Virus record (IMG/VR): IMGVR_UViG_3300023243_000009
Location: 64,001 to 128,000 of that record
Direction: 5' to 3' (one strand)
DNA: 64,000 bases
From: a virus
In this document: positions 1 through 64,000 of the stretch, piece by piece
Layout: each line of letters starts with the position of its first letter
Position numbering within the stretch: the stretch's first letter is position 1
Notes under the pieces: generated by a model
Told to the model about the DNA's origin: nothing
Seen by the model: the letters and a program-made list of their open reading frames with translations, nothing else
Databases searched by the model: none
Made by a program: the position numbers and the translations under genes

Positions 1-230
1 AATTGCTCTACTCGCCACGTTCGGTTTTTATGGTCTATCCATAGGCTTCTGCAATTTAATTGGTTTATTCTATCGCCGTAAATGTTTGTTACAAATCTAA
101 AACCTCTCTTTTGTGCTTCTTCAGCGTCAATGCTTATAAATAATTGTCTGTACTTATCACGCACTTCAAATAACAACGTATAAAAAAAATTGCTACTTTC
201 TCCATTTTTATAATCTAATTCTTTAAACAT
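1..230 (-). CDS. cassette-type small hypothetical protein (3' end beyond window)
   Basis: Read manually: ATG at 230, MFKELDYKNGESSNFFYTLLFEVRDKY..., open to position 1; starts inside the loop of attC-like site 1. Confidence 0.6.
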   Translation of the reverse strand, partial: MFKELDYKNGESSNFFYTLLFEVRDKYRQLFISIDAEEAQKRGFRFVTNIYGDRINQLNCRSLWIDHKNRTWRVEQ

Positions 231-297
231 AATTTATGATTTTATTTATTAATTTCACTATAATTAAACGCAACATTTCTTATACAATGCGTTGTAA
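168..297 (+). repeat. attC-like site 1 (130 bp)
   Basis: AAATAAC-AAC-GTATAAAAAAAATTGC ... GCAACATTTCTTATAC-AATGC-GTTGTAA: imperfect inverted repeat with AAC/GTT cores and asymmetric spacers. Confidence 0.75.
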
Positions 298-303
298 ACC
301 ATA

Positions 304-471
304 TTATTGTTTAGTTCCATCCATTAAATTACAAGCCTCGCATTGTCTTTGGCAAGTGCTTTCATAATGTGGGTTCTTGTGGTCATAACAATAAAACGAT
401 TCAACAACACCGTATATAAAGCATTTTTTCTTTACTTTCTTTTTACTAAACAACCTACTAATCAAACTCAT
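304..471 (-). CDS. 55-aa Cys-containing cassette ORF
   Basis: MSLISRLFSKKKVKKKCFIYGVVESFYCYDHKNPHYESTCQRQCEACNLMDGTKQ; starts in attC2 loop, stops 7 nt from attC1 core. Confidence 0.6.
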   Translation of the reverse strand: MSLISRLFSKKKVKKKCFIYGVVESFYCYDHKNPHYESTCQRQCEACNLMDGTKQ

Positions 472-539
472 TTTTTATCTATTAATTAGTTTTGTTGCTT
501 AATTCAAGGTCGCAACGTACCTTATACAATTCGTTGGTA
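402..539 (+). repeat. attC-like site 2 (138 bp)
   Basis: CAACAAC-ACC-GTATATAAAGC ... GCAACGTACCTTATAC-AATTC-GTTGGTA. Confidence 0.7.
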
Positions 540-551
540 GTTATTTTTTAT

Positions 552-698
552 TTATAGATAATTAAAGATTATTATTAATAATAAAAAGCCTATTAATAGT
601 AAAAAAGTAAATTTAATATCAAAAAAACAAATGCCAACATCTTTTATAACAAATTGCTTTTTATTTACTTTTTTACTAAATTGTTTATATTCTATCAT
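552..698 (-). CDS. 48-aa cassette ORF with C-terminal hydrophobic helix
   Basis: MIEYKQFSKKVNKKQFVIKDVGICFFDIKFTFLLLIGFLLLIIIFNYL; starts in attC3 loop. Confidence 0.55.
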   Translation of the reverse strand: MIEYKQFSKKVNKKQFVIKDVGICFFDIKFTFLLLIGFLLLIIIFNYL

Positions 699-761
699 TT
701 ATGTTATATTTATTTACTAATTATTAATTTACGCAAAATGCAATAAAAGGGTACGTTGTAA
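632..761 (+). repeat. attC-like site 3 (130 bp)
   Basis: TGCCAAC-AT-CTTTTATAACAAATTGC ... GCAAAATGCAATAAAAG-GGTAC-GTTGTAA. Confidence 0.7.
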
Positions 762-774
762 GTAATATTATTTA

Positions 775-1074
775 CTATCTTTTTGCTGCACTTGTAGAGC
801 TACTGCTTAACGCGCCTATACCTAATATAAATCCGAAGTCATACCAACCTCCGTTATTATTTACAGCATATATTGCTATATCGCTACTAAACAAACTACC
901 TATCCATGCAAATGGTGCAATCATTCCGTGCCAAAGTCCTCCCCAAAATCCATAAGGAGCAACTGTGGTACACGCTTCTATATTAGAGACATCGGCACAT
1001 CCCGTAAATAAGACTACAACCAACAACGTGTATAAAAAATACTTACTAATTCTGTTTAAATTTACTTTTTTCAT
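775..1074 (-). CDS. putative membrane lipoprotein, cassette-borne
   Basis: Basic N-terminus, hydrophobic stretch and lipobox-like LFTGC; Gly/aromatic-rich helices (GFWGGLWHG, GGWYDFGF); FLYTLL is encoded by the attC4 arm. Confidence 0.75.
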   Translation of the reverse strand: MKKVNLNRISKYFLYTLLVVVLFTGCADVSNIEACTTVAPYGFWGGLWHGMIAPFAWIGSLFSSDIAIYAVNNNGGWYDFGFILGIGALSSSSTSAAKR

Positions 1075-1149
1075 CTTTACTTATTTTAATTATTAATATT
1101 AAATTCTATTTATTTTTACTCGTACATTTTATACACAAATACGTTGGCA
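1021..1149 (+). repeat. attC-like site 4 (129 bp)
   Basis: CAACAAC-GTGTATAAAAAATAC ... GTACATTTTATACAC-AAATAC-GTTGGCA. Confidence 0.75.
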
Positions 1150-1183
1150 GTCATTATTGTAAAAAGGCCACATATATTACGGC

Positions 1184-1393
1184 CTATATCGTGTCTAAAT
1201 GATAACTAATTATTCTTTCTTTTATTTCTTTGTCAGACAATTCTTTTATGGATTGACAATTAAATATGTATTTTTTATTATCAAATAAATCAATTAAATT
1301 ATATTCTGCTGAATAAGTATAACTACCGTGATTAACAAAAATTCTAAAATTTTCATTATCATTATTGTGTTTTACTACTAGATTATTTATCAT
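1184..1393 (-). CDS. hypothetical protein
   Basis: 69-aa ORF on the coding strand, inside the largest cassette. Confidence 0.55.
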   Translation of the reverse strand: MINNLVVKHNNDNENFRIFVNHGSYTYSAEYNLIDLFDNKKYIFNCQSIKELSDKEIKERIISYHLDTI

Positions 1394-1450
1394 TTTTTTT
1401 TAATATATACTTATTTAAAATAGCTTTTAATTTTAATTTTTTTATTCATT

Positions 1451-1672
1451 TTATTTACCGCAATGCATTTCACAAAGACCATGTTTATTTTCAAATATAA
1501 CTCCTTTATTTGTTTTATTACAATCGTGTTCCACTATACAAGCAAACATATTAGTAGCTTCATTAGAAGCTCCTTGGTTTATCTTATTCCAAGGATGTTT
1601 AAATAACTCAATTTGGTTTTTACAATTACAACAGCATTCACCACTATGCCATCCTTTATCACATTTTATCAT
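1451..1672 (-). CDS. small Cys-rich protein
   Basis: CDKGWHSGECCCNC...C...C...C; possible metal binding. Confidence 0.65.
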   Translation of the reverse strand: MIKCDKGWHSGECCCNCKNQIELFKHPWNKINQGASNEATNMFACIVEHDCNKTNKGVIFENKHGLCEMHCGK

Positions 1673-1800
1673 TAGTTCTGGTTTTGTTTTTTATCAAAAA
1701 TATTTAGCATATCTATTAAGTAGTAGATGGTCATAATTAAAAAATACACCCAAAATATAGGGTTGGTTAAAATAAAAAACTTATCTCCGTTTGTGTTCAT
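1672..1800 (-). CDS. 42-aa single-TM protein
   Basis: MNTNGDKFFILTNPIFWVYFLIMTIYYLIDMLNIFDKKQNQN; TAATG stop/start overlap with the next ORF. Confidence 0.5.
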   Translation of the reverse strand: MNTNGDKFFILTNPIFWVYFLIMTIYYLIDMLNIFDKKQNQN

Positions 1801-1854
1801 ATATTATGTATTTTAATTTTAAATAAAATTAATGGGGTTTTATAAAATAACTGC

Positions 1855-1976
1855 AACCAACAGCGTGTATAATTTATTAACAAATTTACTAAATTAACAT
1901 CAATCTACCAAATCTATTTTTATAGTGTACTTTTATTAATCACATAGTTAACAAACTATACACGCATAAGTTATAT
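1855..1976 (+). repeat. attC-like site 5 (122 bp)
   Basis: AACCAAC-A-GCGTGTATAATTTATTAAC ... GTTAACAAACTATACACGC-ATAA-GTTATAT; best arm complementarity of the set. Confidence 0.75.
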
Positions 1977-1980
1977 GCAA

Positions 1981-2169
1981 TTAATCGGTGGTCTGTGTTA
2001 TTTTAACACCTCCTTGTATGCTGCCAAACGCACACCCTGCAAATAATAACCAATTCCATCCATATTCAAATGTTCCGTTTATAAAATCAACAATATGTAA
2101 TGCTAATCCTATTCCGCATACAAGAAGTAGCGTCATTCCCCAAATAAAAGTTCTTGTTTCTTTAGTCAT
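1981..2169 (-). CDS. small two-TM membrane protein
   Basis: Two hydrophobic segments in 62 aa. Confidence 0.65.
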   Translation of the reverse strand: MTKETRTFIWGMTLLLVCGIGLALHIVDFINGTFEYGWNWLLFAGCAFGSIQGGVKITQTTD

Positions 2170-2212
2170 TTTTATAAGTTTTATTTATTAATTAATATTT
2201 GTTTCTATTTAT

Positions 2213-2242
2213 ACGCTACTAGGCATACACAATGCTTTGTAA
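2213..2242 (+). repeat. degenerate attC-like right arm (site 6)
   Basis: ACGCTACTAGGCATACAC-AATGC-TTTGTAA: same as the site 1 right end but GTT changed to TTT; left arm eroded. Confidence 0.4.
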
Positions 2243-2246
2243 AAAA

Positions 2247-2390
2247 TTAAACCTTACTTACTGTTTTTTTAATAAAGTAATCGTATTGTCCTTTTAATTC
2301 TATTAATTCTTTAGAGGCTTGTCTTCTGCAAGCTTTCCTATAAGCTGGGTTTTCTTGCTCCCACCATTTAAATCCTGTAAATCCTTTCAT
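2247..2390 (-). CDS. 47-aa basic hypothetical protein
   Basis: MKGFTGFKWWEQENPAYRKACRRQASKELIELKGQYDYFIKKTVSKV. Confidence 0.5.
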   Translation of the reverse strand: MKGFTGFKWWEQENPAYRKACRRQASKELIELKGQYDYFIKKTVSKV

Positions 2391-2402
2391 CTGTTTAAAA
2401 TT

Positions 2403-2545
2403 TCACAACAACGCACAAAGAAAATAAACTACTTATCGCTTTCCGTTGTTTAGTTATTATTAATTTACGTTCTAATAAGTATAATCTAAATTTATATTTT
2501 ATTTTATAAATCATCGTTTACGTTTTTTATATATTCCTTAAAAGG
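2403..2545 (+). repeat. degenerate attC-like site 7
   Basis: TCACAAC-AAC-GCACAAAGAAAATAAAC ... GTTTACGTTTTTTATAT; GTT core lost. Confidence 0.35.
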
Positions 2546-2549
2546 TACT

Positions 2550-2969
2550 TTAACTACAATATTTAATAAAGTTATCCAGCAACCCTTTTATATTATCTGC
2601 ACCAACGGGGTTTGCGGAGTGTATAAATATCCTGGGTAATTTTTTCTGGTTGTCCATGCAATAATCTACTAACCATTGGGCACAATCCATTCCTGTTTTT
2701 TCCTTGTAACTCTCACCACGCCATTCTTGAAATTTTTTACTTTCATCATAATCTTCCCAAAAATATTCAGGTGTATAATGCTCATCCGCTAAATCGTGGT
2801 CGAAAGAAATAGCATCAGGTAACCCAAATATTCCAATCCATTTTACAAACTGTTCATAATTCAAAACCCAATTTATATTATAATCTCCACCATCCGCATC
2901 TGTTGGTACTTTACCTTCTTCATTTATAAAAGGGTTTCTAATATCGTCTAACCAAAGTAAGTTCTTCAT
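2550..2969 (-). CDS. cyclic-phosphate-processing receiver-like domain protein
   Basis: LWLDDIRNP, ISFDHDL, GMDCAQWL, IHSANPVGADNI motifs. Confidence 0.65.
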   Translation of the reverse strand: MKNLLWLDDIRNPFINEEGKVPTDADGGDYNINWVLNYEQFVKWIGIFGLPDAISFDHDLADEHYTPEYFWEDYDESKKFQEWRGESYKEKTGMDCAQWLVDYCMDNQKKLPRIFIHSANPVGADNIKGLLDNFIKYCS

Positions 2970-3003
2970 TTATTCTTTTTTTTATATTTAAATTAATTGT
3001 ATA

Positions 3004-3441
3004 TTATTTTTCAATACTTTTAATGTGGGTACAGCGTCCATCTTTTGCTCTAATAGCTCCAAAGCAGTTACAACTATATTTAATTGAACCATCTAATTGA
3101 GTTGATTCCTTAGTTAGATATTCTTTATCCCCTTTAGATGAAATAAATCTATGGGTTATTACTTCAATTTTAAATTTTGCTTTTGGTTTAGGTTTATCCC
3201 ATATGATATCCTTTAAGTTGGTTTTTGGGTGAACTTCAACCCAACCTGGCATTAAATAATGCTTGCCACCTATGTTGGTTAACATTGGAGGATTGAAACC
3301 ATTAATATGTTTATATGTAAATCTTTTGACATAATGTACCGGACCAAATCCATCACTTACACTTAAACTTCCTTCAGAGTGTACTATACGAGTTCTAAAA
3401 TTTCTATGCTTATTTAGAGTACTAATTTCCCAAAGTGCCAT
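3004..3441 (-). CDS. SWIM-type zinc finger protein
   Basis: C-terminal CNC-x10-CTH. Confidence 0.65.
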   Translation of the reverse strand: MALWEISTLNKHRNFRTRIVHSEGSLSVSDGFGPVHYVKRFTYKHINGFNPPMLTNIGGKHYLMPGWVEVHPKTNLKDIIWDKPKPKAKFKIEVITHRFISSKGDKEYLTKESTQLDGSIKYSCNCFGAIRAKDGRCTHIKSIEK

Positions 3442-3589
3442 TATTTGTAATCTTGAAGTTGAATTTCTGAATATTTAATTGCCTGAGCCTCAGTGAGACC
3501 TAGGTTCATTCCAATTCCAAACCAGTATTCTAAAATTTCTTGTTGATTTAATAACATAACCTTTATTGTTTTAATTGATTAACATGCCG

Positions 3590-3622
3590 GAATATACGAA
3601 GTAAAATTTACATATACAAGCC
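3590..3622 (-). promoter_or_regulatory. Bacteroidota-type promoter
   Basis: Minus strand CTTG-N18-CGTATATTC, resembling the TTTG(-33)/TAnnTTTG(-7) consensus; nearest promoter upstream of the cassette array. Confidence 0.55.
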
Positions 3623-3631
3623 TTTCATTAT

Positions 3632-4144
3632 TTATTTTTTAAAAATTAATTCTCCTTTTCTTCTTGATATAGTCTGATATCCAGGTATTGTTTTCAGTTG
3701 ATGGAGAATGTATGCTTTATATAAATTAGATTTTTGAATTTTTTCTCCTTGTTTTTCTGTAGCTTCTATATAAAGTACATTAGGATCCTCAGATAATATA
3801 AAATCTTTTATAACGGAGATTACAGTTGATAAAATAGTTAATAAAGTTTTTATATCACTTTGAGCAAATTGGACCTCATCTCCACTTACATCATAACCCA
3901 CATTGTAAGTTTTATCCAAGTCTTGAAGATACCTTGGTAAATAGAATTGTTTTGATATTAAATCCGGATCAAAATTATCAAATTCTACTACAACTCTCTC
4001 ATTAAATCCCCCAATATTTACTGTAAATCCATACTTAGTAGGGCTTACCTGTTTCCAATCTAAGGGTGGAATATTTGATTCCCCTATTTCTTTAATTAGA
4101 ATTTCATTTAAAAGAGGAACCATTAAAGTTGACATTTTACTCAT
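3632..4144 (-). CDS. hypothetical protein (possible internal head protein)
   Basis: N-terminal LLNEILIKE (I/L-x-E) motifs. Confidence 0.6.
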   Translation of the reverse strand: MSKMSTLMVPLLNEILIKEIGESNIPPLDWKQVSPTKYGFTVNIGGFNERVVVEFDNFDPDLISKQFYLPRYLQDLDKTYNVGYDVSGDEVQFAQSDIKTLLTILSTVISVIKDFILSEDPNVLYIEATEKQGEKIQKSNLYKAYILHQLKTIPGYQTISRRKGELIFKK

Positions 4145-4355
4145 AACATATACAGTTTTAGTTGATTAATGTACAGGAATATATGAAACACATCCCATGT
4201 AAAAAATAACCCCATATCTTTAGAATATGGGGTTTAAGAAATGCAAATCAAGAGATAGGGCGTAACAAAACACACCTAGTTTGTTGTGTTTATGAAGGTA
4301 AATAAGATCACTATCATTCATCTGTTTTAAGAGACTTTGAATAACCCTTTCTTCT

Positions 4356-4490
4356 TTATCTTCCTTGACCATTATAGCCTTTTTCATAATTTTTACTTTT
4401 TTTTGTTTTTGAAGTTTTGCTTTTTGAATGAACTCCTTTTCTTTTAACACTACCCTTAGGTGTAACAGTATTTACAATAGTTTTTGCCAT
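4356..4490 (-). CDS. 44-aa highly basic protein
   Basis: MAKTIVNTVTPKGSVKRKGVHSKSKTSKTKKSKNYEKGYNGQGR, read manually with an A-rich upstream region. Confidence 0.6.
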   Translation of the reverse strand: MAKTIVNTVTPKGSVKRKGVHSKSKTSKTKKSKNYEKGYNGQGR

Positions 4491-4527
4491 ATTTTTTTTT
4501 GTAATAAATATGGGTTAAAACCAATCT

Positions 4528-4836
4528 CTACCCTTTATTTTTAAAGATGGTGATAATATTTTGAATTTTAGTACATCTTTCATAATCCTCGTAGTTCTCC
4601 ATTATCTTTAGATTTTGCATTAATGTCTCAGGTATATCTTGGGGGTCAACACATATATCAAAATTCATCTTCGAATCCTTAGTATGAATGGATAATATAG
4701 GGATAGTTTTTTTCCTATTTCTATAATGCAATAAAACCTCATCCACAATTAAATTATGGAGGTTTTTATCATTTTCCATAAATAACATTTCCATTTCCTT
4801 TTCAGTTTCAATCTTCCACTTATGTTTAAATTTCAT
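4528..4836 (-). CDS. hypothetical protein
   Basis: 102-aa ORF; C-terminal ENYEDYERC..I helical motif. Confidence 0.65.
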   Translation of the reverse strand: MKFKHKWKIETEKEMEMLFMENDKNLHNLIVDEVLLHYRNRKKTIPILSIHTKDSKMNFDICVDPQDIPETLMQNLKIMENYEDYERCTKIQNIITIFKNKG

Positions 4837-4992
4837 ATTAAAAATTTTTTAAAAAATTATCATTAATTTTCTTACCCCGTAATATATGAAATTTATCCTG
4901 GATATCCAACAATTTACTGGCAAGTTTTTTTAAAGTTTTGGATTTTTGTTTATCGTAGTCTTTAATTATTTTATTGTGGTTTTTATTCTTCA

Positions 4993-5634
4993 TTACATTC
5001 GACTAATATATTGGTTAGTACTATCTTCGTCATCATCCCCCAATCCTAATTCCTTTAAACGTTGTAAGTGATATTCATCCATTTCAAAATTAACAGCGTC
5101 TGTAGTATTATTTAAAGGTGTGTGGGATTCTATTTGTTTTTCATCAATAGCGTTAAAAACATCCCCAACATATAAAAAGTAATGGTTATAACATAGTAAT
5201 TCAATATTATTCTGGTTATAGTTATTCCCGTTTTTATCTTTAAAGTGTAATAAAAGTGGAACTCTATAATCTAATACTCTACGTTCACTGAATTTGCATA
5301 TTGAACATTCTTCTTCCAGATATCCTTCTTCAATTAAACGATATTTGATTTTAGAGGGATTAAAATGTGAAGGAGATATCTTACCTTCTATTATATCTAA
5401 TAACGCAGGATCTTTCTTACCATTATTTAAAAACTTAGGTATGCCTTTTCCACTTTGGTTTTTATGTTGGTCAAATAGATTTTCATAACCCTCCTTAGTA
5501 GCTTCATAATTTTTAGCATGTCTTTTATAATGTTGATATGAAACATGAAGGTAGCGGGCGCTAGCCATATTAGATTTTGTTTTAGCCATTGCTGCTAAAA
5601 TTTGAGTCTTACTTAAAGGTTTGGGTTGTGGCAT
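4993..5634 (-). CDS. HNH-like zinc-binding protein with N-terminal HTH-like region
   Basis: CSIC ... LHFKD ... NIELLCYNH. Confidence 0.6.
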   Translation of the reverse strand: MPQPKPLSKTQILAAMAKTKSNMASARYLHVSYQHYKRHAKNYEATKEGYENLFDQHKNQSGKGIPKFLNNGKKDPALLDIIEGKISPSHFNPSKIKYRLIEEGYLEEECSICKFSERRVLDYRVPLLLHFKDKNGNNYNQNNIELLCYNHYFLYVGDVFNAIDEKQIESHTPLNNTTDAVNFEMDEYHLQRLKELGLGDDDEDSTNQYISRM

Positions 5635-5636
5635 AT

Positions 5637-5879
5637 TTATTCTTCCTCTTCAATCCCAAATGTAATTTCATATCTCCCTTCGGGGTTAAAGTGGGTTTGG
5701 TATGTTTCTTCTTCCATTATTTCTGTTTCAACCCATGTATCTTCACCTGACCCCTTCATTATAGAAACTCCACGTTTAGTATTTACAGTTGAACAATTTA
5801 CACAAAAGTTATACCCATATTTAGTTAATCTAAGTTCGGGCATATCTCCTTTACATTTTATACATTTTATTTGTTTCAT
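5637..5879 (-). CDS. zinc-finger protein
   Basis: CIKC and CVNC pairs. Confidence 0.65.
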   Translation of the reverse strand: MKQIKCIKCKGDMPELRLTKYGYNFCVNCSTVNTKRGVSIMKGSGEDTWVETEIMEEETYQTHFNPEGRYEITFGIEEEE

Positions 5880-5921
5880 ATTTGTTTTAGAGTTTTTAAT
5901 AAATATAAAAAATAGGTTTTT

Positions 5922-6854
5922 TTAGGTTAGTTTTTTTACAATATTAATAAAATGTTTTGCTATTGTTAAATAGTTGTAGGTATTTAAAACATATTGCTGG
6001 CTTTGGGATAAATATTTTTCTTTATCAGTATTGATTAGCAAATCTAAGGATTTATTAAAGGAATTTATATTAGAAAATAAATAATCGGATAGATCCACAG
6101 TATTTAAAATATCCCTATATGAGGGGGTATTACTAGCTATACAAGGAATTCCTAGGGTAATAGCTAATGTTAATTTATTGGGGGATTTAATAAAGGTGTT
6201 GATATTATAATCTAAAGGAGAATGGGACAAAATACACCCATCAAATTTTTTAATATCCCCCATAAATGTAGAGGAATTAAAAGGGATGATTGGGAAGTTA
6301 GTGTTTAGTTTGGGGTCTGTAATTAAAGTGAATGACATCAACCCCTTATCAACATATGTTTTTATAATATGTTCATATCTCTGTATGCTTTTATAATAAG
6401 ATTCAGGATAACCAAACCAACATATTTGGGGAGTATTATTTTTCTGTAAGGGGGTATGGGATGAAATTAAGGCATAATCAATAGAGTCATTTAAAACTTC
6501 AACGGGGGTGTCTATTACAGATTCTATAAATAACTTATGCATTAGAGTAGGACACAAAATACAATCTGCAATTTTAGACCAATTTTGTAGTAAAAGATCT
6601 CCCCCAGGGTATACATCATTAAAAATTGTGATGATTTTAACCCCTTTAGATTTACAATCGGTTAGAAAGGAATTTAGTTCTAGAGAAGTAGGATCAAACC
6701 CCCCATTGGAAAATATAACATCCGGGTACGATGTTAAATCTTCTACAAATACACATTCAAAATCTAATTGGGAACTTGCTTTTACTATACTTGAAAATGT
6801 AATTCTATAAACTGCCTCATTTATATCCTTATTACATAAAATTCCTATTACCAT
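5922..6854 (-). CDS. glycosyltransferase-like protein (GT-B)
   Basis: KSPNKLTLAITLGIPCIASNTPSY matches the GT-B C-terminal motif. Confidence 0.6.
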   Translation of the reverse strand: MVIGILCNKDINEAVYRITFSSIVKASSQLDFECVFVEDLTSYPDVIFSNGGFDPTSLELNSFLTDCKSKGVKIITIFNDVYPGGDLLLQNWSKIADCILCPTLMHKLFIESVIDTPVEVLNDSIDYALISSHTPLQKNNTPQICWFGYPESYYKSIQRYEHIIKTYVDKGLMSFTLITDPKLNTNFPIIPFNSSTFMGDIKKFDGCILSHSPLDYNINTFIKSPNKLTLAITLGIPCIASNTPSYRDILNTVDLSDYLFSNINSFNKSLDLLINTDKEKYLSQSQQYVLNTYNYLTIAKHFINIVKKLT

Positions 6855-6858
6855 GTTT

Positions 6859-7041
6859 TTATTTTTTTACCCATAACATTATATCATCATATCTCCCTTT
6901 AATCCCTCTTAAATCTATTATCTCAGAATCAAAATTTTTGGAGACTTCTTCCTTTAAGATATAGGCATTTTCAATATAGCTATGAAGGGTATTCTTATCA
7001 GTATTGTAATTTTTTAAATTATATTGATCTAATAAAGTCAT
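6859..7041 (-). pseudogene. internally deleted SAM-methyltransferase remnant
   Basis: Keeps N-terminal TDKNTLHSYIE and C-terminal IDLRGIKGRYDDI-type segments but has no SAM-binding core in 60 aa. Confidence 0.45.
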
Positions 7042-7065
7042 TTGTTTATTGTTATTAATTTATTG

Positions 7066-7707
7066 TTATACTTTGTATTTTTGCCTACCTTTAGATTCAA
7101 TTCTGTCATATAAATCATTTTGTTGAATTTGACGGTTTAAATCCTTAAGGTGTAATATACAATACAATTCTTCCTTTGGGAGGGTTGAATATGATTTAAA
7201 TCCTACAATTCTACTATGGAGTAATCCTTCCCATTTAATGTTTGAGAGGTTTTTATATAACCTCATCTGATAATCTGGGAAGTTTACCCACCCCCTTTCG
7301 TTTATATTCCAACCCCATTTAGTTATATACTCTGAGGTTAAATCTGAGACGGTATTTATTCTAGGACAGTAAAACAATTCAATATCTGGGTTGGTAGTTA
7401 ATAGTTGAGGGAGGAATTCTATAAATTCCTTGCTTACTATTTCATCCGCATCTAATTGAAAAATATAATCCCCACTACATTCACTATTAAGATAATTTTT
7501 CTGGGTATGGTCCCCATCAAATTTTCTATAATTTAAATGGATTTCATTTTTATATTTTAGGAGTAATTCCACAGTTAATTCTTCTTCAGAAAAATCGTCT
7601 ACCACCACAATTTCATCTTGTTTCCTTTTATTTTTTATAAGAAAGGGAAGGAGTTTTTCGATATATTTTCCTTCATTATGTGTAAGTATTGCATAACTTA
7701 TTTTCAT
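7066..7707 (-). CDS. glycosyltransferase family 2
   Basis: ISYAILTHNE, VVVDDFS, FQLDADE (DxD), LHSRI. Confidence 0.85.
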   Translation of the reverse strand: MKISYAILTHNEGKYIEKLLPFLIKNKRKQDEIVVVDDFSEEELTVELLLKYKNEIHLNYRKFDGDHTQKNYLNSECSGDYIFQLDADEIVSKEFIEFLPQLLTTNPDIELFYCPRINTVSDLTSEYITKWGWNINERGWVNFPDYQMRLYKNLSNIKWEGLLHSRIVGFKSYSTLPKEELYCILHLKDLNRQIQQNDLYDRIESKGRQKYKV

Positions 7708-7712
7708 ATTAT

Positions 7713-8156
7713 TTATTCTGGTATTACCCTGATATATGAAAGTGCTTCTATGAAATCACGTTCTTCGAAATGTCTTATTGTAGACATATCTGCTCTATAT
7801 TTTTTACCTTTGTATTTATCTTTCTCCTCCTCCGATACTAGAATTGCCTTAGCAGCACCCCACATCCAATTATCTCTTCCGGTTCCATCTGCAAATATTA
7901 TACCTTTATCTTCTACATTAATAGTAGAAGGCATCCAAACCTTACCTGTTTCTTCTTCTTCATCAAGCAATGCTTTATAAAGTTCAGGTAAAACTTCCAT
8001 CTGTTCTTTAAAAAATTCACTTCCTTGTTTCATTAAAGAATTAGAAATAAAACCACACCCATAACACATCTCTAAAGTAATGTCTTTAGTTACTTCTTGA
8101 GTATAACATGCATCGGAACTGCATCTTGAGCACTCTTTTAATTCGTCAAAATTCAT
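7713..8156 (-). CDS. zinc-binding hypothetical protein
   Basis: CSRC, C, CYGC. Confidence 0.7.
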   Translation of the reverse strand: MNFDELKECSRCSSDACYTQEVTKDITLEMCYGCGFISNSLMKQGSEFFKEQMEVLPELYKALLDEEEETGKVWMPSTINVEDKGIIFADGTGRDNWMWGAAKAILVSEEEKDKYKGKKYRADMSTIRHFEERDFIEALSYIRVIPE

Positions 8157-8162
8157 ATTATT

Positions 8163-9434
8163 TTATTTTTTTAATTTGGGTAATATTAATTCTACTTGTT
8201 TTGGAAATTCAGGAATATTTTTATCAAAAATACTCTCAACTAATTCTTTCATTTTCTCGTAACTAAAATTATTACGTACGTGGGACCCTTGACGCATTCC
8301 CATAGTTTTGTATTTTTGGTAATTATTAAAAACATCCTTTAACGATGTACCAATATGACCACTGTCAGGTTTAAACCATTTTGCTTCTTTAATTAACCAA
8401 TCATTAGCGGCGCTATCATGGACATTCTCCAAAACTCCAGGAATTAAATATGTAAAACTTGGATGTAAAAAATCTAATTGACCTGAAAATGCTGAGGCTA
8501 TTATAGGTTTGTTTGATAACCCGAATTCTAATAGTGGTCGTCCAAATCCTTCACCTTTAGTAAAACTTACCATAGATTTTACCTTAGGGTGGTTATATAA
8601 TTCATTCATTTCACTGTCATTAAACTCCCCATTCAAAACATAGATATTAGGTAAAGTATGGGATTTAACCGTTTTTCTTATTTGTTTTATACGTTTTAAA
8701 ATTTCATCTCGGCTTATATAAGAAGCAACTCCTACAGAAGTTTTTAATATTAAAGCGGGGGTGTTTTTTTTATTTTTAAATGTTTCATAAAAGGATTTTA
8801 CTAATACCGAAACATTTTTTCTATCATGCCCAAAACTACCTTGCATCCAATGTCCTACAAACAAATAACAAAACTTTTCAGGGATTGTATCTAAATTGAT
8901 ATTAGTGACTTCTGTAGGTTTTAAAGTTTTATAGATGTCTAGATTTGCACCTTCAAATACTACTTCAACATGTTTATTTAATTTGATTTCTCCTAATGTT
9001 CGGTTTGATTTTTGGTCTTTTTTAGCATACGATACCTCTTGTAATATCTTTTTAGAAAAATTAGAAGATACCAAATTCATATCCATTTTATTCATCCCTT
9101 CTATCCACTCATGCTTACATATGGTAGCTTCTATACCTGCGGTGCAACCTATATTATATTTTCCTATAGGTTGGAATTCATTTGGAATTGTGATTTGCAT
9201 CCAAATTTCGGGTTGTGACACCAATTGATTTTCAGGGAGTAAGTGTTGAAGTAAAAATTGCCATTCTTTATGGTCATCACAAAACCCCCAAGAAGTAGAA
9301 CCCCACCTTTGAGCCATTAATTTAACATCATATTTATCTGTTTCTATAATGGCTTTTATTATGTCTCGTGATCGGGCACCATACCCACTATAGGTATCCA
9401 TCGGTGAGGAAATTACAAATGTTGGTTTACTCAT
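8163..9434 (-). CDS. glycosyltransferase (GT-B, GT4-like)
   Basis: SGYG N-terminus; KGEGFGRPLLE motif. Confidence 0.85.
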   Translation of the reverse strand: MSKPTFVISSPMDTYSGYGARSRDIIKAIIETDKYDVKLMAQRWGSTSWGFCDDHKEWQFLLQHLLPENQLVSQPEIWMQITIPNEFQPIGKYNIGCTAGIEATICKHEWIEGMNKMDMNLVSSNFSKKILQEVSYAKKDQKSNRTLGEIKLNKHVEVVFEGANLDIYKTLKPTEVTNINLDTIPEKFCYLFVGHWMQGSFGHDRKNVSVLVKSFYETFKNKKNTPALILKTSVGVASYISRDEILKRIKQIRKTVKSHTLPNIYVLNGEFNDSEMNELYNHPKVKSMVSFTKGEGFGRPLLEFGLSNKPIIASAFSGQLDFLHPSFTYLIPGVLENVHDSAANDWLIKEAKWFKPDSGHIGTSLKDVFNNYQKYKTMGMRQGSHVRNNFSYEKMKELVESIFDKNIPEFPKQVELILPKLKK

Positions 9435-10873
9435 TAGTATATTATATTATGTTTTAAAAATTTACCTTTATAATCGTTGGCATTTATTATTTCATATTTT
9501 TCTCTGGGTTCCCATGTTGAAAATAATTCATCAAACGCCCCCATAACTCTATTAGCCTGATGCTTAGAATTAAAACCTGCTTCTTCACTTAAAGCCCATT
9601 CTCTGCCTTTTAATCCTCTTGCTTTACGTTCTTCAGGATCTAAATCATATATTGCTTTAATTTGTTTAGAAGCGTCTTCCCATTCACATCTATCGTCAAA
9701 AATATAAGGTGTTTGAGATGAACCTTGGATAGATCTAGATGTTGGGTAAACGGGAAATGCCCATTCTCCATGTTCTTTATAAGTTCCTCTATGGTTAGAT
9801 GGGATTTCAGGTGAAGGGGTAAACCATTCCCCGTTTGAATCTACAAATCTCATTTGATCTTGCATACCTCCTGTAACATTAGCTATTATGGGGGTTCCAG
9901 ATAACATAGCTTCAGTTAAAGTTAAACCCCAACCCTCATTAGAAGTAAGTAATATCTGTACGTCTGCTATATTATATAAATAATTTAGTTGTGTTTGGTG
10001 GTATTTTTGAGTAGAAAATACAATTGTATCTTCATATTCTTCATCAAAAAAATATTCTTTAACCACTTCTAAATCTGTCCCGTGGTCTGATGTCAATTCA
10101 GTATGTAGTACCATTCTACATTTTAAAGCCTCTTCCTTAGGTAAACTATCTAAAAAATGTCTAAAGGCTAACATTGCATCCGGGATTTGTTTTCTTCTAA
10201 TATTTCTTGAGTTGAAAAACAGTACAAATTTGGGATCAAACCCACCAAATAATATCTTTTTAAATTGAACAAAACCCTGGTCTGTTTTAGATACAGGTTT
10301 GTATACATCCTCATTTAGACCATGGGGTATGTATTTAAAAATTTTATTTTTACCCTTATCACCTAAAACAATTTTATTAATGTTTACAGTTTGTTTTGAT
10401 ATTCCCATTAATAAATCACAAGCCTCATAGTAAGGTTGGTTGTACATTGGAGCAGGATAATCGTCCCAAATGTTTAGATAGGTAATAGGAATTTTACGAC
10501 GTATTTCATGTTCCATATTGAAAATCCAAGTAAAATATCTAGGATCTGTAATTAACATGATGGCATCAGGTTTTTCTGATGCTATTATTTGTCGTAATGT
10601 ATCGGGGTTGCCATATCCATCTTGTGGGTATAAAAATAGAGAAGAATCATCAATCTCCATTAAAGTATTAGTACTTTGACTTAAGTCTAATTTTTTCCCT
10701 TTTTCAGGATGATTAATGGCTCCTGCCATTTGCACCCAATTAAAGTGGTGTGATGTATGAGTTACAATTTCTTTGGCAATAGTTGCAACACCAGAATGTA
10801 CTCTAAGGTCATCACATAAGAGGAGTATTTTTTTCCTTTCTTTTTGTGGAAGATGTTTAAAACTTTTATTCAT
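9434..10873 (-). CDS. glycosyltransferase (GT-B, GT4-like)
   Basis: HSGVA, RNIRRKQ, NEGWGLTLTEAMLSGTPII. Confidence 0.85.
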   Translation of the reverse strand: MNKSFKHLPQKERKKILLLCDDLRVHSGVATIAKEIVTHTSHHFNWVQMAGAINHPEKGKKLDLSQSTNTLMEIDDSSLFLYPQDGYGNPDTLRQIIASEKPDAIMLITDPRYFTWIFNMEHEIRRKIPITYLNIWDDYPAPMYNQPYYEACDLLMGISKQTVNINKIVLGDKGKNKIFKYIPHGLNEDVYKPVSKTDQGFVQFKKILFGGFDPKFVLFFNSRNIRRKQIPDAMLAFRHFLDSLPKEEALKCRMVLHTELTSDHGTDLEVVKEYFFDEEYEDTIVFSTQKYHQTQLNYLYNIADVQILLTSNEGWGLTLTEAMLSGTPIIANVTGGMQDQMRFVDSNGEWFTPSPEIPSNHRGTYKEHGEWAFPVYPTSRSIQGSSQTPYIFDDRCEWEDASKQIKAIYDLDPEERKARGLKGREWALSEEAGFNSKHQANRVMGAFDELFSTWEPREKYEIINANDYKGKFLKHNIIY

Positions 10874-10903
10874 ATAATAACTTTTTATTAATATAATAAA
10901 TTT

Positions 10904-11083
10904 CTATTCCGAGGCCAAATTATGGTTTGTTATTTTTCTCCTAAATTCCTCATCTTTCATATAAAGTTCAATAGCACGTTCAGATAGTTTTTGAAATGAG
11001 AATTTCCTTTTGATACACTCAATTTTAAATTCTTCCCATAGATTCCCATCTATTTTTACACTTGTTAATTTTTGATTACTCAT
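10904..11083 (-). CDS. ribbon-helix-helix-like DNA-binding protein
   Basis: MSNQKLTSVKIDGNLWEEFKIECIKRKFSFQKLSERAIELYM..., read manually. Confidence 0.6.
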   Translation of the reverse strand: MSNQKLTSVKIDGNLWEEFKIECIKRKFSFQKLSERAIELYMKDEEFRRKITNHNLASE

Positions 11084-11131
11084 AGTTTGTATATTTGTAT
11101 GTTTGTATTGTTTAATATAAATATATATAAA

Positions 11132-12103
11132 TTATTCAAAACATATCCCTTCACCACAATTCTCCTTATCTAATTTAAATGGACAGAAACCACAATTCCA
11201 TTTGCTGGCGTTTTTAGGGTAGTCTATGTTTTTAATTTCCCCAGTTGAATTAAAACAGGTGGTTATGAAATGGTTTATAGCATTTTTAGCTTTATTTAAT
11301 TTAATTTTACCACTAGGGGGAACAAAAATTTGAACTCTGTATGATTGGTGTGGTGACATTAATTTCTCATCATCCCAATCCAATACTTTACGTTTAACTA
11401 TAAAAAATTCTATTTCTATGTTTTCTAACGGGATATTGTATTGTTCAGAGAAAAATTGCTTATATAAAAGTAATTGATATTGTTTATCTTCATTTTTTTT
11501 ATCTTGATCCCTCCACCCCCTAGTGCTTGTTTTAATGTCAATTATTTTAAAGGTGTTTGTAGGTTCATGGTATAACACAATATCTAAGTATCCGGTGTAT
11601 AGTACGTTATTATATCCCTTATTTGGTGCTATTACTAATGGGAGTTCACAACCCACTAAATAAGTACCTTTTTTTGTGAAATAAGAACTACGTTTTTTCT
11701 TAAACCAATTTAGAATACCTACCCCATCTTCAAAAAACTCCCTCATTTCAATTGCTGATGAGAAGTGTTCGTTTTTATTTGATTTATATTGTTTTTGGTA
11801 TTCTTCTATAAAGGTTTTTTGGAAAGTGTCTTCCATATCAATTTCCCTATCTGCGGCGGCAAATGATGTTTCGTACGCTACATTTAGATAATTTTGCATT
11901 ACTTCATGTATAGAGGTCCCAAAAACAGTATGTATTGAAGATGTGAATCGTTTAATTCTTTCTTTATACTGAAGTTTCCATCTGTGGGGGCAATTCCTAA
12001 AAATTGACATCTGAGAATGGGATACATTCTTTTGGTAAGCATAATTCACCAGTGAGGGTGGATTATTTCTTATTTCTTTTACTATTTTTGGGATCTTTTT
12101 CAT
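11132..12103 (-). CDS. PD-(D/E)xK nuclease, Cas4/RecB-like
   Basis: CPHRW, GYLDIV, IIDIKTS, QLLLY, C-terminal CGFCPF...C cluster. Confidence 0.85.
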   Translation of the reverse strand: MKKIPKIVKEIRNNPPSLVNYAYQKNVSHSQMSIFRNCPHRWKLQYKERIKRFTSSIHTVFGTSIHEVMQNYLNVAYETSFAAADREIDMEDTFQKTFIEEYQKQYKSNKNEHFSSAIEMREFFEDGVGILNWFKKKRSSYFTKKGTYLVGCELPLVIAPNKGYNNVLYTGYLDIVLYHEPTNTFKIIDIKTSTRGWRDQDKKNEDKQYQLLLYKQFFSEQYNIPLENIEIEFFIVKRKVLDWDDEKLMSPHQSYRVQIFVPPSGKIKLNKAKNAINHFITTCFNSTGEIKNIDYPKNASKWNCGFCPFKLDKENCGEGICFE

Positions 12104-12108
12104 TCAAA

Positions 12109-12573
12109 TTATTTACGCCATTTATCTCTACCAACTAACAAACCTATTATTCCATAATTTGCTATATCTATAAATGTATCTTCCATCCCTTCACCCTCAA
12201 CAAAACTTTTTCCATTAACTAATAAATTTTTTAAACGTGATATTTTATCCGTTAATCTAATACACAACCCAGTTAGTGAAAACTTCTTGTCATTGCTATT
12301 ATTAACGATATCTCCGCCCAAAGCAATATTATTAAGTCCATAATCTAAGTGTTTTCTAGCAAATAACTCGTATTGTTCATGTTGTATTTGTTTAAACTCA
12401 TTGGATAGTGCCCCGTATTCGTTTTCAAATATTTGTACTGCATTTTGGGGTACTTCACCTCTCATATTTGTAGGGTGAGTAAGATTTTCCCAATATTTTT
12501 TCCCTATGGGGAATTGGTTATGAGGTAATTTATTTTCCACATTCTCGAAATGTTTTGTTACAGCGCTACCCAT
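12109..12573 (-). CDS. nucleotide-modification-associated (DUF1599/Nmad1-like) protein
   Basis: RKHLDYG, DKISRLKNL, EDTFIDIANYGIIG. Confidence 0.65.
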   Translation of the reverse strand: MGSAVTKHFENVENKLPHNQFPIGKKYWENLTHPTNMRGEVPQNAVQIFENEYGALSNEFKQIQHEQYELFARKHLDYGLNNIALGGDIVNNSNDKKFSLTGLCIRLTDKISRLKNLLVNGKSFVEGEGMEDTFIDIANYGIIGLLVGRDKWRK

Positions 12574-12793
12574 TTATTTGTGTAAATTTTAAAAATTGAA
12601 TTTTTAGTTTTTCTATTCTCTCATCAGCATCAATCAACATCCTAAGTGTCTCTTCAGCATTTTTATAAAAATCTTCGGTTGAATGATCACCAATTCCTGC
12701 TGCCTTATTTCCTAATAAATCAAAGGATAGCATGGCTTTTGCTCTATCTGCTTCTGCAGAAGTTAATAACATTTTGTATAATAATGGGTTCAT
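12566..12793 (-). CDS. hypothetical protein
   Basis: 75-aa ORF coupled to its neighbours. Confidence 0.65.
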   Translation of the reverse strand: MNPLLYKMLLTSAEADRAKAMLSFDLLGNKAAGIGDHSTEDFYKNAEETLRMLIDADERIEKLKIQFLKFTQING

Positions 12794-13203
12794 TTTATAA
12801 TTTTTTTAATTTCTTTATTATCTAATCCTCTATTTGTTAATATACGAACAATATGTTCATTATCCAAAAAATATAAATATTCTTTTACTTCTCTTATAGA
12901 TAGTTTAAAATGGTCCTTTAAGTGTATTAATAATTCATTATTTCTTTCTTTAACTTTAGATTTAATGTATTTACTCCATTTATTATTTTTAGGAATAAAT
13001 TCGACATATACTGAGTATATTTCTTTTTTGTTTTGGGGAGGTATAACTTGTACCTCGTTCACCAATTCTAAAAAATCTTCATTCTGACTTAGAAATCTAT
13101 GAACCATATAACTATTCCAAGTCTCCCAATCTGATTCTGAAAATGAATCAGTGGGAGATTTGGTAGTATTAATTTGTTTTAGCCAATCAAATACAGTTTT
13201 CAT
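12790..13203 (-). CDS. clamp loader small subunit (gp62-like)
   Basis: FDWLKQI, YMVHRFLS; next to the RFC-like ATPase. Confidence 0.6.
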   Translation of the reverse strand: MKTVFDWLKQINTTKSPTDSFSESDWETWNSYMVHRFLSQNEDFLELVNEVQVIPPQNKKEIYSVYVEFIPKNNKWSKYIKSKVKERNNELLIHLKDHFKLSIREVKEYLYFLDNEHIVRILTNRGLDNKEIKKIIK

Positions 13204-13204
13204 T

Positions 13205-13453
13205 CTAACACAACTCTTCTTTAAGTTCCTCTCTTAAATCTTTTGGGACCGAGTCTTTTAAGATTTTTTTTGTTACAGGATCAAAAAACACAGGGATAGG
13301 AAGAAGAGCATCCTCATCTGTTCCGGTAATAAATTTGGATACTTTACGTAAAATTACTCCTTGTACAAATACACTCCCTCCATCAGAGTTTTTAACTTCG
13401 GTAGTGTTTTTCAAATCAATTGGTGGCATTTGTGCCGATTGTGGGTTTTGCAT
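13205..13453 (-). CDS. hypothetical protein
   Basis: 82-aa ORF in the replication block. Confidence 0.7.
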   Translation of the reverse strand: MQNPQSAQMPPIDLKNTTEVKNSDGGSVFVQGVILRKVSKFITGTDEDALLPIPVFFDPVTKKILKDSVPKDLREELKEELC

Positions 13454-13454
13454 A

Positions 13455-14375
13455 TTATTTGTTGTTTATTAAATTTTGGATTAAGGACAGGGCATTTATT
13501 TCTTTATCTATACGGAAATTTGCTTTATATTGGTGGTCGTTTATTAACATAGCAACAGTACCCCCTCTATTTGGTAAATATTCTTCAGACCTTTCATATA
13601 GTGATTTAAATAATTCTTCATAATCATTAATATTAGAATCGGCAATAATTTGTCTTATAACTTTAAATTGTGGTTTTGGTTTTGCCAATTCCGTTAAAAC
13701 ATCGTATATATAACTTGAAGAAATAATTAAATCATCATCCAATATTAATACTCCATCTATAGAACTAGATTGTATGGTATTTATCATCTTCCTAATATCA
13801 GGATATGTTTTATTTACGATTTTAGCTATATCTATTAAGTCATAGCTTATTTTCTCTTTATCACATATTCCTGCTATATGAACCGCAACTTCTTTTTTAG
13901 TTGGGGGTTCTACTTTAAAAGTTTGACATCTAGATTGGATTGGATCAATAATACGTTCAATATAATTGCAAGTTAAAATAAATCTAGTACTACGTGAAAA
14001 GGTTTCAATCACATTCCTTAAAGATGCTTGTGCATTTATTGTTAAATAATCCGCTTCATCCAAAATAACCACTTTAAGAGGTTTAAATGATGCCATTGAA
14101 GCAAACCCTGATACTTTATCCCTAATAGTTTCAATACCTCTTTCATCTGAGGCATTTATGTATAGGGATTCGCAATCAAGATTGTTTACTATAATTTTAG
14201 CTAGGGTTGTTTTACCTGTACCCGCCCCGGCATAAAATAGATAGTTTTGTATGTCATTATTCTTTAACTGTCTATCAATTGAAGATTTTAAGGTAGCATT
14301 ACCTACAAAGTTTTCTAAAGTATTAGGTCTATAACGTTCATTAAGCAAAGTTTGTTCTCTATCAAAACTCCCCAT
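13455..14375 (-). CDS. clamp loader AAA+ ATPase (RFC/gp44-like)
   Basis: [29 protein letters not shown] motif. Confidence 0.93.
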
Positions 14376-14628
14376 AAATTGAATATTTTTTAATTGGTTT
14401 AGGTTCTATTTCTTTTTCTGATGTTGCAATAGTATATAATTCTCCTTTAAGTGGGGATAATTTAAAATCCCCAACAAACTTAGTTTTTACAATATAAGCC
14501 TCTAAGGTATTGGTTAAAGATGTATAGATTTTACCTTCAGGACCGTCAGATACTAAGCGATATCTATCACCGGGGGCTTGTCTTATAGCTATTAATTCTA
14601 TTTTGATTTTGTCTATTTTTATTTCCAT
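14362..14628 (-). CDS. hypothetical protein
   Basis: 88-aa ORF. Confidence 0.65.
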
Positions 14629-14642
14629 AGATATAATATACG

Positions 14643-14677
14643 AAAAAATAATGGGGAAGCCATAAAAACTTCCCCAT
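14643..14677 (-). terminator. intrinsic terminator overlapping the next promoter
   Basis: ATGGGGAAG/CTTCCCCAT stem, then a U-tract running into TTCGTATAT. Confidence 0.7.
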
Positions 14678-14682
14678 ATATT

Positions 14683-14850
14683 TTATTTGCTTTCAGCCAC
14701 GGATGCCTTTCGGTATTCGGTTACTAGGTTTTTTATATTACCTAGACTTTTTCTAGCTTCTTGTTGTGATTTTTTTGTAGTTTTATTATGTTTTTCTACA
14801 AAAATGTTAAATAATTCTGTAATCTGTTCAAAAATTTCCTGCTTATTCAT
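14683..14850 (-). CDS. small helical basic protein (histone H1-like/Hc1-type)
   Basis: MNKQEIFEQITELF...KKSQQEARKSLGNIKNLVTEYRKASVAESK, read manually. Confidence 0.6.
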   Translation of the reverse strand: MNKQEIFEQITELFNIFVEKHNKTTKKSQQEARKSLGNIKNLVTEYRKASVAESK

Positions 14851-14872
14851 TGTTATAATCTAGTTTAAAATT

Positions 14873-16495
<1,623 letters not shown>

Positions 16496-16514
16496 TTTTT
16501 ATTTTGTAAATTTA

Positions 16515-16661
16515 TTATTTATATTTCCATTTATAACCATGTCGTTTTCCGTTTGAATATAAAACATCGTATATGTTTCCGGGAAATGCTAGATTTATAT
16601 CTTTAGCAGAATCCCATTCTTTTATAGGATTTGATTCTAAATATGCAAAGATTTGATTTTC
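16515..16661 (-). pseudogene. NUMOD1 remnant of a homing endonuclease
   Basis: Start-less frame ...IKEWDSAKDI...GKRHGYKWKYK, similar to the C-terminus of the GIY-YIG ORF at 45689. Confidence 0.55.
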
Positions 16662-16684
16662 TTACAAAAATTTGATTTTCTTGA

Positions 16685-16978
16685 CTAATTAGAGTTTATT
16701 TTTGCTAAGACACTATTCTCAGGACCTACATAATATTCCTCACCATTGTATGGTAATTTAGTAAACCCCATGGTAGGTAATACTACTATGTCACCTGTTT
16801 TTAATTGTGTAGGTAGAAGTTTACCTGAAATTGTATATCTCCCTGGACCTACAGCGATTACTTCTCCTGTTTCATTTTTTTCTTTACCTAAGTCAGGTAC
16901 AATAATTCCACCATACGTGGTTTCTTCTGCTTCTATAGGTTTAACTATAACTGCATCAAACAATGCTTCTAATGCCAT
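16685..16978 (-). CDS. groES: co-chaperonin GroES
   Basis: FDAVIV, TYGGIIVPD, GEVIAVGPG. Confidence 0.93.
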   Translation of the reverse strand: MALEALFDAVIVKPIEAEETTYGGIIVPDLGKEKNETGEVIAVGPGRYTISGKLLPTQLKTGDIVVLPTMGFTKLPYNGEEYYVGPENSVLAKINSN

Positions 16979-17279
16979 CTGTGTATTTTTTAATGTTATT
17001 ACTTATTGTTATATAATTGTTTATATACTCTTCTAATGAACTTACATCTTCTATATCCGCTTTCAAATTTGAAATTTTTACTAAAGCTTGATCTAAATTT
17101 GTGAAATAATATAAAGATTTTTCATAAGTTTTTGTTTTTCCTTTGCTCCTAAAATGAGAAGAATCAGATGTTACATTTTGTTTTACTGTGTAACTATATT
17201 CATCCTTTGTTATAAAAAAGGGTTCTAATAGAGGATCAGTAATAGTTTGGATTGATTTTCTTTGTTTAACTTCAGACAT
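16956..17279 (-). CDS. hypothetical protein
   Basis: 107-aa ORF following a promoter. Confidence 0.65.
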   Translation of the reverse strand: MSEVKQRKSIQTITDPLLEPFFITKDEYSYTVKQNVTSDSSHFRSKGKTKTYEKSLYYFTNLDQALVKISNLKADIEDVSSLEEYINNYITISNNIKKYTDGIRSIV

Positions 17280-17345
17280 ATGACTTGTTTATTTAGATGT
17301 CAATATACGAAAAATAATGTGCTAAGACACGCTATTTTGGTGAAG

Positions 17346-18071
17346 TTATTCATTTCTAGCTAGAAAATATTCACTTTCTATATCTGGAGATTTGAAATCT
17401 AATTTTAAGGTAGATTTTGAAGAAAGTGTTAAGATACAGGTTTCTTGGTCTTTGTTAGCAGCGAGTATATCTTTAAATATACTAGAATTGTAAGGGATTT
17501 CTAATTCTAAATCCTTTATATCTCCACCACCAATTTGGTATGTAATTTTATTTGAAAACCCTGTATTATCTCCAAATATGAATTCACATATTGGGTTTTT
17601 ATCTAAATCAGTAGTGGTTCTGATTAGCATGTTTTCAACTTCCCCTAAAGCATTTTTTGCTTTAATTAAATGGTCAATGTCTTCACTGTTAAGTTTTAAC
17701 TTAAAATTGTAATCTTGGGGTTCGTCATACCATATATTTTTCCCTAAAATTAAAACATCAGCTAAAGAATATGTTAAATCGAAATGAGAATCTTTAATAT
17801 ATAATTTTGTAAATATAGATTTAAGTTTTTCCACCCCTAACATTAAATCCCCACTTGTAATAGACATTAGTTTTGACAATTTCCCGGTATCAAATATCCC
17901 TAATTCACCATCCCCTAATGGGAAATCTTTCAATACTACTTTACACACTTTACCTGATTCCCCTGCATATATTGTAAGTTGATTATTTTTAATTCTCCAT
18001 TTTGCTTGATTATTCAACCCATTTAAATAATACTTAGAAATTAGAGATGTTAACTTTACTTTATTAATCAT
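17346..18071 (-). CDS. DNA sliding clamp (PCNA/gp45-like)
   Basis: About 240 aa, beta-rich two-domain pattern; lies between PolB and the clamp loader. Confidence 0.7.
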   Translation of the reverse strand: MINKVKLTSLISKYYLNGLNNQAKWRIKNNQLTIYAGESGKVCKVVLKDFPLGDGELGIFDTGKLSKLMSITSGDLMLGVEKLKSIFTKLYIKDSHFDLTYSLADVLILGKNIWYDEPQDYNFKLKLNSEDIDHLIKAKNALGEVENMLIRTTTDLDKNPICEFIFGDNTGFSNKITYQIGGGDIKDLELEIPYNSSIFKDILAANKDQETCILTLSSKSTLKLDFKSPDIESEYFLARNE

Positions 18072-18110
18072 TTTATTGTTTTTTATATTAGTGAATATAC
18101 AAAAGATATT

Positions 18111-19061
18111 TTATATCTCAAAGGATTTTAACACATTTAGGTGAGGATTTAAGTTAAGTTCCCATGAAAGGTCTGAAAAGAATCCTTCTAATTTGTTAAG
18201 TAAGATAGTTTCAAAGACTCTTTGTCTATTAGCATAAAGGGTTAGAAAGTTTTGGATTTTATCAGGGATTTCATAATCAAAAAATGCTAATGCCTCTATT
18301 TTATATGGGTTATCTTTTAAGTAAATCCATTTAACTTTATCAGACATAGTAACTAAATTATAAGTTCTATCCAACTGCCACAGTCTTAATAAATCATTAT
18401 AGCGAATTGCTGCTCTAACGGGTGCTGGTGCACGTTTTTTTATTTCCGTGAAAATCTCACCGGATCTGGGGGTATTTCCTGAATATTTTTCTAGCTTTTT
18501 GACTGAGGTAGGGTTTCCCAATTTTGCTAGTGGGATTGTACCGTCTAAAATTTGTTTTTTAAAAACTTTAATCTGATCTAGAATATCAATTTTTTCACCA
18601 CCTTTAAGTACTTGGTGTAGTATATCATTAAAAAATTCTCCTAAAATAGGTGGGAAATTAGCTTTCATAAATTCCAACCCCTTAATTTCTAATTCTTCCT
18701 TAGCTATACCTTCCTTTTTAGTAATCCATTGGGCATAACGACGAGTTGCCCTAAAGTATGCAGATCGGATAACAGCTTCTGTTTTCATCTCTAATCTATG
18801 TTTATTAACTACACCATTAGGTACGTTAAAACATTCTTTAGCTAAAGTGTTATATTGGTGTGTGATTATGTCTTGATATTCTAATGCTACCCCCTCTAAT
18901 AAATCATCTTTTTTACTATCTTCTAAACCTTCAAAATTGGGGTATAAAAAGTTTAATAGGGGTTCAGCATTAATGTATACTGAGTCTGTGTCCATGTAAG
19001 CGCAATAATTTTCATCATCACTATCACAGATAAACCAAGGTGTATCTTCTAAATGTTTCAT
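18111..19061 (-). CDS. polB: DNA polymerase family B, C-terminal subunit
   Basis: YMDTDSVY (motif C), RRYA, KGLE. Confidence 0.9.
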   Translation of the reverse strand: MKHLEDTPWFICDSDDENYCAYMDTDSVYINAEPLLNFLYPNFEGLEDSKKDDLLEGVALEYQDIITHQYNTLAKECFNVPNGVVNKHRLEMKTEAVIRSAYFRATRRYAQWITKKEGIAKEELEIKGLEFMKANFPPILGEFFNDILHQVLKGGEKIDILDQIKVFKKQILDGTIPLAKLGNPTSVKKLEKYSGNTPRSGEIFTEIKKRAPAPVRAAIRYNDLLRLWQLDRTYNLVTMSDKVKWIYLKDNPYKIEALAFFDYEIPDKIQNFLTLYANRQRVFETILLNKLEGFFSDLSWELNLNPHLNVLKSFEI

Positions 19062-19107
19062 AACTTATTTCTTTTCATTTGGTATTTCTACTAACATAAA
19101 CTTTAAT

Positions 19108-19371
19108 TTAAAATGATCTTTCTCCTGGGGAGAGGGGTAAATTAATGGGTTTGTTTCCATTGGAGTCTAAGTCATCTCTTCGTTCTATACTTACCTTATA
19201 TTGAACTTTATTTACATTAAAAGTACCTCCTTGTTTAATCATTTTTTTAAAAAATAATTCTTGGGGTTCAGACCAATTTTCACTTTCCTTTATTAATTCT
19301 TCCTTTGTAACTAGTTTGTTATTAGCTAAAATCATCATATTTTTTCTAATAGATTGTTTTTTTAATGTCAT
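19108..19371 (-). CDS. hypothetical protein inserted between the polB halves
   Basis: 87-aa ORF overlapping the stop of polB-N. Confidence 0.65.
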   Translation of the reverse strand: MTLKKQSIRKNMMILANNKLVTKEELIKESENWSEPQELFFKKMIKQGGTFNVNKVQYKVSIERRDDLDSNGNKPINLPLSPGERSF

Positions 19372-21101
19372 ATTTTTAATTTTCTTTTAAACTCTGTAGC
19401 TAAATTATTATCCCTCATAAGTTTATTCATGTGTGTGTTTGCACATAACGCCGATTCCTGAATGATTCTGTGGCCAGATAATGTAATAGCTTCACTAAGG
19501 ATGGATAAATTCATTCCGTATCTAAAAGAAGGTAAAGCTGTAGCACCATAGAGTGAATTCAAGAGTATTTTCATAGTGTATTGCATTAGGTGATTGTATT
19601 CTCCAGCTTCTTTATCACCTGCTTTGTATGCTTCTTTCATACGGTTTTTATACAAAACACGTTCATCAAACCATTTTTTTAAAATAGTAGATAAAACAGA
19701 TTCTTTATCGGTTCTAAACATTGAACCATTAGCGGAGACTGCTAATTTTCCATTTTCAATTATGTTAATTAAATCTTTAACTTTGACACTAGTTTGTTGT
19801 CTCCTACCATTTTCAACTTCTAACAATTCATCTGGGTCTTTGGCTTTTAAATCATTGAGTCCTAGTCTATTGTTTCTATCATCCCCATCTATAATGCGGC
19901 CTATAAATGTTTCTTTACCTATATTTATAGTCATAATAATTGATGGATACAAAGAAGTTAAATCTTCATCAAACATATATTTATACAAACCCGCTTTAGG
20001 GCAAAATAAAAAACCACCAGCATAATTATTTTTTTTCTGTGGGTTTGGCTCTTTAGGTGGTGGAATTATACCTTTTGATAGTAAATAAGCTGAAATTGCT
20101 CCATCTTGGGTTTTACTGTTAGCATAAACTTCACTATAATTATGTTTTCCTTTATGTGATAAATTTTTGGTTAAAGATATATATTGGAGCTTTTCATCTA
20201 ATTTTTGAAGTATTTCTACGTCTCGAAAATTGTATTTTATAAAAGTATGAATATCTTTTTGGAATAATTGATCTAGATTTCCTTTATATTCAATTTTGCC
20301 TAAATTTACATACTTTGCCCCAATAGCATCTAATTTCCAACTTGGTTCATCTTTCCAACTGTATTTTTTATGTAATCTCATATAATCTAATGATTCCACA
20401 CCAATTAAATCAACATATTGATCTTGTTTATAGAAATAATCATTATTTTTCTTGACATTTACCAATCCTAAAGGAGATAACATATCCGCTAAATTTTTAC
20501 CTAACACATTACACATTCTATAATAAAGATAAGGAATGTCAAAAAAATCACTATTGTATCCCACTAAAATGTCTGGGTCTATTTCTCTAAAAAATTCTAA
20601 GAATTTATATAATAACTCTTTTTCGGTTTTAAGGGGAATTATTTTTGTATTCCCATTTTCAGTTAAAGTAACATTATTCTTTTTATCTAAAATTAAAATT
20701 ACCCATTCATCCGGGGTTTTATCCCAATAAGCGATAGAAGTAATAGGCATAGGAGCACCTTCTATATACTCTTCAGTTAAAGCCCCACCAATTTCACACT
20801 CAATATCAAAAAATAGTTCTCTATGACCTACCGAAGGAGTATCATTAATCCCATATTTCTCAATAAGGTATTTTTGTTCCGCTTTCATTTTATTAAAATG
20901 TAGATTAGGTGTATTTTTATCCCATTTTTGAATTTTTTTCAAGGATTCACCACTTAAACCTTTATAATTACCATCCCCAGGAGAACATACTTGGTAAGCA
21001 TAATCATACCATTCTATTTCATCGTAACCCGCTTCATCCCATAAGTGGATTTTATATTTATTGTTTCCTAATCTAGTAGAATAACATTTTTTATAAGACA
21101 T
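19368..21101 (-). CDS. polB: DNA polymerase family B, N-terminal subunit (3'-5' exonuclease plus motifs A and B)
   Basis: FFDIE, GYNSDFFDIPY, YNFRDV, DLTSLYPSII, KILLNSLYG. Confidence 0.93.
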   Translation of the reverse strand: MSYKKCYSTRLGNNKYKIHLWDEAGYDEIEWYDYAYQVCSPGDGNYKGLSGESLKKIQKWDKNTPNLHFNKMKAEQKYLIEKYGINDTPSVGHRELFFDIECEIGGALTEEYIEGAPMPITSIAYWDKTPDEWVILILDKKNNVTLTENGNTKIIPLKTEKELLYKFLEFFREIDPDILVGYNSDFFDIPYLYYRMCNVLGKNLADMLSPLGLVNVKKNNDYFYKQDQYVDLIGVESLDYMRLHKKYSWKDEPSWKLDAIGAKYVNLGKIEYKGNLDQLFQKDIHTFIKYNFRDVEILQKLDEKLQYISLTKNLSHKGKHNYSEVYANSKTQDGAISAYLLSKGIIPPPKEPNPQKKNNYAGGFLFCPKAGLYKYMFDEDLTSLYPSIIMTINIGKETFIGRIIDGDDRNNRLGLNDLKAKDPDELLEVENGRRQQTSVKVKDLINIIENGKLAVSANGSMFRTDKESVLSTILKKWFDERVLYKNRMKEAYKAGDKEAGEYNHLMQYTMKILLNSLYGATALPSFRYGMNLSILSEAITLSGHRIIQESALCANTHMNKLMRDNNLATEFKRKLKI

Positions 21102-21120
21102 TGTAAAACTTTTATTTTAT

Positions 21121-21152
21121 TAAATATAACAAGGCTCCCTTAAGGAGCCTAG
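21121..21152 (-). promoter_or_regulatory. promoter with palindromic GGCTCC-N5-GGAGCC spacer
   Basis: CTAGGCTCCTTAAGGGAGCCTTGTTATATTTA. Confidence 0.55.
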
Positions 21153-21159
21153 TTTTTAT

Positions 21160-21720
21160 TTATTGGTTTGTATCTGATTTTAGATAATCTTTATCTAATT
21201 CCTCTTGTGTAAAGAATTGTCTTAGATCAGGTCGGAAGTATGAAATTGATTTCATGACCTTTCTATCTCTTGTTCTATATACTACGAATCTACCACCGAC
21301 TTTTTCGAAATGACATGACTCAAACTGTTCTTCGCTTCTTTTGGTGACAGTATCCATGGCTTCTTCCTCAGTTGCACAAGTTTTTGACATATTACTTGCC
21401 TGTACCTCTTGATACGCGGGCCATATCTTATCCTTAAGACCGTGTAGCATAGTAGCGTTCCCCAAGGTAACATAAGTAATATCACAAATAGCATCCAAAA
21501 CTTCCACGATGTTTCCACTTTCGCAAGCTTCTCTATATTCTTCAAGTTCTTCGAGTACGAAGTCGTAAACAAATTGCCATTCTTTTTTTTCGGGGATGAT
21601 TGATTCATAAGCATTTGGTTTTCCGAATGTGTGGTTAAAAATTTCTACTTCATTTACAAAGGGCACGTCAGCTATACTATTAGGGGAATAATAAAACCCA
21701 AAATCTAATTGTTTCCCCAT
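21160..21720 (-). CDS. MazG-like all-alpha NTP pyrophosphatase
   Basis: EELEEY ... VLDAICDITYV, SNMSK, KVMK. Confidence 0.75.
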   Translation of the reverse strand: MGKQLDFGFYYSPNSIADVPFVNEVEIFNHTFGKPNAYESIIPEKKEWQFVYDFVLEELEEYREACESGNIVEVLDAICDITYVTLGNATMLHGLKDKIWPAYQEVQASNMSKTCATEEEAMDTVTKRSEEQFESCHFEKVGGRFVVYRTRDRKVMKSISYFRPDLRQFFTQEELDKDYLKSDTNQ

Positions 21721-21917
21721 TAAGCTATTATTTTTATAATTTTGGTTTTTACTATTTTATCTACTGTAAAATTGCTCTCACCCTCAAAGTCTTTGTACAC
21801 TTTGGATTCCGCATCTGTTGGTGAAATTGCTTCCACTAAATACTTTTCAGTAACTCTTTGTATTTTACCTTGTTCGTTTTCTAATGTAAGTTTTACATCT
21901 ACTTGCCAATAATTCAT
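21720..21917 (-). CDS. small protein resembling Bacteroidota DUF4494
   Basis: KIQRVTEKYLVEAISPTDAE. Confidence 0.55.
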   Translation of the reverse strand: MNYWQVDVKLTLENEQGKIQRVTEKYLVEAISPTDAESKVYKDFEGESNFTVDKIVKTKIIKIIA

Positions 21918-21945
21918 AATCTACTTGTTTTTAGTTTTTATTTAT

Positions 21946-22380
21946 TTAAAAAAATGTTTGATTTGGAGCTTCAACTTTAACAGCATCACCCAAATAATCT
22001 TGTATGTGGTTACTATCTGTTTTCTCCCAAGGGTAGATAAGCCACTCATCTCCTTTATGCTCCTCAGCCCATATTGTGGGTTTAAAACTACTAGTGTGGG
22101 GTTTATAGTGTAGTACTGCTGTATACACACCCGGTGAGTTATTTAATGTTGTTCCACTATCAGCAATATCATCTATTACTAAAGTATTAGGACCTACTAC
22201 GTATACATAAGGTAAATCTAACATATGTGAAACCATTACAGCAGGGATTAAACCTCCCCTAGCAATACCGTGTACTGAATCTATGTTTGGTGTCTCAGTT
22301 ATAATCTTCTCACATAATGTTTTAACTAATGTTTCTACATCACCCCAACTTAATATTAACTTATTATCTACCTTTAACAT
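21946..22380 (-). CDS. type I phosphoribosyltransferase (Gpt-like)
   Basis: GIARGGLIPA, LVIDDIADSGTT, WLIYPWE. Confidence 0.9.
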   Translation of the reverse strand: MLKVDNKLILSWGDVETLVKTLCEKIITETPNIDSVHGIARGGLIPAVMVSHMLDLPYVYVVGPNTLVIDDIADSGTTLNNSPGVYTAVLHYKPHTSSFKPTIWAEEHKGDEWLIYPWEKTDSNHIQDYLGDAVKVEAPNQTFF

Positions 22381-23078
22381 GATTTTAAATATTTAAATTT
22401 ACTATTCTCGTCTTTCAACATAATATACATTTTCCTTTTATGTATTCCAAATTTTTCCATACATTTTTTAACTGAGGGGTATATTTCTCCAGTTTCTATA
22501 TTTTTAATATATTTACCTGTTTTTGGTCCTGCTCCTAATTTTAATTTTCCTTTACCCCCGGCACCAGGTTTAGGTTTTCCTCTTTGCTTCCAACAGGGTT
22601 TACCTTTTCTTTTACTAGGTATTCCCTTTTTTCCTAAACTTATATTCTTTTTATGTTCCTTTGTTTTAGGTTTTCCGAGCAATGCCTTACTTATTTTGGG
22701 TTTTTTAAGACCTTGAAGGGCTTCACTAACTAGAGGGTATGTTTTACCAGTTCGAGATTTGGAGATTTGCTTCCCTCTATTTAAATACTTTTGTGTTTTC
22801 GTAGGACCTCCGTCGCTCCCATAACTTTTATTAGTTAAATTATAAAAAAGAGGGTTATCCTTGGTATTATAATATTCTAACCAATAAACCTCTTTAATCT
22901 TTAAATCCTCAATAGATAAGCAAGTTTCAATTGTTTTTTTGATGAAATTATTTTTACCATACTTTTGAATATCTTCTTTTAAAAGAACCCCCCCACCTAA
23001 ATAGTAGGGGGAGTTATTTCTATCTTTACCTATATATTTCTTACCATTTACCAGATTAGTTGTTTCGTATATAATCAT
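22374..23078 (-). CDS. GIY-YIG homing endonuclease with NUMOD3-like repeats
   Basis: IIY...KKYIG, YLGGG, E..W, YN; basic repeats KISKALLGKPKT. Confidence 0.85.
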   Translation of the reverse strand: MIIYETTNLVNGKKYIGKDRNNSPYYLGGGVLLKEDIQKYGKNNFIKKTIETCLSIEDLKIKEVYWLEYYNTKDNPLFYNLTNKSYGSDGGPTKTQKYLNRGKQISKSRTGKTYPLVSEALQGLKKPKISKALLGKPKTKEHKKNISLGKKGIPSKRKGKPCWKQRGKPKPGAGGKGKLKLGAGPKTGKYIKNIETGEIYPSVKKCMEKFGIHKRKMYIMLKDENSKFKYLKSC

Positions 23079-23143
23079 AATTTTTGTTATACATATATGA
23101 AACCCTAAGGAGAGTAATAAAAGTATACTAAGGGTTTAATTTA

Positions 23144-23845
23144 TTAATGACTATCTTTTAAATTATTAGCCATTGCAATAGAGTCGAAGTATTCTTTTCT
23201 TACTTCTGGTTTTTCCCTAAATACACCTGAGAGTTCATTGGTGACCATTGATGCTCCTCTATGTCCTGTACCTCTACATGATACACAGGAATGTGATGCT
23301 ATAATTGAAACTGCAACTCCGATATTTCCCTCGCATATCTTATTTATAGCCTGATGGATAGCCACAGTTAATTGTTCTTGAATTGCACCTCTACGTCCAA
23401 AGTGTTCTACAAGACGATTTAATTTACTTAAACCCACAACTTGACCCCCTTCACCCGGGATGTATCCTATATGGACTCTACCTAATATAGATTCGTGGTG
23501 GTGACTACACATACTTGTTAAAGGTATATTACATTCCAAAACCATCCCCTGATAACCATCTGAGGGGAAAGATGTAATTGAGGGTGGGGAATTATATCTC
23601 CCAGCCCATTGTTCTAAAACATATTTTTTAGCAATACGTTTTGGTGTTTCCATTGAATTTGGATCGTTTCTCCAATCGCATCTTAATGCATCTAGAAACT
23701 GACCGAATGCCGAGGCGGCATCCTCTATCATTTGTTGTTTTTCTAAATGGGATAAGGGAAAACCAGAGGCAACACCATTAGCAAATCCTTCTTTTACCAC
23801 TTCTAACTCTTCGTGGATTTTTCTTCTATCGTTAACATTGCTCAT
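23144..23845 (-). CDS. folE: GTP cyclohydrolase I
   Basis: ETPKRIAK, SMCSHH, GLSKLNR, QEQLT, HSCVSCRG. Confidence 0.95.
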   Translation of the reverse strand: MSNVNDRRKIHEELEVVKEGFANGVASGFPLSHLEKQQMIEDAASAFGQFLDALRCDWRNDPNSMETPKRIAKKYVLEQWAGRYNSPPSITSFPSDGYQGMVLECNIPLTSMCSHHHESILGRVHIGYIPGEGGQVVGLSKLNRLVEHFGRRGAIQEQLTVAIHQAINKICEGNIGVAVSIIASHSCVSCRGTGHRGASMVTNELSGVFREKPEVRKEYFDSIAMANNLKDSH

Positions 23846-23993
23846 TTATATAACTTTTTATTTTATCTATTAAAACTAATACATCATCGGGGTCCATTGT
23901 TATTGCACAACAGACGTTAATATTCTCCTCTATTTCCTCCAATATACGAAGGGCTTCTTGCTTATCCAAATTAATTGTTGTATTTAAACATTA

Positions 23994-24881
23994 TCATACG
24001 CATCGGTCTTGCTCAAATGCTATAATGTGTGGGCGCCAAGTCATGCGGTATCCGTTATCTCTAACCCAATCAAATACTAAAGGGTATGATTGAAATAATC
24101 CCTCCCTTGTATCACCACTAGGCATAAACCACACTTTTTCTTTAATCCAGTCATTCATCTCATCTACTGTATAAGCATCAGTCCAAGATGTTGTCCCGTA
24201 AGTTCTTTCATGTAATTTTTCTACTAACTGATTGATGAATTCTTTTATTTCAGCTAAAGCCACTTCATCTTTTCCGTCCCATACAGGTTTTAAATGGAAA
24301 TCTTGATGATAAACTATCGAATCAGCAATTGCATCTATATTTAACCTAAGTTTATTATGTTGTTTTATCATTTTTTCATCCGTAATACCACCTTGAGGTG
24401 TTCTAACACCAACAACGGGGACACTATTACTAAACTTAGGACTAATGCTAAGCAAATGAATAGGATAATCGGTAGCAAGAAAATGAGATCCCTCAGTTTC
24501 AATAGTAATATAAATATTTTTTTCATGTGCAAAATGTGTTAATTCATTTACTAAAGCAGCATGCATAGTAGGAGAACCCCCAGTAAGCATCATTTCTTTG
24601 ATGTGGGGATTATCTTTATACATATCAATTATAGATTGGAAATTGTAAATTCCTTTCTCGGGGTGTATCGATGTATAAAAAGAATCGCACCATCCACCTT
24701 CACCAAAATAACATCTGTGGGTACATCCTGTTGTACGTATAACTACTGTTGGGTATCCTGCTCTAGATCCTTCTGATTGTACAGCGGTGTAAACTTCTAC
24801 AATAGGTAAAACCTTATCATAGTCTGGTAATCGTTTTAATTGTTTTTGTTCCATAATTTTTTTAAGTGGTTTTTGTTTCAC
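23994..24881 (-). CDS. queE: 7-carboxy-7-deazaguanine synthase (radical SAM)
   Basis: VQSEG..AG, IRTTGC-x3-C-x7-CDS, TGGSP, ETEGS, ISPK. Confidence 0.9.
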   Translation of the reverse strand: MKQKPLKKIMEQKQLKRLPDYDKVLPIVEVYTAVQSEGSRAGYPTVVIRTTGCTHRCYFGEGGWCDSFYTSIHPEKGIYNFQSIIDMYKDNPHIKEMMLTGGSPTMHAALVNELTHFAHEKNIYITIETEGSHFLATDYPIHLLSISPKFSNSVPVVGVRTPQGGITDEKMIKQHNKLRLNIDAIADSIVYHQDFHLKPVWDGKDEVALAEIKEFINQLVEKLHERTYGTTSWTDAYTVDEMNDWIKEKVWFMPSGDTREGLFQSYPLVFDWVRDNGYRMTWRPHIIAFEQDRCV

Positions 24882-24887
24882 TATTTT

Positions 24888-25352
24888 TTATTCGCAATAA
24901 TAGGCAGCATTTTTTCCATGTTCCATGAACTTCACCTTAGTAACCCTAACTCTATTAAACGTTTCTGTTTTAACAAATACATTTAATTTACCAAAGATAT
25001 ACTCTGCGAATTTTTCTGCTCCTGTAGAAGGTATTACTCTTACCTGAGCAACTCCTGCTTCTCCCATTTGTTTAAATGCTTCTACTTCAGGATCATCTTC
25101 TGCTACAATCAAGGTATGATCGAAAGTATAATCCATCCAAGCTTTTGGTTGTTTACCATCAATTAAAGTAGATGCGCGTTTCATTCCACCGAAATCCCAA
25201 ACCCAATTCCTATCGTCTAATTCACCCTCAAAGTAAACTTTGAATGAAATTCCATAACCGTGTATGAATTTACACATTGTACCCTCTGCTCTCCATTGAC
25301 GGAATACAGTGCTGAATCCGTCGAATACTTTACTTGATTGAAATTTACCCAT
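24888..25352 (-). CDS. queD: 6-carboxytetrahydropterin synthase
   Basis: C..IHGY, DFG, FDHTL, GAEKFAE. Confidence 0.9.
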   Translation of the reverse strand: MGKFQSSKVFDGFSTVFRQWRAEGTMCKFIHGYGISFKVYFEGELDDRNWVWDFGGMKRASTLIDGKQPKAWMDYTFDHTLIVAEDDPEVEAFKQMGEAGVAQVRVIPSTGAEKFAEYIFGKLNVFVKTETFNRVRVTKVKFMEHGKNAAYYCE

Positions 25353-25596
25353 TATAGAAGTTTTGAATTGCTTGTTCTGTATTTAACCCTAATAATCTAT
25401 CTTTTGCTTCACCATTTTCTAGTAAGACTAGAGTGGGGATGTTTCGTATTGCGTATTTCGCCGTAAGCTCGGTATTTTGGTCTACATCAACTTTTTTGAA
25501 GTTGATTTTTCCTTCGGATTGTAATTTTTCCATTCGGGGTGCTAACTGTTTACATGGTCCACACCAGGTCCCTGTGAAGTACAATATTTCTCTCAT
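25345..25596 (-). CDS. trxA: thioredoxin
   Basis: WCGPC, IPTL. Confidence 0.9.
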   Translation of the reverse strand: MREILYFTGTWCGPCKQLAPRMEKLQSEGKINFKKVDVDQNTELTAKYAIRNIPTLVLLENGEAKDRLLGLNTEQAIQNFYNG

Positions 25597-25621
25597 TTTT
25601 AGTTATTTAATTTATTTTGGT

Positions 25622-25786
25622 TTATACTAATTCTTCTACTATTCCTATTCCTTCACTTAATATAAGTAAACCTACTGCGAAATCCAAACTATAACATAAA
25701 GAAATGTAACCTAAGATACGGATACATGACTTAGTGAAGTTAATTCTTTGGTGAAGGTGGTCATTTGGGTTTTTTTGGTTGTTCAT
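25622..25786 (-). CDS. 54-aa membrane protein
   Basis: MNNQKNPNDHLHQRINFTKSCIRILGYISLCYSLDFAVGLLILSEGIGIVEELV, read manually. Confidence 0.55.
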   Translation of the reverse strand: MNNQKNPNDHLHQRINFTKSCIRILGYISLCYSLDFAVGLLILSEGIGIVEELV

Positions 25787-25805
25787 AATTTATGTGTTAA
25801 TATAC

Positions 25806-25835
25806 AAAAGAAGACTCGCATTGGCAAGTCTTCTT
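25806..25835 (-). terminator. terminator of the tRNA cluster, overlapping a promoter
   Basis: AAGAAGACTTGC-CAAT-GCGAGTCTTCTTTT-GTATATT; near-identical copy at 37602-37630. Confidence 0.7.
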
Positions 25836-25869
25836 ATACATTTATTTGAGATATTGGATAAAATTATTG

Positions 25870-25942
25870 TGGTCCGTATAGGAATCGAACCTATGACCTT
25901 TTCGTTATGAGCGAACTTCTCTACCAGCTGAGATAACGGACC
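25870..25942 (-). tRNA. tRNA-Met/Ile2 (CAT)
   Basis: GGTCCGT acceptor, loop CTCATAA, T-arm ATAGG-TTCGATT-CCTAT. Confidence 0.85.
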
Positions 25943-26005
25943 TTGCCTTTTTTAGAGTTTTTAGGATAGAACTCAAGGACAGAACGACCTGTAAAACTAT
26001 TTAGA

Positions 26006-26074
26006 AGCGGATTGAGGACTCGAACCTCGCCTCAGGGTTATGAGCCCTACATGCTGCCAATTACACCAAACCGC
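26006..26074 (-). tRNA. tRNA-Met (CAT)
   Basis: TAGGG-CTCATAA-CCCTG, TTCGAGT T-loop. Confidence 0.75.
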
Positions 26075-26078
26075 AATT

Positions 26079-26153
26079 TGGCGGTCTATGAGGGTTTCGA
26101 TCCCTCTACTCTACCGTGACAGGGTAGCATGATAGCCAGTTCACAAATAGACC
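26079..26153 (-). tRNA. tRNA-Asp (GTC), CCA encoded
   Basis: CTACC-CTGTCAC-GGTAG. Confidence 0.9.
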
Positions 26154-26369
26154 GGTTTTGCTTAGTGAGATTACTAAGCTAGATTTTAACGGTTTTATTT
26201 CCTTTCAAACAAACTCATAAGTGTCTTACCACATGAAACAAAGTCAAATTACTGGGAGACTCTATTACCCGTCTTTATTCCTCAGAGAGCGGCGTTAAGG
26301 ATGTCCACTCTAGTACCCCCATTTTGTTTATAGACTCCATGGATGTCTGTAAGTATCTCTTACTTATTG

Positions 26370-26442
26370 TGGAGTAGATGGGACTCGAACCCACATACTT
26401 TACCTTGCAAAGGTACTGCTAAGCCAATTTAGCTACAACCCC
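26370..26442 (-). tRNA. tRNA-Ala (TGC)
   Basis: GGGGTTG with G3-U70; loop TTTGCAA. Confidence 0.9.
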
Positions 26443-26615
26443 AATTAATTAAAAACTCTTTGTCCAAATTTCAGTTATGGAATTACGCTCCTTTGTTTCA
26501 GAGAGTAGATAACCTCTACAATAAACACAACTGCTGATACAGCTTACATATTACTTGAGGTATTTTACAAGTCTGAATACTATTGTTTATCTTCAAGCAA
26601 AGAATTTTTAATTTG

Positions 26616-26687
26616 TATTCCTGGAGGGTATCGATCCCTCTACTCTACCGTGAAAGGGTAGTGACTTAGCCAGTTGTCGACAGGAAC
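26616..26687 (-). tRNA. tRNA-Glu (TTC)
   Basis: CTACC-CTTTCAC-GGTAG. Confidence 0.88.
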
Positions 26688-26693
26688 ATTCAG

Positions 26694-26775
26694 CGGAAGA
26701 GATAGGATTCGAACCTACAAAGCTTTTACACCCGACTGTTTTCAAGACAGCTTAACAACCATTGTCCACTCTTCC
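26694..26775 (-). tRNA. tRNA-Ser (TGA)
   Basis: CTGT-CTTGAAA-ACAG, long variable arm. Confidence 0.88.
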
Positions 26776-26954
26776 AATTGTAACTTTTAGAACACCTTAG
26801 AGTTACCAACTAATTCGACAAAACGATTCGAATGGCATCCGCGCCCATCTGTTTAACAATCCAATACTCGAAAGATATTGAGGTTTAATATTAAACAGAC
26901 CCGTCATCCGTGTGCTTCGTTCCCTATCCTATGCATCGGAATCAGGCCGTTTTG

Positions 26955-27026
26955 AGCGAATAGAGAGAATCGAACTCTCGTCCTCTGGTTGGAAGCCAGA
27001 TGTAATAGCCATTATACTACATTCGC
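26955..27026 (-). tRNA. tRNA-Gly (TCC)
   Basis: GCGAATG acceptor, TCTGG-CTTCCAA-CCAGA, U73. Confidence 0.9.
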
Positions 27027-27233
27027 GTAATAATTAAATTTTTTGTACTCAATGTACATCATAACTGTTGTTGTGTAAACAGTGAGTTAAGTTTTTATAA
27101 TATTACCATGTGTGCACTAGTAATAAATTGTTCTTTACTTAACCTCTACTCTCCCTAGTTTCTATTTCGAAATTCACCTAGCTATCTGAGATTTATATAC
27201 CAGGGGATCATACCCTAGTCTTCATTTAATTTG

Positions 27234-27305
27234 AGCCTCCACAAGGAATCGAACCCTGTTAATCCGGGTACAAACCGGGTACATTACCATTTATGCTTTG
27301 GAGGC
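27234..27305 (-). tRNA. tRNA-Thr (TGT)
   Basis: CCGG-TTTGTAC-CCGG, acceptor GCCTCCA/TGGAGGC. Confidence 0.8.
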
Positions 27306-27729
27306 AAATATAAGAGAGGTTCGGGTCTTTCGAGGTTTCTAGAAATATCTGGGACTGGAGATAAACCTTTATCTTATTCCAGCTTGTCCTAGCTTCACTT
27401 ACTCTCTTAATATTATAAGTTAGAATGGTTGTTTGAATCCCTTTTCAGTTCACCCTTGAACGTCTAACTTTATATTTTACTTCTAATTCTACCCAATACT
27501 TCTGTATGGACTAGTATCTAAACTTTTAACGCGTATTAATTATTTAGCGTAGTTATTAAATAAGTTTTCTCTTATCAGCAGGGCCGGCATATCTTCCTTG
27601 GTTGTTTATACCTTGGTTTCAAATCCTTAGCTTACTTTAATAACAATCAGAAGCTCTTTATCCTTACGGTCCCGTAGTTTTGGCTGCATACCAACTCCAC
27701 AGTTAGGCCAGGGCTTTAAAGAGATTTTG

Positions 27730-27882
27730 TAGTCCTAGTTGGAATCGAACCAACCTTTGATAAGTTACTTACTCTAATGCTTTAACTTTCTCTTCAAACT
27801 AGTATAAGAAGTGTTAAACCAAAAGCCGTAACGTTACCCCACTAGTAAGAGTAGGGGCGACCTACTACTACATATAGGACTA
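27730..27882 (-). ncRNA. 153-nt tRNA-like RNA (acceptor and T-arm intact, large structured interior)
   Basis: TAGTCCT/AGGACTA 7-bp acceptor; GTTGG-TTCGATT-CCAAC; no canonical D or anticodon arm. Confidence 0.65.
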
Positions 27883-27893
27883 TTTTAATTTTG

Positions 27894-27997
27894 TAGCTAT
27901 GTTAGGATTTGAACCTAATCCGGCTTTACAATACTAAGTGAACTTATCGTTAAACTTAACCTTGGAGAGGTGCTATCAACCAATGATCTCACAGCTA
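27894..27997 (-). ncRNA. 104-nt atypical tRNA-like RNA with oversized variable region
   Basis: TAGCTGT/ATAGCTA, D-like ATTGGTT loop, ambiguous CTCCAA loop, about 38-nt extra arm, TTAGG-TTCAAAT-CCTAA. Confidence 0.55.
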
Positions 27998-28190
27998 TAT
28001 TTTTTGCACTAACAGTAACTAGCTTATCCTTTTAAATCTGTTAATACTTCGGAATCTAACCGCTCATATCTCAAGTCCAGCGTAAGGACTAATGCTTATA
28101 TGTTCTTGATATGCAACCTTCTAGGTATAAAGTTCCCACCACTTCACATCTAGAGTAATAAGTCGTAGATGCTACTCGAGAAGTTTTTTG

Positions 28191-28272
28191 TACGTTTGGA
28201 GAGATTCGAACTCTCACACCTTAAGGCACTAGATTCTAAATCTAGCATGTCTACCAATTCCAACACAAACGC
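28191..28272 (-). tRNA. tRNA-Leu (TAG)
   Basis: CTAGA-TTTAGAA-TCTAG, variable arm. Confidence 0.88.
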
Positions 28273-28274
28273 AA

Positions 28275-28303
28275 TTTAATCTTATCCAATTATGTCAATG
28301 ATC
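28275..28303 (-). promoter_or_regulatory. boxA-like leader of a tRNA sub-operon
   Basis: GATCATTGACATAATTGGATAAGATTAAA directly before tRNA-Leu; second copy at 32170-32196. Confidence 0.55.
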
Positions 28304-28314
28304 TTTTATTAATC

Positions 28315-28515
28315 TTAAAACCTAAGTTTTAATGTTTTTAATTCGCTTTCGATACGAATTATATTCTTATCAGTTAAGGGAATTTGTTTTTTTGTTTCCT
28401 TACAAGTTTTTGTTCCAGATTTTAATTGATCTGATAATCTTGAATAAACTGTTCTTCTTCTATCTTTTGCTGATAATAGCATACTATGTGAAACTCCATT
28501 ACTCTTTGATGACAT
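28315..28515 (-). CDS. small basic hypothetical protein
   Basis: 66 aa, downstream of a promoter repeat. Confidence 0.6.
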   Translation of the reverse strand: MSSKSNGVSHSMLLSAKDRRRTVYSRLSDQLKSGTKTCKETKKQIPLTDKNIIRIESELKTLKLRF

Positions 28516-28545
28516 AACTTCTCGGTTTTTATATTTATTACTTAT

Positions 28546-28581
28546 ACGTGAATATACGAAACATACCCCACGTATCCTAAT
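28546..28581. repeat. 36-bp direct repeat copy 1 (promoter)
   Basis: ACGTGAATATACGAAACATACCCCACGTATCCTAAT. Confidence 0.9.
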
Positions 28582-28808
28582 TATTCTTTAATTATTTTTA
28601 CAATATCATGATCAGTTTCTGGTATTCTATTTTTTAGAAATACAAACCCATCATGTGTTCTTGTTCCTTGACCTAATCCTTTATCTAAATAACCTACAAC
28701 ATGATCTAGATATTCAGTATCAGTTGTTGGTCTCAAATACATTAACTTAGCACCGTGTGAACTGATTAAAATATCACCTTTTTTACAATTTCTTAAATCT
28801 ACGCTCAT
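28581..28808 (-). CDS. hypothetical protein flanked by direct repeats
   Basis: 75 aa; stop codon abuts repeat copy 1. Confidence 0.7.
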   Translation of the reverse strand: MSVDLRNCKKGDILISSHGAKLMYLRPTTDTEYLDHVVGYLDKGLGQGTRTHDGFVFLKNRIPETDHDIVKIIKE

Positions 28809-28844
28809 AACCTTTATTGTTTTTAATGTTCGAACCTTACGAAC

Positions 28845-28880
28845 ACGTGAAGATACGAAACATACCCCACGTATCCTAAT
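28845..28880. repeat. 36-bp direct repeat copy 2 (promoter)
   Basis: ACGTGAAGATACGAAACATACCCCACGTATCCTAAT (35/36 identical to copy 1). Confidence 0.9.
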
Positions 28881-28910
28881 ATTTTTGCAATTACTGTTTA
28901 ATTGCTTTTG

Positions 28911-28984
28911 AGAGTGAGACAGGAATCGAACCCGTTAAAAATTGGTTTTGCAAACCAACTGCCCAACCATGAACATCCCACTCT
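28911..28984 (-). tRNA. tRNA-Cys (GCA)
   Basis: TTGG-TTTGCAAA-ACCAA region, anticodon GCA. Confidence 0.8.
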
Positions 28985-28986
28985 TT

Positions 28987-29496
28987 TTACATACCTAAAT
29001 ATGGTTTCCATTCATCCGGGATAAATGTTGTCTTTTTTAATAACATCAAATAATGCGGCCTTTGGGGTTTTGGTATTGGTTTACCATATTCCTTTAAAGT
29101 TAAATCCGCTTTTTCATTGTTACATCTTTTACAAGCAGTAACTAAATTATCCCATTTATTAGGCCCACCTTTAGATTGAGGTATAACGTGATCTAACGTT
29201 AGAGTCTTGCGGTTTTCACAACCACAATACACACACTCATACCCATCTCTTTTGAATATATTCTCACGTGTTAGAGGTACTTTATGAAAATTCATCTTCA
29301 CATAAGTGTGTACTCTAATAATAGAGGGTTTAAAGATTGTTAATTCTGGGTTTACTACACCAAATGTTTCTGGGTATTCCGTTACTACATCAGCATTTCC
29401 CTTATATGAGATTACGAATGCCCTTTCTGTAGTAATAATACTCCTAGCAATATAACTAGTGTCAATTACTAAGGTTTTGTCATAACGGTTTTTCAT
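28987..29496 (-). CDS. HNH endonuclease (McrA-like)
   Basis: RENIFKRDGYECVYC, TLDHVIPQSKGG, NLVTACKRCNNEK. Confidence 0.92.
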   Translation of the reverse strand: MKNRYDKTLVIDTSYIARSIITTERAFVISYKGNADVVTEYPETFGVVNPELTIFKPSIIRVHTYVKMNFHKVPLTRENIFKRDGYECVYCGCENRKTLTLDHVIPQSKGGPNKWDNLVTACKRCNNEKADLTLKEYGKPIPKPQRPHYLMLLKKTTFIPDEWKPYLGM

Positions 29497-29506
29497 GATT
29501 AAATAA

Positions 29507-29686
29507 CTATGGTTTATATTGTGTGTTTCTAAACGTTTTCCAATTTATCTCTTTACGTTTATTCCTACCATTACATCCACTATTGGGACCACATAATGGA
29601 CACCCTAATACTTGTCCGGAGTGGTACATTTTGTACGTACGAGAATTGGTTGTTGTTTGTTGAAATTTTTTTACTTTTTTTAACAT
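29507..29686 (-). CDS. 59-aa basic Cys-containing protein
   Basis: MLKKVKKFQQTTTNSRTYKMYHSGQVLGCPLCGPNSGCNGRNKRKEINWKRFRNTQYKP, read manually. Confidence 0.6.
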   Translation of the reverse strand: MLKKVKKFQQTTTNSRTYKMYHSGQVLGCPLCGPNSGCNGRNKRKEINWKTFRNTQYKP

Positions 29687-29760
29687 GTTTGCTCTGTTTT
29701 TAGGTTAATTTACCTAAAGAGCATCGAATTTTTTTTTCATTTTTAAATTATTTAATTTTG

Positions 29761-29829
29761 CACGCCATCAAAGAATCGAACTCTGTCCTACGGGGTTGGA
29801 ATCCGTTTGGTTACCATAACCTATGACGC
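29761..29829 (-). tRNA. tRNA-Trp (CCA)
   Basis: ACGG(A)-TTCCAAC-(C)CCGT, G73. Confidence 0.7.
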
Positions 29830-29899
29830 ATATAGAAAAACTGTTCAGATTCAATCCTGCCGAAGCTGTCCAGATTGGGGATCCTGTTTTTCTATTTTG

Positions 29900-29972
29900 A
29901 ACCCCTGCCCAGATTCAAACTGGGATTGGAAGGATAGAAGCCTACTGTTTTATTCAGTTAAACTACAAGGGC
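29900..29972 (-). tRNA. tRNA-Arg (TCT)
   Basis: AGG-CTTCTAT-CCT. Confidence 0.75.
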
Positions 29973-29979
29973 ATTAATG

Positions 29980-30052
29980 AATTCCCGGAGAGATTCGAAC
30001 TCTCAATCTCTCGATTCGTATTCGAGGGCATTGCCATTTATGCTACGGAAAT
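29980..30052 (-). tRNA. tRNA-Arg (ACG)
   Basis: CTCGA-ATACGAA-TCGAG. Confidence 0.85.
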
Positions 30053-30074
30053 ATTTGGAGGTTTTTCCTTATTG

Positions 30075-30154
30075 TACCCGTGATAGGATTCGAACCTACA
30101 AGCCGAAGCAATCGCGTTTAAGACGACCATGTTTTCCAATTTCATCACACGGGC
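30075..30154 (-). tRNA. tRNA-Leu (TAA)
   Basis: GTCGT-CTTAAAC-GCGAT, variable arm GC-TTCG-GC. Confidence 0.85.
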
Positions 30155-30253
30155 ATAAAGCCAACCCCGTAGGTTAGCAGGACATCTTTAGGTAATGTCT
30201 TTGCAAGAATTTTCATCTCTGACCAATTCGATCACCCTTTGGGCGTCAATAGG

Positions 30254-30327
30254 GGTGTAAGGTGGGTTTCGATCCCACTACCCTTCGGATCACAACCGAA
30301 CGCTCTTCCGATTGAGCTACAAACACC
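30254..30327 (-). tRNA. tRNA-His (GTG)
   Basis: TTCGG-TTGTGAT-CCGAA, G-1:C73. Confidence 0.85.
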
Positions 30328-30428
30328 ATATTTGTAAGGCTCCCACTTTCCTTACTTGTTAGTCTAAAGTTTTATCTTTGCAGAAGCAGGTGACTAAATT
30401 ATCCTTTAACCCGAGTGGTTTTAAATAG

Positions 30429-30500
30429 TATCAATAGATAGGATTGAACCATCGACCTGTTCCATATGAAAGAACCGCTCTACCACTGAGCTATATTGAT
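30429..30500 (-). tRNA. tRNA-Met/Ile2 (CAT)
   Basis: ATCAATA/TATTGAT, GTTCT-TTCATAT-GGAAC. Confidence 0.75.
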
Positions 30501-30506
30501 GTTTTG

Positions 30507-30592
30507 AGGAAGAAATCGGAATCGAACCGAATGCCTTTTACAGCACGATTATCTTAGCAGGATACCCTAATCACCATCATAGTTTATCTTCC
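30507..30592 (-). tRNA. tRNA-Ser (GCT)
   Basis: TATC-CTGCTAA-GATA, long variable arm. Confidence 0.88.
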
Positions 30593-30597
30593 TTTTG

Positions 30598-30670
30598 TCG
30601 AAGTGGTAGGTTACGATCCTACTACCTTTGTCGTATCAGGACAATGCTCTACCAATTGAGCTACACTCCG
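30598..30670 (-). tRNA. tRNA-Ile (GAT)
   Basis: TTGTC-CTGATAC-GACAA. Confidence 0.88.
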
Positions 30671-30676
30671 GAATTG

Positions 30677-30750
30677 CTCCTCAGGTAGGGTTCGAACCTA
30701 CTACCTACGCATTAACAGTGCGCCGCTCTAACCAGATGAGCTACTGAGGA
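30677..30750 (-). tRNA. tRNA-Asn (GTT)
   Basis: TCCTCAG acceptor, GCGCA-CTGTTAA-TGCGT. Confidence 0.92.
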
Positions 30751-30757
30751 ATTTTTA

Positions 30758-30838
30758 GTTACGATTAAAGGACTCGAACCTTCATTGGACATATCTGCCG
30801 CTACTGCTCATGAGACAGTCAACGCACCTGCATCGTAA
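30758..30838 (-). tRNA. atypical CAT-anticodon tRNA-like gene (reduced D-arm, long variable arm)
   Basis: TTACGAT/ATCGTAA; ACTGT-CTCATGA-GCAGT; GAAGG-TTCGAGT-CCTTT. Confidence 0.55.
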
Positions 30839-30843
30839 TGTAA

Positions 30844-30919
30844 TGGTGGTACTGATTGGTATCGAACCAACTACACCTAGATTTTCAGTCTAGTGCTCTA
30901 CCGTTTGAGCTACAGTACC
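30844..30919 (-). tRNA. tRNA-Phe (GAA), CCA encoded
   Basis: CTAGA-CTGAAAA-TCTAG. Confidence 0.93.
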
Positions 30920-31006
30920 AAATAAGAATGTGGTGGGACCCGATGTAATTTAACCACACCCTTTATACATTGTCCTAGGTTGTATAAAGGTACATCTTCA
31001 CTATCG

Positions 31007-31087
31007 TGGGCGATGGTGGACTCGAACCACTCCCTTTCGGACGGAATTTACAGTCCCGCTGTCGTATCCGAACGACTTTCAACCCCC
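31007..31087 (-). tRNA. tRNA-Tyr (GTA) with extended D-stem
   Basis: CGGGA-CTGTAAA-TTCCG; D-arm GTCGT-TCGGAT-ACGAC. Confidence 0.75.
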
Positions 31088-31162
31088 ATTTTCTAATCTT
31101 AAAATAATCTTTACCAAGACTTTTACACCTTGTTTTATTTCTAACGTTTAAAACTAGAATTA

Positions 31163-31234
31163 GTTAACGTACAAGAATCGAACTTGCTTCTCCCGGCTCA
31201 TTGCCGGGCGTGGTCACCATTCCACTAACGCCAA
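31163..31234 (-). tRNA. atypical tRNA, anticodon ATG (His-like, C73, A33)
   Basis: TTGGCGT/ACGTTAA; GTGG/CCAC D-stem; CCCGG-CAATGAG-CCGGG. Confidence 0.55.
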
Positions 31235-31333
31235 AAACTATAATTAATTGGAACTACAATTCCTAACCTCTATAGAGTAGTCTGTGTTTAGATCACTATT
31301 GTAGTAATGATTCTCTTCACCCAACTATTTTTG

Positions 31334-31404
31334 TACCTCCTGATGGAATCGAACCATCGCACTTTGCATGTAAAACAAATACGCTACCATTACGTCAAAG
31401 AGGT
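31334..31404 (-). tRNA. tRNA-Val (TAC)
   Basis: TTTGT-TTTACAT-GCAAA. Confidence 0.85.
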
Positions 31405-31417
31405 AAGTTTAATTTTT

Positions 31418-31482
31418 TAGTTATGATAGGATTCGAACCTATATCTTGCGGACCGCCATGTTAACCGTTACACCACACAACC
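31418..31482 (-). ncRNA. 65-nt tRNA-like RNA with a miniature anticodon arm
   Basis: GGTTGTG/CATAACT; D- and T-arms normal; anticodon arm only GCG-GTC-CGC. Confidence 0.6.
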
Positions 31483-31514
31483 CCGGAAATTAATAACCTC
31501 AACTTGCAAATTTG

Positions 31515-31586
31515 TACCCCTGTTAGGAGTCGAACCTAACCCCACTGTTTAAAAGACAGTTGCCTACACCGGTTTGCTACAGGGAT
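31515..31586 (-). tRNA. tRNA-Lys (TTT)
   Basis: ACTGT-CTTTTAA-ACAGT. Confidence 0.88.
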
Positions 31587-31782
31587 AGAAGTAAATAAAA
31601 GATTGGTGTATCAATAACCTCCATTTAAATGTTTTGATATCATTACATTTAAACCTGTTTCACAGTTACCCCTTTGGCTAAGAGAGCTTATTATGATATT
31701 AAGCTTAATCTTTTATTAAAACTATTGCGGACTCTTTTCGAACTTTGCGGGCTCGTATCATTCCTTCTTTTGATAGTTTTTG

Positions 31783-31854
31783 TCGGGTAGACAGGAGTCG
31801 AACCTGCCGCCTCTCGCTTCCAAAGCGAGCTTCTCACCTCGAGAATACTACCCG
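31783..31854 (-). tRNA. tRNA-Pro (TGG)
   Basis: CGGGTAG/CTACCCG, CTCGC-TTTGGAA-GCGAG. Confidence 0.88.
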
Positions 31855-31921
31855 AATTAATCTACTTTTAGCCTGGTTATTTTAGCTAAGCCTTTTAGCC
31901 AGGTTATTTTGTAAATTATTG

Positions 31922-31993
31922 TTGGTCTGGAGAGAATCGAACTCCCATTAATTGAGTCAAAGTCAAATGTAATAACCGTTATACCACAGACCA
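31922..31993 (-). tRNA. tRNA-Gln (TTG)
   Basis: TGGTCTG/CAGACCA, TTGA-CTTTGAC-TCAA. Confidence 0.88.
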
Positions 31994-32081
31994 ATAATGT
32001 AAGAGTTGGGCTCTTACTACCTCAATTAAGCATATCAGCTGGACCATTATGCCAGCGTTCGAATCAGAATTGATAGTTTTG

Positions 32082-32168
32082 AAGAAGGTGTGGGATTCGA
32101 ACCCACGGATCTTTTACAATCACTAGTTTTCAAGACTAGCACAATAAGCCAGACTCTGTCAACCTTCC
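32082..32168 (-). tRNA. tRNA-Ser (TGA), second copy
   Basis: CTAGT-CTTGAAA-ACTAG, long variable arm. Confidence 0.9.
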
Positions 32169-32169
32169 T

Positions 32170-32196
32170 TTAATCTTATCCAATATGTCAATGAAC
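32170..32196 (-). promoter_or_regulatory. boxA-like leader of the tRNA operon
   Basis: GTTCATTGACATATTGGATAAGATTAA directly before the first tRNA. Confidence 0.6.
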
Positions 32197-32216
32197 CTTT
32201 TTTACTTTCTACCCCA

Positions 32217-32250
32217 TGAAGATACGAAATCTACTCCGGGTAACCTAATT
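32217..32250 (-). promoter_or_regulatory. tRNA operon promoter
   Basis: TTAGGTTACCCGGAGTAGATTTCGTATCTTCA, same layout as the other promoters. Confidence 0.6.
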
Positions 32251-32266
32251 TTTTTGCATAAATTTT

Positions 32267-32301
32267 AAAAAAAAACCCGAATCTTTTCAGATCCGGGTTT
32301 T
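32267..32301 (-). terminator. intrinsic terminator
   Basis: CCCGGATC-TGAAAA-GATTCGGG followed by T9. Confidence 0.85.
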
Positions 32302-32327
32302 ATATAAATGATATGTATTTTAAACTA

Positions 32328-32483
32328 TCAACTCATAATGTACCCGGAAATATGTCTCGGTTGCTTATATTCGCTATTAAATGTAAAGCCACAAATCACA
32401 TCACTACATAACGATAACGTCCATATATTAAGGACCTGCATCGAGGCATGTAGATTTGTAAATATGTTTTGAAGTGTTTTCAT
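32328..32483 (-). CDS. 51-aa leader-like ORF
   Basis: MKTLQNIFTNLHASMQVLNIWTLSLCSDVICGFTFNSEYKQPRHISGYIMS, between a promoter-like motif and the terminator. Confidence 0.45.
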   Translation of the reverse strand: MKTLQNIFTNLHASMQVLNIWTLSLCSDVICGFTFNSEYKQPRHISGYIMS

Positions 32484-32553
32484 GTTTATTTTTATTCTAT
32501 AATAAATATATGAAAAAGATATTAAGTCGCCAAGGAATTTTTTTCTTTTTCTT

Positions 32554-33093
32554 TTATTTTTTAATTATTTTTTTTAACGCATTTACATAGTTGGGATCCT
32601 CCGCATAATATTGAGATAGATAACTATAATATTCTTGTTCTGTTCTAATTTTATATAAATAAGTTGAATAATACAGGGCATAATCTAGTACCGAGTCTTG
32701 CCAATTGTTATAATGAGCATGTGATCTCTTAGTTCCAACTGCTAAATTAGCTCTTGATCTTGCTTCTTTCATCCCAAATAAATTATTATTTTCCAAAAAT
32801 ATGTGGGAAGAGAAATTAGAGGACTCGAGTTTAGCTTGTGCCAATACAATATGGGGAAATTTAAAGTTTAAACTATATATTTTCTCTTTTAATTTTTCTT
32901 CAGAAAAAGTATTTGCTTCTCGTATTATAATAAGCCTATCTTCTAAGGATATATTTTCTGTTTTTTTGTTATTATTGTAAGTAAGACCAAATATGGTTAC
33001 TAACCCTAATACCGCCCCAAACCCCAATAAGGATCTGCTTGTTATACTAGTTTTTTCATATAACATCGTTTCTTGATTAAATTTATAATACAT
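32554..33093 (-). CDS. membrane-anchored glucosaminidase-like (GH73) cell-wall hydrolase
   Basis: N-terminal TM, LAQAKLES, NNLFGMK, YAEDPNY. Confidence 0.75.
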   Translation of the reverse strand: MYYKFNQETMLYEKTSITSRSLLGFGAVLGLVTIFGLTYNNNKKTENISLEDRLIIIREANTFSEEKLKEKIYSLNFKFPHIVLAQAKLESSNFSSHIFLENNNLFGMKEARSRANLAVGTKRSHAHYNNWQDSVLDYALYYSTYLYKIRTEQEYYSYLSQYYAEDPNYVNALKKIIKK

Positions 33094-33125
33094 AACCTTA
33101 ATTGTTTTTAATTGTTATTATACCT

Positions 33126-33156
33126 GAATATACGAAAGATATTATGGGAAACCAAA
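33126..33156 (-). promoter_or_regulatory. Bacteroidota-type promoter
   Basis: TTTGGTTTCCCATAATATCTTTCGTATATTCA. Confidence 0.7.
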
Positions 33157-33190
33157 TTTATTGAATATTCAGTTTATGGGTTTAATTTTT

Positions 33191-33409
33191 CTAATTTATT
33201 AACTTTAACCAACCCCATTTTATGCCTTTAGTCATTCGGTTTTTAATTGTAATGTAATCTCCTGATTTTTCACATGCTATAAAGTCACGTAATATTATTT
33301 CTTTTCTTTGTTGGTTGAATTCACCCTCATCTTCAACTACTATTTCGTAATTTTTATTTCTATACCTATAAACTACCATGTTATATAGTTTTTGATAGAG
33401 TATACACAC
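33191..33409 (-). CDS. hypothetical protein
   Basis: 72-aa ORF in the accessory block. Confidence 0.55.
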   Translation of the reverse strand: MCILYQKLYNMVVYRYRNKNYEIVVEDEGEFNQQRKEIILRDFIACEKSGDYITIKNRMTKGIKWGWLKLIN

Positions 33410-33707
33410 TATTAGAAGTTCTAAACTTCACATAACCCTCAGATTGCTCAAGGATTTCAGTTACGGTAGTGGTTTGCCAAGTAAAAAATTGATTAAAGGG
33501 TGACATTATTAACGTAAAACCTACTTCAGGTAATGTATGCATAGCTTTAACACCCTTGCCATTTTCATTAAATTCCAACCATCTTACGTCTTTACTATTT
33601 TTGGTTAACCCGTCTCTTTCCCTAACTAGTTTGTAATTAAATTCTGTTTCTATACCTTGTTCTTTTAGAATATTAACCGGTATTTTTATTTGTTTTATTT
33701 TACTCAT
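33381..33707 (-). CDS. hypothetical protein
   Basis: 108 aa; WQTT.VTEI ... FRTSNSVY. Confidence 0.65.
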   Translation of the reverse strand: MSKIKQIKIPVNILKEQGIETEFNYKLVRERDGLTKNSKDVRWLEFNENGKGVKAMHTLPEVGFTLIMSPFNQFFTWQTTTVTEILEQSEGYVKFRTSNSVYTLSKTI

Positions 33708-34015
33708 ACTATACCATTATTATTGATTTCCTCAAGTCTATCTAATATTATAAATTGTTTATCTAATAAATTTTGTATATATTTTTTTGTAATTGTTGGT
33801 GATTCGATATCACAATATAAAATAAAAAGGAGATTGTGTGTTTTTTTAAATAATTTTTCACCAAATAACCAATACCTTTTTCTAACTTTAATAATGGGTA
33901 ACGTGTCGTAAAAATAGGTATTATAACCCGTAAAGTCCCTACCATGTTCTAACTCACCACCAAATTCTTTAACACTGTATAGGAACTTTCGACCTTTATA
34001 CTCTAATTGTTTCAT
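33704..34015 (-). CDS. hypothetical protein
   Basis: 103-aa coupled ORF. Confidence 0.6.
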   Translation of the reverse strand: MKQLEYKGRKFLYSVKEFGGELEHGRDFTGYNTYFYDTLPIIKVRKRYWLFGEKLFKKTHNLLFILYCDIESPTITKKYIQNLLDKQFIILDRLEEINNNGIV

Positions 34016-34692
34016 ATCTCTAAAATATTTCCATTACTACTCAATCTACCAAATTTTCCATCAGTAACCACGGAACCGTTTGAAAATACTGTATCCAAAC
34101 CATCAACAGTTCGAGTCCCAGCATTGATAATGTCTTTACAGTTATGTATGTGACCGAACAACATGAGTTGAGGGTTGATTAATTTAACAACGTTCCATAA
34201 ACTTTTACACCCACAAAACTCCATTACGTTCATTCTATCAATACCCATATCCAATATTCCTTTTGGTGGGCCATGGGTTACAATAATATCCACATCCTTA
34301 TCAATTATACCACTCCAAATTCTATCTAACTTGTTTCTTGCTTTGTTGAATGACCAACCATTACCAAATGATGGTGTTAATGGTGAACCAAATATTTTGA
34401 TTCCTTCAATAGTAATATGCTCATTCTCTAAGTAGTGAATACCATTCACTTGAATATCAGATATGGATACCAATCCTTTTTCAATTGAACTATCGTGGTT
34501 ACCTGCTACAAATATTTTATGTTTGATAGGTAATTCAGAAAACCAATCTATAAAGTTTCTAACTTCAGGTTCATTGTTATAAGGATCTCTAGGGTTAGAA
34601 CAGTCACCACTAAAGATGACCATATCTATTCCTTTTGGTATTTCTAATAAACCGTGGTATGTGTGAGTATCCCCAATATGCCAAATCTTCAT
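34012..34692 (-). CDS. calcineurin-like metallophosphoesterase, copy A
   Basis: GDTH, SGD, AGNHD, THGPP, FGHIH. Confidence 0.92.
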   Translation of the reverse strand: MKIWHIGDTHTYHGLLEIPKGIDMVIFSGDCSNPRDPYNNEPEVRNFIDWFSELPIKHKIFVAGNHDSSIEKGLVSISDIQVNGIHYLENEHITIEGIKIFGSPLTPSFGNGWSFNKARNKLDRIWSGIIDKDVDIIVTHGPPKGILDMGIDRMNVMEFCGCKSLWNVVKLINPQLMLFGHIHNCKDIINAGTRTVDGLDTVFSNGSVVTDGKFGRLSSNGNILEI

Positions 34693-34853
34693 TACTTCTA
34701 TTTTTTAGGTCTACCTCTTTTTGAGGTAATAATATTGTATTTTTTATATTTATCTTCTATAATATAATAGAGATCTATTATTTCCCCACTACATTCTACA
34801 CATTCATATATTGCTTAGTTTCTATCAAATTTAACATGTTTTATTTATTTTAA

Positions 34854-35057
34854 TTATGCTTCTTCGTGACCAAATGCATTTACCCATTCTTCTGGTGTAA
34901 TACCTGAGATTATAAACTCTCTTTCATCTGAGCTTATATTTGTAAATACATTTTGAGCTAATTCTCCTCTTTCATGTCTTACTAATTGCTCATTAGTTGC
35001 ATCCAATTCCATGGTGTTTGTTTTACCGGATAACTGTGATTTTCTTGTGATTTTCAT
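34854..35057 (-). CDS. hypothetical protein
   Basis: 67 aa; EREFIISGITPEEW. Confidence 0.65.
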   Translation of the reverse strand: MKITRKSQLSGKTNTMELDATNEQLVRHERGELAQNVFTNISSDEREFIISGITPEEWVNAFGHEEA

Positions 35058-35620
35058 AATGATACTTTTATATTTCCTGTATCTTTTGTTGTTAACATAA
35101 CATGAGAATCCACTGTTATACTACTTCTTGTTTCATCTGCTTTCCAGAACTCATGTCTTATTACCTGAATTATATCATACGCTTCTCTACAAGATTCATC
35201 TACTTTTGGGTTATGTATTCCCCAACTCCCATTTTTTCCTACTGAATAATCCTGTATTAAGTTATTTCTAACTTCGGCAAGTTGGTTATCAATATTATCC
35301 CTAATTTGGTGATATTTTGTGTAGTTGGTAGATAATTTAACATCCTTTAATTTTTTCCAAACATGCTCCTTATTCCAATACCCATCCTTCACACTTCCTG
35401 ATATTAATGCCTTCCCCTCTTTTATTTCAAGGATTTTTCCTTGAGGGGTTCTGTCTCCTACTTCAATCTCTTTAACAGGGCTACAAACCTCATATAAATG
35501 TTTTTCAAATGTTGGGTGTTCTTTAATCACATTAAATTGACCCATTCCTATTCTTGAGTAAAAGTCTAATGCTTTCTGTATTAACCTTAATTGATTATTA
35601 TTTACTTCTAATGTTGACAT
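35054..35620 (-). CDS. hypothetical protein
   Basis: 188-aa ORF behind a promoter. Confidence 0.7.
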   Translation of the reverse strand: MSTLEVNNNQLRLIQKALDFYSRIGMGQFNVIKEHPTFEKHLYEVCSPVKEIEVGDRTPQGKILEIKEGKALISGSVKDGYWNKEHVWKKLKDVKLSTNYTKYHQIRDNIDNQLAEVRNNLIQDYSVGKNGSWGIHNPKVDESCREAYDIIQVIRHEFWKADETRSSITVDSHVMLTTKDTGNIKVSL

Positions 35621-35648
35621 AACTTTTATTTAAAATTTAACTTATAAG

Positions 35649-35680
35649 TAAATATACGAAAGAAAACACGGGTAGCCAAA
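35649..35680 (-). promoter_or_regulatory. Bacteroidota-type promoter
   Basis: TTTGGCTACCCGTGTTTTCTTTCGTATATTTA. Confidence 0.7.
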
Positions 35681-35696
35681 CCCCCGCGCATTACTT

Positions 35697-36377
35697 TCAA
35701 TTTATTTCTAATATGTTCCCATTACTACTCAATCTACCAAATTTTCCATCAGTAACCACGGAACCGTTTGAGAAAATTGTATCTAATCCTCTTACTGTTC
35801 TAGTACCAGCGTTTATGATATTGTTGTTATCATGAATATGACCAAATAACATTAACTTGGGTTTTACTATTTGAACTTTATTCATCAGTGATTTATCCCC
35901 ACAATTTTCAAGGTTTCCTCTTCTATCATAAGATAAATCTAACATTCCCTTAGGAGGACCGTGCACTACTATAATATCTGAGTCATCCTCTATTATATTA
36001 TCCCACATTCTATCCAGTTTATGTCTTTCTTTCATGAAAGACCATTGCCCAAATTGGGGTGTATAAGGAGAACCAAATATCTTTATACCCTCGATAGTAA
36101 TATGAGTATTTTCTAAATAATAAATATCTTTTTTATCGAAATCTTCTTTAGTTACTAAACCTTTTTCTATTGAACTATCATGATTCCCCGCAATAAATAC
36201 TTTATATTTAATTGGTAATGAACTAAACCAATCTATAAATCTTCTTACCTCAGGCTCATTGCTGTAAGGGTCTCGGGGGTTTGAGCAATCACCACTAAAG
36301 ATGACCATATCAACACCCTTTGGTATTTCTAATAAGTTGTGGTACGTGTGAGTATCCCCAATATGCCAAATTTTCAT
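35697..36377 (-). CDS. calcineurin-like metallophosphoesterase, copy B
   Basis: Same motifs and length (226 aa) as copy A, with long identical stretches. Confidence 0.92.
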   Translation of the reverse strand: MKIWHIGDTHTYHNLLEIPKGVDMVIFSGDCSNPRDPYSNEPEVRRFIDWFSSLPIKYKVFIAGNHDSSIEKGLVTKEDFDKKDIYYLENTHITIEGIKIFGSPYTPQFGQWSFMKERHKLDRMWDNIIEDDSDIIVVHGPPKGMLDLSYDRRGNLENCGDKSLMNKVQIVKPKLMLFGHIHDNNNIINAGTRTVRGLDTIFSNGSVVTDGKFGRLSSNGNILEIN

Positions 36378-36426
36378 AACTTCTATTTTTTAGGTCTACC
36401 TCTTTTTGAGGTAATAATATTTTTTT

Positions 36427-36747
36427 TTATTTTATTTCTTCTAAGTCTTCTTTTAATCTACTTATAAATGAATCCTCCCCATCATCTCCGGATAGGTACC
36501 AATCTACTCTTTGTGCATATATCTCGGCTTGTCTTAATACCTTAATGGCCTTTTTAAATTCCTCTTGAACATCCTTTCTATAAATACGATTATATCTTTC
36601 CTCTGGGTATTTTTCAAGATAAGCATCAGCAAAATAAGAAAGCTCGTATTCAGGTATATCTTTACCTTGATTATCTAGTTCTGTTTGGATATCATCCGCT
36701 ATATCTCTAATTTTAAATTGGTTGTATTCAAAGTGTCCTCCGCTCAT
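36427..36747 (-). CDS. hypothetical protein
   Basis: MSGGHFEY ... DWYLSGDDGEDSF. Confidence 0.7.
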   Translation of the reverse strand: MSGGHFEYNQFKIRDIADDIQTELDNQGKDIPEYELSYFADAYLEKYPEERYNRIYRKDVQEEFKKAIKVLRQAEIYAQRVDWYLSGDDGEDSFISRLKEDLEEIK

Positions 36748-36749
36748 AA

Positions 36750-36944
36750 TTATTTATTTTTAAATTTAGTATTTTTCCAAAGGTGTAAAAACTCATTTCT
36801 TTCTATTTGACTTGGTTCCGGGTCTCCTTCATCCGGGGTTATCGATATGTAATCGGAGTTGGGAGTTGCTTGTAATTCATAAGCCCGTCTGTCAGCCGTT
36901 ACGATCAATAATATATCATCTATTTCTCTACTATAAAGCTTCAT
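36750..36944 (-). CDS. hypothetical protein
   Basis: 64-aa ORF. Confidence 0.55.
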   Translation of the reverse strand: MKLYSREIDDILLIVTADRRAYELQATPNSDYISITPDEGDPEPSQIERNEFLHLWKNTKFKNK

Positions 36945-36955
36945 TTTTATTAAGT

Positions 36956-37360
36956 TTAATATTTATTTAAATCTCTTAATAATCGAGTTAGTGAGTTTTG
37001 TATGTTATTTTTGATCTCATTCTCCATGTTGTTTCTTATTACCTCCATCCGATTATCAAAGGATTTAGTAATTTTTCGTAAAATGATAGAGTTCATAGGG
37101 ATAATATAACTATAAACATGATTGATTATTTCTATAGTTTCTTTACCTATAATAATAAATAAATTTCCTTTTTCTTGTCTTAAATATCTTTTACCACTTA
37201 AGGGGGCTATGTGCAAGGTAGTTTTTTCATTTTCTATAATTTTTTTGCAAATAAGATATATAGATGTTTGTTGAGGATCCCTTTTGGGGATATGGTTTGG
37301 GTCTACTAATTTTTTAATGTGTATAAATGTTTTTTGACCTAATCTTTTAATATAATGCAT
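36956..37360 (-). CDS. hypothetical protein
   Basis: 134-aa ORF behind a promoter. Confidence 0.65.
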   Translation of the reverse strand: MHYIKRLGQKTFIHIKKLVDPNHIPKRDPQQTSIYLICKKIIENEKTTLHIAPLSGKRYLRQEKGNLFIIIGKETIEIINHVYSYIIPMNSIILRKITKSFDNRMEVIRNNMENEIKNNIQNSLTRLLRDLNKY

Positions 37361-37391
37361 AACCTTAATTGTTTTTATTTGTTATTATGTT

Positions 37392-37423
37392 TAAATATAC
37401 GATAAATCCTTCGGGTAGCCAAA
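37392..37423 (-). promoter_or_regulatory. Bacteroidota-type promoter
   Basis: TTTGGCTACCCGAAGGATTTATCGTATATTTA. Confidence 0.7.
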
Positions 37424-37601
37424 TTTATGACATAGTAATTTTATCTAATTCTTGTTGGAGTTTTTGAATACGTAATTTTGTTAGAGGTGTTTTAATAGAT
37501 GATTTTAATTCTAAAATAGTTTTACTAATTACTTCAATTTTGTTTAATTTTTCTTGAAATTCCATATTGTAGGTATGTTTAAATGTTATACTTGAATATA
37601 C

Positions 37602-37630
37602 AAAAAAAGACTCGCATAGGCAAGTCTTTA
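37602..37630 (-). terminator. terminator/promoter module, copy of 25806-25835
   Basis: AAAAGACTTGC-CTAT-GCGAGTCTTTTTTT-GTATATTC. Confidence 0.7.
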
Positions 37631-37703
37631 TGTAATTGTTTCAGAAAAAATGTTGATGTATAAGGATTTAAATAAAAAAATATCATCCTTAAAAGAATTA
37701 ATA

Positions 37704-37907
37704 AGTAGTAACGTTTACACAGCTATCTTCAAGAAGCCTAAATAATTAATTATCTTTTCTCTCTGTTGCCCATGTGCTAGCGTAGGCGGATAAAACGGTT
37801 ACTACTAATTAACCTTTTGTAAGTAGGGGTTTTAATCCTTCCTTACGTAAAAGACTCATCCTGGTACGCTCAAGGAAGTAAAGATTAATCCCCTGAGCGT
37901 GATGAGT
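37704..37907 (-). ncRNA. candidate structured ncRNA downstream of queC
   Basis: Nested stems ACTCATC/GATGAGT and ACGCTCA/TGAGCGT; GTAAG/CTTAC; AGTAGTAAC/GTTACTACT; no ORF. Confidence 0.55.
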
Positions 37908-37931
37908 ACTGTTTATTATCCTATTAGGGGT

Positions 37932-38804
37932 CTACTTGTTATGTTGTGCAAGTATTTGTTTTACGTGTGCTTCTGCCACTTCGTAAGATACTGGTCCTGT
38001 TTCATCTGCATAACTCGCAGGATCAGGACGTCCTAATTTGATAAAGGCTTCGATACGTTCTACTGAACTTGCTGATTTGTAATCTGAGTACCATTCTCCC
38101 TTCATAGAATTGTCATTACCATCAACTGAACCTATAAAAATTGGTTTATATGAAGTAAGTGTTCTTTTATAAACCTCGTCGAAGGTTATTCCAAATTCTT
38201 CACATAATATTTCTCCATCTTGTAATATTGTAAATTTATTACCTTTAATATAGGGTGTAAAATAACCTACTCTATCTGCATCCCAATTTCCTTCTCTAAA
38301 GGCTTTATCGTCTGCATCTCTAAACTCTTGTCGGCAATCAGGATAAACTTCGAAATCTCCAGCATGAATCCCCATAGCGATATCACAATTTTCCCCTGTT
38401 CTATTTGCTATTGATAAGGCAACCGCTTGTGTAATAGAAGCAAATATTTTATTACGATTAGGAACAACTGTTTCTTTCATGTTGTCGTTTTCATAATGCC
38501 CTTCAGGTACATCATTACCTCCTTCTACTAATGCTGAATCCAATAAATCTGATAAACCATCTAATTTAATTTGACGGTAAGTGATTTGATGGTATGTAAA
38601 AGTATTTGGATGTTCTGATTCCCCATGTCTGTTTAGATATCTTACTAATGATTTAGCTCTATCTAATTCTACTCTGTGTTTTTGACCATAATCGAAGCTG
38701 ATGGCGGTACAAGTGTCGTAATCTTTTAATGCTCTTAATAATAATGTGCTACTGTCCATTCCACCTGAGAGACTAACCACACAATGTTTTTTTGTTTTAC
38801 TCAT
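37932..38804 (-). CDS. queC: 7-cyano-7-deazaguanine synthase
   Basis: SLSGGMDS, FDYGQKH, VVPNRN, GIHAGD..VYPDCR. Confidence 0.93.
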   Translation of the reverse strand: MSKTKKHCVVSLSGGMDSSTLLLRALKDYDTCTAISFDYGQKHRVELDRAKSLVRYLNRHGESEHPNTFTYHQITYRQIKLDGLSDLLDSALVEGGNDVPEGHYENDNMKETVVPNRNKIFASITQAVALSIANRTGENCDIAMGIHAGDFEVYPDCRQEFRDADDKAFREGNWDADRVGYFTPYIKGNKFTILQDGEILCEEFGITFDEVYKRTLTSYKPIFIGSVDGNDNSMKGEWYSDYKSASSVERIEAFIKLGRPDPASYADETGPVSYEVAEAHVKQILAQHNK

Positions 38805-38858
38805 TTTATTTAATTTAATTTATTGCCAGGTATTAAAAGCGTATAGGCAAACGCTATT

Positions 38859-39938
38859 TTACAATTGATAATCTTGTAGATCACCTGTAGAAGGTTCTAC
38901 TTCGGATTGTTCATATACTCTATTCCCAAAATAATCGTCTAAAAATTCTCTACGATATAAGTGGACATTTCCTTTATATTTTGGATTTTCAATAGCCCTT
39001 TCCTGAATTGTTTCTTTTAATTGTACTGCTACAATACAAACCTCTTTTCCTAATTCACTACCTGCGGCTTTTCCTAGGTAATCATAAAGTGACATCATAT
39101 CGGATGAATCATTTTTTTTTGTACTCATGATTGTTTTTATATTTAAATTATTAATTTCTCTGAATTTATTTACATTATATCCAACTCTAGAAATACCAAT
39201 TTCATCCAACTCCATATCAAAGTAGTTATTGATATTTGCGGTTGGTTTAGTGTTTAAACCATAACTTTTGTATTCAACCCCTTCTAAAGCTGACATTACG
39301 GGGTTTGAGGTGTCAATGGATTCTATTTGAGGGTGGTTATCATACCAACCAAATTCTTGTGGTATTGAACAACCCAATAAATGTAACTTAATATCTTTTA
39401 AATGGCGTAAATTTAGTAAACCTTGTACAAATCGTACTCTACCCAATGCCTTTCCCATATCCGCGTTACTATGTGGGAAAAAATCATTATACCAAGTAGC
39501 ACCGTAAGATACACATAATTTTTCATATCCTAATTCCCTTAACAATCCAGCACACAGATATGCGTCATTTTTATCCTTACCTTGGATTACTGCTATTTTC
39601 TTGGTTTTTTTAGGGAATTTAAACTGTTTCCAATACTTGGCCTGTGCCGCGGTTTGATGACAATCCATCCAAACATCAGGTACTATGAATTCATCTGGTT
39701 CTAATTCTTTAACCCAAAAAAGTAAACGACTATGGTCATAACCGTGCCCCCCGTTTTCATCTTTAAGTTCATGTAAGGAATTATCCATAATAACATACCT
39801 CCCTTTAGCTTTTGCTTCTTTAAAATATTTTAAATATTCTTTATCTTGGTCCAATAAATGGGGTAAGCAAAAATCATACTCATTAAACTCAGGAGAAATA
39901 TTGAGTAGGAATTTTGGCACTTCGTGGTTTACTATCAT
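38859..39938 (-). CDS. TGT-fold deazaguanine transglycosylase-like protein (DpdA-like)
   Basis: IMDNS, VPDVW.D, AVIQG, LHLLG, SIDTS; directly upstream of queC. Confidence 0.65.
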   Translation of the reverse strand: MIVNHEVPKFLLNISPEFNEYDFCLPHLLDQDKEYLKYFKEAKAKGRYVIMDNSLHELKDENGGHGYDHSRLLFWVKELEPDEFIVPDVWMDCHQTAAQAKYWKQFKFPKKTKKIAVIQGKDKNDAYLCAGLLRELGYEKLCVSYGATWYNDFFPHSNADMGKALGRVRFVQGLLNLRHLKDIKLHLLGCSIPQEFGWYDNHPQIESIDTSNPVMSALEGVEYKSYGLNTKPTANINNYFDMELDEIGISRVGYNVNKFREINNLNIKTIMSTKKNDSSDMMSLYDYLGKAAGSELGKEVCIVAVQLKETIQERAIENPKYKGNVHLYRREFLDDYFGNRVYEQSEVEPSTGDLQDYQL

Positions 39939-39957
39939 AATTTATAACTTTTTATAT

Positions 39958-40182
39958 TTAATATATTAATTCATCGGTATTGATGTCATGATCATCTAAT
40001 AAACCATTCAACGCTTCTCTATAAGTTTCTAAATTAAAGTCTGAGTCATCATGTTTCCATTTTCTCCAAAAGTTATGTGTTAATTCCCATATAAAAGATG
40101 CCATATCTGAGGATTTCATAGCTATTTTCATTGCCATCTCATCATCTCTGTCGTCTAAATCGTATTCTAATATTCCTTTCAT
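39958..40182 (-). CDS. hypothetical protein
   Basis: 74-aa acidic ORF. Confidence 0.65.
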   Translation of the reverse strand: MKGILEYDLDDRDDEMAMKIAMKSSDMASFIWELTHNFWRKWKHDDSDFNLETYREALNGLLDDHDINTDELIY

Positions 40183-40187
40183 AATCT

Positions 40188-40544
40188 TTATTTATATTTA
40201 TCAATATACGAAGAAGGTGTTGTTTCTCCACTTTTTCTTAAAGAGTTATTTATAGGTTTAAGTTCTACTTCAACTTCAATATTAGGGTTTGATAAATTAA
40301 CTAATTTGATAATTTGTAGAGCTTTATCATTAAATTTAGAGCTTGTTAAGACAAATGTAACTTCTCTGACTATTTTTTTATTATCATATGAAATTTCGAC
40401 GGCGGATAGAGTTGCACATAATTCTCCCATATAATATATACCGGTTTCTTTATACGTTAGACCCTCAGTAGAAATGTTTTTTAAAGGGTTTGAGGCGCAC
40501 CTTGTAAATAATAATAATAATATTACTAATACTACTTTTTTCAT
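40188..40544 (-). CDS. putative lipoprotein
   Basis: MKKVVLVILLLLFTRC signal with Cys. Confidence 0.65.
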   Translation of the reverse strand: MKKVVLVILLLLFTRCASNPLKNISTEGLTYKETGIYYMGELCATLSAVEISYDNKKIVREVTFVLTSSKFNDKALQIIKLVNLSNPNIEVEVELKPINNSLRKSGETTPSSYIDKYK

Positions 40545-40547
40545 GAC

Positions 40548-41024
40548 TTATAATTTATTTGTTTTATATTTATCTTTTATAATGTAATAAAAATCTATTA
40601 AGGATCCCCTAGATTTTAACATTTCTTCTTCAACTTCTTCTATACTTAATTTACAATGTTTAGTAAATAAAGACATGAGTTCAGACAATTTATTATTTTC
40701 ATCTTTTTCAAAATCTTCTAATAAACGTTTTCGACGTGTGCGTAGTAAAGAGGACATTTCGTTGAATTTACCAATATCAGGATAGCATTCCCCCCATATT
40801 TGGTTTATTTCATGTTCACACCATTCCGCTTGATACTTGTAGTGTGAATATTCAAAATCACCATTTAAAATTCTATCTCTAAGGGATTGTTTATGGTGTA
40901 AGGGTGGTTTTGGGTTATCGTACATCCTCCACCAACGAAATTGGTTATATTTTAATTTGCGAAGATTAGAGAATTTTTTATCTAATTGTTCTTTAGATAA
41001 AATTGGAGAATACAAATTTTTCAT
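40548..41024 (-). CDS. hypothetical protein
   Basis: 158 aa; YNQFRWWRMY, RILNGDF. Confidence 0.7.
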   Translation of the reverse strand: MKNLYSPILSKEQLDKKFSNLRKLKYNQFRWWRMYDNPKPPLHHKQSLRDRILNGDFEYSHYKYQAEWCEHEINQIWGECYPDIGKFNEMSSLLRTRRKRLLEDFEKDENNKLSELMSLFTKHCKLSIEEVEEEMLKSRGSLIDFYYIIKDKYKTNKL

Positions 41025-41044
41025 GTTAACCTTTATTTATTACT

Positions 41045-41076
41045 TAAATATACGAAGGCTCCACTAGGGAGCCAAA
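41045..41076 (-). promoter_or_regulatory. promoter with palindromic GGCTCC-N5-GGAGCC spacer
   Basis: TTTGGCTCCCTAGTGGAGCCTTCGTATATTTA. Confidence 0.7.
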
Positions 41077-41082
41077 TATATT

Positions 41083-42159
41083 TTAATAAGTTTTAACATC
41101 CTCTTCAGAATCTAGAAGAGATTGTAGGAGGTTAATTTCATTTATGATTTTGTTTCTCCTCCACCCTGAGAGGGGTTGTGTAAGGGTGTTTTTTAGTTTA
41201 GAAATTTTTTGATGTGCTGAGATGATTTCTTCCTTATCAACAATACCATCCTGGTTGGTATCTAGGATATTAAATTCTTTTTCTAGTGGGGATGTTACAT
41301 CTTCAATTTCATCTAGATCTGAATCAACTAAAACTTTTTCTTTATGTTTAGGGTAAGCTCTATCAAACGCAAAATTAGATGCAATTACAAGAGCAATGGC
41401 TAAAGGGTCAAATACAAATATGATTACAAGTAAAAGTATGTTAATAATCTTATCCATAGGTGCACCTGTAAGACCGGATAGGTATTGTAGTGGTCCTAAT
41501 TCCCCTGCCAAATCAATATTGTTTTCTAGTTCTAATATTTGGAGTTGGTATTTTTGTAAACTATCCGCCGATACTTCCCTTTTAGATTGAACTTGTTTTC
41601 TATTTTCTTCTTCCACCCCGATACGCTGTTGGGAAAGTCTAAGCTCTGTAGTAGAGACGGTGGTTCTAAAGCCCCCAACCACCGATGCGTCTTTAATCTG
41701 GATTGAGGTAGATTTTGCGTTACTGAGAGAAGAGATATTACTAGAAATTCTTTTAAGTTCTGAGTCATGACGTATAACATCTGTTTCATAAAAATCTTTT
41801 TTCTGTTCTAAGAATTTAGTTTGGTTTTCTTTTATTGTAAATTTGCTGTAAGTGTTTTGATACGCCGAGCTTAAAAACCCATAAATACCCATACTAGTAA
41901 TCAATACTAGTACTACAGTTGCGATTGACAAATATACCCTTAATGTTTTACTTAATTCACTCCAATATTGGTATAATAGAGATGCGGTTACTAACTTAGC
42001 AAATTCTAGAGAACTTGCCATCAATATGACTGCAAATTGTGCTCCCGCAAATAACTTACTTAACCCACTAACCGAGTAATATGCTGCTGAACCCGATACT
42101 GTTAGGGCTGATAACCCTATAAGGAATGGGAATAGTCCTTTTTGAATATTTTTTACCAT
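41083..42159 (-). CDS. multi-pass membrane protein with coiled coil (lysis-module associated)
   Basis: Three N-terminal TMs, coiled coil, fourth TM, EF-hand-like DTNQDGIVDKEE. Confidence 0.75.
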   Translation of the reverse strand: MVKNIQKGLFPFLIGLSALTVSGSAAYYSVSGLSKLFAGAQFAVILMASSLEFAKLVTASLLYQYWSELSKTLRVYLSIATVVLVLITSMGIYGFLSSAYQNTYSKFTIKENQTKFLEQKKDFYETDVIRHDSELKRISSNISSLSNAKSTSIQIKDASVVGGFRTTVSTTELRLSQQRIGVEEENRKQVQSKREVSADSLQKYQLQILELENNIDLAGELGPLQYLSGLTGAPMDKIINILLLVIIFVFDPLAIALVIASNFAFDRAYPKHKEKVLVDSDLDEIEDVTSPLEKEFNILDTNQDGIVDKEEIISAHQKISKLKNTLTQPLSGWRRNKIINEINLLQSLLDSEEDVKTY

Positions 42160-42195
42160 AGATGTAATATAAAAAAAGATTAGAATGATTCCAAC

Positions 42196-42615
42196 CTATT
42201 TTTCTCTTTCTCCTTTATGTTTGTCTAATTTATCTAGGATTTGGACCAATAATTCATTTTTTATAATACCTAACATTGAAGCATTTTTAAAAATTGAAAT
42301 TAATTGAAATACTAAAAAGGGTGCTATAATGGTTTCACTTAACCAGCTAGTCCCGGTAAATCCTTTTTCAATTGTTAAAATAGCAGAAAGAATTATGACC
42401 CAAAAGCCAAATGTTTTTAATACTTTTAATGCTCTAAAGGTTTTAAATCCTTCTCTTTTGATACCTGCCCATACACCAAAAAAACCATCAGCAAATATCA
42501 CAAAGGATACTGAGAGGTATTGTTCAATATTGTTAATAGTTAGGTTCATGAAATACGAACATATAAATGCTAATACGGTTGTCAATGATAGTGTTATTAA
42601 AAGGGTTGTTTTCAT
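42196..42615 (-). CDS. holin
   Basis: Three TMs; DGFFGVWAG, SIFKNA..LG; next to the endolysin. Confidence 0.75.
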   Translation of the reverse strand: MKTTLLITLSLTTVLAFICSYFMNLTINNIEQYLSVSFVIFADGFFGVWAGIKREGFKTFRALKVLKTFGFWVIILSAILTIEKGFTGTSWLSETIIAPFLVFQLISIFKNASMLGIIKNELLVQILDKLDKHKGEREK

Positions 42616-42629
42616 CTTATAACTTTATT

Positions 42630-43247
42630 CTATTTTACGTATTCGTAGTATTTTTTAGTTTTCTGGTTTCGATCTTCTAACCCATGAATTCCACCATTAA
42701 TTCTTTTTGTAAGAGATAATATGGATTTATCATTAATCCCTTGATCACAGATGGCCCATAATTTATTTCTTTCAAAAAAGAACATAGCGGATTCAAAAGA
42801 GAAATCTGTTGCCACTAAATCGGGGTTATCCATTATTTCGGGTTTGTCTATATATTCTGCAAAGGTTTGATAATTAGCTCTACCTGTTAATTGTAATGCT
42901 CCTCTACCTCTAAATTTCCAACCATCACCCGAAGCTTCGTTCCCATTAGCCATTCTAGAGGCATATACTAGGTTTGCAATTTTTTCGGGGTTACGGGCAT
43001 ATAAATTAGAATCTTTACCTGTGTTTTTAAAATATTTAGAGAAAATCTTATTTAACCCGCTGGCAGAATAGTTTAAATTTTCTGAGAATAATTTAAAATT
43101 ACCTGTTTCGTGGGAGGTTTGTGCAAAGAAATGAGCGGCTCTTACAGGAGTTAGTTTATAAAACTCCATTGCTTTTTTCATTGTACCTGGCCCAAAAACA
43201 CCGTCTGATGTTGTTCCAATTTTTTTCTGTAGGTTTTTTAAACTCAT
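42630..43247 (-). CDS. endolysin, GH19-like with N-terminal peptidoglycan-binding segment
   Basis: LQKKIG..DGVFGPGT; FFAQTSHETG; RGRGALQLTGRANY; TKRINGG. Confidence 0.92.
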   Translation of the reverse strand: MSLKNLQKKIGTTSDGVFGPGTMKKAMEFYKLTPVRAAHFFAQTSHETGNFKLFSENLNYSASGLNKIFSKYFKNTGKDSNLYARNPEKIANLVYASRMANGNEASGDGWKFRGRGALQLTGRANYQTFAEYIDKPEIMDNPDLVATDFSFESAMFFFERNKLWAICDQGINDKSILSLTKRINGGIHGLEDRNQKTKKYYEYVK

Positions 43248-43268
43248 AAAATAATTTTTATATTTGTA

Positions 43269-44030
43269 TTAAGAATCTAATTTAGAAAAACCGTTTGGAA
43301 CAACTCCTTCACAAATTAAGGTTGCTACTATTGGAGATACTACTGAACCTACAAATATACCTACTCCTGCTGGTGTTGATAATGCTGCTGTTGCATATAT
43401 TGGATTTGCTTTACCTACTACATTAGTAAGTACCTTTGTTAGTAACTCTTTATTACATTTTCCTTTTACTCCAGGTATTAAAAAGATACCATCAGCTAAA
43501 AGTTTACCAACTACGGTAGATACTGCCATCATTGCTGCTTTCTCTCCCATTGTTGCCATTGTTGCTAGCATAGTAGCACTAATAGTTGTAGAAGTTACAG
43601 TACCGGGATCTGTTGGTGCTGGTTTAGGAGTGAAGTACATTACACACCCTGTTGTAAGTGCCATATTTAATCCAATGTAACAAGCGTTTTCATCCAACCA
43701 ATCTACTGCTACGTTAGCTGTATCTTCTACTACTTCCAATCCATCTTTAGCAAAATCAATTGCTTGAGCACTACCCGCTTTCCAAGTATCATCTTCTACA
43801 TCTAATCCTTGTTTTGCAGCTTCTTCAGTATTCTTAGCAACCACATTAGTTGTGTGTACTACTGCTTTAGTAGAATCCTTATAGATGTTTGTAGTTGTTT
43901 TAGCAACATCATTCACTGTATCTACAATTACATCAATTGGATTAGGTATTTTTGGTACACTTGGTAATTTTGGTACACTTGGTATTTTTGGTACACTTGG
44001 TAGTTTAGGTTTTTTAAATGGATTCTTCAT
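43269..44030 (-). CDS. hypothetical protein with Pro-rich repeats and hydrophobic C-terminal half
   Basis: K(L/I)PSVP repeats, amphipathic region, Cys-containing hydrophobic tail. Confidence 0.7.
   Translation of the reverse strand: MKNPFKKPKLPSVPKIPSVPKLPSVPKIPNPIDVIVDTVNDVAKTTTNIYKDSTKAVVHTTNVVAKNTEEAAKQGLDVEDDTWKAGSAQAIDFAKDGLEVVEDTANVAVDWLDENACYIGLNMALTTGCVMYFTPKPAPTDPGTVTSTTISATMLATMATMGEKAAMMAVSTVVGKLLADGIFLIPGVKGKCNKELLTKVLTNVVGKANPIYATAALSTPAGVGIFVGSVVSPIVATLICEGVVPNGFSKLDS
43945..44005. repeat. 18-bp coding tandem repeat (about 3.3 copies)
   Basis: ggta(t/a)ttttggtacactt x3. Confidence 0.85.
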
Positions 44031-44043
44031 AATCTATATAACT

Positions 44044-44244
44044 TTATTTATCTTTATTATTATTCATACCGAAATAAGTACCCACTATGGCTACTAATCC
44101 GGTAATAGTTACTTGTAAAAGGTGTATTATATTTTCGTTTATGGGTCTACTATCTTCCATGGCTATATGGAAATCTCCTACTACTATAATTAATAGTAAT
44201 AACATTATGCCCGTAACTAATATCAATACAACTCTTTCTTTCAT
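44044..44244 (-). CDS. small two-TM membrane protein
   Basis: Two hydrophobic helices. Confidence 0.65.
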   Translation of the reverse strand: MKERVVLILVTGIMLLLLIIVVGDFHIAMEDSRPINENIIHLLQVTITGLVAIVGTYFGMNNNKDK

Positions 44245-44253
44245 TTTAGTAAT

Positions 44254-44508
44254 TTATTCTTTCTTACCAAATATTTTACCTGCTTCCGCTATCCCAAAAG
44301 AACCTAGAGTTATGATTACAAATGAATTGTAAATAAGTTCGTTTATTACTAAGTCTTTTCCAAAATAACCCGTGATAATATCTACAAAGGCAAATATTAC
44401 CATTACAGTGAAAGATAAGAAACCAACCACTGATTTCTCGTTAATATCGTTTTCGTCTTTAAAAATGTCTTTAAAAGCCATCCATTTATTTTTTATAAAG
44501 TTTAACAT
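44254..44508 (-). CDS. small two-TM membrane protein (holin-like)
   Basis: INEKSVVGFLSF ... LGSFGI. Confidence 0.7.
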   Translation of the reverse strand: MLNFIKNKWMAFKDIFKDENDINEKSVVGFLSFTVMVIFAFVDIITGYFGKDLVINELIYNSFVIITLGSFGIAEAGKIFGKKE

Positions 44509-44582
44509 GGTATAACTGTTTTAAATTAACAACTCGATTTTATTATAAATATAACAAATAATTTAAATATTAAATTTCCCTC

Positions 44583-44616
44583 AAAAAAAAATACCCCTAA
44601 TTACTTAGAGGTATTT
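44583..44616 (-). terminator. intrinsic terminator after nrdA-C
   Basis: AAATACCTCTAAG-TAA-TTAGGGGTATTTTTTTT. Confidence 0.75.
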
Positions 44617-44663
44617 AATTTTTTTGTTTAAATTTTTTCACTGAAAGTGTTTAAAAACACATC

Positions 44664-45677
44664 TTATCCTTCACAACTCACACAAAGAGCTTGTCGGGAG
44701 CCTAAGTCACCTTTGATAACTGAATCTGTTCTTAAATAGTAAAGTGTTTTAATGCCTAATTTCCAACTCTCTAAGTGGACTTGATTAATCCATTTAGGTG
44801 AATCATTTACATCAAAACTTAAATTTAGAGATTGAGTTTGATCAATATATCTTTGTCTAATCGCTGCTTGACGTACTAATTCTAATTGATTAATTTCAGG
44901 AAAGGTTAAGAATAATTCTTTTTCATCAGGAGATAGGACATTATCAGGTAATCCTACTACAGACCCATTATCTCTTAACATTTGGTCCCAATATTCTTCT
45001 TGGTTTTCACCTTTACTTTCCAATAATACTTCTAATACTTTATTTTTTCTAATAAAAGTACCTTTAGCACCATTAAAGGTATAGATATTAGCAGGAAGTG
45101 GTTCAATACCTGCAGAGATACCACCGGTTATTACAGAATTAGATACTGTAGGGGCAATTGCCAACAGATGTGTATTTCTCATGCCCGTACCCTTACACCA
45201 TAATGGTTCTCCATATTCTACAGCCAGGTCCCGGGATGCTCTTTCCGCTTTGATTCTAATATCGCTAAAAATATTATGAGTGTGGGCGGTGGATGCTATT
45301 GAATTGAAGGGTAATCCTTTTTGTTGCAAAAACGTATGCCACCCCATTACACCCAAACCTAATGCTCTACCTTTTCGGGCATGGGCATTCGTCCTAGTTA
45401 ATGAATCTATACCATTAGATTTTTCTATAAATTCTTGCATTACACCATCCAAAAACCAGGTAGACATTTCCACAGTATCTGTGTCTTTCCATTCTTCGTA
45501 TTTTGCTAAATTTAAAGATGATAAACAACAAATAAAAGAATGTTCTTCATCTGTAAATAAGGTAATTTCAGAACAGTTATGAACTACAGCACCATTAGCA
45601 TAGAAATTTTTATTGTCCTGTACCGTTATATCATATACCGGTTTTTTATTTGATAATTTCGAAATTTTTAATCCCAT
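44664..45677 (-). CDS. nrdA: split-intein C-fragment (34 aa) fused to the C-terminal half of class Ia RNR alpha
   Basis: VYDITV...NFYANGAVVHN then CSEI; CCLSSLNL, RALGLGVMG, AIAPT, QSLN, KTLYY. Confidence 0.93.
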   Translation of the reverse strand: MGLKISKLSNKKPVYDITVQDNKNFYANGAVVHNCSEITLFTDEEHSFICCLSSLNLAKYEEWKDTDTVEMSTWFLDGVMQEFIEKSNGIDSLTRTNAHARKGRALGLGVMGWHTFLQQKGLPFNSIASTAHTHNIFSDIRIKAERASRDLAVEYGEPLWCKGTGMRNTHLLAIAPTVSNSVITGGISAGIEPLPANIYTFNGAKGTFIRKNKVLEVLLESKGENQEEYWDQMLRDNGSVVGLPDNVLSPDEKELFLTFPEINQLELVRQAAIRQRYIDQTQSLNLSFDVNDSPKWINQVHLESWKLGIKTLYYLRTDSVIKGDLGSRQALCVSCEG

Positions 45678-45688
45678 TTTTTTAATTT

Positions 45689-46333
45689 TTATATTTTATA
45701 TTTCCATTTATACCCATATATTGTGGGTCTTTTTCCTTTGGCACATTCCCCAATAGCGGCTCCTGTTTTTTTATTTAAAGAATGAGCCGCCTTAATTATA
45801 GATTCCCATTCTTTTATAAAATTTAATTCTAAATCATATTGTAATATAGGTTTATTATTTTTACCTAAATTATTTAATCTTGCTTTTTCTCTAGACTCTG
45901 GGGATTGGGTTTTCCCTTTCATTGGGGATATTCTACCTTTATGACCCTTAGATTTACCCTTATGGGCAATTCTTAAATTTTCACAATGCCATTTTGGTTT
46001 TTTTCTACCATATGGGTAACCAACTCCCTTTCTGCTTTTATTGTAAAATAATTCGCTTTCAAAAGCATTATACTGTCCTATGTAATATTCCTCCATTTCT
46101 TTCATTACTTTAGAATTAAGGACATTCTCTAATATTTCTCTTTTAAAATTATCTACACCATATTTTTTTAAAGCTAACTTTAAATAAGTTCCACTCCCTA
46201 AGTATCCATCATTTAAATCTTTACAAGTATGGGAACCTATATATTTTTTCTCATTTACTAAATTAGTTGTTATATAAACTATGAATTTAGGAGTTGGCTT
46301 TTCTTTCGTGATACTTTCTTTTAACATTTTCAT
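45689..46333 (-). CDS. GIY-YIG homing endonuclease (NUMOD3 and NUMOD1)
   Basis: IVY...KKYIG, YLGSG, E..YI, YN; IKEWES...GYKWKY. Confidence 0.9.
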   Translation of the reverse strand: MKMLKESITKEKPTPKFIVYITTNLVNEKKYIGSHTCKDLNDGYLGSGTYLKLALKKYGVDNFKREILENVLNSKVMKEMEEYYIGQYNAFESELFYNKSRKGVGYPYGRKKPKWHCENLRIAHKGKSKGHKGRISPMKGKTQSPESREKARLNNLGKNNKPILQYDLELNFIKEWESIIKAAHSLNKKTGAAIGECAKGKRPTIYGYKWKYKI

Positions 46334-46430
46334 CTACTTTTGTTTTATTTTTCCAATAATAAGTTTTACTATATTCAAGTTGTTTTTGAACACGTTCATC
46401 CTCGGTTTGATATTTTTTTATACGTCCCAT
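46287..46430 (-). CDS. 47-aa basic helical protein upstream of the endonuclease
   Basis: MGRIKKYQTEDERVQKQLEYSKTYYWKNKTKVDENVKRKYHERKANS, read manually; overlaps the annotated endonuclease start. Confidence 0.5.
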   Translation of the reverse strand: MGRIKKYQTEDERVQKQLEYSKTYYWKNKTKVDENVKRKYHERKANS

Positions 46431-46464
46431 TATCGTTTATAAATATATAGATCTAAGAAAAAGT

Positions 46465-46794
46465 CTAAGAAAATTTTAATTGTTTTTTTAAGTTTTTTAA
46501 TTCATTTTTGTATAACTTTTTAAAAGTTGGAGTGGTCGATATAAACTCATTTTTATCCGTTAGAATATTATACTCTATTTCCCCAACAATCTGATCATCA
46601 GATACATCTAGAAACCAAACTTTCTGCCATTCCTTTTGTATAAAAATCAATAAATCTTTTTTATTATCAAACATACAAAAATAATCCCCTACCTCCAAAT
46701 TTCTAGTAGATTGATTTTTAGACAACCCCAAAAACATACCTTGAGAAGTTAATATTTTTTCTGTATGATGGTTTTTAGTAAATAAGTTCATCAT
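46465..46794 (-). CDS. hypothetical protein inside the nrdA interruption
   Basis: 109 aa; overlaps the end of nrdA-N. Confidence 0.55.
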   Translation of the reverse strand: MMNLFTKNHHTEKILTSQGMFLGLSKNQSTRNLEVGDYFCMFDNKKDLLIFIQKEWQKVWFLDVSDDQIVGEIEYNILTDKNEFISTTPTFKKLYKNELKNLKKQLKFS

Positions 46795-47893
46795 CTTCTA
46801 TTAAATTTTGAGCCTCAATCCAACCTCTATTTTTAGTTAATATTTTATGTTCTGGAGTGCATTGTATTTTAAATCCCGTTACTTCATCCTCAATCTCTAA
46901 TAATTCAGCTTCAGGGTTGGTTACTCCATAATTGGTAATAAGTTTATATTCCTTTTCCAAAGTCTCAAGATTATAACTTAAAACATAAACTTCAGAATGG
47001 GTTTGAAGTAAAAACTCAAGGTCTTGAATTTCTATTTCTTGTTTTTTATCTCCTATTTTAATGTTAATTTTAGTATCCCCAGTAACACATATATTGGTCA
47101 TTGTTACTTCTAGATTATTTAGCATGTAAGCCATTGGATTTTGTTTATTTACATTATCTTTGTACATAATGTAAGGTTCACCTGTTTCCATTCTTGATTT
47201 TAAGACTTTAGCCCAAGTATTTAAAGCTTCAGAATCCCGTGTTTCTAATCTACGCATAAAATGATCATCTACAACAACACATTGGTGTAAATTTAAACAT
47301 TGTCTGTTTGGGTCTCCTTTTGGTCTTCTAATTTCTAAAAATTCATTAATATCCTCGTGATTGATGTCTAAATTAACTGAAGCTGCTCCTCTTCTAACAT
47401 TGCCCTGATTTGTAGCTATAATAGATGAATCGAATATTTTAGCCCAAGGTACAACCCCTTCAGATTTCCCATTTCCCGAGATTTCAGTACCGCGTGGTCT
47501 GATGCGAGATAAGCCAATACCTACCCCACCACCGGAGGCGGTTAATTTCATTAGTTCTGCGTTTGTTAAACCTATTCCACGTATAGAATCGGGTGTATCT
47601 ATACCAAAACATGAAATTGGTAACCCACGGCTTGTTCCCATATTTGATAAAACGGGGGATGCCAGGCCTAACCAACCATTCCACATTATTTTAAAGAATT
47701 TGGATGCTAATTCTGGTTTTTTTAACCTAAAAGCGGAGGCATTTGCTACTCTTTTATATGCTGTTCTTACTGTTTCTCCAGGTAGTAAGTAACCCTTGCT
47801 GATTGTTGCTAATGAGATTTCATCCATGTATTCAGGGTAATCTTTACCTGCAATCCAATTACTATAATCTGCTATTAGTGAATTATTGTCCAT
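46775..47893 (-). CDS. nrdA: N-terminal half of class Ia RNR alpha fused to split-intein N-fragment (104 aa)
   Basis: ASPVL.N, PISCF, GGGVG, QGNVRRGA, GEPY, TNI then CVTGDT...TPEHKILT..GW. Confidence 0.93.
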   Translation of the reverse strand: MDNNSLIADYSNWIAGKDYPEYMDEISLATISKGYLLPGETVRTAYKRVANASAFRLKKPELASKFFKIMWNGWLGLASPVLSNMGTSRGLPISCFGIDTPDSIRGIGLTNAELMKLTASGGGVGIGLSRIRPRGTEISGNGKSEGVVPWAKIFDSSIIATNQGNVRRGAASVNLDINHEDINEFLEIRRPKGDPNRQCLNLHQCVVVDDHFMRRLETRDSEALNTWAKVLKSRMETGEPYIMYKDNVNKQNPMAYMLNNLEVTMTNICVTGDTKINIKIGDKKQEIEIQDLEFLLQTHSEVYVLSYNLETLEKEYKLITNYGVTNPEAELLEIEDEVTGFKIQCTPEHKILTKNRGWIEAQNLIEDDELIY

Positions 47894-47910
47894 TTTTTTG
47901 TTTTAGTTTA

Positions 47911-48900
47911 TTAAAATAAGTCGTTTACATCCCAATTCTGTACTCCTTTTGAATAATTAGTTACCCTTACGGCGAAGAAATCGGAGTGCTGTTTTCCAGC
48001 AGATAAACTATCAAACCATTTCATTCTTTTAATAGAAGCTGCATCTATACCATTTACAATAGAATCATATCCTAAATCTTGCATTTTAGTATTAACTCTA
48101 TATTTGATAAAAGATACTAAATCGTATTTTGAGCATCCCTCTAAATCTCCCATTGCATATACTTTGTCAATGAAGCCTAATTCAAGTTTTAAAGATAATT
48201 TAGCTGCTTCTTCAATTTCAATTCTTAATTCAGGGGTATTTAGGTCAGGGTTTTCTACCATTAATTGTCTAAATAACCAACATCCTGCTTCTGAGTGTAA
48301 TGATTCATCTCTGATGCTCCATTCTACAATTTGTCCTACTCCTTTTAATTTATTTTGTAATTTAAAAGATAATAAAATAGCAAAGGATGAAAATAAATTA
48401 ACACCCTCGGTAAATGCAGAGAAGATTGCTAAGGATTTTGCTCGGGCAGACCAATCTGGTTCCCCATTATGTGAATCTCTCACATCCATTAAAGCTTGAA
48501 TTTTTGCCATTGTAGCTTCATCTTCTAAAAATTCAGAAAAATTATCTAAACCTAATTCTTCATTTAATAGAGAATAGGCTTCAGCATGTATAGTTTCAAA
48601 TGCCCCGAATGTAACCGCCATTTTAATAATCTCGGGTTTTCTGAACCAAGAGGTAACTAAATTGGTCCAATAATCATTTACTACAGTTTCAGTTTGTGCA
48701 AATCCTTTTAGGATTGAACCTACAATATTTTTTTCATTTACTGTTAAATTTTGTTTCCAATCATTTACATCTGACATCATGGGAACTTCTGTGTGGAGCC
48801 AATGTGCTTGGTGTTGTTTTAACCAATAATCGTGGGCTTCAGGGTATTCGAATGGCTTGTAAACTATTCTTTCTTCTTTAATGTCTCTTTTTTTACTCAT
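47911..48900 (-). CDS. nrdB: ribonucleotide reductase beta subunit (class Ia)
   Basis: YKPFEYP, W..TEV, ETIHAEAY, EG..LFSSF, RDESLH, DFF. Confidence 0.95.
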   Translation of the reverse strand: MSKKRDIKEERIVYKPFEYPEAHDYWLKQHQAHWLHTEVPMMSDVNDWKQNLTVNEKNIVGSILKGFAQTETVVNDYWTNLVTSWFRKPEIIKMAVTFGAFETIHAEAYSLLNEELGLDNFSEFLEDEATMAKIQALMDVRDSHNGEPDWSARAKSLAIFSAFTEGVNLFSSFAILLSFKLQNKLKGVGQIVEWSIRDESLHSEAGCWLFRQLMVENPDLNTPELRIEIEEAAKLSLKLELGFIDKVYAMGDLEGCSKYDLVSFIKYRVNTKMQDLGYDSIVNGIDAASIKRMKWFDSLSAGKQHSDFFAVRVTNYSKGVQNWDVNDLF

Positions 48901-48914
48901 GATTTAATAATTAA

Positions 48915-50291
48915 TTATTCGTTACCTAATTCAAAAAACCTTTCTCTTAATAATTGTTTATCTGTAGCATTTACACCCGTATCAAACTTATTTGATTGGT
49001 GGGCAGGGGTTAAATGCTCGTCCCCATTACTCGTATCTTGGTAATCGTATACTTCAAAATGTCCAGTTGAAGTGTTAGCATTTACACCAAATGTAAGACC
49101 GTCAATACCATATCTATTTTTCATTATATGGAATCTTCCGGTATTGTTAACTTTATCTTCTTTTTTACGTGAAAGAGACATACAGAAATCAGTAATCATA
49201 ATCTTATCATAAGACCCGGCTGCTTTATCCCCTTCAATAATATCATCTTTTGCACCTGCACGATTAACTTGAGAAACTGACCAAATAGGTATATTTAACT
49301 GTTTTGCTAATCCCTTAGTGCTTGTATAAATATCATCAATTTCATCTTTACGCTCACGGTTGGTTTTTCTTGATGCAAGAAGATCTACATAATCTATAAT
49401 AATCATATCAGGTTTTATCCCTAAGCTAATACACTTAGATATATGAGATTCAATGGTTGATACTGTTGCTCTACCTGTAGGGTATTCCTTTACAATCAAA
49501 CTTCCAGGTAATTGAGGTAGAATTTCTTCTACTTTATCACGGTGGGAGTCTATTTTATCAACTGGTATTTTGGTGAAAAAAGCATCGTATCTTTTAGCTA
49601 CATATTCTTCACCTAATTCTAGAGTATAATGTAAAACATTATACCCCAATTTAACAGCATACCCTCCTAATGCTACTAATGACCAGGATTTACCACCCCC
49701 AGGATTACCAAATATAAGACCGAAATCACCATTACCTAAACCTCCCTGTAGGATAGTATTTACGCGTTCCCAAGGAGTAGGAACAGTAGTTCTTGAATTT
49801 TCTCTATAACGAGATTCAATGTCTTTAACATATTCATGCCCCAAATTTTTATCTTGCCCCGATTTTAAAGCACTATCAATCAAAAAACGAATCCCATCAT
49901 AATCCCCGGCTTGTAACATATCAACCGAAGACATTAATGCCTTTTTCAATTGTTGGTTTTTACAAAAATTAGTAAATTCTTCTTGAACATATTCTAAATC
50001 ATCATCAGAAGAAATATAGGCTTGTTTAAGTTGCTCTCTAATTGAAATTTGTAAAACCTCGTTGTCTACTTTTTGTAATTCTACTTTTAAAATATCTAAT
50101 GAGGGTGTTGTGTGGTATTTTTGGTAATATTTTAAAATTTCTCTAATAATCCACTTCATTGCACTATTCTCAAAATCATCTTCCGAAATAATATCGTGGA
50201 TGTTAATTAGAAATTCTTTATGACTTAATAAAGATGATAACACTTTTATTTGGAAGTCATTTCCATACTGGTTTACTGAGGAAAGGGTCAT
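48915..50291 (-). CDS. dnaB: DnaB-like replicative helicase
   Basis: GNPGGGKS, YTLE, IIIDYVD, SQVNR, KNRYG. Confidence 0.92.
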   Translation of the reverse strand: MTLSSVNQYGNDFQIKVLSSLLSHKEFLINIHDIISEDDFENSAMKWIIREILKYYQKYHTTPSLDILKVELQKVDNEVLQISIREQLKQAYISSDDDLEYVQEEFTNFCKNQQLKKALMSSVDMLQAGDYDGIRFLIDSALKSGQDKNLGHEYVKDIESRYRENSRTTVPTPWERVNTILQGGLGNGDFGLIFGNPGGGKSWSLVALGGYAVKLGYNVLHYTLELGEEYVAKRYDAFFTKIPVDKIDSHRDKVEEILPQLPGSLIVKEYPTGRATVSTIESHISKCISLGIKPDMIIIDYVDLLASRKTNRERKDEIDDIYTSTKGLAKQLNIPIWSVSQVNRAGAKDDIIEGDKAAGSYDKIMITDFCMSLSRKKEDKVNNTGRFHIMKNRYGIDGLTFGVNANTSTGHFEVYDYQDTSNGDEHLTPAHQSNKFDTGVNATDKQLLRERFFELGNE

Positions 50292-50320
50292 TTATATAAC
50301 TTTTATTTTTAATATTAATA

Positions 50321-51358
50321 CTAATTGTATTTAGTAAAGGGGGTAAAGATTTCTTTTAACCATATGTCTAAATTTCTAATCATACCCCCAAGTTTATCTT
50401 CATTATAAAACTGAATAAACATTTCGGGATAGAAATCAGGTAAGTCATTTTTAATTAAAGTGTCGATGTGTGCTTTACCCCTATCATCTATCATAGGATT
50501 ACTTAGATCCATTACCTTGTAATTAATCTCTATTCTACTTCTTTCTTGAAGTATACGTGAATATACAATATGTTCTTTAAATTTTCCGGCTGATATCTCA
50601 AATATATTTTCTAAAGTTAATTCTTGGGTTTTTAATTCCGGGAATTTTTTAAATAAACCTTTAGCTCCTAAACCCTTGATACCTTGGATATTATCGGATG
50701 AATCTCCTAATAATGTTTTCATTAAAATAAAATTTGAAGGTAAAAGCCCAAATTTCTCCTCTACCACCTTTGGAGTATAATATTCTTTTTCCATAGGTCG
50801 GTACACAATAATTTTATCCGTAACTAACTGAAGGAAATCTTTATCAGAGGATACAATAAAGCAAGTAGAATTAAATTTTTCTACCAACTTTTCGGATAAT
50901 ACCGCTATGATATCATCTGCTTCTACTTTATCAAGTATAGTAGTTTTAACAGGTAATAGTTTTAGGTATTGAATAATCCTTACAATTTGATCGATTTTAG
51001 AATCATGTTCATCTTCTAGATTGTCAAATGCCTCCCAATTAGTAATACGTTGTAAATTTCTAGTTCCCTTATATTCAGAGATTAGATTTTTTCTACTCGA
51101 GGATGAACCCGCGCCATCAAACACCACATACACAGATGTGGGGTTTGTTTGACGGATCATAGCTCCTAATGAACGAAAAAAACCACCTAGTCCCCCAACA
51201 TGCACCCCATCGGGGTTAACCATATTCATCATAGCAAAATTTCTAAAAAATAGGTTTAACCCATCTAATATTAAAACTCTATCATGTCTTTTTAATTGAG
51301 GCTCTTCCCCTTGTTCCTGGATATTATCCAGGAGACTAAATAATTCTTTGTTGTTCAT
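50321..51358 (-). CDS. 5'-3' exonuclease / flap endonuclease (PolA N-terminal/RNase H-like)
   Basis: LDGLN, VVFDG, YKGTR, EADD, SSDKD, LGDSSDNI.GIKGLG.K. Confidence 0.92.
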   Translation of the reverse strand: MNNKELFSLLDNIQEQGEEPQLKRHDRVLILDGLNLFFRNFAMMNMVNPDGVHVGGLGGFFRSLGAMIRQTNPTSVYVVFDGAGSSSSRKNLISEYKGTRNLQRITNWEAFDNLEDEHDSKIDQIVRIIQYLKLLPVKTTILDKVEADDIIAVLSEKLVEKFNSTCFIVSSDKDFLQLVTDKIIVYRPMEKEYYTPKVVEEKFGLLPSNFILMKTLLGDSSDNIQGIKGLGAKGLFKKFPELKTQELTLENIFEISAGKFKEHIVYSRILQERSRIEINYKVMDLSNPMIDDRGKAHIDTLIKNDLPDFYPEMFIQFYNEDKLGGMIRNLDIWLKEIFTPFTKYN

Positions 51359-51361
51359 ATT

Positions 51362-52441
51362 TTATTCTGGTTCTACTTCAAAATGGGACATACCTTGGCT
51401 TTCATCTCCTTCTTCAACAACCTGGAAGTCATCTCCACCTAAAAATTTACTCCATTCTTGAGAATATTTGGCTTTATATGCTTTCAGTTCCTTCTCATCA
51501 TCATTAATGAACCCATGAGGAGTCATAATAATTTTACCTCTAGTAGTTACACCGTTAACGTGGTTTTTATCAATTTGTAAATTAGTACGTTTAGCAAATT
51601 CAACCTGTTTCCCATCTTTAATTGCTTTGATTTTAGAGGTCCCGGCATTAGATATATTTCCAAATGTAACTACGAATGTTGCATCGTACCACATAGCCAT
51701 ACCCCCTTTATTCATCATCTTAGGTTGACCCATAGGTGATTCAGCTTTAGCAGTCCAGACTTTATTGATACAGCACAAAGTATTGGTATAAGGTGCTGAT
51801 TCTTTACGAGACAATACAATACTTTGATTAACTGTATTACCAAATTGTGTTGACATTGCACCTGCATTCCATTCATTGTTATTTTTCAATTTTTCAACTG
51901 ACATAGCACAAGGAATAGAACCAATTGAGTCCCAAAAGAAACATAAATCATAAGGTAAATTACCTTTTTTCTGCTCATTTGTTAAATCCATAATAAAGGC
52001 AGCTACATCTTCTATAGTATGAACTGTCTCTCTATCAACGTAGATAAAATTACCATCATAGTCAAGAACTTCACCTGTATCCTTATCTTTAATAATATTA
52101 ACTTCTAGCCCCATTTGTGAAGCGTGTTCCCAATTCCATTTCATTTCCGTAATGATGAAGACGGGTAATACCCCCATTTTCTGTGCTGATACGGCTGCTT
52201 CAAGCAAAGCAGTTGTTTTACCAGTATCAGAATGTCCTCTAAGTAATGAAATGTGTCCCATAGGTATACCAGGTATTCCAGCGATTTCTTGAAAAGCAGG
52301 GGATAATGGTATCCATTTTTGATCCTTAAATTTGATGTTTTTATCTAATCCCTTCTTGCTTTTAAATTTATTTAAATCAAATTTACTTTGTATTTCAGCG
52401 GACACTGCCGCTGAAAGGGATTTAGGTGGTCTTTTTGCCAT
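51362..52441 (-). CDS. recA: RecA/UvsX recombinase
   Basis: GHSDTGKT, ITE, WDSIG, INK, KGG. Confidence 0.88.
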   Translation of the reverse strand: MAKRPPKSLSAAVSAEIQSKFDLNKFKSKKGLDKNIKFKDQKWIPLSPAFQEIAGIPGIPMGHISLLRGHSDTGKTTALLEAAVSAQKMGVLPVFIITEMKWNWEHASQMGLEVNIIKDKDTGEVLDYDGNFIYVDRETVHTIEDVAAFIMDLTNEQKKGNLPYDLCFFWDSIGSIPCAMSVEKLKNNNEWNAGAMSTQFGNTVNQSIVLSRKESAPYTNTLCCINKVWTAKAESPMGQPKMMNKGGMAMWYDATFVVTFGNISNAGTSKIKAIKDGKQVEFAKRTNLQIDKNHVNGVTTRGKIIMTPHGFINDDEKELKAYKAKYSQEWSKFLGGDDFQVVEEGDESQGMSHFEVEPE

Positions 52442-52444
52442 ATA

Positions 52445-53281
52445 TTAAAAAGGTAGATCATCTGTTTCTAAAGTTGGATCTCCAAATAAAGTATCAAATT
52501 GGTTTCCTTTAGATTGTTTAACTCTTGGTGTTGATGTATTTAATGAAAAATCAGTTTTATTAGACTCAAACCCTACTGATGGTTCTGAGATTATATCACC
52601 TTCCCTGTTTGCGTCTTCGGGTGATAACCATTTTTCAAGGGCAGATTTCATCTCTTCAAATGAATATTTCTTAAATAAATCTTCAGGGTTTGGTTGGTCT
52701 TTCATCCAAGTTTCAACTTCTTCTTTATTTTCACTTAATGGTGTTGATTTTAATCTAACACGAACCGATGATTTATTATAAGCGGTACCTGTAGATTCTG
52801 GTCCTACTGTCTCCACTGTTAAATCTCTCCCATTTACAATGTCAGTATAATCTCCAATTTCATCATCCACCGCAAGGGCTAATAATTCTTCATATACTTG
52901 TTTTCCAAACTGCCACAATCTAGCACCTTTATCTTCTTCACCTCTAACTACTACAGGGATAAAAATACGGTTTTTAGGGTCTAATTTTTTAGCAAGTAAA
53001 TAATTTTCCTTGTTATACTCTTCTCTAAGTTTTTGTGCAAACAATGCAATTGGGTCCTTCTCACCAAAATTTAAGGGTGAAACCATAACCTTATTAGTAA
53101 TACCATAGTAGAATTTTAATTCCTTAAATGGGTTTTTAGGGTTAAAAACAGAGGGTACAATTCTAATTTGGTGCTTTCCTACTTTAGGTGACCAAAAAAT
53201 GGTAGTGTAATCTGTTTTTAAATTTGAGGTTTGTTTTTGTTGAAGACCTTCTAACTTCTTTTTCAATACTGATAAATCCAT
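52445..53281 (-). CDS. single-stranded DNA-binding protein (gp32-like)
   Basis: IRIVP, LWQFGK.VY, GRDLTV, acidic DDLPF tail. Confidence 0.85.
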   Translation of the reverse strand: MDLSVLKKKLEGLQQKQTSNLKTDYTTIFWSPKVGKHQIRIVPSVFNPKNPFKELKFYYGITNKVMVSPLNFGEKDPIALFAQKLREEYNKENYLLAKKLDPKNRIFIPVVVRGEEDKGARLWQFGKQVYEELLALAVDDEIGDYTDIVNGRDLTVETVGPESTGTAYNKSSVRVRLKSTPLSENKEEVETWMKDQPNPEDLFKKYSFEEMKSALEKWLSPEDANREGDIISEPSVGFESNKTDFSLNTSTPRVKQSKGNQFDTLFGDPTLETDDLPF

Positions 53282-53317
53282 AACTTTACTTTTATTTGAT
53301 AACTGTTTGTAATAATT

Positions 53318-53348
53318 AAATATATGAAACCCCTTCCGGGGTTCCTAA
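53318..53348 (-). promoter_or_regulatory. promoter with palindromic AACCCC/GGGGTT spacer
   Basis: TTAGGAACCCCGGAAGGGGTTTCATATATTTA. Confidence 0.6.
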
Positions 53349-53365
53349 TTTGTTTTGTTTTTTCT

Positions 53366-53704
53366 TTAGACGTTGTATGATATAGCATAAAGTGTTTTTC
53401 CTCCTACTTCCAAAGTGAAATTATATGCATCACCAAAAATATCTTCTACTTTGCTTTTATCAAAAGAGAAATCTAAACCTGCTTCACCAAATCCTGCTAT
53501 TGCATTGTCTAGTTCACCTTCACTATCTCCACCTACTTCAATTTCCATCCCATTATACTCTTCTTTATCATCTTCATCAAATCGAAGCTCTTGGGCTAAC
53601 TTACCTATAAATTCTGCTTTATTTTGTTTAAGGAAGGAAAGGATGTTATCTTCTCTAATTTCTCCTTCTGCTAAGTATTTTCTAAATGTGTTTAATTCTT
53701 TCAT
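53366..53704 (-). CDS. acidic hypothetical protein (possible internal head protein)
   Basis: MKELNTFRKYLAE N-terminus, very acidic. Confidence 0.6.
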   Translation of the reverse strand: MKELNTFRKYLAEGEIREDNILSFLKQNKAEFIGKLAQELRFDEDDKEEYNGMEIEVGGDSEGELDNAIAGFGEAGLDFSFDKSKVEDIFGDAYNFTLEVGGKTLYAISYNV

Positions 53705-54180
53705 TATAACTCTATTATTTTATGTATTTTAGTATTCAATTGTGCCAACTCGTTGTTTTGAGTAAGTAATATACAATTTTTATAGTGTTTCCACTCAATT
53801 CTATATCTAGGATCTACCACACCACCATTCAAACTCTTAATCAATTGATTTAAAGCATTTATAGTATATAAGGTATTAGAATCCTTTTTCCTATGCACTA
53901 GAATAGTATTATCTGGGATGGTATTAACATTCCCTTGATCTACATTGTATGTAACTACATATTCGTCTTTATCTTCAATGGCAAGTACAAATATCTTATT
54001 GTACATTATGTCATATTTAGATTTTATATCTTCTATTAACTTATCTAATTCCTCGGTATTAGTAAAAGTTGCAAATAATTTATTGTTCAAATCACCAACA
54101 TTTTTCAATTCGGTTATAATATCATAACTCGAATTATACATATATGGGGATTTATCTAAAGTTGTAACTGCTTCCTTCAT
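53704..54180 (-). CDS. hypothetical protein
   Basis: NKLFATF, TYNV, HRKKDSNTLYTINALN. Confidence 0.75.
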   Translation of the reverse strand: MKEAVTTLDKSPYMYNSSYDIITELKNVGDLNNKLFATFTNTEELDKLIEDIKSKYDIMYNKIFVLAIEDKDEYVVTYNVDQGNVNTIPDNTILVHRKKDSNTLYTINALNQLIKSLNGGVVDPRYRIEWKHYKNCILLTQNNELAQLNTKIHKIIEL

Positions 54181-54429
54181 TTTCCTTTACTTTTAATTTA
54201 TAATTTATATGTAAATATACAACCCTTACTTAGACCCACCTAATATTTTTATATGGGGTTTCAATTCGTCTTCTATATAATTTTTAACTAATATATTATA
54301 CTCCCCATTAATTGGAGAATTAAAATTATTTTTCTTACTCCAATTTTCTAAAGCAGGAATAAAGTGTAAATTTCTTGTATTTCCCCACATTTAGAACATT
54401 TCTTCATTTTATTATACACATTAGAAAAA

Positions 54430-55722
54430 CTAGGGGGAGACCAGAGAATGGTAATTTTCTCCTTCCTTATAATTTAATTCAAACCCATAATTCGTATATA
54501 TGTTCTTAATTATATTTAGGACAACACCCATTTCACTATCCCTTATGTCTAAAAGTATTGAATCATATACATATAAAATTAGTTTTGAATCAAAACCCCT
54601 TAACTTACTAAGCACCTCCCATAAAATTGTTACTTGCATAGAAGATTCAAGACATTGTAATAAATAATTTAAAATTTTCCCAGGGTTCATATTAACATGA
54701 TTGATTTTAGATAAAATATAACCAGATATGGGACATACTATATATCCTTGCTTATTATATTCATCCCATAAATTTTTTTTATATAATGATATTTTTTGGA
54801 AAAATTCTAAATCTTTATATTCTTCTAAAGTACTACTATTTATTTGTTTTAGAGTTAATATTTTTGCCTCTTTCCTCCCTAAGCCGTAAATTTCCCCTAA
54901 GTATTCATATATACCCCCAGAGGGTATTTTATAATCTATAAGTTTAGATAAAATAACCACATGCATACTTTTAACATCGAGTTCCACAAACCTGTTATTA
55001 CGTGGTATAAAACTTTTTCTGCATCCATTTTCTTTATTAAGTGCGGCATAATTTACGTTTTTAAATTTATTTGAGGGTCTTGTTGTTGTTGTTTTTAAGT
55101 TATATTGAGTGTAGACGTATTCCTCACCTGATAGGGGGTGGAAATATTCTTCGAAGGTTGGTACATGTACTTTAATTCCACTTCGCTCGATTGCGTTGAA
55201 TACCATTGATACTTTATTATTAAAGAATTCATTGTATTTTGTTTTACATTGGTTTATAGTTGTTTTTAAATCTCTGAATATCGTTTCACATAATTCATAA
55301 TGTTTAACAACCGGGATAATTTGGTTTATATTTGGGTTATCACCATGTTGTCTATAATATAATTCATGTGTTTGTGTTGTAGGTCGTATATACGTAGTGG
55401 GGGGTGGTGTGGTGTTCCAAAGTGTTTTTAGAGGAAAATAATGTAATATTTCCTTTTTATCTCTACAATATAGAACTTCAAAGTTTTTTAGTATGTCAAA
55501 TATGTCTGTTTCATACGTGTTTAATTCGTTTAAAGTTTCACTATGGTTGACCCCTAACATAAACCCCTTGCTTGATTCATTTGGTCTAATATACACTAAA
55601 GATATGTGGTTTTGTGTTGGGTGTATATTATCATTGTATGGTATTACTTCTATGAATGCCTCCTTATAACCACTATTGTGGAAACACCTTAATTGCTCTT
55701 CTGTTTCTATTAACCAATACAT
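54430..55722 (-). CDS. family A DNA polymerase-like protein (compact/divergent)
   Basis: TTTRPS, N.AAL.K, motif A VELDVKSM, motif B RKEAK, motif C LYVYDS. Confidence 0.7.
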   Translation of the reverse strand: MYWLIETEEQLRCFHNSGYKEAFIEVIPYNDNIHPTQNHISLVYIRPNESSKGFMLGVNHSETLNELNTYETDIFDILKNFEVLYCRDKKEILHYFPLKTLWNTTPPPTTYIRPTTQTHELYYRQHGDNPNINQIIPVVKHYELCETIFRDLKTTINQCKTKYNEFFNNKVSMVFNAIERSGIKVHVPTFEEYFHPLSGEEYVYTQYNLKTTTTRPSNKFKNVNYAALNKENGCRKSFIPRNNRFVELDVKSMHVVILSKLIDYKIPSGGIYEYLGEIYGLGRKEAKILTLKQINSSTLEEYKDLEFFQKISLYKKNLWDEYNKQGYIVCPISGYILSKINHVNMNPGKILNYLLQCLESSMQVTILWEVLSKLRGFDSKLILYVYDSILLDIRDSEMGVVLNIIKNIYTNYGFELNYKEGENYHSLVSP

Positions 55723-55834
55723 TTATAACCTTTTGTTGGTAATGTAATAAGGCTCCCTATGGGAGCCTAGTTATTTGTTGTTTGTTATTTGTTATTTGGT
55801 ATAAATATATGAAAGTAAATTAAGATATCAACAT

Positions 55835-56446
55835 TTATTTGCAGAATTGGTCGTATCTTTTTTTAAAGTAAGATGTAAAACCTCTTAACCTATTATCTCT
55901 TTGGGATTTTTCAACAATATTTTTATTTGTATTATACACTTGATTTCTATCTCCGGTTATGTCCCAGGGTAATGTAATTGGTTCATATAATTGATATGCT
56001 ACCATTTCATCTCTATTTACATATTTTTGATATTGTTCTTTGTTTACCTCTATGAATTTAGGTTCGTTTGTTTTACTTAAAAAATATCTTTGAAATTCAC
56101 CTAATTTATAATCGGATTCTGTTGGTTGAGGATAGATTCTGATGGGTTGAGATGGTGTAACGGTATTTGGGAGGGGGGTGTTTAAATAATCCCAAGTCCA
56201 TATTGTTGTTTTTGTTTTAGAAATTAGGGAAAGATTGGCAAGGCCTAAACTTTGATCATTTATAATTTTTGATTCTAGTTCTATTAAAAGTCTTACAGGT
56301 TGGTCTTGTGGGTTTTTACCCGTATAATAGGCACCAGTAGATGTTGAAAAATAAGAACCAATATATTCTTCTCCTGTGGCTTCAATTATAAATTCTTCAC
56401 CAGATGTAGATAAATTTGTTTTTATTTGTGATTTTGGGAAATACAT
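55835..56446 (-). CDS. putative baseplate-associated protein
   Basis: MYFPKSQI...T.GEEF, YIG.Y, YP.PT..DY..G...RYF; follows the baseplate genes. Confidence 0.55.
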   Translation of the reverse strand: MYFPKSQIKTNLSTSGEEFIIEATGEEYIGSYFSTSTGAYYTGKNPQDQPVRLLIELESKIINDQSLGLANLSLISKTKTTIWTWDYLNTPLPNTVTPSQPIRIYPQPTESDYKLGEFQRYFLSKTNEPKFIEVNKEQYQKYVNRDEMVAYQLYEPITLPWDITGDRNQVYNTNKNIVEKSQRDNRLRGFTSYFKKRYDQFCK

Positions 56447-56456
56447 AAATTAAGTA

Positions 56457-59400
56457 TTAAAAAAGGTTGTTGAAAATTGATGTTGCTGCTAAAATATTAG
56501 ATTGAGTATCACTTACACTACTGATTTGGTACTCCCAATGCCAAGCTTCCCAACTTTCATCTCTTGTTTTTGGATTTAGACGTTTAAAACCAAATTTTAT
56601 TGCGTTTTTTGCTAACCATTTGTATTGGGGGTCTTGTGGTTTTATTGCGGAAAAAGAGAGAGTTGCAAAATCTACAGCTACACCAAAACCATGATTTGAT
56701 GATCCTGGGGATGCTGCTGCACCTTTTCCAGATATTGGTTGGCATTTTGCACCTCTTGCTGGTAGATTTGAGCAATTTTGTTTAAAGACTCTTTCTTGAT
56801 CATCATACGTCCTATAAGCACTGTTGATTTTAAATTGAATGTTATCTTTTTTAGCTTGTTCTAATAACTTATCTAAGGCTAAAGATGCTTCGGTGAATAA
56901 ACGGATTCTCTTTTCATCACTTTGAATATATCCTTTATATTCAAATTCATTATTAATAGTACGTAATTTATTATTTGGGATTTCTCCGTTTGTATATGTA
57001 GTTCCTAATATTTGTTTAGTTGTTCCTCCTCTATTCCCACTAAAATCTGTTACTATGACTTCAGGAAGATCTCCACTAACATTTGTAACACTTGATATGC
57101 CATTAGAAGTATTATCTTTTAAATTAGACGTAGAAATTGTTCCTAATACGGTATCCCAATTATTGCCAGATATTCTATGGTTTATTTTGGTAACTAAAAA
57201 ATCAAGAGCTTCCCCATAGTTAGGAGGTAAAAATCTAGTATCTATATTTAATTTATTATATATCTTTACACCCGAAAGTCCTTCCAAAGTAAGATCAAAA
57301 GATACAGGGATAAACCCTATGTTGCCTGAGGCTTCTTGGGTTTCTTTAAATTGGTTTTGGGATAAAGTATCTATATAAGATTTAAAGGTGGATTTACCCC
57401 TATTTATTAAATCATCATCAATAAATAATTTATTATATTTTTTTGATATGTTAAATTCTTTTTTTGCAGTTCCATTACTAAAAGTATAAGGGAAATTTGC
57501 ACCGAATATATCATGTAAACAACCTGCATATGTATTTTGTGTTATTCTTTCTATTTCATTTTCCTCATATGTTTTAGCATCTAATTCTATTTTTTTCTTA
57601 GTAGTATCTTGTACAAATTTTCTAGCAACATCTTCTTTAGTACCTAATTGATCTTTATAACCAATCCACTTACGACCACTTGTAGTAGGGTAACTGGATG
57701 AATAAGGTAAAATCCATTTAGCATTACTTGAGTCACTCTCAAGGGTTGCTAAGGCATAATTATATGCATCCTTTTTATATTGAATTAAATCTGTACCGGT
57801 AGATGTTTTATCTTTAGAAGAGAGGAATGGTATGGGGTCTTTATATTGGAGTTGAAATCTATCTTTTAAACCTATATTCCATTTAGAAAAAGCAGTAGCA
57901 TCAGAATTTTTAGTTGATTTACCATCGGCTGTAGCCCCAATAGAAATCATACTAGCCATAGAGTTGTCTATTTTTGTTTGAAATTTTATATCTTTTAAAA
58001 AGTTGGATTTTCCACCATTATAACCAAAAACTTCTATTTTTGGATTTGTCTTTGGTGATGGTGGGGATTTTTGGATAAATTTACTTAACCCCGGGATTGG
58101 GTTTTGGTCTATAATAACTAAAGTTTTATCATCTTTAATTACAGGTTCTAAATTGTTAAATCCTCCTAAAGATTGATTTAAACCATTACATATGGATTCA
58201 ACTAAAGTATAAAGACTTAAGTTTCCATTTTCATCTACATTATCTTTTAAAATTTTTAGAAGAAAATTAACATTTAAATACACATTCATTAATTTGCCGG
58301 CAGTAAAACCATCTTTTTCTACCATAAACTTTTGGGGTAAACCTACATTGATTTTACTAAAGGGTGATTTATCTTTTAAATTTTGATAAGAATCTAAAAA
58401 GTTTTTCCCCCACTTCATTGTAAATAAACACACTTTGGGGTCAAATGGAAGTTGATTAAAATATGTTTTTATATAATTATCTTCAGGTGATGTTTCTATG
58501 GATATAATACTTTCATTTTCTGAAGCTTTAGGGATTACTAGGTCTGTTAGATTATCTAAAAAGAGTCCAAGTCTTATAAAATAATTGAATTCTCCTTTAG
58601 GTAAAGGTTTACCATATACTGCTTCAGTTACACCTGGGATATCTTTATATGAAATTAGAGGGGAATCTTTAGTATTTTTATCATGATTAATTATTTTTTT
58701 ATTAAGATATCGACTTACTACGTCATTACCCATAGAAAGATAATTTAAAGATTCCTCATCAAAACCTTTAGCTTTTAATTTAGTTTGATTTAAGGTTAAT
58801 TCCTCTTTACCTGCTATTGGGGCACTAGTGTTAACCTTTAAAGATTCTACTACATCTCCAACTGTAATTAAGTTTATTGTTATATCATAACTACCATCGG
58901 GATTAAAATTCCATGTAAAGTTATTTACTTTACCGAAAAACCCATCATAATTACCATGATATATATCGCTTCTATATCTTTCTATAGCTTGAATCATTTT
59001 AGAAGGGGTATAAGTTTCGTTTTTAAACCATAAATCTTCTATAATGGTATTTCCTGTCTCTTCTATAGTAAAGGTACCATCTTGTTTTATTTCCTTAATA
59101 TATTTATCCCATCCCCATTCTAACATCATAGTGTAACCTAATCTTAAGTAAAGCATTTCTATAATAGAAAATTGGTATCTATTGAATGCTTTTAAAGTTA
59201 CAGTTGCTTTACGAATTGAGCCTCTATTTACACAATCTATAGATACATCTATTATACCTGGGGTGGGTTGTAGGCCCATTTCTGTACCTCCAAAACCGTA
59301 AGAAGAATCTACATCTAACCAAGATTGTTGGGAGGTTTGTATACCCCTTCTAAAAGTATAATCAGAAAAATCTTGAGTTCCTTTTTTAAAGTTAAGATTA

Positions 59401-59747
59401 GATAAAGTATTAAATAATACAAAGTTTTTAGCTAAACCCTGACCATTATATTTAATATAACCAATTTTTGAAGACGGATCACCTAAATCTTTAGATATAG
59501 AAGTTAATCTAGATATTCCCGTACTTTTTTCAGGTAGATTTTTCCCATCAATTTTATCAACTAAAGCTACACCTGAAGCCATTTTGACCCAAGCATTTCT
59601 ATTATTTAAATAAGTTAATAGTGTTGTGTTGTTTGTTCTATTTATAGAAGATCCTACACTCCCCGCACCATTTAATTTTTGTCTTATATCTATTTGATCA
59701 AAAACGTATTGTTTAAATTCTTCACCTAGGATATTCCCTTGTTCCAT
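56457..59747 (-). CDS. baseplate hub / tail-associated lysin with C-terminal M15 (VanY-like) peptidase
   Basis: 1096 aa; LEWGW, GKVNNF.W; SAYRT..DQ, PGSSNHG.G.AVD, EAWHWEY. Confidence 0.8.
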   Translation of the reverse strand: MEQGNILGEEFKQYVFDQIDIRQKLNGAGSVGSSINRTNNTTLLTYLNNRNAWVKMASGVALVDKIDGKNLPEKSTGISRLTSISKDLGDPSSKIGYIKYNGQGLAKNFVLFNTLSNLNFKKGTQDFSDYTFRRGIQTSQQSWLDVDSSYGFGGTEMGLQPTPGIIDVSIDCVNRGSIRKATVTLKAFNRYQFSIIEMLYLRLGYTMMLEWGWDKYIKEIKQDGTFTIEETGNTIIEDLWFKNETYTPSKMIQAIERYRSDIYHGNYDGFFGKVNNFTWNFNPDGSYDITINLITVGDVVESLKVNTSAPIAGKEELTLNQTKLKAKGFDEESLNYLSMGNDVVSRYLNKKIINHDKNTKDSPLISYKDIPGVTEAVYGKPLPKGEFNYFIRLGLFLDNLTDLVIPKASENESIISIETSPEDNYIKTYFNQLPFDPKVCLFTMKWGKNFLDSYQNLKDKSPFSKINVGLPQKFMVEKDGFTAGKLMNVYLNVNFLLKILKDNVDENGNLSLYTLVESICNGLNQSLGGFNNLEPVIKDDKTLVIIDQNPIPGLSKFIQKSPPSPKTNPKIEVFGYNGGKSNFLKDIKFQTKIDNSMASMISIGATADGKSTKNSDATAFSKWNIGLKDRFQLQYKDPIPFLSSKDKTSTGTDLIQYKKDAYNYALATLESDSSNAKWILPYSSSYPTTSGRKWIGYKDQLGTKEDVARKFVQDTTKKKIELDAKTYEENEIERITQNTYAGCLHDIFGANFPYTFSNGTAKKEFNISKKYNKLFIDDDLINRGKSTFKSYIDTLSQNQFKETQEASGNIGFIPVSFDLTLEGLSGVKIYNKLNIDTRFLPPNYGEALDFLVTKINHRISGNNWDTVLGTISTSNLKDNTSNGISSVTNVSGDLPEVIVTDFSGNRGGTTKQILGTTYTNGEIPNNKLRTINNEFEYKGYIQSDEKRIRLFTEASLALDKLLEQAKKDNIQFKINSAYRTYDDQERVFKQNCSNLPARGAKCQPISGKGAAASPGSSNHGFGVAVDFATLSFSAIKPQDPQYKWLAKNAIKFGFKRLNPKTRDESWEAWHWEYQISSVSDTQSNILAATSIFNNLF

Positions 59748-59749
59748 AA

Positions 59750-60052
59750 CTAGTTATTATTTAATTCATTAAATAAAGATGTAATTTGACTTATATTTGT
59801 TGGTATTCTTAATTGAGAACCAACGGGTGGATAATATGAATTTTGTTTTAATTGTGGGTTTGCTATAGAAATTACCCACCATAGTGAGGAATTACTATAA
59901 TAAGTTTGAGCTAAAGTATCAAATCTGTCTCCCACAGTTGTATAAACGTAAATATCACTAAAACTTAAAGGAATATCCGGATATTTAGTTATTGTTCTAA
60001 ATGTCTTTCCTTTAGTTGAGATTGTTGTTGGTATTTGTGTATATCTACCCAT
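59750..60052 (-). CDS. LysM-like baseplate wedge / tail X protein
   Basis: GDRFDTLA..YY...LWWVI..AN ... G..LRIP. Confidence 0.8.
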   Translation of the reverse strand: MGRYTQIPTTISTKGKTFRTITKYPDIPLSFSDIYVYTTVGDRFDTLAQTYYSNSSLWWVISIANPQLKQNSYYPPVGSQLRIPTNISQITSLFNELNNN

Positions 60053-60073
60053 TTAATTTTAAATTTATGTTGG

Positions 60074-62029
60074 TCATACCAACCCAGTTGACAATGAAGT
60101 TGAAGAAACTAAAGGTTGGAGTGTTAAGGGTTTAAAAGTAGAGGTTAACGGAAAAGGGATGGGTTTAATCTTGGTATTTAAATTATAATTTGTTGTTAAA
60201 CCATTACTTAATGCTATATATCTTTCATCACCATATTTAGTTAATTCTCCTTCATTATTCTTACCAAATGTATTCTTTTGTACAGCAGGTACAAAATCAT
60301 GGATTGGGATAAATTTGAATCCTGTTACTTTAATCATGTGGGGTAATTCTTTTACACTATCATCTGATTCTACTTCTAGAGGTGAAGATTCTTTTGCTGA
60401 CCCATAAGGGATTGCAATTTCCCATGGTGACTCTTGAGGCACATCGTATGTAATAGAGGTCATTATTCCAACCTGTTCGTATAAGTACCCACCAATTGTT
60501 AATTTTACTAAATTACCACGCATATATCCTAATTTTGAATAATCAGGAGCACATACTGAGGCTAAATAGTTTAATTTTTGATACATAGGTATTAGTTCTG
60601 CTTTTGATTGGGCAACTACCGTCCAAGATAATGAAATTGATCTGTCAAACCCATTATATCTATAAAAGTTTTCACCTCTTCCCATAAATTTTTGGGATTG
60701 CCAATCTGCAGAATAAGAATCACTCATCGAATCTATAAAAGCTCGGAAATGAATATTAGTTTTTTTAGTAGGGTCTTCATTATCTATAACACCTATTCTA
60801 AATTTAACAAGGTCATTTACAGCAGGAACATTTGATACATTTTGATTAGGTAATGTTTTATATATTTGCCTATAATTAATAGTATCTAATACTACACTAT
60901 CATCTTTTTCTTTCTTTCCAGGGTTTCCTAAATTTACTCTTATTTCTATATTTCCTGCTTTATTATAATCTAATCTAGAATATCCTTTGGGGTTTAGGAT
61001 ATTAGGTCCTATTTTAGGTTCAAACCTAGAAGATGTTTTTAATATTATTTGTTCCTGAGTAAGAGTGTTACTTCCTGCTATTTGGGTATTAGTTTTAAGA
61101 GTACCGGGGAGATATACACTATTTAAAAGGGGTATGTTAGTATCAGCCTTTATAATATTATTTTGTGATGGATCATGTACTACGCTAAAATATTTACCAG
61201 TAGCTCCAAATTTATATGTAATATTATTTATCCTATCTTGTATTCCTTGAGAATGTTGAGGTCTTAAGTTTGTATATTTACTAGGATTATAAGTTATAGT
61301 AGTAACATCATCACCTATATTAAATGTTTCTGTTGATATTCCTAAAGTAAGAAAATTTTGTCTATAATTTAAATTAGAATTGTTTATACCTGTTCTATCC
61401 TTAGCAATTTTTATATTAGTTTTACCAACTCCTAAAACAGAACCAGGTCCCCCATTGTAGGAATAAAGATTTATTTGATTATCCTTTTTTGAGTTTACAA
61501 ATTCTAAATAACCCTCTAATCTACTTTTGCTTTTTTTGTTAACTAAATCTTTATAATAAGGTTGACCTAAAGGATCAAAATCTAATATAGAATTAATAAA
61601 ATTATTGTTTCCTTTCCCAATCCCCTTAAGTGGATTTAAACCTTGTTTATTTAAATGTAATCCTAAAGGAGCCCCTGCAGCCCCTAATATGGTAGAAGTA
61701 GGCAAATAGATACCGTTATTTAATATGGCACCTTCTCCATTGGTTGCTACCGAGCTACGCGATAATATATTTTGTTTTACAGTAAATAATAAACCATTTG
61801 GTGATTTAAAATCAAAAAACATCTGTGTTAAACGAGATATATCTTTTAAAATTCTACCAGGTGTTAATAATCCTCCTCTTAAGAGAAAGTCAGGACCTCC
61901 CGTAGAACCTAAATCCCCTTCATTTGAAGGAAGTTTAGATTTAATATAAGGTTGGTTACTACTTCCCCCTCCTATTCTATCTTTACCATAACGTAAAGAT
62001 TTTAAATTCGTTCTTAAATTAACTAACAT
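60074..62029 (-). CDS. baseplate / tail-tube initiator-like protein
   Basis: FRAFI...SDSYSADW....MGRGENFYRY.GFDR...; YEQ.G. Confidence 0.7.
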   Translation of the reverse strand: MLVNLRTNLKSLRYGKDRIGGGSSNQPYIKSKLPSNEGDLGSTGGPDFLLRGGLLTPGRILKDISRLTQMFFDFKSPNGLLFTVKQNILSRSSVATNGEGAILNNGIYLPTSTILGAAGAPLGLHLNKQGLNPLKGIGKGNNNFINSILDFDPLGQPYYKDLVNKKSKSRLEGYLEFVNSKKDNQINLYSYNGGPGSVLGVGKTNIKIAKDRTGINNSNLNYRQNFLTLGISTETFNIGDDVTTITYNPSKYTNLRPQHSQGIQDRINNITYKFGATGKYFSVVHDPSQNNIIKADTNIPLLNSVYLPGTLKTNTQIAGSNTLTQEQIILKTSSRFEPKIGPNILNPKGYSRLDYNKAGNIEIRVNLGNPGKKEKDDSVVLDTINYRQIYKTLPNQNVSNVPAVNDLVKFRIGVIDNEDPTKKTNIHFRAFIDSMSDSYSADWQSQKFMGRGENFYRYNGFDRSISLSWTVVAQSKAELIPMYQKLNYLASVCAPDYSKLGYMRGNLVKLTIGGYLYEQVGIMTSITYDVPQESPWEIAIPYGSAKESSPLEVESDDSVKELPHMIKVTGFKFIPIHDFVPAVQKNTFGKNNEGELTKYGDERYIALSNGLTTNYNLNTKIKPIPFPLTSTFKPLTLQPLVSSTSLSTGLV

Positions 62030-62051
62030 ATTCTACTATAAATATTGAATG

Positions 62052-64000
62052 TTATTGGATTGCGTATCTGTTTACAGACATTGCTGTACCCATATCTGTT
62101 GAGTCTAGTTTTATTGTACCTTGTTTAGATAGGATTTGACGTAATAGGGTATTTGTTTCCTTAGCTTCTGAATTGTTTCCTCCTCCTAGATTAGTGCCCG
62201 CTACTACAGTATCGTTATTGTTAAGAGCAATTGTGTCTTTACCTTTTTTAATTATGGTTTCTCCATATCCTGAAGGGATTATAGCATCATCTGCTCTGGA
62301 TGCTCTACTAATATCTGATGCTCCTCCTGTAATTGCTCCTACAATTGCTCCAGGGATGGCTCCAACACCCCCAAATGCTGCTCCCGCTATTGCTCCTGTT
62401 GCGGCACCCCCTAAAATCCCCATAATAGGTTCTAAGAATTTCACTATTTTTCCTACAAGATTAAATATCATACCTAAAAATTCAAATACGGGCATTAAAG
62501 CAGTAGCTACGTCTGCAAATATTTCTTTAAGTTTTTCTACAGAGGCATTAAATTTGTCTTGAACAGTTTGGGCTTCTAATCTATCTGCTAGTTCATCTTT
62601 ACCTAATGCTCTTAATTCTTTAGCTGTTTTACCTTGTATATCTTGTTTAAATAATATGTCAGCAAGTTCATCAGATTGCATGCCCATAGCTTTAGCTATG
62701 GCTTCTTGTTGAAGAACATTCATTTTCATGAAGCTATCAAAATCTCCTGCTTCTTTTCTTAATTCTTTAGCTAAAGTAACTTGATCACCATTTAAAGCAG
62801 CTAATCTAGCTTTTTCTAGATTAATATCCCGACCCAACAATAGTTCAGCTTCTAGTTCTGATGTTATTGATGATTCAAAATCTAATAAAGATTTACCTGC
62901 GCTTGCTACTTGTTGTAAAGAAGCACCAAATAGTTTAGATTGTGTAATGGCCTTTGCTATATTTGCAGGATTTGCTCCTAAATTTGCTCTAACAGTTCCT
63001 GTTACTTTACCTGTTTCTTCTAATATTTCTCTTAAATCAAATTGAACTCCTTCTTGACGTTGAAGTTCATAACTAGTTCCTAATACATCTTTATAATTTG
63101 ATTCGAAGCTTTTACCTGTTAACGTTGAGGCTGCAGCCAAATTACCGGCTGCTTCAGATGATACACCTACTACATTTGTAAGTTTAGTCATTGTAACTAA
63201 CGTACTAGATGCAAAATTAGTTATAAAACCAAATTGTTTGTTTAAATCACTAAATGTTTTTAATAATTTAGAAGCAGTAATATTTATATCTCCTGATTGT
63301 TTGGCAGCTGTGGATAAATTTGATCTAAAACTAGCAGCTTCATTTGCAGATAAAGCCATTCCTTTTTGAAGTTCAACTGTTTCTTTGTTAACTCTACCAA
63401 AGGCGGATAATAATTCTAGAATTATAGTAAGAGGACCTAATACTTTTTTGAAAACCGCTCCTATTGCCGGACCTAAAGTTTTAAGCCCAGCCATAAAAGG
63501 GTTTAAATTTTTAGTTAAACCTAAGGATTGAGCCCTAGCAGCAGCAGCAGTACCTGAAAGTGCTTTTCCATTTTTTCCAAACAACCCAAATTGGGCCCCT
63601 AATTCTTTAGTAAGACCTTCCCCAGTTCTAAGCATTTGAAGTTGTTCTTTAGAAGCACCTTTGACTGAACCAAACATTTGGAGGTTACTAGCAGCTTGTT
63701 TTCTTGAAGATTCGGCGGCGTCATCAAAAGGTTTTGAAAATTTACTTAATCCTGGGATTTTATTTGCTATATCAGATAAAGCACCAAAAGTTTTGGCTCC
63801 AAAATTATCTGCTACTTTTTGGGAATCTTCTTGTACTATTTTTAATTCTTTTTTAAGAAGTTCTGCTTCTTTAACTTGAATTTTTAAATTTTCAGATATG
63901 TTTTGGGATAATTCATCTTCTTCTTTAGAAAACTTTAATTGTTGTTGTTTTAAAAATATTACATCTTTATCTAATTTAGATATATCTTTAGTAGTTTTAG
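62052..64000 (-). CDS. tail tape measure protein (5' end beyond window)
   Basis: Ala/Gly/Leu-rich helical protein; I read the frame upstream of 63677 and found no stop up to 64000. Confidence 0.8.
   Translation of the reverse strand, partial: KTTKDISKLDKDVIFLKQQQLKFSKEEDELSQNISENLKIQVKEAELLKKELKIVQEDSQKVADNFGAKTFGALSDIANKIPGLSKFSKPFDDAAESSRKQAASNLQMFGSVKGASKEQLQMLRTGEGLTKELGAQFGLFGKNGKALSGTAAAARAQSLGLTKNLNPFMAGLKTLGPAIGAVFKKVLGPLTIILELLSAFGRVNKETVELQKGMALSANEAASFRSNLSTAAKQSGDINITASKLLKTFSDLNKQFGFITNFASSTLVTMTKLTNVVGVSSEAAGNLAAASTLTGKSFESNYKDVLGTSYELQRQEGVQFDLREILEETGKVTGTVRANLGANPANIAKAITQSKLFGASLQQVASAGKSLLDFESSITSELEAELLLGRDINLEKARLAALNGDQVTLAKELRKEAGDFDSFMKMNVLQQEAIAKAMGMQSDELADILFKQDIQGKTAKELRALGKDELADRLEAQTVQDKFNASVEKLKEIFADVATALMPVFEFLGMIFNLVGKIVKFLEPIMGILGGAATGAIAGAAFGGVGAIPGAIVGAITGGASDISRASRADDAIIPSGYGETIIKKGKDTIALNNNDTVVAGTNLGGGNNSEAKETNTLLRQILSKQGTIKLDSTDMGTAMSVNRYAIQ

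Follow-up and report, generated by a model that had tools for sequence, protein, structure and literature searches.

A probable integrase-less cluster of attC-type sites in a flavobacterial phage, of the same family as recombinase-linked cassette arrays of Flavobacteriaceae

Integrons are the textbook system of gene capture and reshuffling, and are regarded as bacterial and as tied to the integrase IntI. To our knowledge, they are also regarded as almost absent from Bacteroidota. A survey with IntegronFinder reported no such arrays in Flavobacteriia (PMC9024848). An earlier sequence-only reading of the DNA described here treated integrons as elements of chromosomes and plasmids, a view that is out of date, since clusters of attC sites without an integrase have been published from virulent phages of marine bacteria, including Polaribacter phage P12002L (Qi 2023, PMC9892861). 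One short site in P12002L, with the layout described below, was called by HattCI, and sites of this phage were tested with IntI1, with P12002L_attC1 not being recombined (PMC9892861). A second system of relevance is rAID-1, outlined as a XerD-family tyrosine recombinase that heads co-directional, low-GC orphan genes with integron-like repeats (10.1101/471110).

The window analysed was a stretch of 64,000 nucleotides (positions 64,001 to 128,000 of the virus record IMGVR_UViG_3300023243_000009). The host lineage is marine flavobacteria and the phage is of the lytic type, with a genome of ~139 kb; the designation 'jumbo' had to be dropped, as the record is 138,667 bp long with an estimated completeness of 85%. 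We scanned the whole record with R1, a covariance model built from viral copies only, and found a sole co-oriented array of 12-13 hairpin sites of ~135 nt, all in the same orientation and contained within 4.4 kb (genome 62.2-66.5 kb), which extends ~2.1 kb leftward beyond the left edge of the window (Table 1). Exact scans of viral contigs with 14-16-nt motifs gave mostly single matches due to chance, and a gapped two-arm pattern was required. The five inverted repeats of the sequence-only reading were recovered at their positions on the minus strand (54-86 bits), and its unit lengths of 242, 222, 388 and 827 bp were exact (GTT cores at 291, 533, 755, 1143 and 1970), as were its counts of 1, 1, 1 and 3 ORFs per unit, with every ORF on the minus strand.

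Table 1. Features of the array and its surroundings, in window coordinates unless marked as genome coordinates.
Feature	Position (strand)	R1 score (bits)	Remarks
attC-like site 1	166..301 (-)	86.1	ATG (230) of 79-aa ORF in variable loop; terminal stem recovered by MFE fold; folding 'bottom' strand is the minus strand
attC-like site 2	400..543 (-)	57.4	Contains ATG (471) of 55-aa ORF
attC-like site 3	630..765 (-)	72.1	Contains ATG (698) of 48-aa ORF; inner stem is the covarying variant CTTTTAT/ATAAAAG
attC-like site 4	1016..1153 (-)	79.7	Contains ATG (1074) of 99-aa lipoprotein-like ORF; part of signal peptide encoded by 3' arm
attC-like site 5	1853..1980 (-)	54.4	Inverted repeat I3; non-coding, before three-ORF cassette; best fold among the sites
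Degenerate site 6	2115..2231 (-)	28.3	Model positions 17-126; mutated core CAAAG, 3' arm unclear; homologue better preserved in contig L014
Degenerate site	2401..2541 (-)	28.0	First in array by transcription direction; 5' core missing; 3' arm and loop related to site at genome 62202-62340
Six further sites, left of window	genome 62202-63988		Detected with R1
Cassette ORF, 79 aa	1..230 (-)		Continues 9 nt beyond window edge
Cassette ORF, 55 aa	304..471 (-)		Cys-rich
Cassette ORF, 48 aa	552..698 (-)		Hydrophobic
Cassette ORF, 99 aa	775..1074 (-)		Lipoprotein-type signal peptide (…LFTGC)
827-bp cassette	1184..1800 (-)		Three ORFs: 69 aa, 73 aa (Cys/His-rich), 42 aa
Two small ORFs	1981..2390 (-)		Behind degenerate sites; 62 aa (membrane-like), 47 aa
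cREC_REC domain protein, 139 aa	2550..2969 (-)		Just upstream of array; PF20274, 72 bits

The cargo of the array consists of ORFans and membrane or lipoproteins, and DNA methyltransferases are among the cargo in a cultured relative. Pfam searches gave no match for the 99-aa ORF, which has homologues in phages phi17:2 and phi4:1, or for the two ORFs of the three-ORF cassette that were searched. Cellulophaga phage Nekkels_1 has a CDS with 83% DNA identity to the 79-aa ORF, the homology ending at the core of the next site. The cREC_REC gene upstream of the array is a mobile single gene, present in 9 viral contigs that are otherwise unrelated, and flanking synteny based on it is therefore uninformative. 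In contig L287, a hairpin site lies directly upstream of this gene.

The proposed layout of the sites, with an AAC core, a short spacer and an arm followed by the second arm, a longer spacer and a GTT core, was as described. Each site forms an imperfect hairpin with a 4-bp base ([C/T]AAC:GTT[G/A]), a stem of 17-25 bp and a variable tip; read along the minus (folding) strand, the order is [C/T]AAC, 5 unpaired nt, the two strands of the stem, 2 unpaired nt and GTT[G/A], making the unpaired spacer asymmetric. Outer core positions vary, and the R/Y pattern of RYYYAAC / GTTRRRY is not strictly followed. The usual length of attC sites is about 57-141 nt. R1 matched 181 co-oriented sites in 64 viral contigs, with lengths of 58-215 nt, and some of these exceed the usual length because ORFs sit in the tip.

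Compensatory changes were present in 13 of the 19 consensus pairs, and two G.T pairs are near-invariant. The minus ('U to D') strand was the more stable one in 37 of 40 sites (mean -26.9 vs -19.6 kcal/mol), in agreement with the enrichment of G:T pairs described in attC bottom strands (PMC5027507). Invertible promoters were rejected as candidates, since arm covariation and the G.T bias are unlike what is seen in protein-only inverted repeats. When the five sites in the window were folded singly as DNA, four were no better than their shuffles (z +0.9 to -0.7) and only site 5 reached a z of -3.4; the case for structure therefore rests on covariation across the family. The bottom-strand fold expected from the sequence-only reading was thus recovered in the strand bias and covariation of the family, but not in the energies calculated for four of the five individual sites in the window. 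Such single-site z-scores are uninformative for A/T-rich sites. Judged by predicted folding, the four window sites with A/T-rich tips may be poor substrates for recombination.

It had also been noticed that core bases pair better across a cassette than within a site. This pairing was real and stronger than first seen, spanning 8-13 nt, with 10/10 matches for D62578/U62337 followed by 9/10, 10/12, 9/10 and 13/14 (the last with a bulge). Among 107 non-redundant viral site pairs it greatly exceeded chance, as matches to the next site amounted to 4.58/8, compared to 2.74/8 within the own site and 2.77/8 at random, and matches of at least 6/8 were seen in 40% vs 3.6%. An independent second detector gave the same result. 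The register shift was present in both viral and bacterial arrays, in that bases outside the AAC/GTT cores are complementary across the cassette and not within the site, and the proposed recombination scar therefore holds statistically in both. From the sequences, these data support the reading that the register-shifted cores would be the footprint of a crossover in the AAC/GTT core. If integrons are a guide (PMC5027507), the folded strand would be the bottom strand, presumably cut between the A and C of the 5'-arm AAC. A minus-strand cassette would then comprise C, the remaining hairpin, the gene or genes and ...AA, so that the outer bases would pair across the cassette and not within a site, and the footprint would mark a circle once closed on its own hairpin. 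Strand exchange would probably take place on folded single strands.

The same family of sites was found at more than 120 loci in Flavobacteriaceae genomes, and R1 gave 176 hits in 36 of those. The chromosomal arrays found in this family of bacteria held from 21 to at least 143 sites each, and in five of five genomes the array began 1-5 kb from a gene for a Xer/IntI-like tyrosine recombinase of 373-408 aa, with a constant relative orientation of recombinase and array in all five. The linked recombinase scored 211 bits against TIGR02249 (cut-off 265), which it matches in two stretches, with no match to model positions ~182-238; among solved structures, XerA (4a8e, 5hxy) is its best relative, and IntI4 (2a3v) aligns in two stretches. 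The IntI-specific segment is absent from these array-linked enzymes, and 'integron-like' is therefore the apt term, rather than 'integron'. Within the 138.7-kb phage record (~85% complete), recombinases of the tyrosine or serine type were not found, nor was a Y1 transposase. Thus, the search for an IntI-type recombinase suggested earlier yielded a neighbouring Xer/IntI-like enzyme in the bacterial arrays, although one without the IntI-specific segment, and none in the phage. Comparison of the phage array with ~120 bacterial loci (tblastx, blastn), a small sample of bacterial arrays, revealed no shared cassette genes and no protein homology between cassettes; only one site of the phage array showed 72-82% identity to bacterial sites.

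The abundance of the family in chromosomes of the host lineage, together with a hairpin of conserved ends, could also be expected of selfish host elements of the REP/REPIN or MITE kind that have spread into the spaces between phage genes. This origin is extremely improbable, because the sites are not scattered but, in bacteria, stand close together in one-directional arrays next to a tyrosine recombinase, the interiors of copies from a single genome vary widely, and the flanks are complementary across genes and not across an insert. REP/RAYT elements were rejected for the absence of a Y1 (RAYT/IS200-type) transposase from the record; MITEs were rejected too.

Viral contigs proved to be mosaic at the scale of whole cassettes, with breakpoints at the core. 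The 475-bp cassette at genome 61862-62336 is 99.4% identical to a segment of another contig (L113) that has unrelated neighbours on either side; the match starts within 7 nt of the AAC core of a site (TGCCAAC) and stops exactly after the ...ACAAC of the next one. Other breakpoints lie on the opposite arm (immediately after GATGTTG at genome 62578), and one hairpin recurs at 99% identity behind unlike genes, which indicates either exchange beyond one crossover point or an added contribution of homologous recombination. A syntenic contig (L252) has ~680 bp in a hypervariable slot where G000 has 5.2 kb, and in both the slot ends at a shared site, [T/C]AAC followed at the boundary by G and a GC hairpin. 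With respect to the attI site and Pc promoter that stand at the head of classical integron arrays, the end of the present array, outside the window at genome ~61.86 kb, is marked by an orphan core (...ACAAC, then G after the boundary) with a GC-rich hairpin and a TATAAT-like box, and this element is conserved in L252, where the array is absent. Decayed cassettes of site plus gene were present in Nekkels_1 and phi17:2, the copy in the latter Cellulophaga phage being that of site 4 and its gene.

Breakpoints on both arms, and the location of the array within a hypervariable block of small ORFs, are also compatible with PeSL-like regulatory cassettes, i.e. conserved modules of promoter and terminator that separate early genes and whose mosaicism arises by homologous recombination as in T4-type phages, for which there is precedent (PMC2839356, PMC4122927). 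An A/T-rich motif of the AATAAATAAA type does occur in the loops, upstream of the ATGs, and PeSLs likewise are repeated intergenic modules that bring about the exchange of small genes in the hyperplastic regions of large phages and can yield minicircles. However, PeSLs join a strong early promoter of the sigma70 type to a terminator stem-loop and are driven by homology, without a dedicated recombinase, register-shifted cores or a bacterial counterpart. Here, the conserved parts are the base and stem of the hairpin and not promoter hexamers, no T-run follows, and the family is confined to one array of this genome while filling bacterial arrays beside recombinases. Moreover, homologous exchange does not create variable inverted repeats flanking each gene, and we consider this explanation very unlikely. 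A promoter or operator in the 5' arm was rejected separately, as a by-eye comparison with the -33/-7 consensus of Bacteroidetes showed the wrong spacing, and only a single array of the genome holds the motif.

We then considered the orientation of genes relative to the sites. In viral arrays, the stable strand is the coding strand (ORF sums of 40,970 vs 10,968 aa), whereas in bacterial arrays it is antisense to the genes (39,654 vs 6,151 aa). The bottom strand carries the ORFs in this phage as well as at 17 of 20 viral loci; they lie downstream of the site and frequently begin within it. Since the stable strand of phage sites is the coding strand, the site lies upstream of its gene and often supplies the start codon, which is found in the loop 50-77 nt past the 5' arm, with an arm-to-arm spacing of 116-132 nt. 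This tight spacing, the position of the start codons and the fact that the hairpin, with G.U pairs, would exist in the mRNA would suit hairpins that are mainly RNA elements of early transcripts, serving as a leader or as a processing or stability site, with the cassette footprint a relic. The antisense position of the stable strand in bacteria indicates that the strand bias tracks the recombination site and not transcription, and an RNA element was dropped on this ground as the main reading of the bias. Further, such a role leaves the cross-cassette complementarity and the link to a recombinase unexplained, and an Rfam search with the sites gave no match, making it an unlikely primary function. 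The sites may have an added RNA role in phages, and in phage cassettes, with the gene on the bottom strand, the A/T-rich tip would supply a leader and often the start codon. Start codons inside a recombination site are unusual, and it may be asked how a single sequence can act in recombination, in transcription and as coding DNA at the same time.

As its sites belong to the same family as host arrays that adjoin a recombinase, the region is best read as a virus-borne, integrase-less integron-like array. Taken together, these results make it very likely that window positions 1-2545, with ~2.1 kb to their left, are an integrase-less cluster of 12-13 attC-type sites in a ~139-kb flavobacterial phage, belonging to a Xer-run integron-like cassette system of Bacteroidota. 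Provided that the sites count as attC-type, at least two stand in a row here with no integrase nearby. The earlier suggestion of a phage cassette array is supported by this kinship and by shared cassettes, while the shuffling in the phage that it envisaged is inferential; the integration of circular cassettes agrees with the register shift and the breakpoints at cores. Two complete phage genomes (L251, 70 kb; L271, 45 kb) carry sites along with their own Xer-type recombinase. In the present phage, the array may still be active; because the record has no recombinase, present-day shuffling would need an enzyme in trans, which could come from the array-linked recombinase of the host or from a co-infecting phage of a kind with a 266-aa Xer-type enzyme encoded at the end of its array.

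More tentatively, flavobacterial phages may maintain an integron variant of their own, where the site is inverted, sits upstream and moves with its gene as a leader and start-codon module whose stable strand is also present in mRNA, using Xer-type chemistry as in the arrays of their hosts. Host and phage pools would then share one platform, and a phage without the enzyme would borrow it in infection. A well-formed cassette array in a lytic-type marine flavobacterial phage, and arrays of up to at least 143 cassettes with a simpler Xer-type recombinase in the host lineage, provide a concrete and testable route by which phages could exchange small accessory genes with one another, and possibly with hosts, and bear on the origin of integrons from Xer-like systems.

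The site family, its bacterial arrays, the Xer-type enzyme and the inverted gene orientation go beyond the published work on phage attC sites (PMC9892861). In P12002L, where classical attC models predicted two sites (PMC9892861), we found 8 members of the present family. The GenBank copy of P12002L (L295) and the contig L285 share a site, which scored 112 bits in L285; the published P12002L_attC1 has the same layout and is not scored by R1, so that its membership is assigned by layout. The arrays resemble integrons, most of all sedentary chromosomal integrons and CALINs, in being one-directional arrays of short cassettes, with imperfect hairpins of 58-215 nt that combine AAC/GTT cores with an unpaired spacer and a tip that varies, in a bottom strand stabilised by G:T pairs and in core boxes complementary across the cassette; the bacterial arrays alone also share the placement of the ORF, on the top strand and before its site (PMC5027507). 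They differ from integrons in an outer box consensus that does not strictly follow GTTRRRY, in the 5-nt vs 2-nt spacer and in a linked recombinase without the IntI-specific segment. In addition, phage genes have the reverse orientation and often begin within the site, unlike the promoterless ORFs of integrons, which lie on the top strand upstream of attC. By its description, rAID-1 comes from gut Bacteroidales, another order, and not from phages (Ross et al. 2019). Its architecture is nevertheless that of the flavobacterial arrays and of the phages L251 and L271, with the present record having the sites only. The closest known systems, by description, are not classical integrons but the rAID-1/Xer-type arrays of Bacteroidota.

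The five inverted repeats that the sequence-only reading had listed near the left end of the window were all present, and the unit lengths it gave from GTT to GTT (242, 222, 388 and 827 bp) were exact. Every gene in the array region lies on the minus strand. Read on that strand, the 5' arm of a repeat consists of xxx[C/T]AAC, a G, ~5 unpaired nucleotides and a TTGTATA-type stem; the interior is A/T-rich and 60-100 nt long, and the 3' arm consists of a TATAC-type stem, ~2 unpaired nucleotides and GTT[G/A]xxx. Spacing from the 5' arm to the 3' core stays within a narrow range in the array (116-132 nt). The array continues past the window edge with 6 further sites, and its terminus is an orphan core.

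Coordinates of the sites, cassettes and genes discussed in the text
Feature	Sequence	Position	Strand
Site 1	window	166-301	-
Site 2	window	400-543	-
Site 3	window	630-765	-
Site 4	window	1016-1153	-
Site 5	window	1853-1980	-
Six further sites	phage genome	62202-63988	
Orphan core	phage genome	~61.86 kb	
Block shared with L113	phage genome	61862-62336	
cREC_REC gene	window	2550-2969	-
213-aa protein	window	4993-5634	-
GroEL-like chaperonin	window	14873-16495	-
tRNA cluster	window	25869-32168	-
In-frame TAG region	L113	~3860-3740	-
Cassette, ORF in bacterial orientation	L251	7489-8139	
Xer-type recombinase, 266 aa	L251	8588-9388	+
Small Xer-type recombinase	L271	11405-12196	+
gp54 and flanking sites	L295 (NC_028924, P12002L)	38035-38936	
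Bacterial array	G001 (NZ_CP138992)	1898170-2032418	

A gapped two-arm pattern search located copies of the element in 63 viral contigs; their lengths peaked at 120-124 nt. Alignment of 42 copies gave a 19-pair consensus hairpin with two near-invariant G.T pairs and compensatory double changes in 13 of the 19 pairs; 37 of 40 copies were more stable on the minus-sense strand. Covariation inside single sites is visible in the inner stems, with the variants GTATAA/TTATAC, CTTTTA/TAAAAG, GGCTAT/ATAGCC and GTGCAT/ATGCAC. Only one of the five window sites outperformed shuffled DNA when folded by itself, the other four being held back by interiors that are rich in A/T and in part coding, and the evidence for the predicted hairpin is comparative. 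We trained a covariance model (R1) on the viral copies alone. It detected 12-13 sites in the phage record, on one strand and all within a single array, and 181 co-oriented sites of 58-215 nt in 64 viral loci, with a maximum of 17 per 12 kb. A search of Rfam with the element found nothing similar.

According to the key claim of the sequence-only reading, the flanks of the cores match across a cassette and not within a site. This was borne out over more bases than had been noted: cross-cassette matches in this genome are 8-13 nt long, as in GTTGGCAGTA against TACTGCCAAC (10/10), and an 'empty' cassette of 24 nt in the array is closed by a 9-bp stem. The changeover from complementarity within a site to complementarity across the cassette is located at the conserved core, and a crossover inside this core would leave exactly such a switch.

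Core-flank matches within one site (own), across a cassette (next) and at random, scored out of 8
Loci	Detection	Site pairs	Next	Own	Random	Pairs with >=6/8
Viral	R1 matches	107	4.58	2.74	2.77	40% vs 3.6% random
Viral	independent detector	149	4.12	2.50	2.59	31% vs 1.8% random
Bacterial	independent detector	228	4.84	2.65	2.46	54% vs 2.7% random

Scanning bacterial genomes gave more than 120 loci, every one from Flavobacteriaceae and allies, in genera including Polaribacter, Winogradskyella, Psychroserpens, Algibacter, Tenacibaculum, Dokdonia, Zobellia and Cellulophaga, and R1 revealed dense one-directional arrays in these loci. Counted at E <= 1e-6, Polaribacter sp. R77954 (G001) has 143 or more sites in a stretch of 132 kb, and the other four genomes (G002-G005) carry 55, 46, 29 and 21. 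In 5/5 genomes examined, the array starts 1-5 kb from a tyrosine recombinase of 373-408 aa, in constant relative orientation. Against the NCBIfam 'XerA/integron integrase' model this enzyme scores 224 bits, above the cut-off of 220. Against the integron-integrase model it reaches 211 bits and misses the cut-off of 265, since it lacks the central IntI-specific part; among solved structures, archaeal XerA proteins are its closest relatives.

In the bacterial arrays, most ORF length is on the strand complementary to the stable hairpin (39,654 vs 6,151 aa), indicating that the stable strand is the 'bottom' strand in integron terms. Integron integrases are known to cut the bottom strand between A and C of the 5'-arm AAC, and this strand is favoured by G:T mispairs (PMC5027507). 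In contrast, ORFs of the viral loci lie on the stable strand (40,970 vs 10,968 aa), so that the site precedes its gene; in one cassette of the viral contig L251, the ORF is oriented as in bacteria. Most cassettes of this phage array have an ATG 50-77 nt into the site. ORFs starting inside a site continue across the 3' arm in one or the other of two reading frames, and in one cassette part of a lipoprotein signal peptide is specified by this arm, while other site copies are wholly non-coding or carry a short upstream ORF. As the phage ORFs share the folded strand, the mRNA would hold the hairpin, and a putative additional regulatory role at the mRNA level is possible.

One block of the array is shared with the viral contig L113 at 99.4% identity, with copies also in L242 and L276. 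The homology starts at most 7 nt from the core of one site and ends exactly after the ...ACAAC of the next, with unrelated flanking cassettes on both sides. Judged by these limits, the block is the cassette that a bottom-strand crossover between AA and C would be expected to produce, site first and then gene. A second shared block (96% identity) ends on the other arm, after GATGTTG, implying that exchange is not limited to one point, or that homologous events occur too. L113 also contains an in-frame TAG between a 40-aa ORF and a zinc-ribbon-like ORF without its own start codon; the TAG is at the same position in the copy of our phage, and could represent a nonsense mutation or read-through.

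The contig L252 is syntenic on both sides of the array, with ~680 bp there as against 5.2 kb in this phage. The two share an end that falls between [T/C]AAC and a G, followed by a GC-rich hairpin and a TATAAT-like box, which may be a candidate docking site. The Cellulophaga phages Nekkels_1 and phi17:2 retain decayed 'site + gene' units. Two site-bearing contigs, L251 (70 kb) and L271 (45 kb), are complete phage genomes with terminal repeats. In L251, a gap of ~80 nt separates the last cassette ORF from the start of the Xer-type tyrosine recombinase gene that follows it, and the related gene of L271 lies a few kb downstream of the sites.

The IMG/VR record that carries our array is linear, and the window covers its bases 64001-128000. 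The record has genes for a DNA polymerase, for a DnaB-type helicase, for a tape-measure protein, for a GroEL-like chaperonin (phrog_5725, 520 bits) and for 25 tRNAs, and Cellulophaga phages are its closest DNA matches; it is a large flavobacterial phage. In its 138,667 bp, estimated to be 85% complete, neither a tyrosine nor a serine recombinase was found, nor a Y1 transposase, and at this size the phage is large, not 'jumbo' as first described. The 25 tRNAs are clustered on a single strand and coincide with a local rise in G+C. A 213-aa protein with clustered cysteines and an HNH-like tail (…LLCYNHYF) shows 74% amino acid conservation in the syntenic L252 and had no Pfam match. A 139-aa cREC_REC (PF20274) domain protein is encoded by the lone gene common to 9 otherwise unrelated viral contigs, and a hairpin site lies directly upstream of this gene in 3 overlapping loci (L287, L292, L294).

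The interpretation of the region as an integron-like cassette array in a phage is supported in substance. No integrase accompanies the array in this record, and on sequence evidence it arose through crossover at the AAC core of folded sites that also make up the arrays of the host lineage. It is not a classical integron.

Integrons had been seen in the initial reading as features of chromosomes and plasmids; attC clusters of phages, however, were already published, and Qi et al. 2023 described them in virulent phages, Polaribacter phage P12002L among them (PMC9892861). P12002L contains 8 sites of the present family, several of which flank DNA methyltransferase and HNH genes. Its DNA methyltransferase gp54 lies between two short (56-58 nt) family members whose outer boxes match across the gene (8/10), and the IMG/VR-derived L285 has an identical copy of a P12002L site, which scored 112 bits in cmsearch. 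The published P12002L_attC1 has the same layout as the present family and gave no score with R1; IntI1 recombination was not obtained with it (PMC9892861). Published surveys regard Bacteroidota as almost without integrons, and for Bacteroidetes that made with IntegronFinder 2 lists nothing beyond In0 elements and a single Salinibacter integron (PMC9024848); the present site family appears to escape current integron models. The rAID-1 element of gut Bacteroidales, with an XerD-family recombinase, co-directional low-GC genes and integron-like repeats (10.1101/471110), matches the flavobacterial arrays in architecture when compared by its published description only. PeSL modules, known from T4-type phages, have an analogous function and work by homologous recombination (PMC2839356, PMC4122927). 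New relative to this literature are the size and spread of the site family, the Xer-type enzyme linked to it, and the inverted arrangement in phages with the start codon in the site.

Follow-up and report, generated by a model that had tools for sequence, protein, structure and literature searches.

Integron cassettes are usually pictured as a promoterless gene followed by an attC site. Reverse-oriented, self-promoted cassettes, for example those encoding toxin-antitoxin pairs, occur in chromosomal integrons, where they lie antisense to the attC top strand, are independent of Pc and form a minority in canonical arrays; we know of no reverse-oriented chromosomal cassette whose ORF starts inside attC. 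In virulent phages, P12002L among them, CALINs of 2–4 attC sites without intI have been called by IntegronFinder/HattCI, and IntI1 recombines some of these phage sites (Qi et al. 2023, PMC9892861). IntegronFinder surveys of Bacteroidetes returned only In0 elements and one Salinibacter integron (PMC9024848), while rAID-1 of Bacteroidales are defined by an XerD-like recombinase at the 5′ end, with 44% or more identity to BF9343_RS08045, together with co-directional low-GC genes (Ross et al. 2019, bioRxiv 10.1101/471110). Here we describe a phage array that we read, with a probability of roughly 80%, as an integron-type, integrase-less and CALIN-like array, whose sites are of the family that builds giant arrays in Flavobacteriaceae, and whose cassettes are reversed, self-contained phage genes that a host recombinase would move.

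We analysed a stretch of 64,000 nucleotides (the window), corresponding to bases 64001–128000 of a 138,667-bp IMG/VR virus record. Its G+C content is about 30%, nearly all of its genes lie on the minus strand, and at the DNA level it comes closest to small genes in Cellulophaga phages. Palindromes sit between small minus-strand ORFs at the window start, and downstream of them are a phage DNA polymerase, a DnaB-type helicase, a GroEL-like gene and an HNH endonuclease. Together they form one array of 13 imperfect palindromes (E1–E13), about 125 nt each, with AAC...GTT ends and a single orientation, extending over record positions 61862–66448 (window −2138 to 2452, thus including 2.2 kb before the window start); the span 1–1149 covered by the preliminary description holds just four of the 13. 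On the plus strand each site reads CAAC, 0–3 nt and a box such as GTGTATA, followed about 90 nt later by the complementary box, 4–7 nt and GTTG or GTTA, so that R and L boxes are separated by an asymmetric internal loop, with 4–7 nt on the R′ side and 0–3 nt opposite. The first site, at record position 61862, is a lone GTT half-site.

A covariance model (R1), built from nine phage copies only and from no bacterial sites, matched 12 times in the whole record, always on one strand, at record 62199–66247, and a scan of all 138.7 kb gave no match outside the array; the 13th site, besides these 12, is a 43-nt short form at window 2403–2452. The arm motif was similarly clustered, in a single 4.2-kb stretch of the record. 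A permissive AAC-stem-GTT scanner of our own gave about 1,900 matches in the record and was uninformative, and the covariance model was used instead. Integron attC sites measure 57–141 bp and have an unpaired central spacer and extrahelical bases; the phage sites span 116–135 nt in nine cases, 152, 197 and 253 nt in three and 43 nt in one, with E12 irregular as a whole and E2 and E5 irregular in their loops. The AAC and GTT triplets are invariant in the site alignments; they alone are conserved, and with 1–3 mismatches to the RYYYAAC/GTTRRRY consensus the phage R boxes do not fit it. Sites and cassette ORFs within the window are as follows (bits are covariance model scores).

1–230, minus strand: cassette ORF C7, 79 aa (in full record 63991–64230, with its stop 9 nt before the window start), ATG 230 in the E7 loop
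163–302, plus (top) strand: attC-like site E7, R″/L″ arm from 174 (CAAC-GTATAA), L′/R′ arm ending in GTTG at 291–294, 97 bits, identified also by arm pairing
304–471, minus strand: cassette ORF C8, 55 aa, Cys-rich orphan, ATG 471 in the E8 loop
396–544, plus strand: attC-like site E8, CAAC at 402 and GTTG at 533, 95.6 bits
552–698, minus strand: cassette ORF C9, 48 aa, orphan with a hydrophobic C-terminus, ATG 698 in the E9 loop
627–766, plus strand: attC-like site E9, CAAC at 635 and GTTG at 755, 90.5 bits
775–1074, minus strand: cassette ORF C10, predicted lipoprotein of 99 aa, ATG 1074 in the E10 loop
1013–1154, plus strand: attC-like site E10, CAAC at 1021 and GTTG at 1143, 92.7 bits
1184–1800, minus strand: cassette 11, three small ORFs (1184–1393, 1451–1672 and 1672–1800), first ATG 1800, 57 nt past hairpin E11
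1850–1981, plus strand: attC-like site E11, the most stable hairpin, with no ORF start in its loop, 82 bits
1981–2169, minus strand: cassette ORF C12, 62 aa, membrane-like, ATG 2169 in the E12 loop
2083–2247, plus strand: attC-like site E12, degenerate (core TTTG) and outside the model seed, 35 bits, E=0.002
2247–2390, minus strand: cassette ORF C13, 47 aa, ATG 2390, 15 nt past the short hairpin E13
2403–2452, plus strand: short hairpin site E13 (43 nt), the array end, matching at about 92% identity 48 nt that are nested in E1 at the opposite end (record 62204–62255)

When the two-arm pattern was searched against one genome per prokaryote species, it returned 58 loci, nearly all in marine Flavobacteriaceae (Polaribacter, Winogradskyella, Psychroserpens, Lacinutrix, Tenacibaculum, Mangrovimonas, Cellulophaga and others), for a chance expectation of about 0.5 matches, which is our own estimate and not a shuffle control; other viral contigs were matched as well. 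Across the 58 loci (8 kb each) the covariance model gave 234 matches, same-stranded and 0.5–1 kb apart, and this phage-only model scored bacterial sites up to 94.6 bits. The bacterial consensus boxes are identical to those of the phage, the R-box variants GTTGGCA and GTTGTAA are common to both, and the bacterial sites have a median length of 143 nt, their R boxes mostly carrying 1–2 mismatches to the consensus (6 of 148 perfect). Judged by these boxes and scores, the phage sites belong to the family of the Flavobacteriaceae chromosomal arrays. The phage cassette proteins themselves were sought in 380 kb of sampled bacterial arrays and none was found.

In the three genomes examined, the arrays begin 1–2 kb from a gene for an IntI/Xer-like tyrosine recombinase, which in bacterial arrays is co-directional with the cassettes. 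Polaribacter sp. R77954 carries at least 125 sites over 134 kb (1,900,198–2,034,288), starting 1.2 kb past a 371-aa IntI-like gene, and two further genomes together hold three integrons of the same arrangement. The R77954 recombinase scored 192 bits with TIGR02249 and 207 with NF040815, compared with 172 for XerD and 165 for XerC; its leading model matches are thus archaeal XerA/integron-integrase and integron-integrase, ahead of XerC/D and short of the curated cut-offs, and its best matches among solved structures were XerA, an XerC-like protein and IntI4. No tyrosine or serine recombinase was detected in the phage record (85% complete) with PF00589, TIGR02249 and PF00239, and the corresponding search of P12002L and eight other viral fragments gave none, save one degraded piece. 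The array is called CALIN-like because the record gave no match to an integrase.

Several measures show the hairpins to be genuine. In 10 of 12 sites the best pairing of an inner arm is with its own partner (permutation p<5e-5), RNAalifold, run on an unfitted alignment, found compensatory changes in 8 of 16 pairs, and the inner boxes of E9 (CTTTTAT/ATAAAAG) covary with respect to the GTATA/TATAC boxes found elsewhere in the array. On the bottom (minus) strand of the phage we counted 26 G-T wobbles versus 2 A-C, and 503 versus 37 on the bottom strand of the bacterial arrays, both counts resting on model-fitted alignments; a hand count from arm pairing in the phage gave about 19 versus 0, again for the minus strand. 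Under RNA parameters the mean fold z was about −2.3 for the minus strand and −1.0 for the plus strand, while under DNA parameters the hairpins had z of about 0, barely above shuffled stability, E11 excepted (bottom-strand z of −5.0 as RNA and −4.3 as DNA).

These folding data could be taken to mean that the hairpins act mainly in phage RNA, as 5′-leader or intercistronic elements controlling the processing, stability or translation of small early genes, with the integron likeness being a matter of ancestry. The well-folding strand is indeed the mRNA strand, it folds better under RNA parameters than the plus strand does and with a z near 0 as DNA, the ATG lies near the hairpin centre, and phage sites are nearly always co-oriented with transcription, including both arms of P12002L. 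The bacterial arrays argue the other way: their wobble bias is identical, although their mRNA is the other strand, so the bias belongs to the DNA site and not to phage mRNA. Moreover, the start codon is not sequestered in the stem, and the 5′ arm is separated from the ATG by an AT-rich box that, if used as a promoter element, would give transcripts without this arm. As a main reading, the mRNA hairpin (drawn from the wobble bias and the RNA z-scores) was dropped, since the bacterial bias is the same and the cross-cassette footprint presented below held; we consider it unlikely.

Orientation separates the phage cassettes from the bacterial ones. All 104 of the 104 bacterial cassettes have their longest ORF on the attC top strand, with its stop adjoining the AAC arm, which is the canonical layout, whereas the bottom strand carries the ORF in 16 of 18 viral cassettes and in 10 of 10 here (p=4e-18). 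The claim of the preliminary description that the phage ORFs run antisense to the attC top strand, which is the plus strand, is thus borne out, the relatives' 104 cassettes defining the top strand and the breakpoints of a shared hairpin (below) agreeing with it. In the cultured lytic Polaribacter phage P12002L there are seven or more such sites, which share the orientation of the neighbouring genes on each genome arm, and three of the annotated gene starts of this phage, gp37 and gp60 among them, lie inside sites. Its two published attC sites (at about 29.2 and 30.0 kb) are absent from the model's matches in P12002L, so that no experimental result obtained on them transfers to the present family.

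A recombination footprint was visible in the sequences flanking the cores. In the phage, beyond the 4-nt core, the flank after each GTT resembles the flank before the next AAC and not that of its own hairpin partner, as exemplified by TACTGCCAAC, present at both E1-R and E2-L. Counted as Watson-Crick pairs over the 9 nt that flank the core, the match was 5.3 across the cassette, 3.7 within the hairpin and 3.8 for random pairs in this phage, 6.8, 3.4 and 3.2, respectively, in the bacterial arrays, which served as positive control, and 6.7, 3.7 and 3.4 in the other viral contigs. By permutation, the cross-cassette match in the phage array had p<1e-5 with gapped scoring and p of about 8e-4 ungapped, and pairing within hairpins was at background even when wobbles were allowed. 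Such pairing across cassettes is predicted by recombination and not by RNA folding. Furthermore, four contigs share one hairpin in three contexts (L014, L018 and L021), and on the gene-sense strand the similarity starts exactly at the AAC core and spans the hairpin plus 16 nt of the far, GTT-side flank; the joining of one hairpin to different genes exactly at the core likewise speaks against a role mainly in RNA. This breakpoint places the predicted crossover in the GTT arm of the plus strand, and each phage cassette would thus comprise a whole gene with its leader. A crossover in the ORF-internal arm, with canonical gene orientation, was also considered and rejected, as it would cut ancestral genes and disagrees with both the bacterial top strand and the shared-hairpin breakpoint.

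The same observations bear on the possibility that the units are PeSL-like modules of T4 type, in which a terminator stem-loop and an early promoter accompany each gene and shuffling proceeds by homologous recombination between repeats. The array does lie in an early/replication-gene region rich in small ORFs, and PeSLs too bracket small genes and yield mini-circles (PMC2839356, PMC4122927). A PeSL, however, is a short G/C-rich stem-loop followed by a promoter, whereas the present hairpins are about 125 nt long, have AAC/GTT ends and enclose start codons; neither the cassette-specific complementarity of the flanks nor a breakpoint exactly at the core is expected from homologous recombination, and in bacteria the same sites adjoin a tyrosine recombinase gene. 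We regard this origin as extremely improbable.

The starts of the cassette ORFs were then related to the sites. The ATGs at 230, 471, 698 and 1074 had been described as lying in the central loops, and this observation is confirmed: they fall between arms 174–182/281–294, 402–416/523–536, 635–650/743–758 and 1021–1034/1130–1146, at 56–68 nt from the GTT core and 49–65 nt from the AAC core, and the four ORFs translate the AAC arm (NFFYTLL, IYGVVES, VIKDVGI and FLYTLLV). Their stops are close to the previous GTTG/GTTA, as had been stated, at distances of 9, 9, 15 and 16 nt rather than the 7–14 nt originally given. The generalisation that each unit starts in its own loop holds for 7–9 of the 13 units and not for the remainder: of the 13 first ORFs, seven begin within the loop and continue across the AAC arm (E4, E6–E10 and E12), two lie entirely in an enlarged loop (E2 and E5) and four start 15–57 nt past the hairpin (E1, E3, E11 and E13). 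The proposed peptide signature simply reflects the arm sequence being read in two of three frames, as xYTLL or as I/L-Y/H-x-VV. ORFs of at least 40 aa that open with an ATG in the loop were found in 8 of 11 phage sites versus 15 of 146 bacterial sites (p=8e-6, a 7-fold enrichment), and in 6 of 17 sites of the other viral contigs.

For two of the genes, C7 and C10, homologous N-termini confirm the start predicted within the site. C7 is 78% identical over 79 aa to gp8 of Cellulophaga phage Nekkels_1 and also matches phrog_35589; its N-terminus is kept in Nekkels_1 and in phi10:1 (gp045), and the nucleotide homology with Nekkels_1 begins 2 nt past the predicted crossover. C10 matches phrog_30702 (E=9e-39) and is 66% identical over 85 aa to gp185 of phi17:2; the AAC arm encodes the hydrophobic signal-peptide core (FLYTLLVVVLFTGC) of this protein, whose start must therefore be in the loop. 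The sole relative of C8 is one protein of 98% identity, and C8 has no internal Met before residue 50. Pfam and PHROG searches assigned no functions to the cassette ORFs, most of which were orphans without a match; tblastn of 16 cassette proteins against the retrieved viral and bacterial loci returned only the two known phage homologues, and a search with the neighbouring 145-aa protein returned no relatives of this phage. In the phi17:2 and phi10:1 homologues of the two cassette genes the hairpin is absent, so that gain or decay of arms in situ is conceivable as well.

That most cassette ORFs are orphans, that the record has no recombinase and that E12 and the E2 and E5 loops are irregular would all suit a dead relic, i.e. 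a piece of a host array gained by illegitimate recombination, its minus-strand ORFs being chance frames in AT-rich DNA. Chance frames do not readily account for two minus-strand ORFs with full-length phage homologues, N-terminus included, for a complete lipoprotein signal peptide running across the arm in C10, or for the enrichment of in-loop ORFs over bacterial sites. Plus-strand frames in the array are short (at most 67 aa), the layout is found in 0 of 104 bacterial cassettes, and reversal is seen again in independent viral contigs as well as in a cultured phage. A relic is therefore very unlikely.

Our preferred reading is instead that of a reversed integron-type array that lacks an integrase. 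With the plus strand as the top strand (5′-AAC ... GTT-3′), the minus strand would be the folding bottom strand and the crossover would occur at the GTT of the plus-strand arm. Each cassette would then be a small phage gene, complete in itself and encoded by the bottom strand, whose 5′ leader and start codon are held in the variable loop and whose residues ~14–20 are encoded by the R″/L″ arm. A host-encoded IntI-like recombinase may move these cassettes via the folded bottom strand, and their expression would probably come from phage or loop-borne promoters and not from a Pc promoter. The preliminary description had proposed a phage-adapted, inverted cassette design, with the site serving as 5′ leader and N-terminal coding sequence, and the orientation and crossover-arm data support this interpretation.

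The promoter-like motif noted near 3590–3622, a putative source of cassette transcription in the preliminary description, is a genuine repeated box. The loops carry an AT-rich box (TTAATnAnTAAAA) that resembles the proximal half of a promoter-like motif preceding 15–16 other genes of this phage, without its distal half TTCGTATATTC; it is this box that sits between the 5′ arm and the ATG.

Put together, the 13 cassettes of this lytic phage have sites of a family that, in an abundant group of marine bacteria, also builds arrays exceeding 100 cassettes, yet they follow the opposite grammar: the gene is on the folding strand and the site overlaps its 5′ end. One stretch of DNA must consequently serve recombinase, fold and reading frame together, and the strand of the ORF could be used as a rule to tell phage from host cassettes. 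A broader proposal, on which we are evenly divided, is that marine Flavobacteriaceae and their phages share an integron-like capture system missed by standard surveys, in which phages keep a pool of ‘mirror’ cassettes and borrow the host recombinase to trade early genes; in a ‘mirror’ cassette the site would double as promoter-proximal leader, start codon and first 15–20 codons. The array is a candidate route for phages of these bacteria to shuffle early genes, possibly ones for host takeover or anti-defence. These findings bear on two open questions, the origin of cassettes and the reach of integrons beyond Proteobacteria, and Polaribacter phage P12002L with its host offers a cultured test system.

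Our literature search found no description of the Flavobacteriaceae arrays or of reversed phage cassettes, an absence that is no proof that none exists. Compared with the phage CALINs (PMC9892861), the present array shares attC-type sites and cassettes, the lack of intI and the inclusion of a Flavobacteriaceae phage, but it has 13 sites instead of 2–4, and reversed genes starting in the site are absent from that description. Like sedentary chromosomal integrons (e.g. of Vibrio), the Flavobacteriaceae arrays have a recombinase at one end, long, one-way and homogeneous attC arrays, a G|TT crossover footprint and a folding bottom strand; they differ in that their sites are about 143 nt long and fit GTTRRRY poorly, and in that their recombinase is co-directional and scores below the integron-integrase cut-off, while the phage genes differ further in being on the bottom strand. 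The recombinase-first, co-directional layout of the bacterial arrays resembles that of rAID-1; rAID-1 are chromosomal and carry immunity genes, with no report from phages or with reversed genes (bioRxiv 10.1101/471110). With PeSLs (PMC2839356, PMC4122927) the phage array has in common that repeats bracket small genes in regions where the genomes of large lytic phages are plastic, and for PeSLs gene-sized circles have been proposed, whereas PeSLs are without AAC/GTT cores, cassette-specific flanks or a bacterial, recombinase-linked counterpart. Finally, unlike in the reverse toxin-antitoxin cassettes of chromosomal integrons, reversal is the rule among the phage cassettes, in which site and gene overlap at the 5′ end of the latter.

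The hexamer TTCGTA was found upstream of 15 of the 150 genes, as compared with 0 of the 124 coding controls. A promoter-like box, composed of TTCGTATATTC and TTAATCAAnTAAAAC and positioned approximately 15–45 nt upstream of the ATG, occurs in the phage record. An HNH endonuclease ORF is located 2.5 kb from the array. The positions are as follows.

Promoter-like box, window 3558-3631 and 4145-4200, and record 61752-61810: TTCGTATATTC, about 8 nt, TTAATCAAnTAAAAC
HNH endonuclease ORF, window 4993-5634: 213 aa, phrog_14736

Only the proximal, AT-rich half of the promoter-like box was present in the cassette loops. Both ends of the array carry 48-nt short hairpins that are approximately 92% alike; the one at window 2403-2452 is free-standing and constitutes the terminal site E13, while the copy at record 62204-62255 is nested within the AAC-side arm of E1, the site at the other end.

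Sites of the same family were also observed in other viral records. Polaribacter phage P12002L (NC_028924) had at least seven, lying amid early genes at 30.9–41.0 kb and at 14.5 kb, several of them adjoining DNA methyltransferase genes; neither of the two published P12002L attC sites was among these. In the unrelated phage contig L007 (4977-6580), three sites flank approximately 1.6 kb of small genes, a block inserted between the genes for the terminase large subunit and the portal, and the sequences that follow site 1 and precede site 2 are complementary to each other (CACACAAC). In locus L006 (60-275), a tRNA-like 3' end (GGTTCGACTCC) is immediately followed by a site, and a 50-aa membrane ORF has GTTGTAAA and TTTACAAC at its bounds. 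The search for a recombinase in ten viral records gave no trace except a tyrosine-recombinase fragment broken by three stop codons (L088, G012:C1:211231-211503), from a 270-kb phage contig that is also home to locus L017.

Among bacterial chromosomes, Polaribacter sp. R77954 (NZ_CP138992.1; G006:C1:1898170-2034288) carries a giant array in which at least 125 sites, each of approximately 143 nt, run one way across 134 kb; the array begins 1.2 kb past the gene for a 371-aa IntI/Xer-like recombinase oriented in the same direction as the cassettes. Arrays of like build, with a recombinase gene and one-way sites, were present in Polaribacter marinivivus (n = 2) and Pontimicrobium (n = 1). In the consensus of the bacterial sites, an apical mini-hairpin, GAAAATCC-GCGA-GGATTTTC, is conserved in the loop (model positions ~77-97), whereas the phage copies have an AT-rich leader and a start codon in its place.
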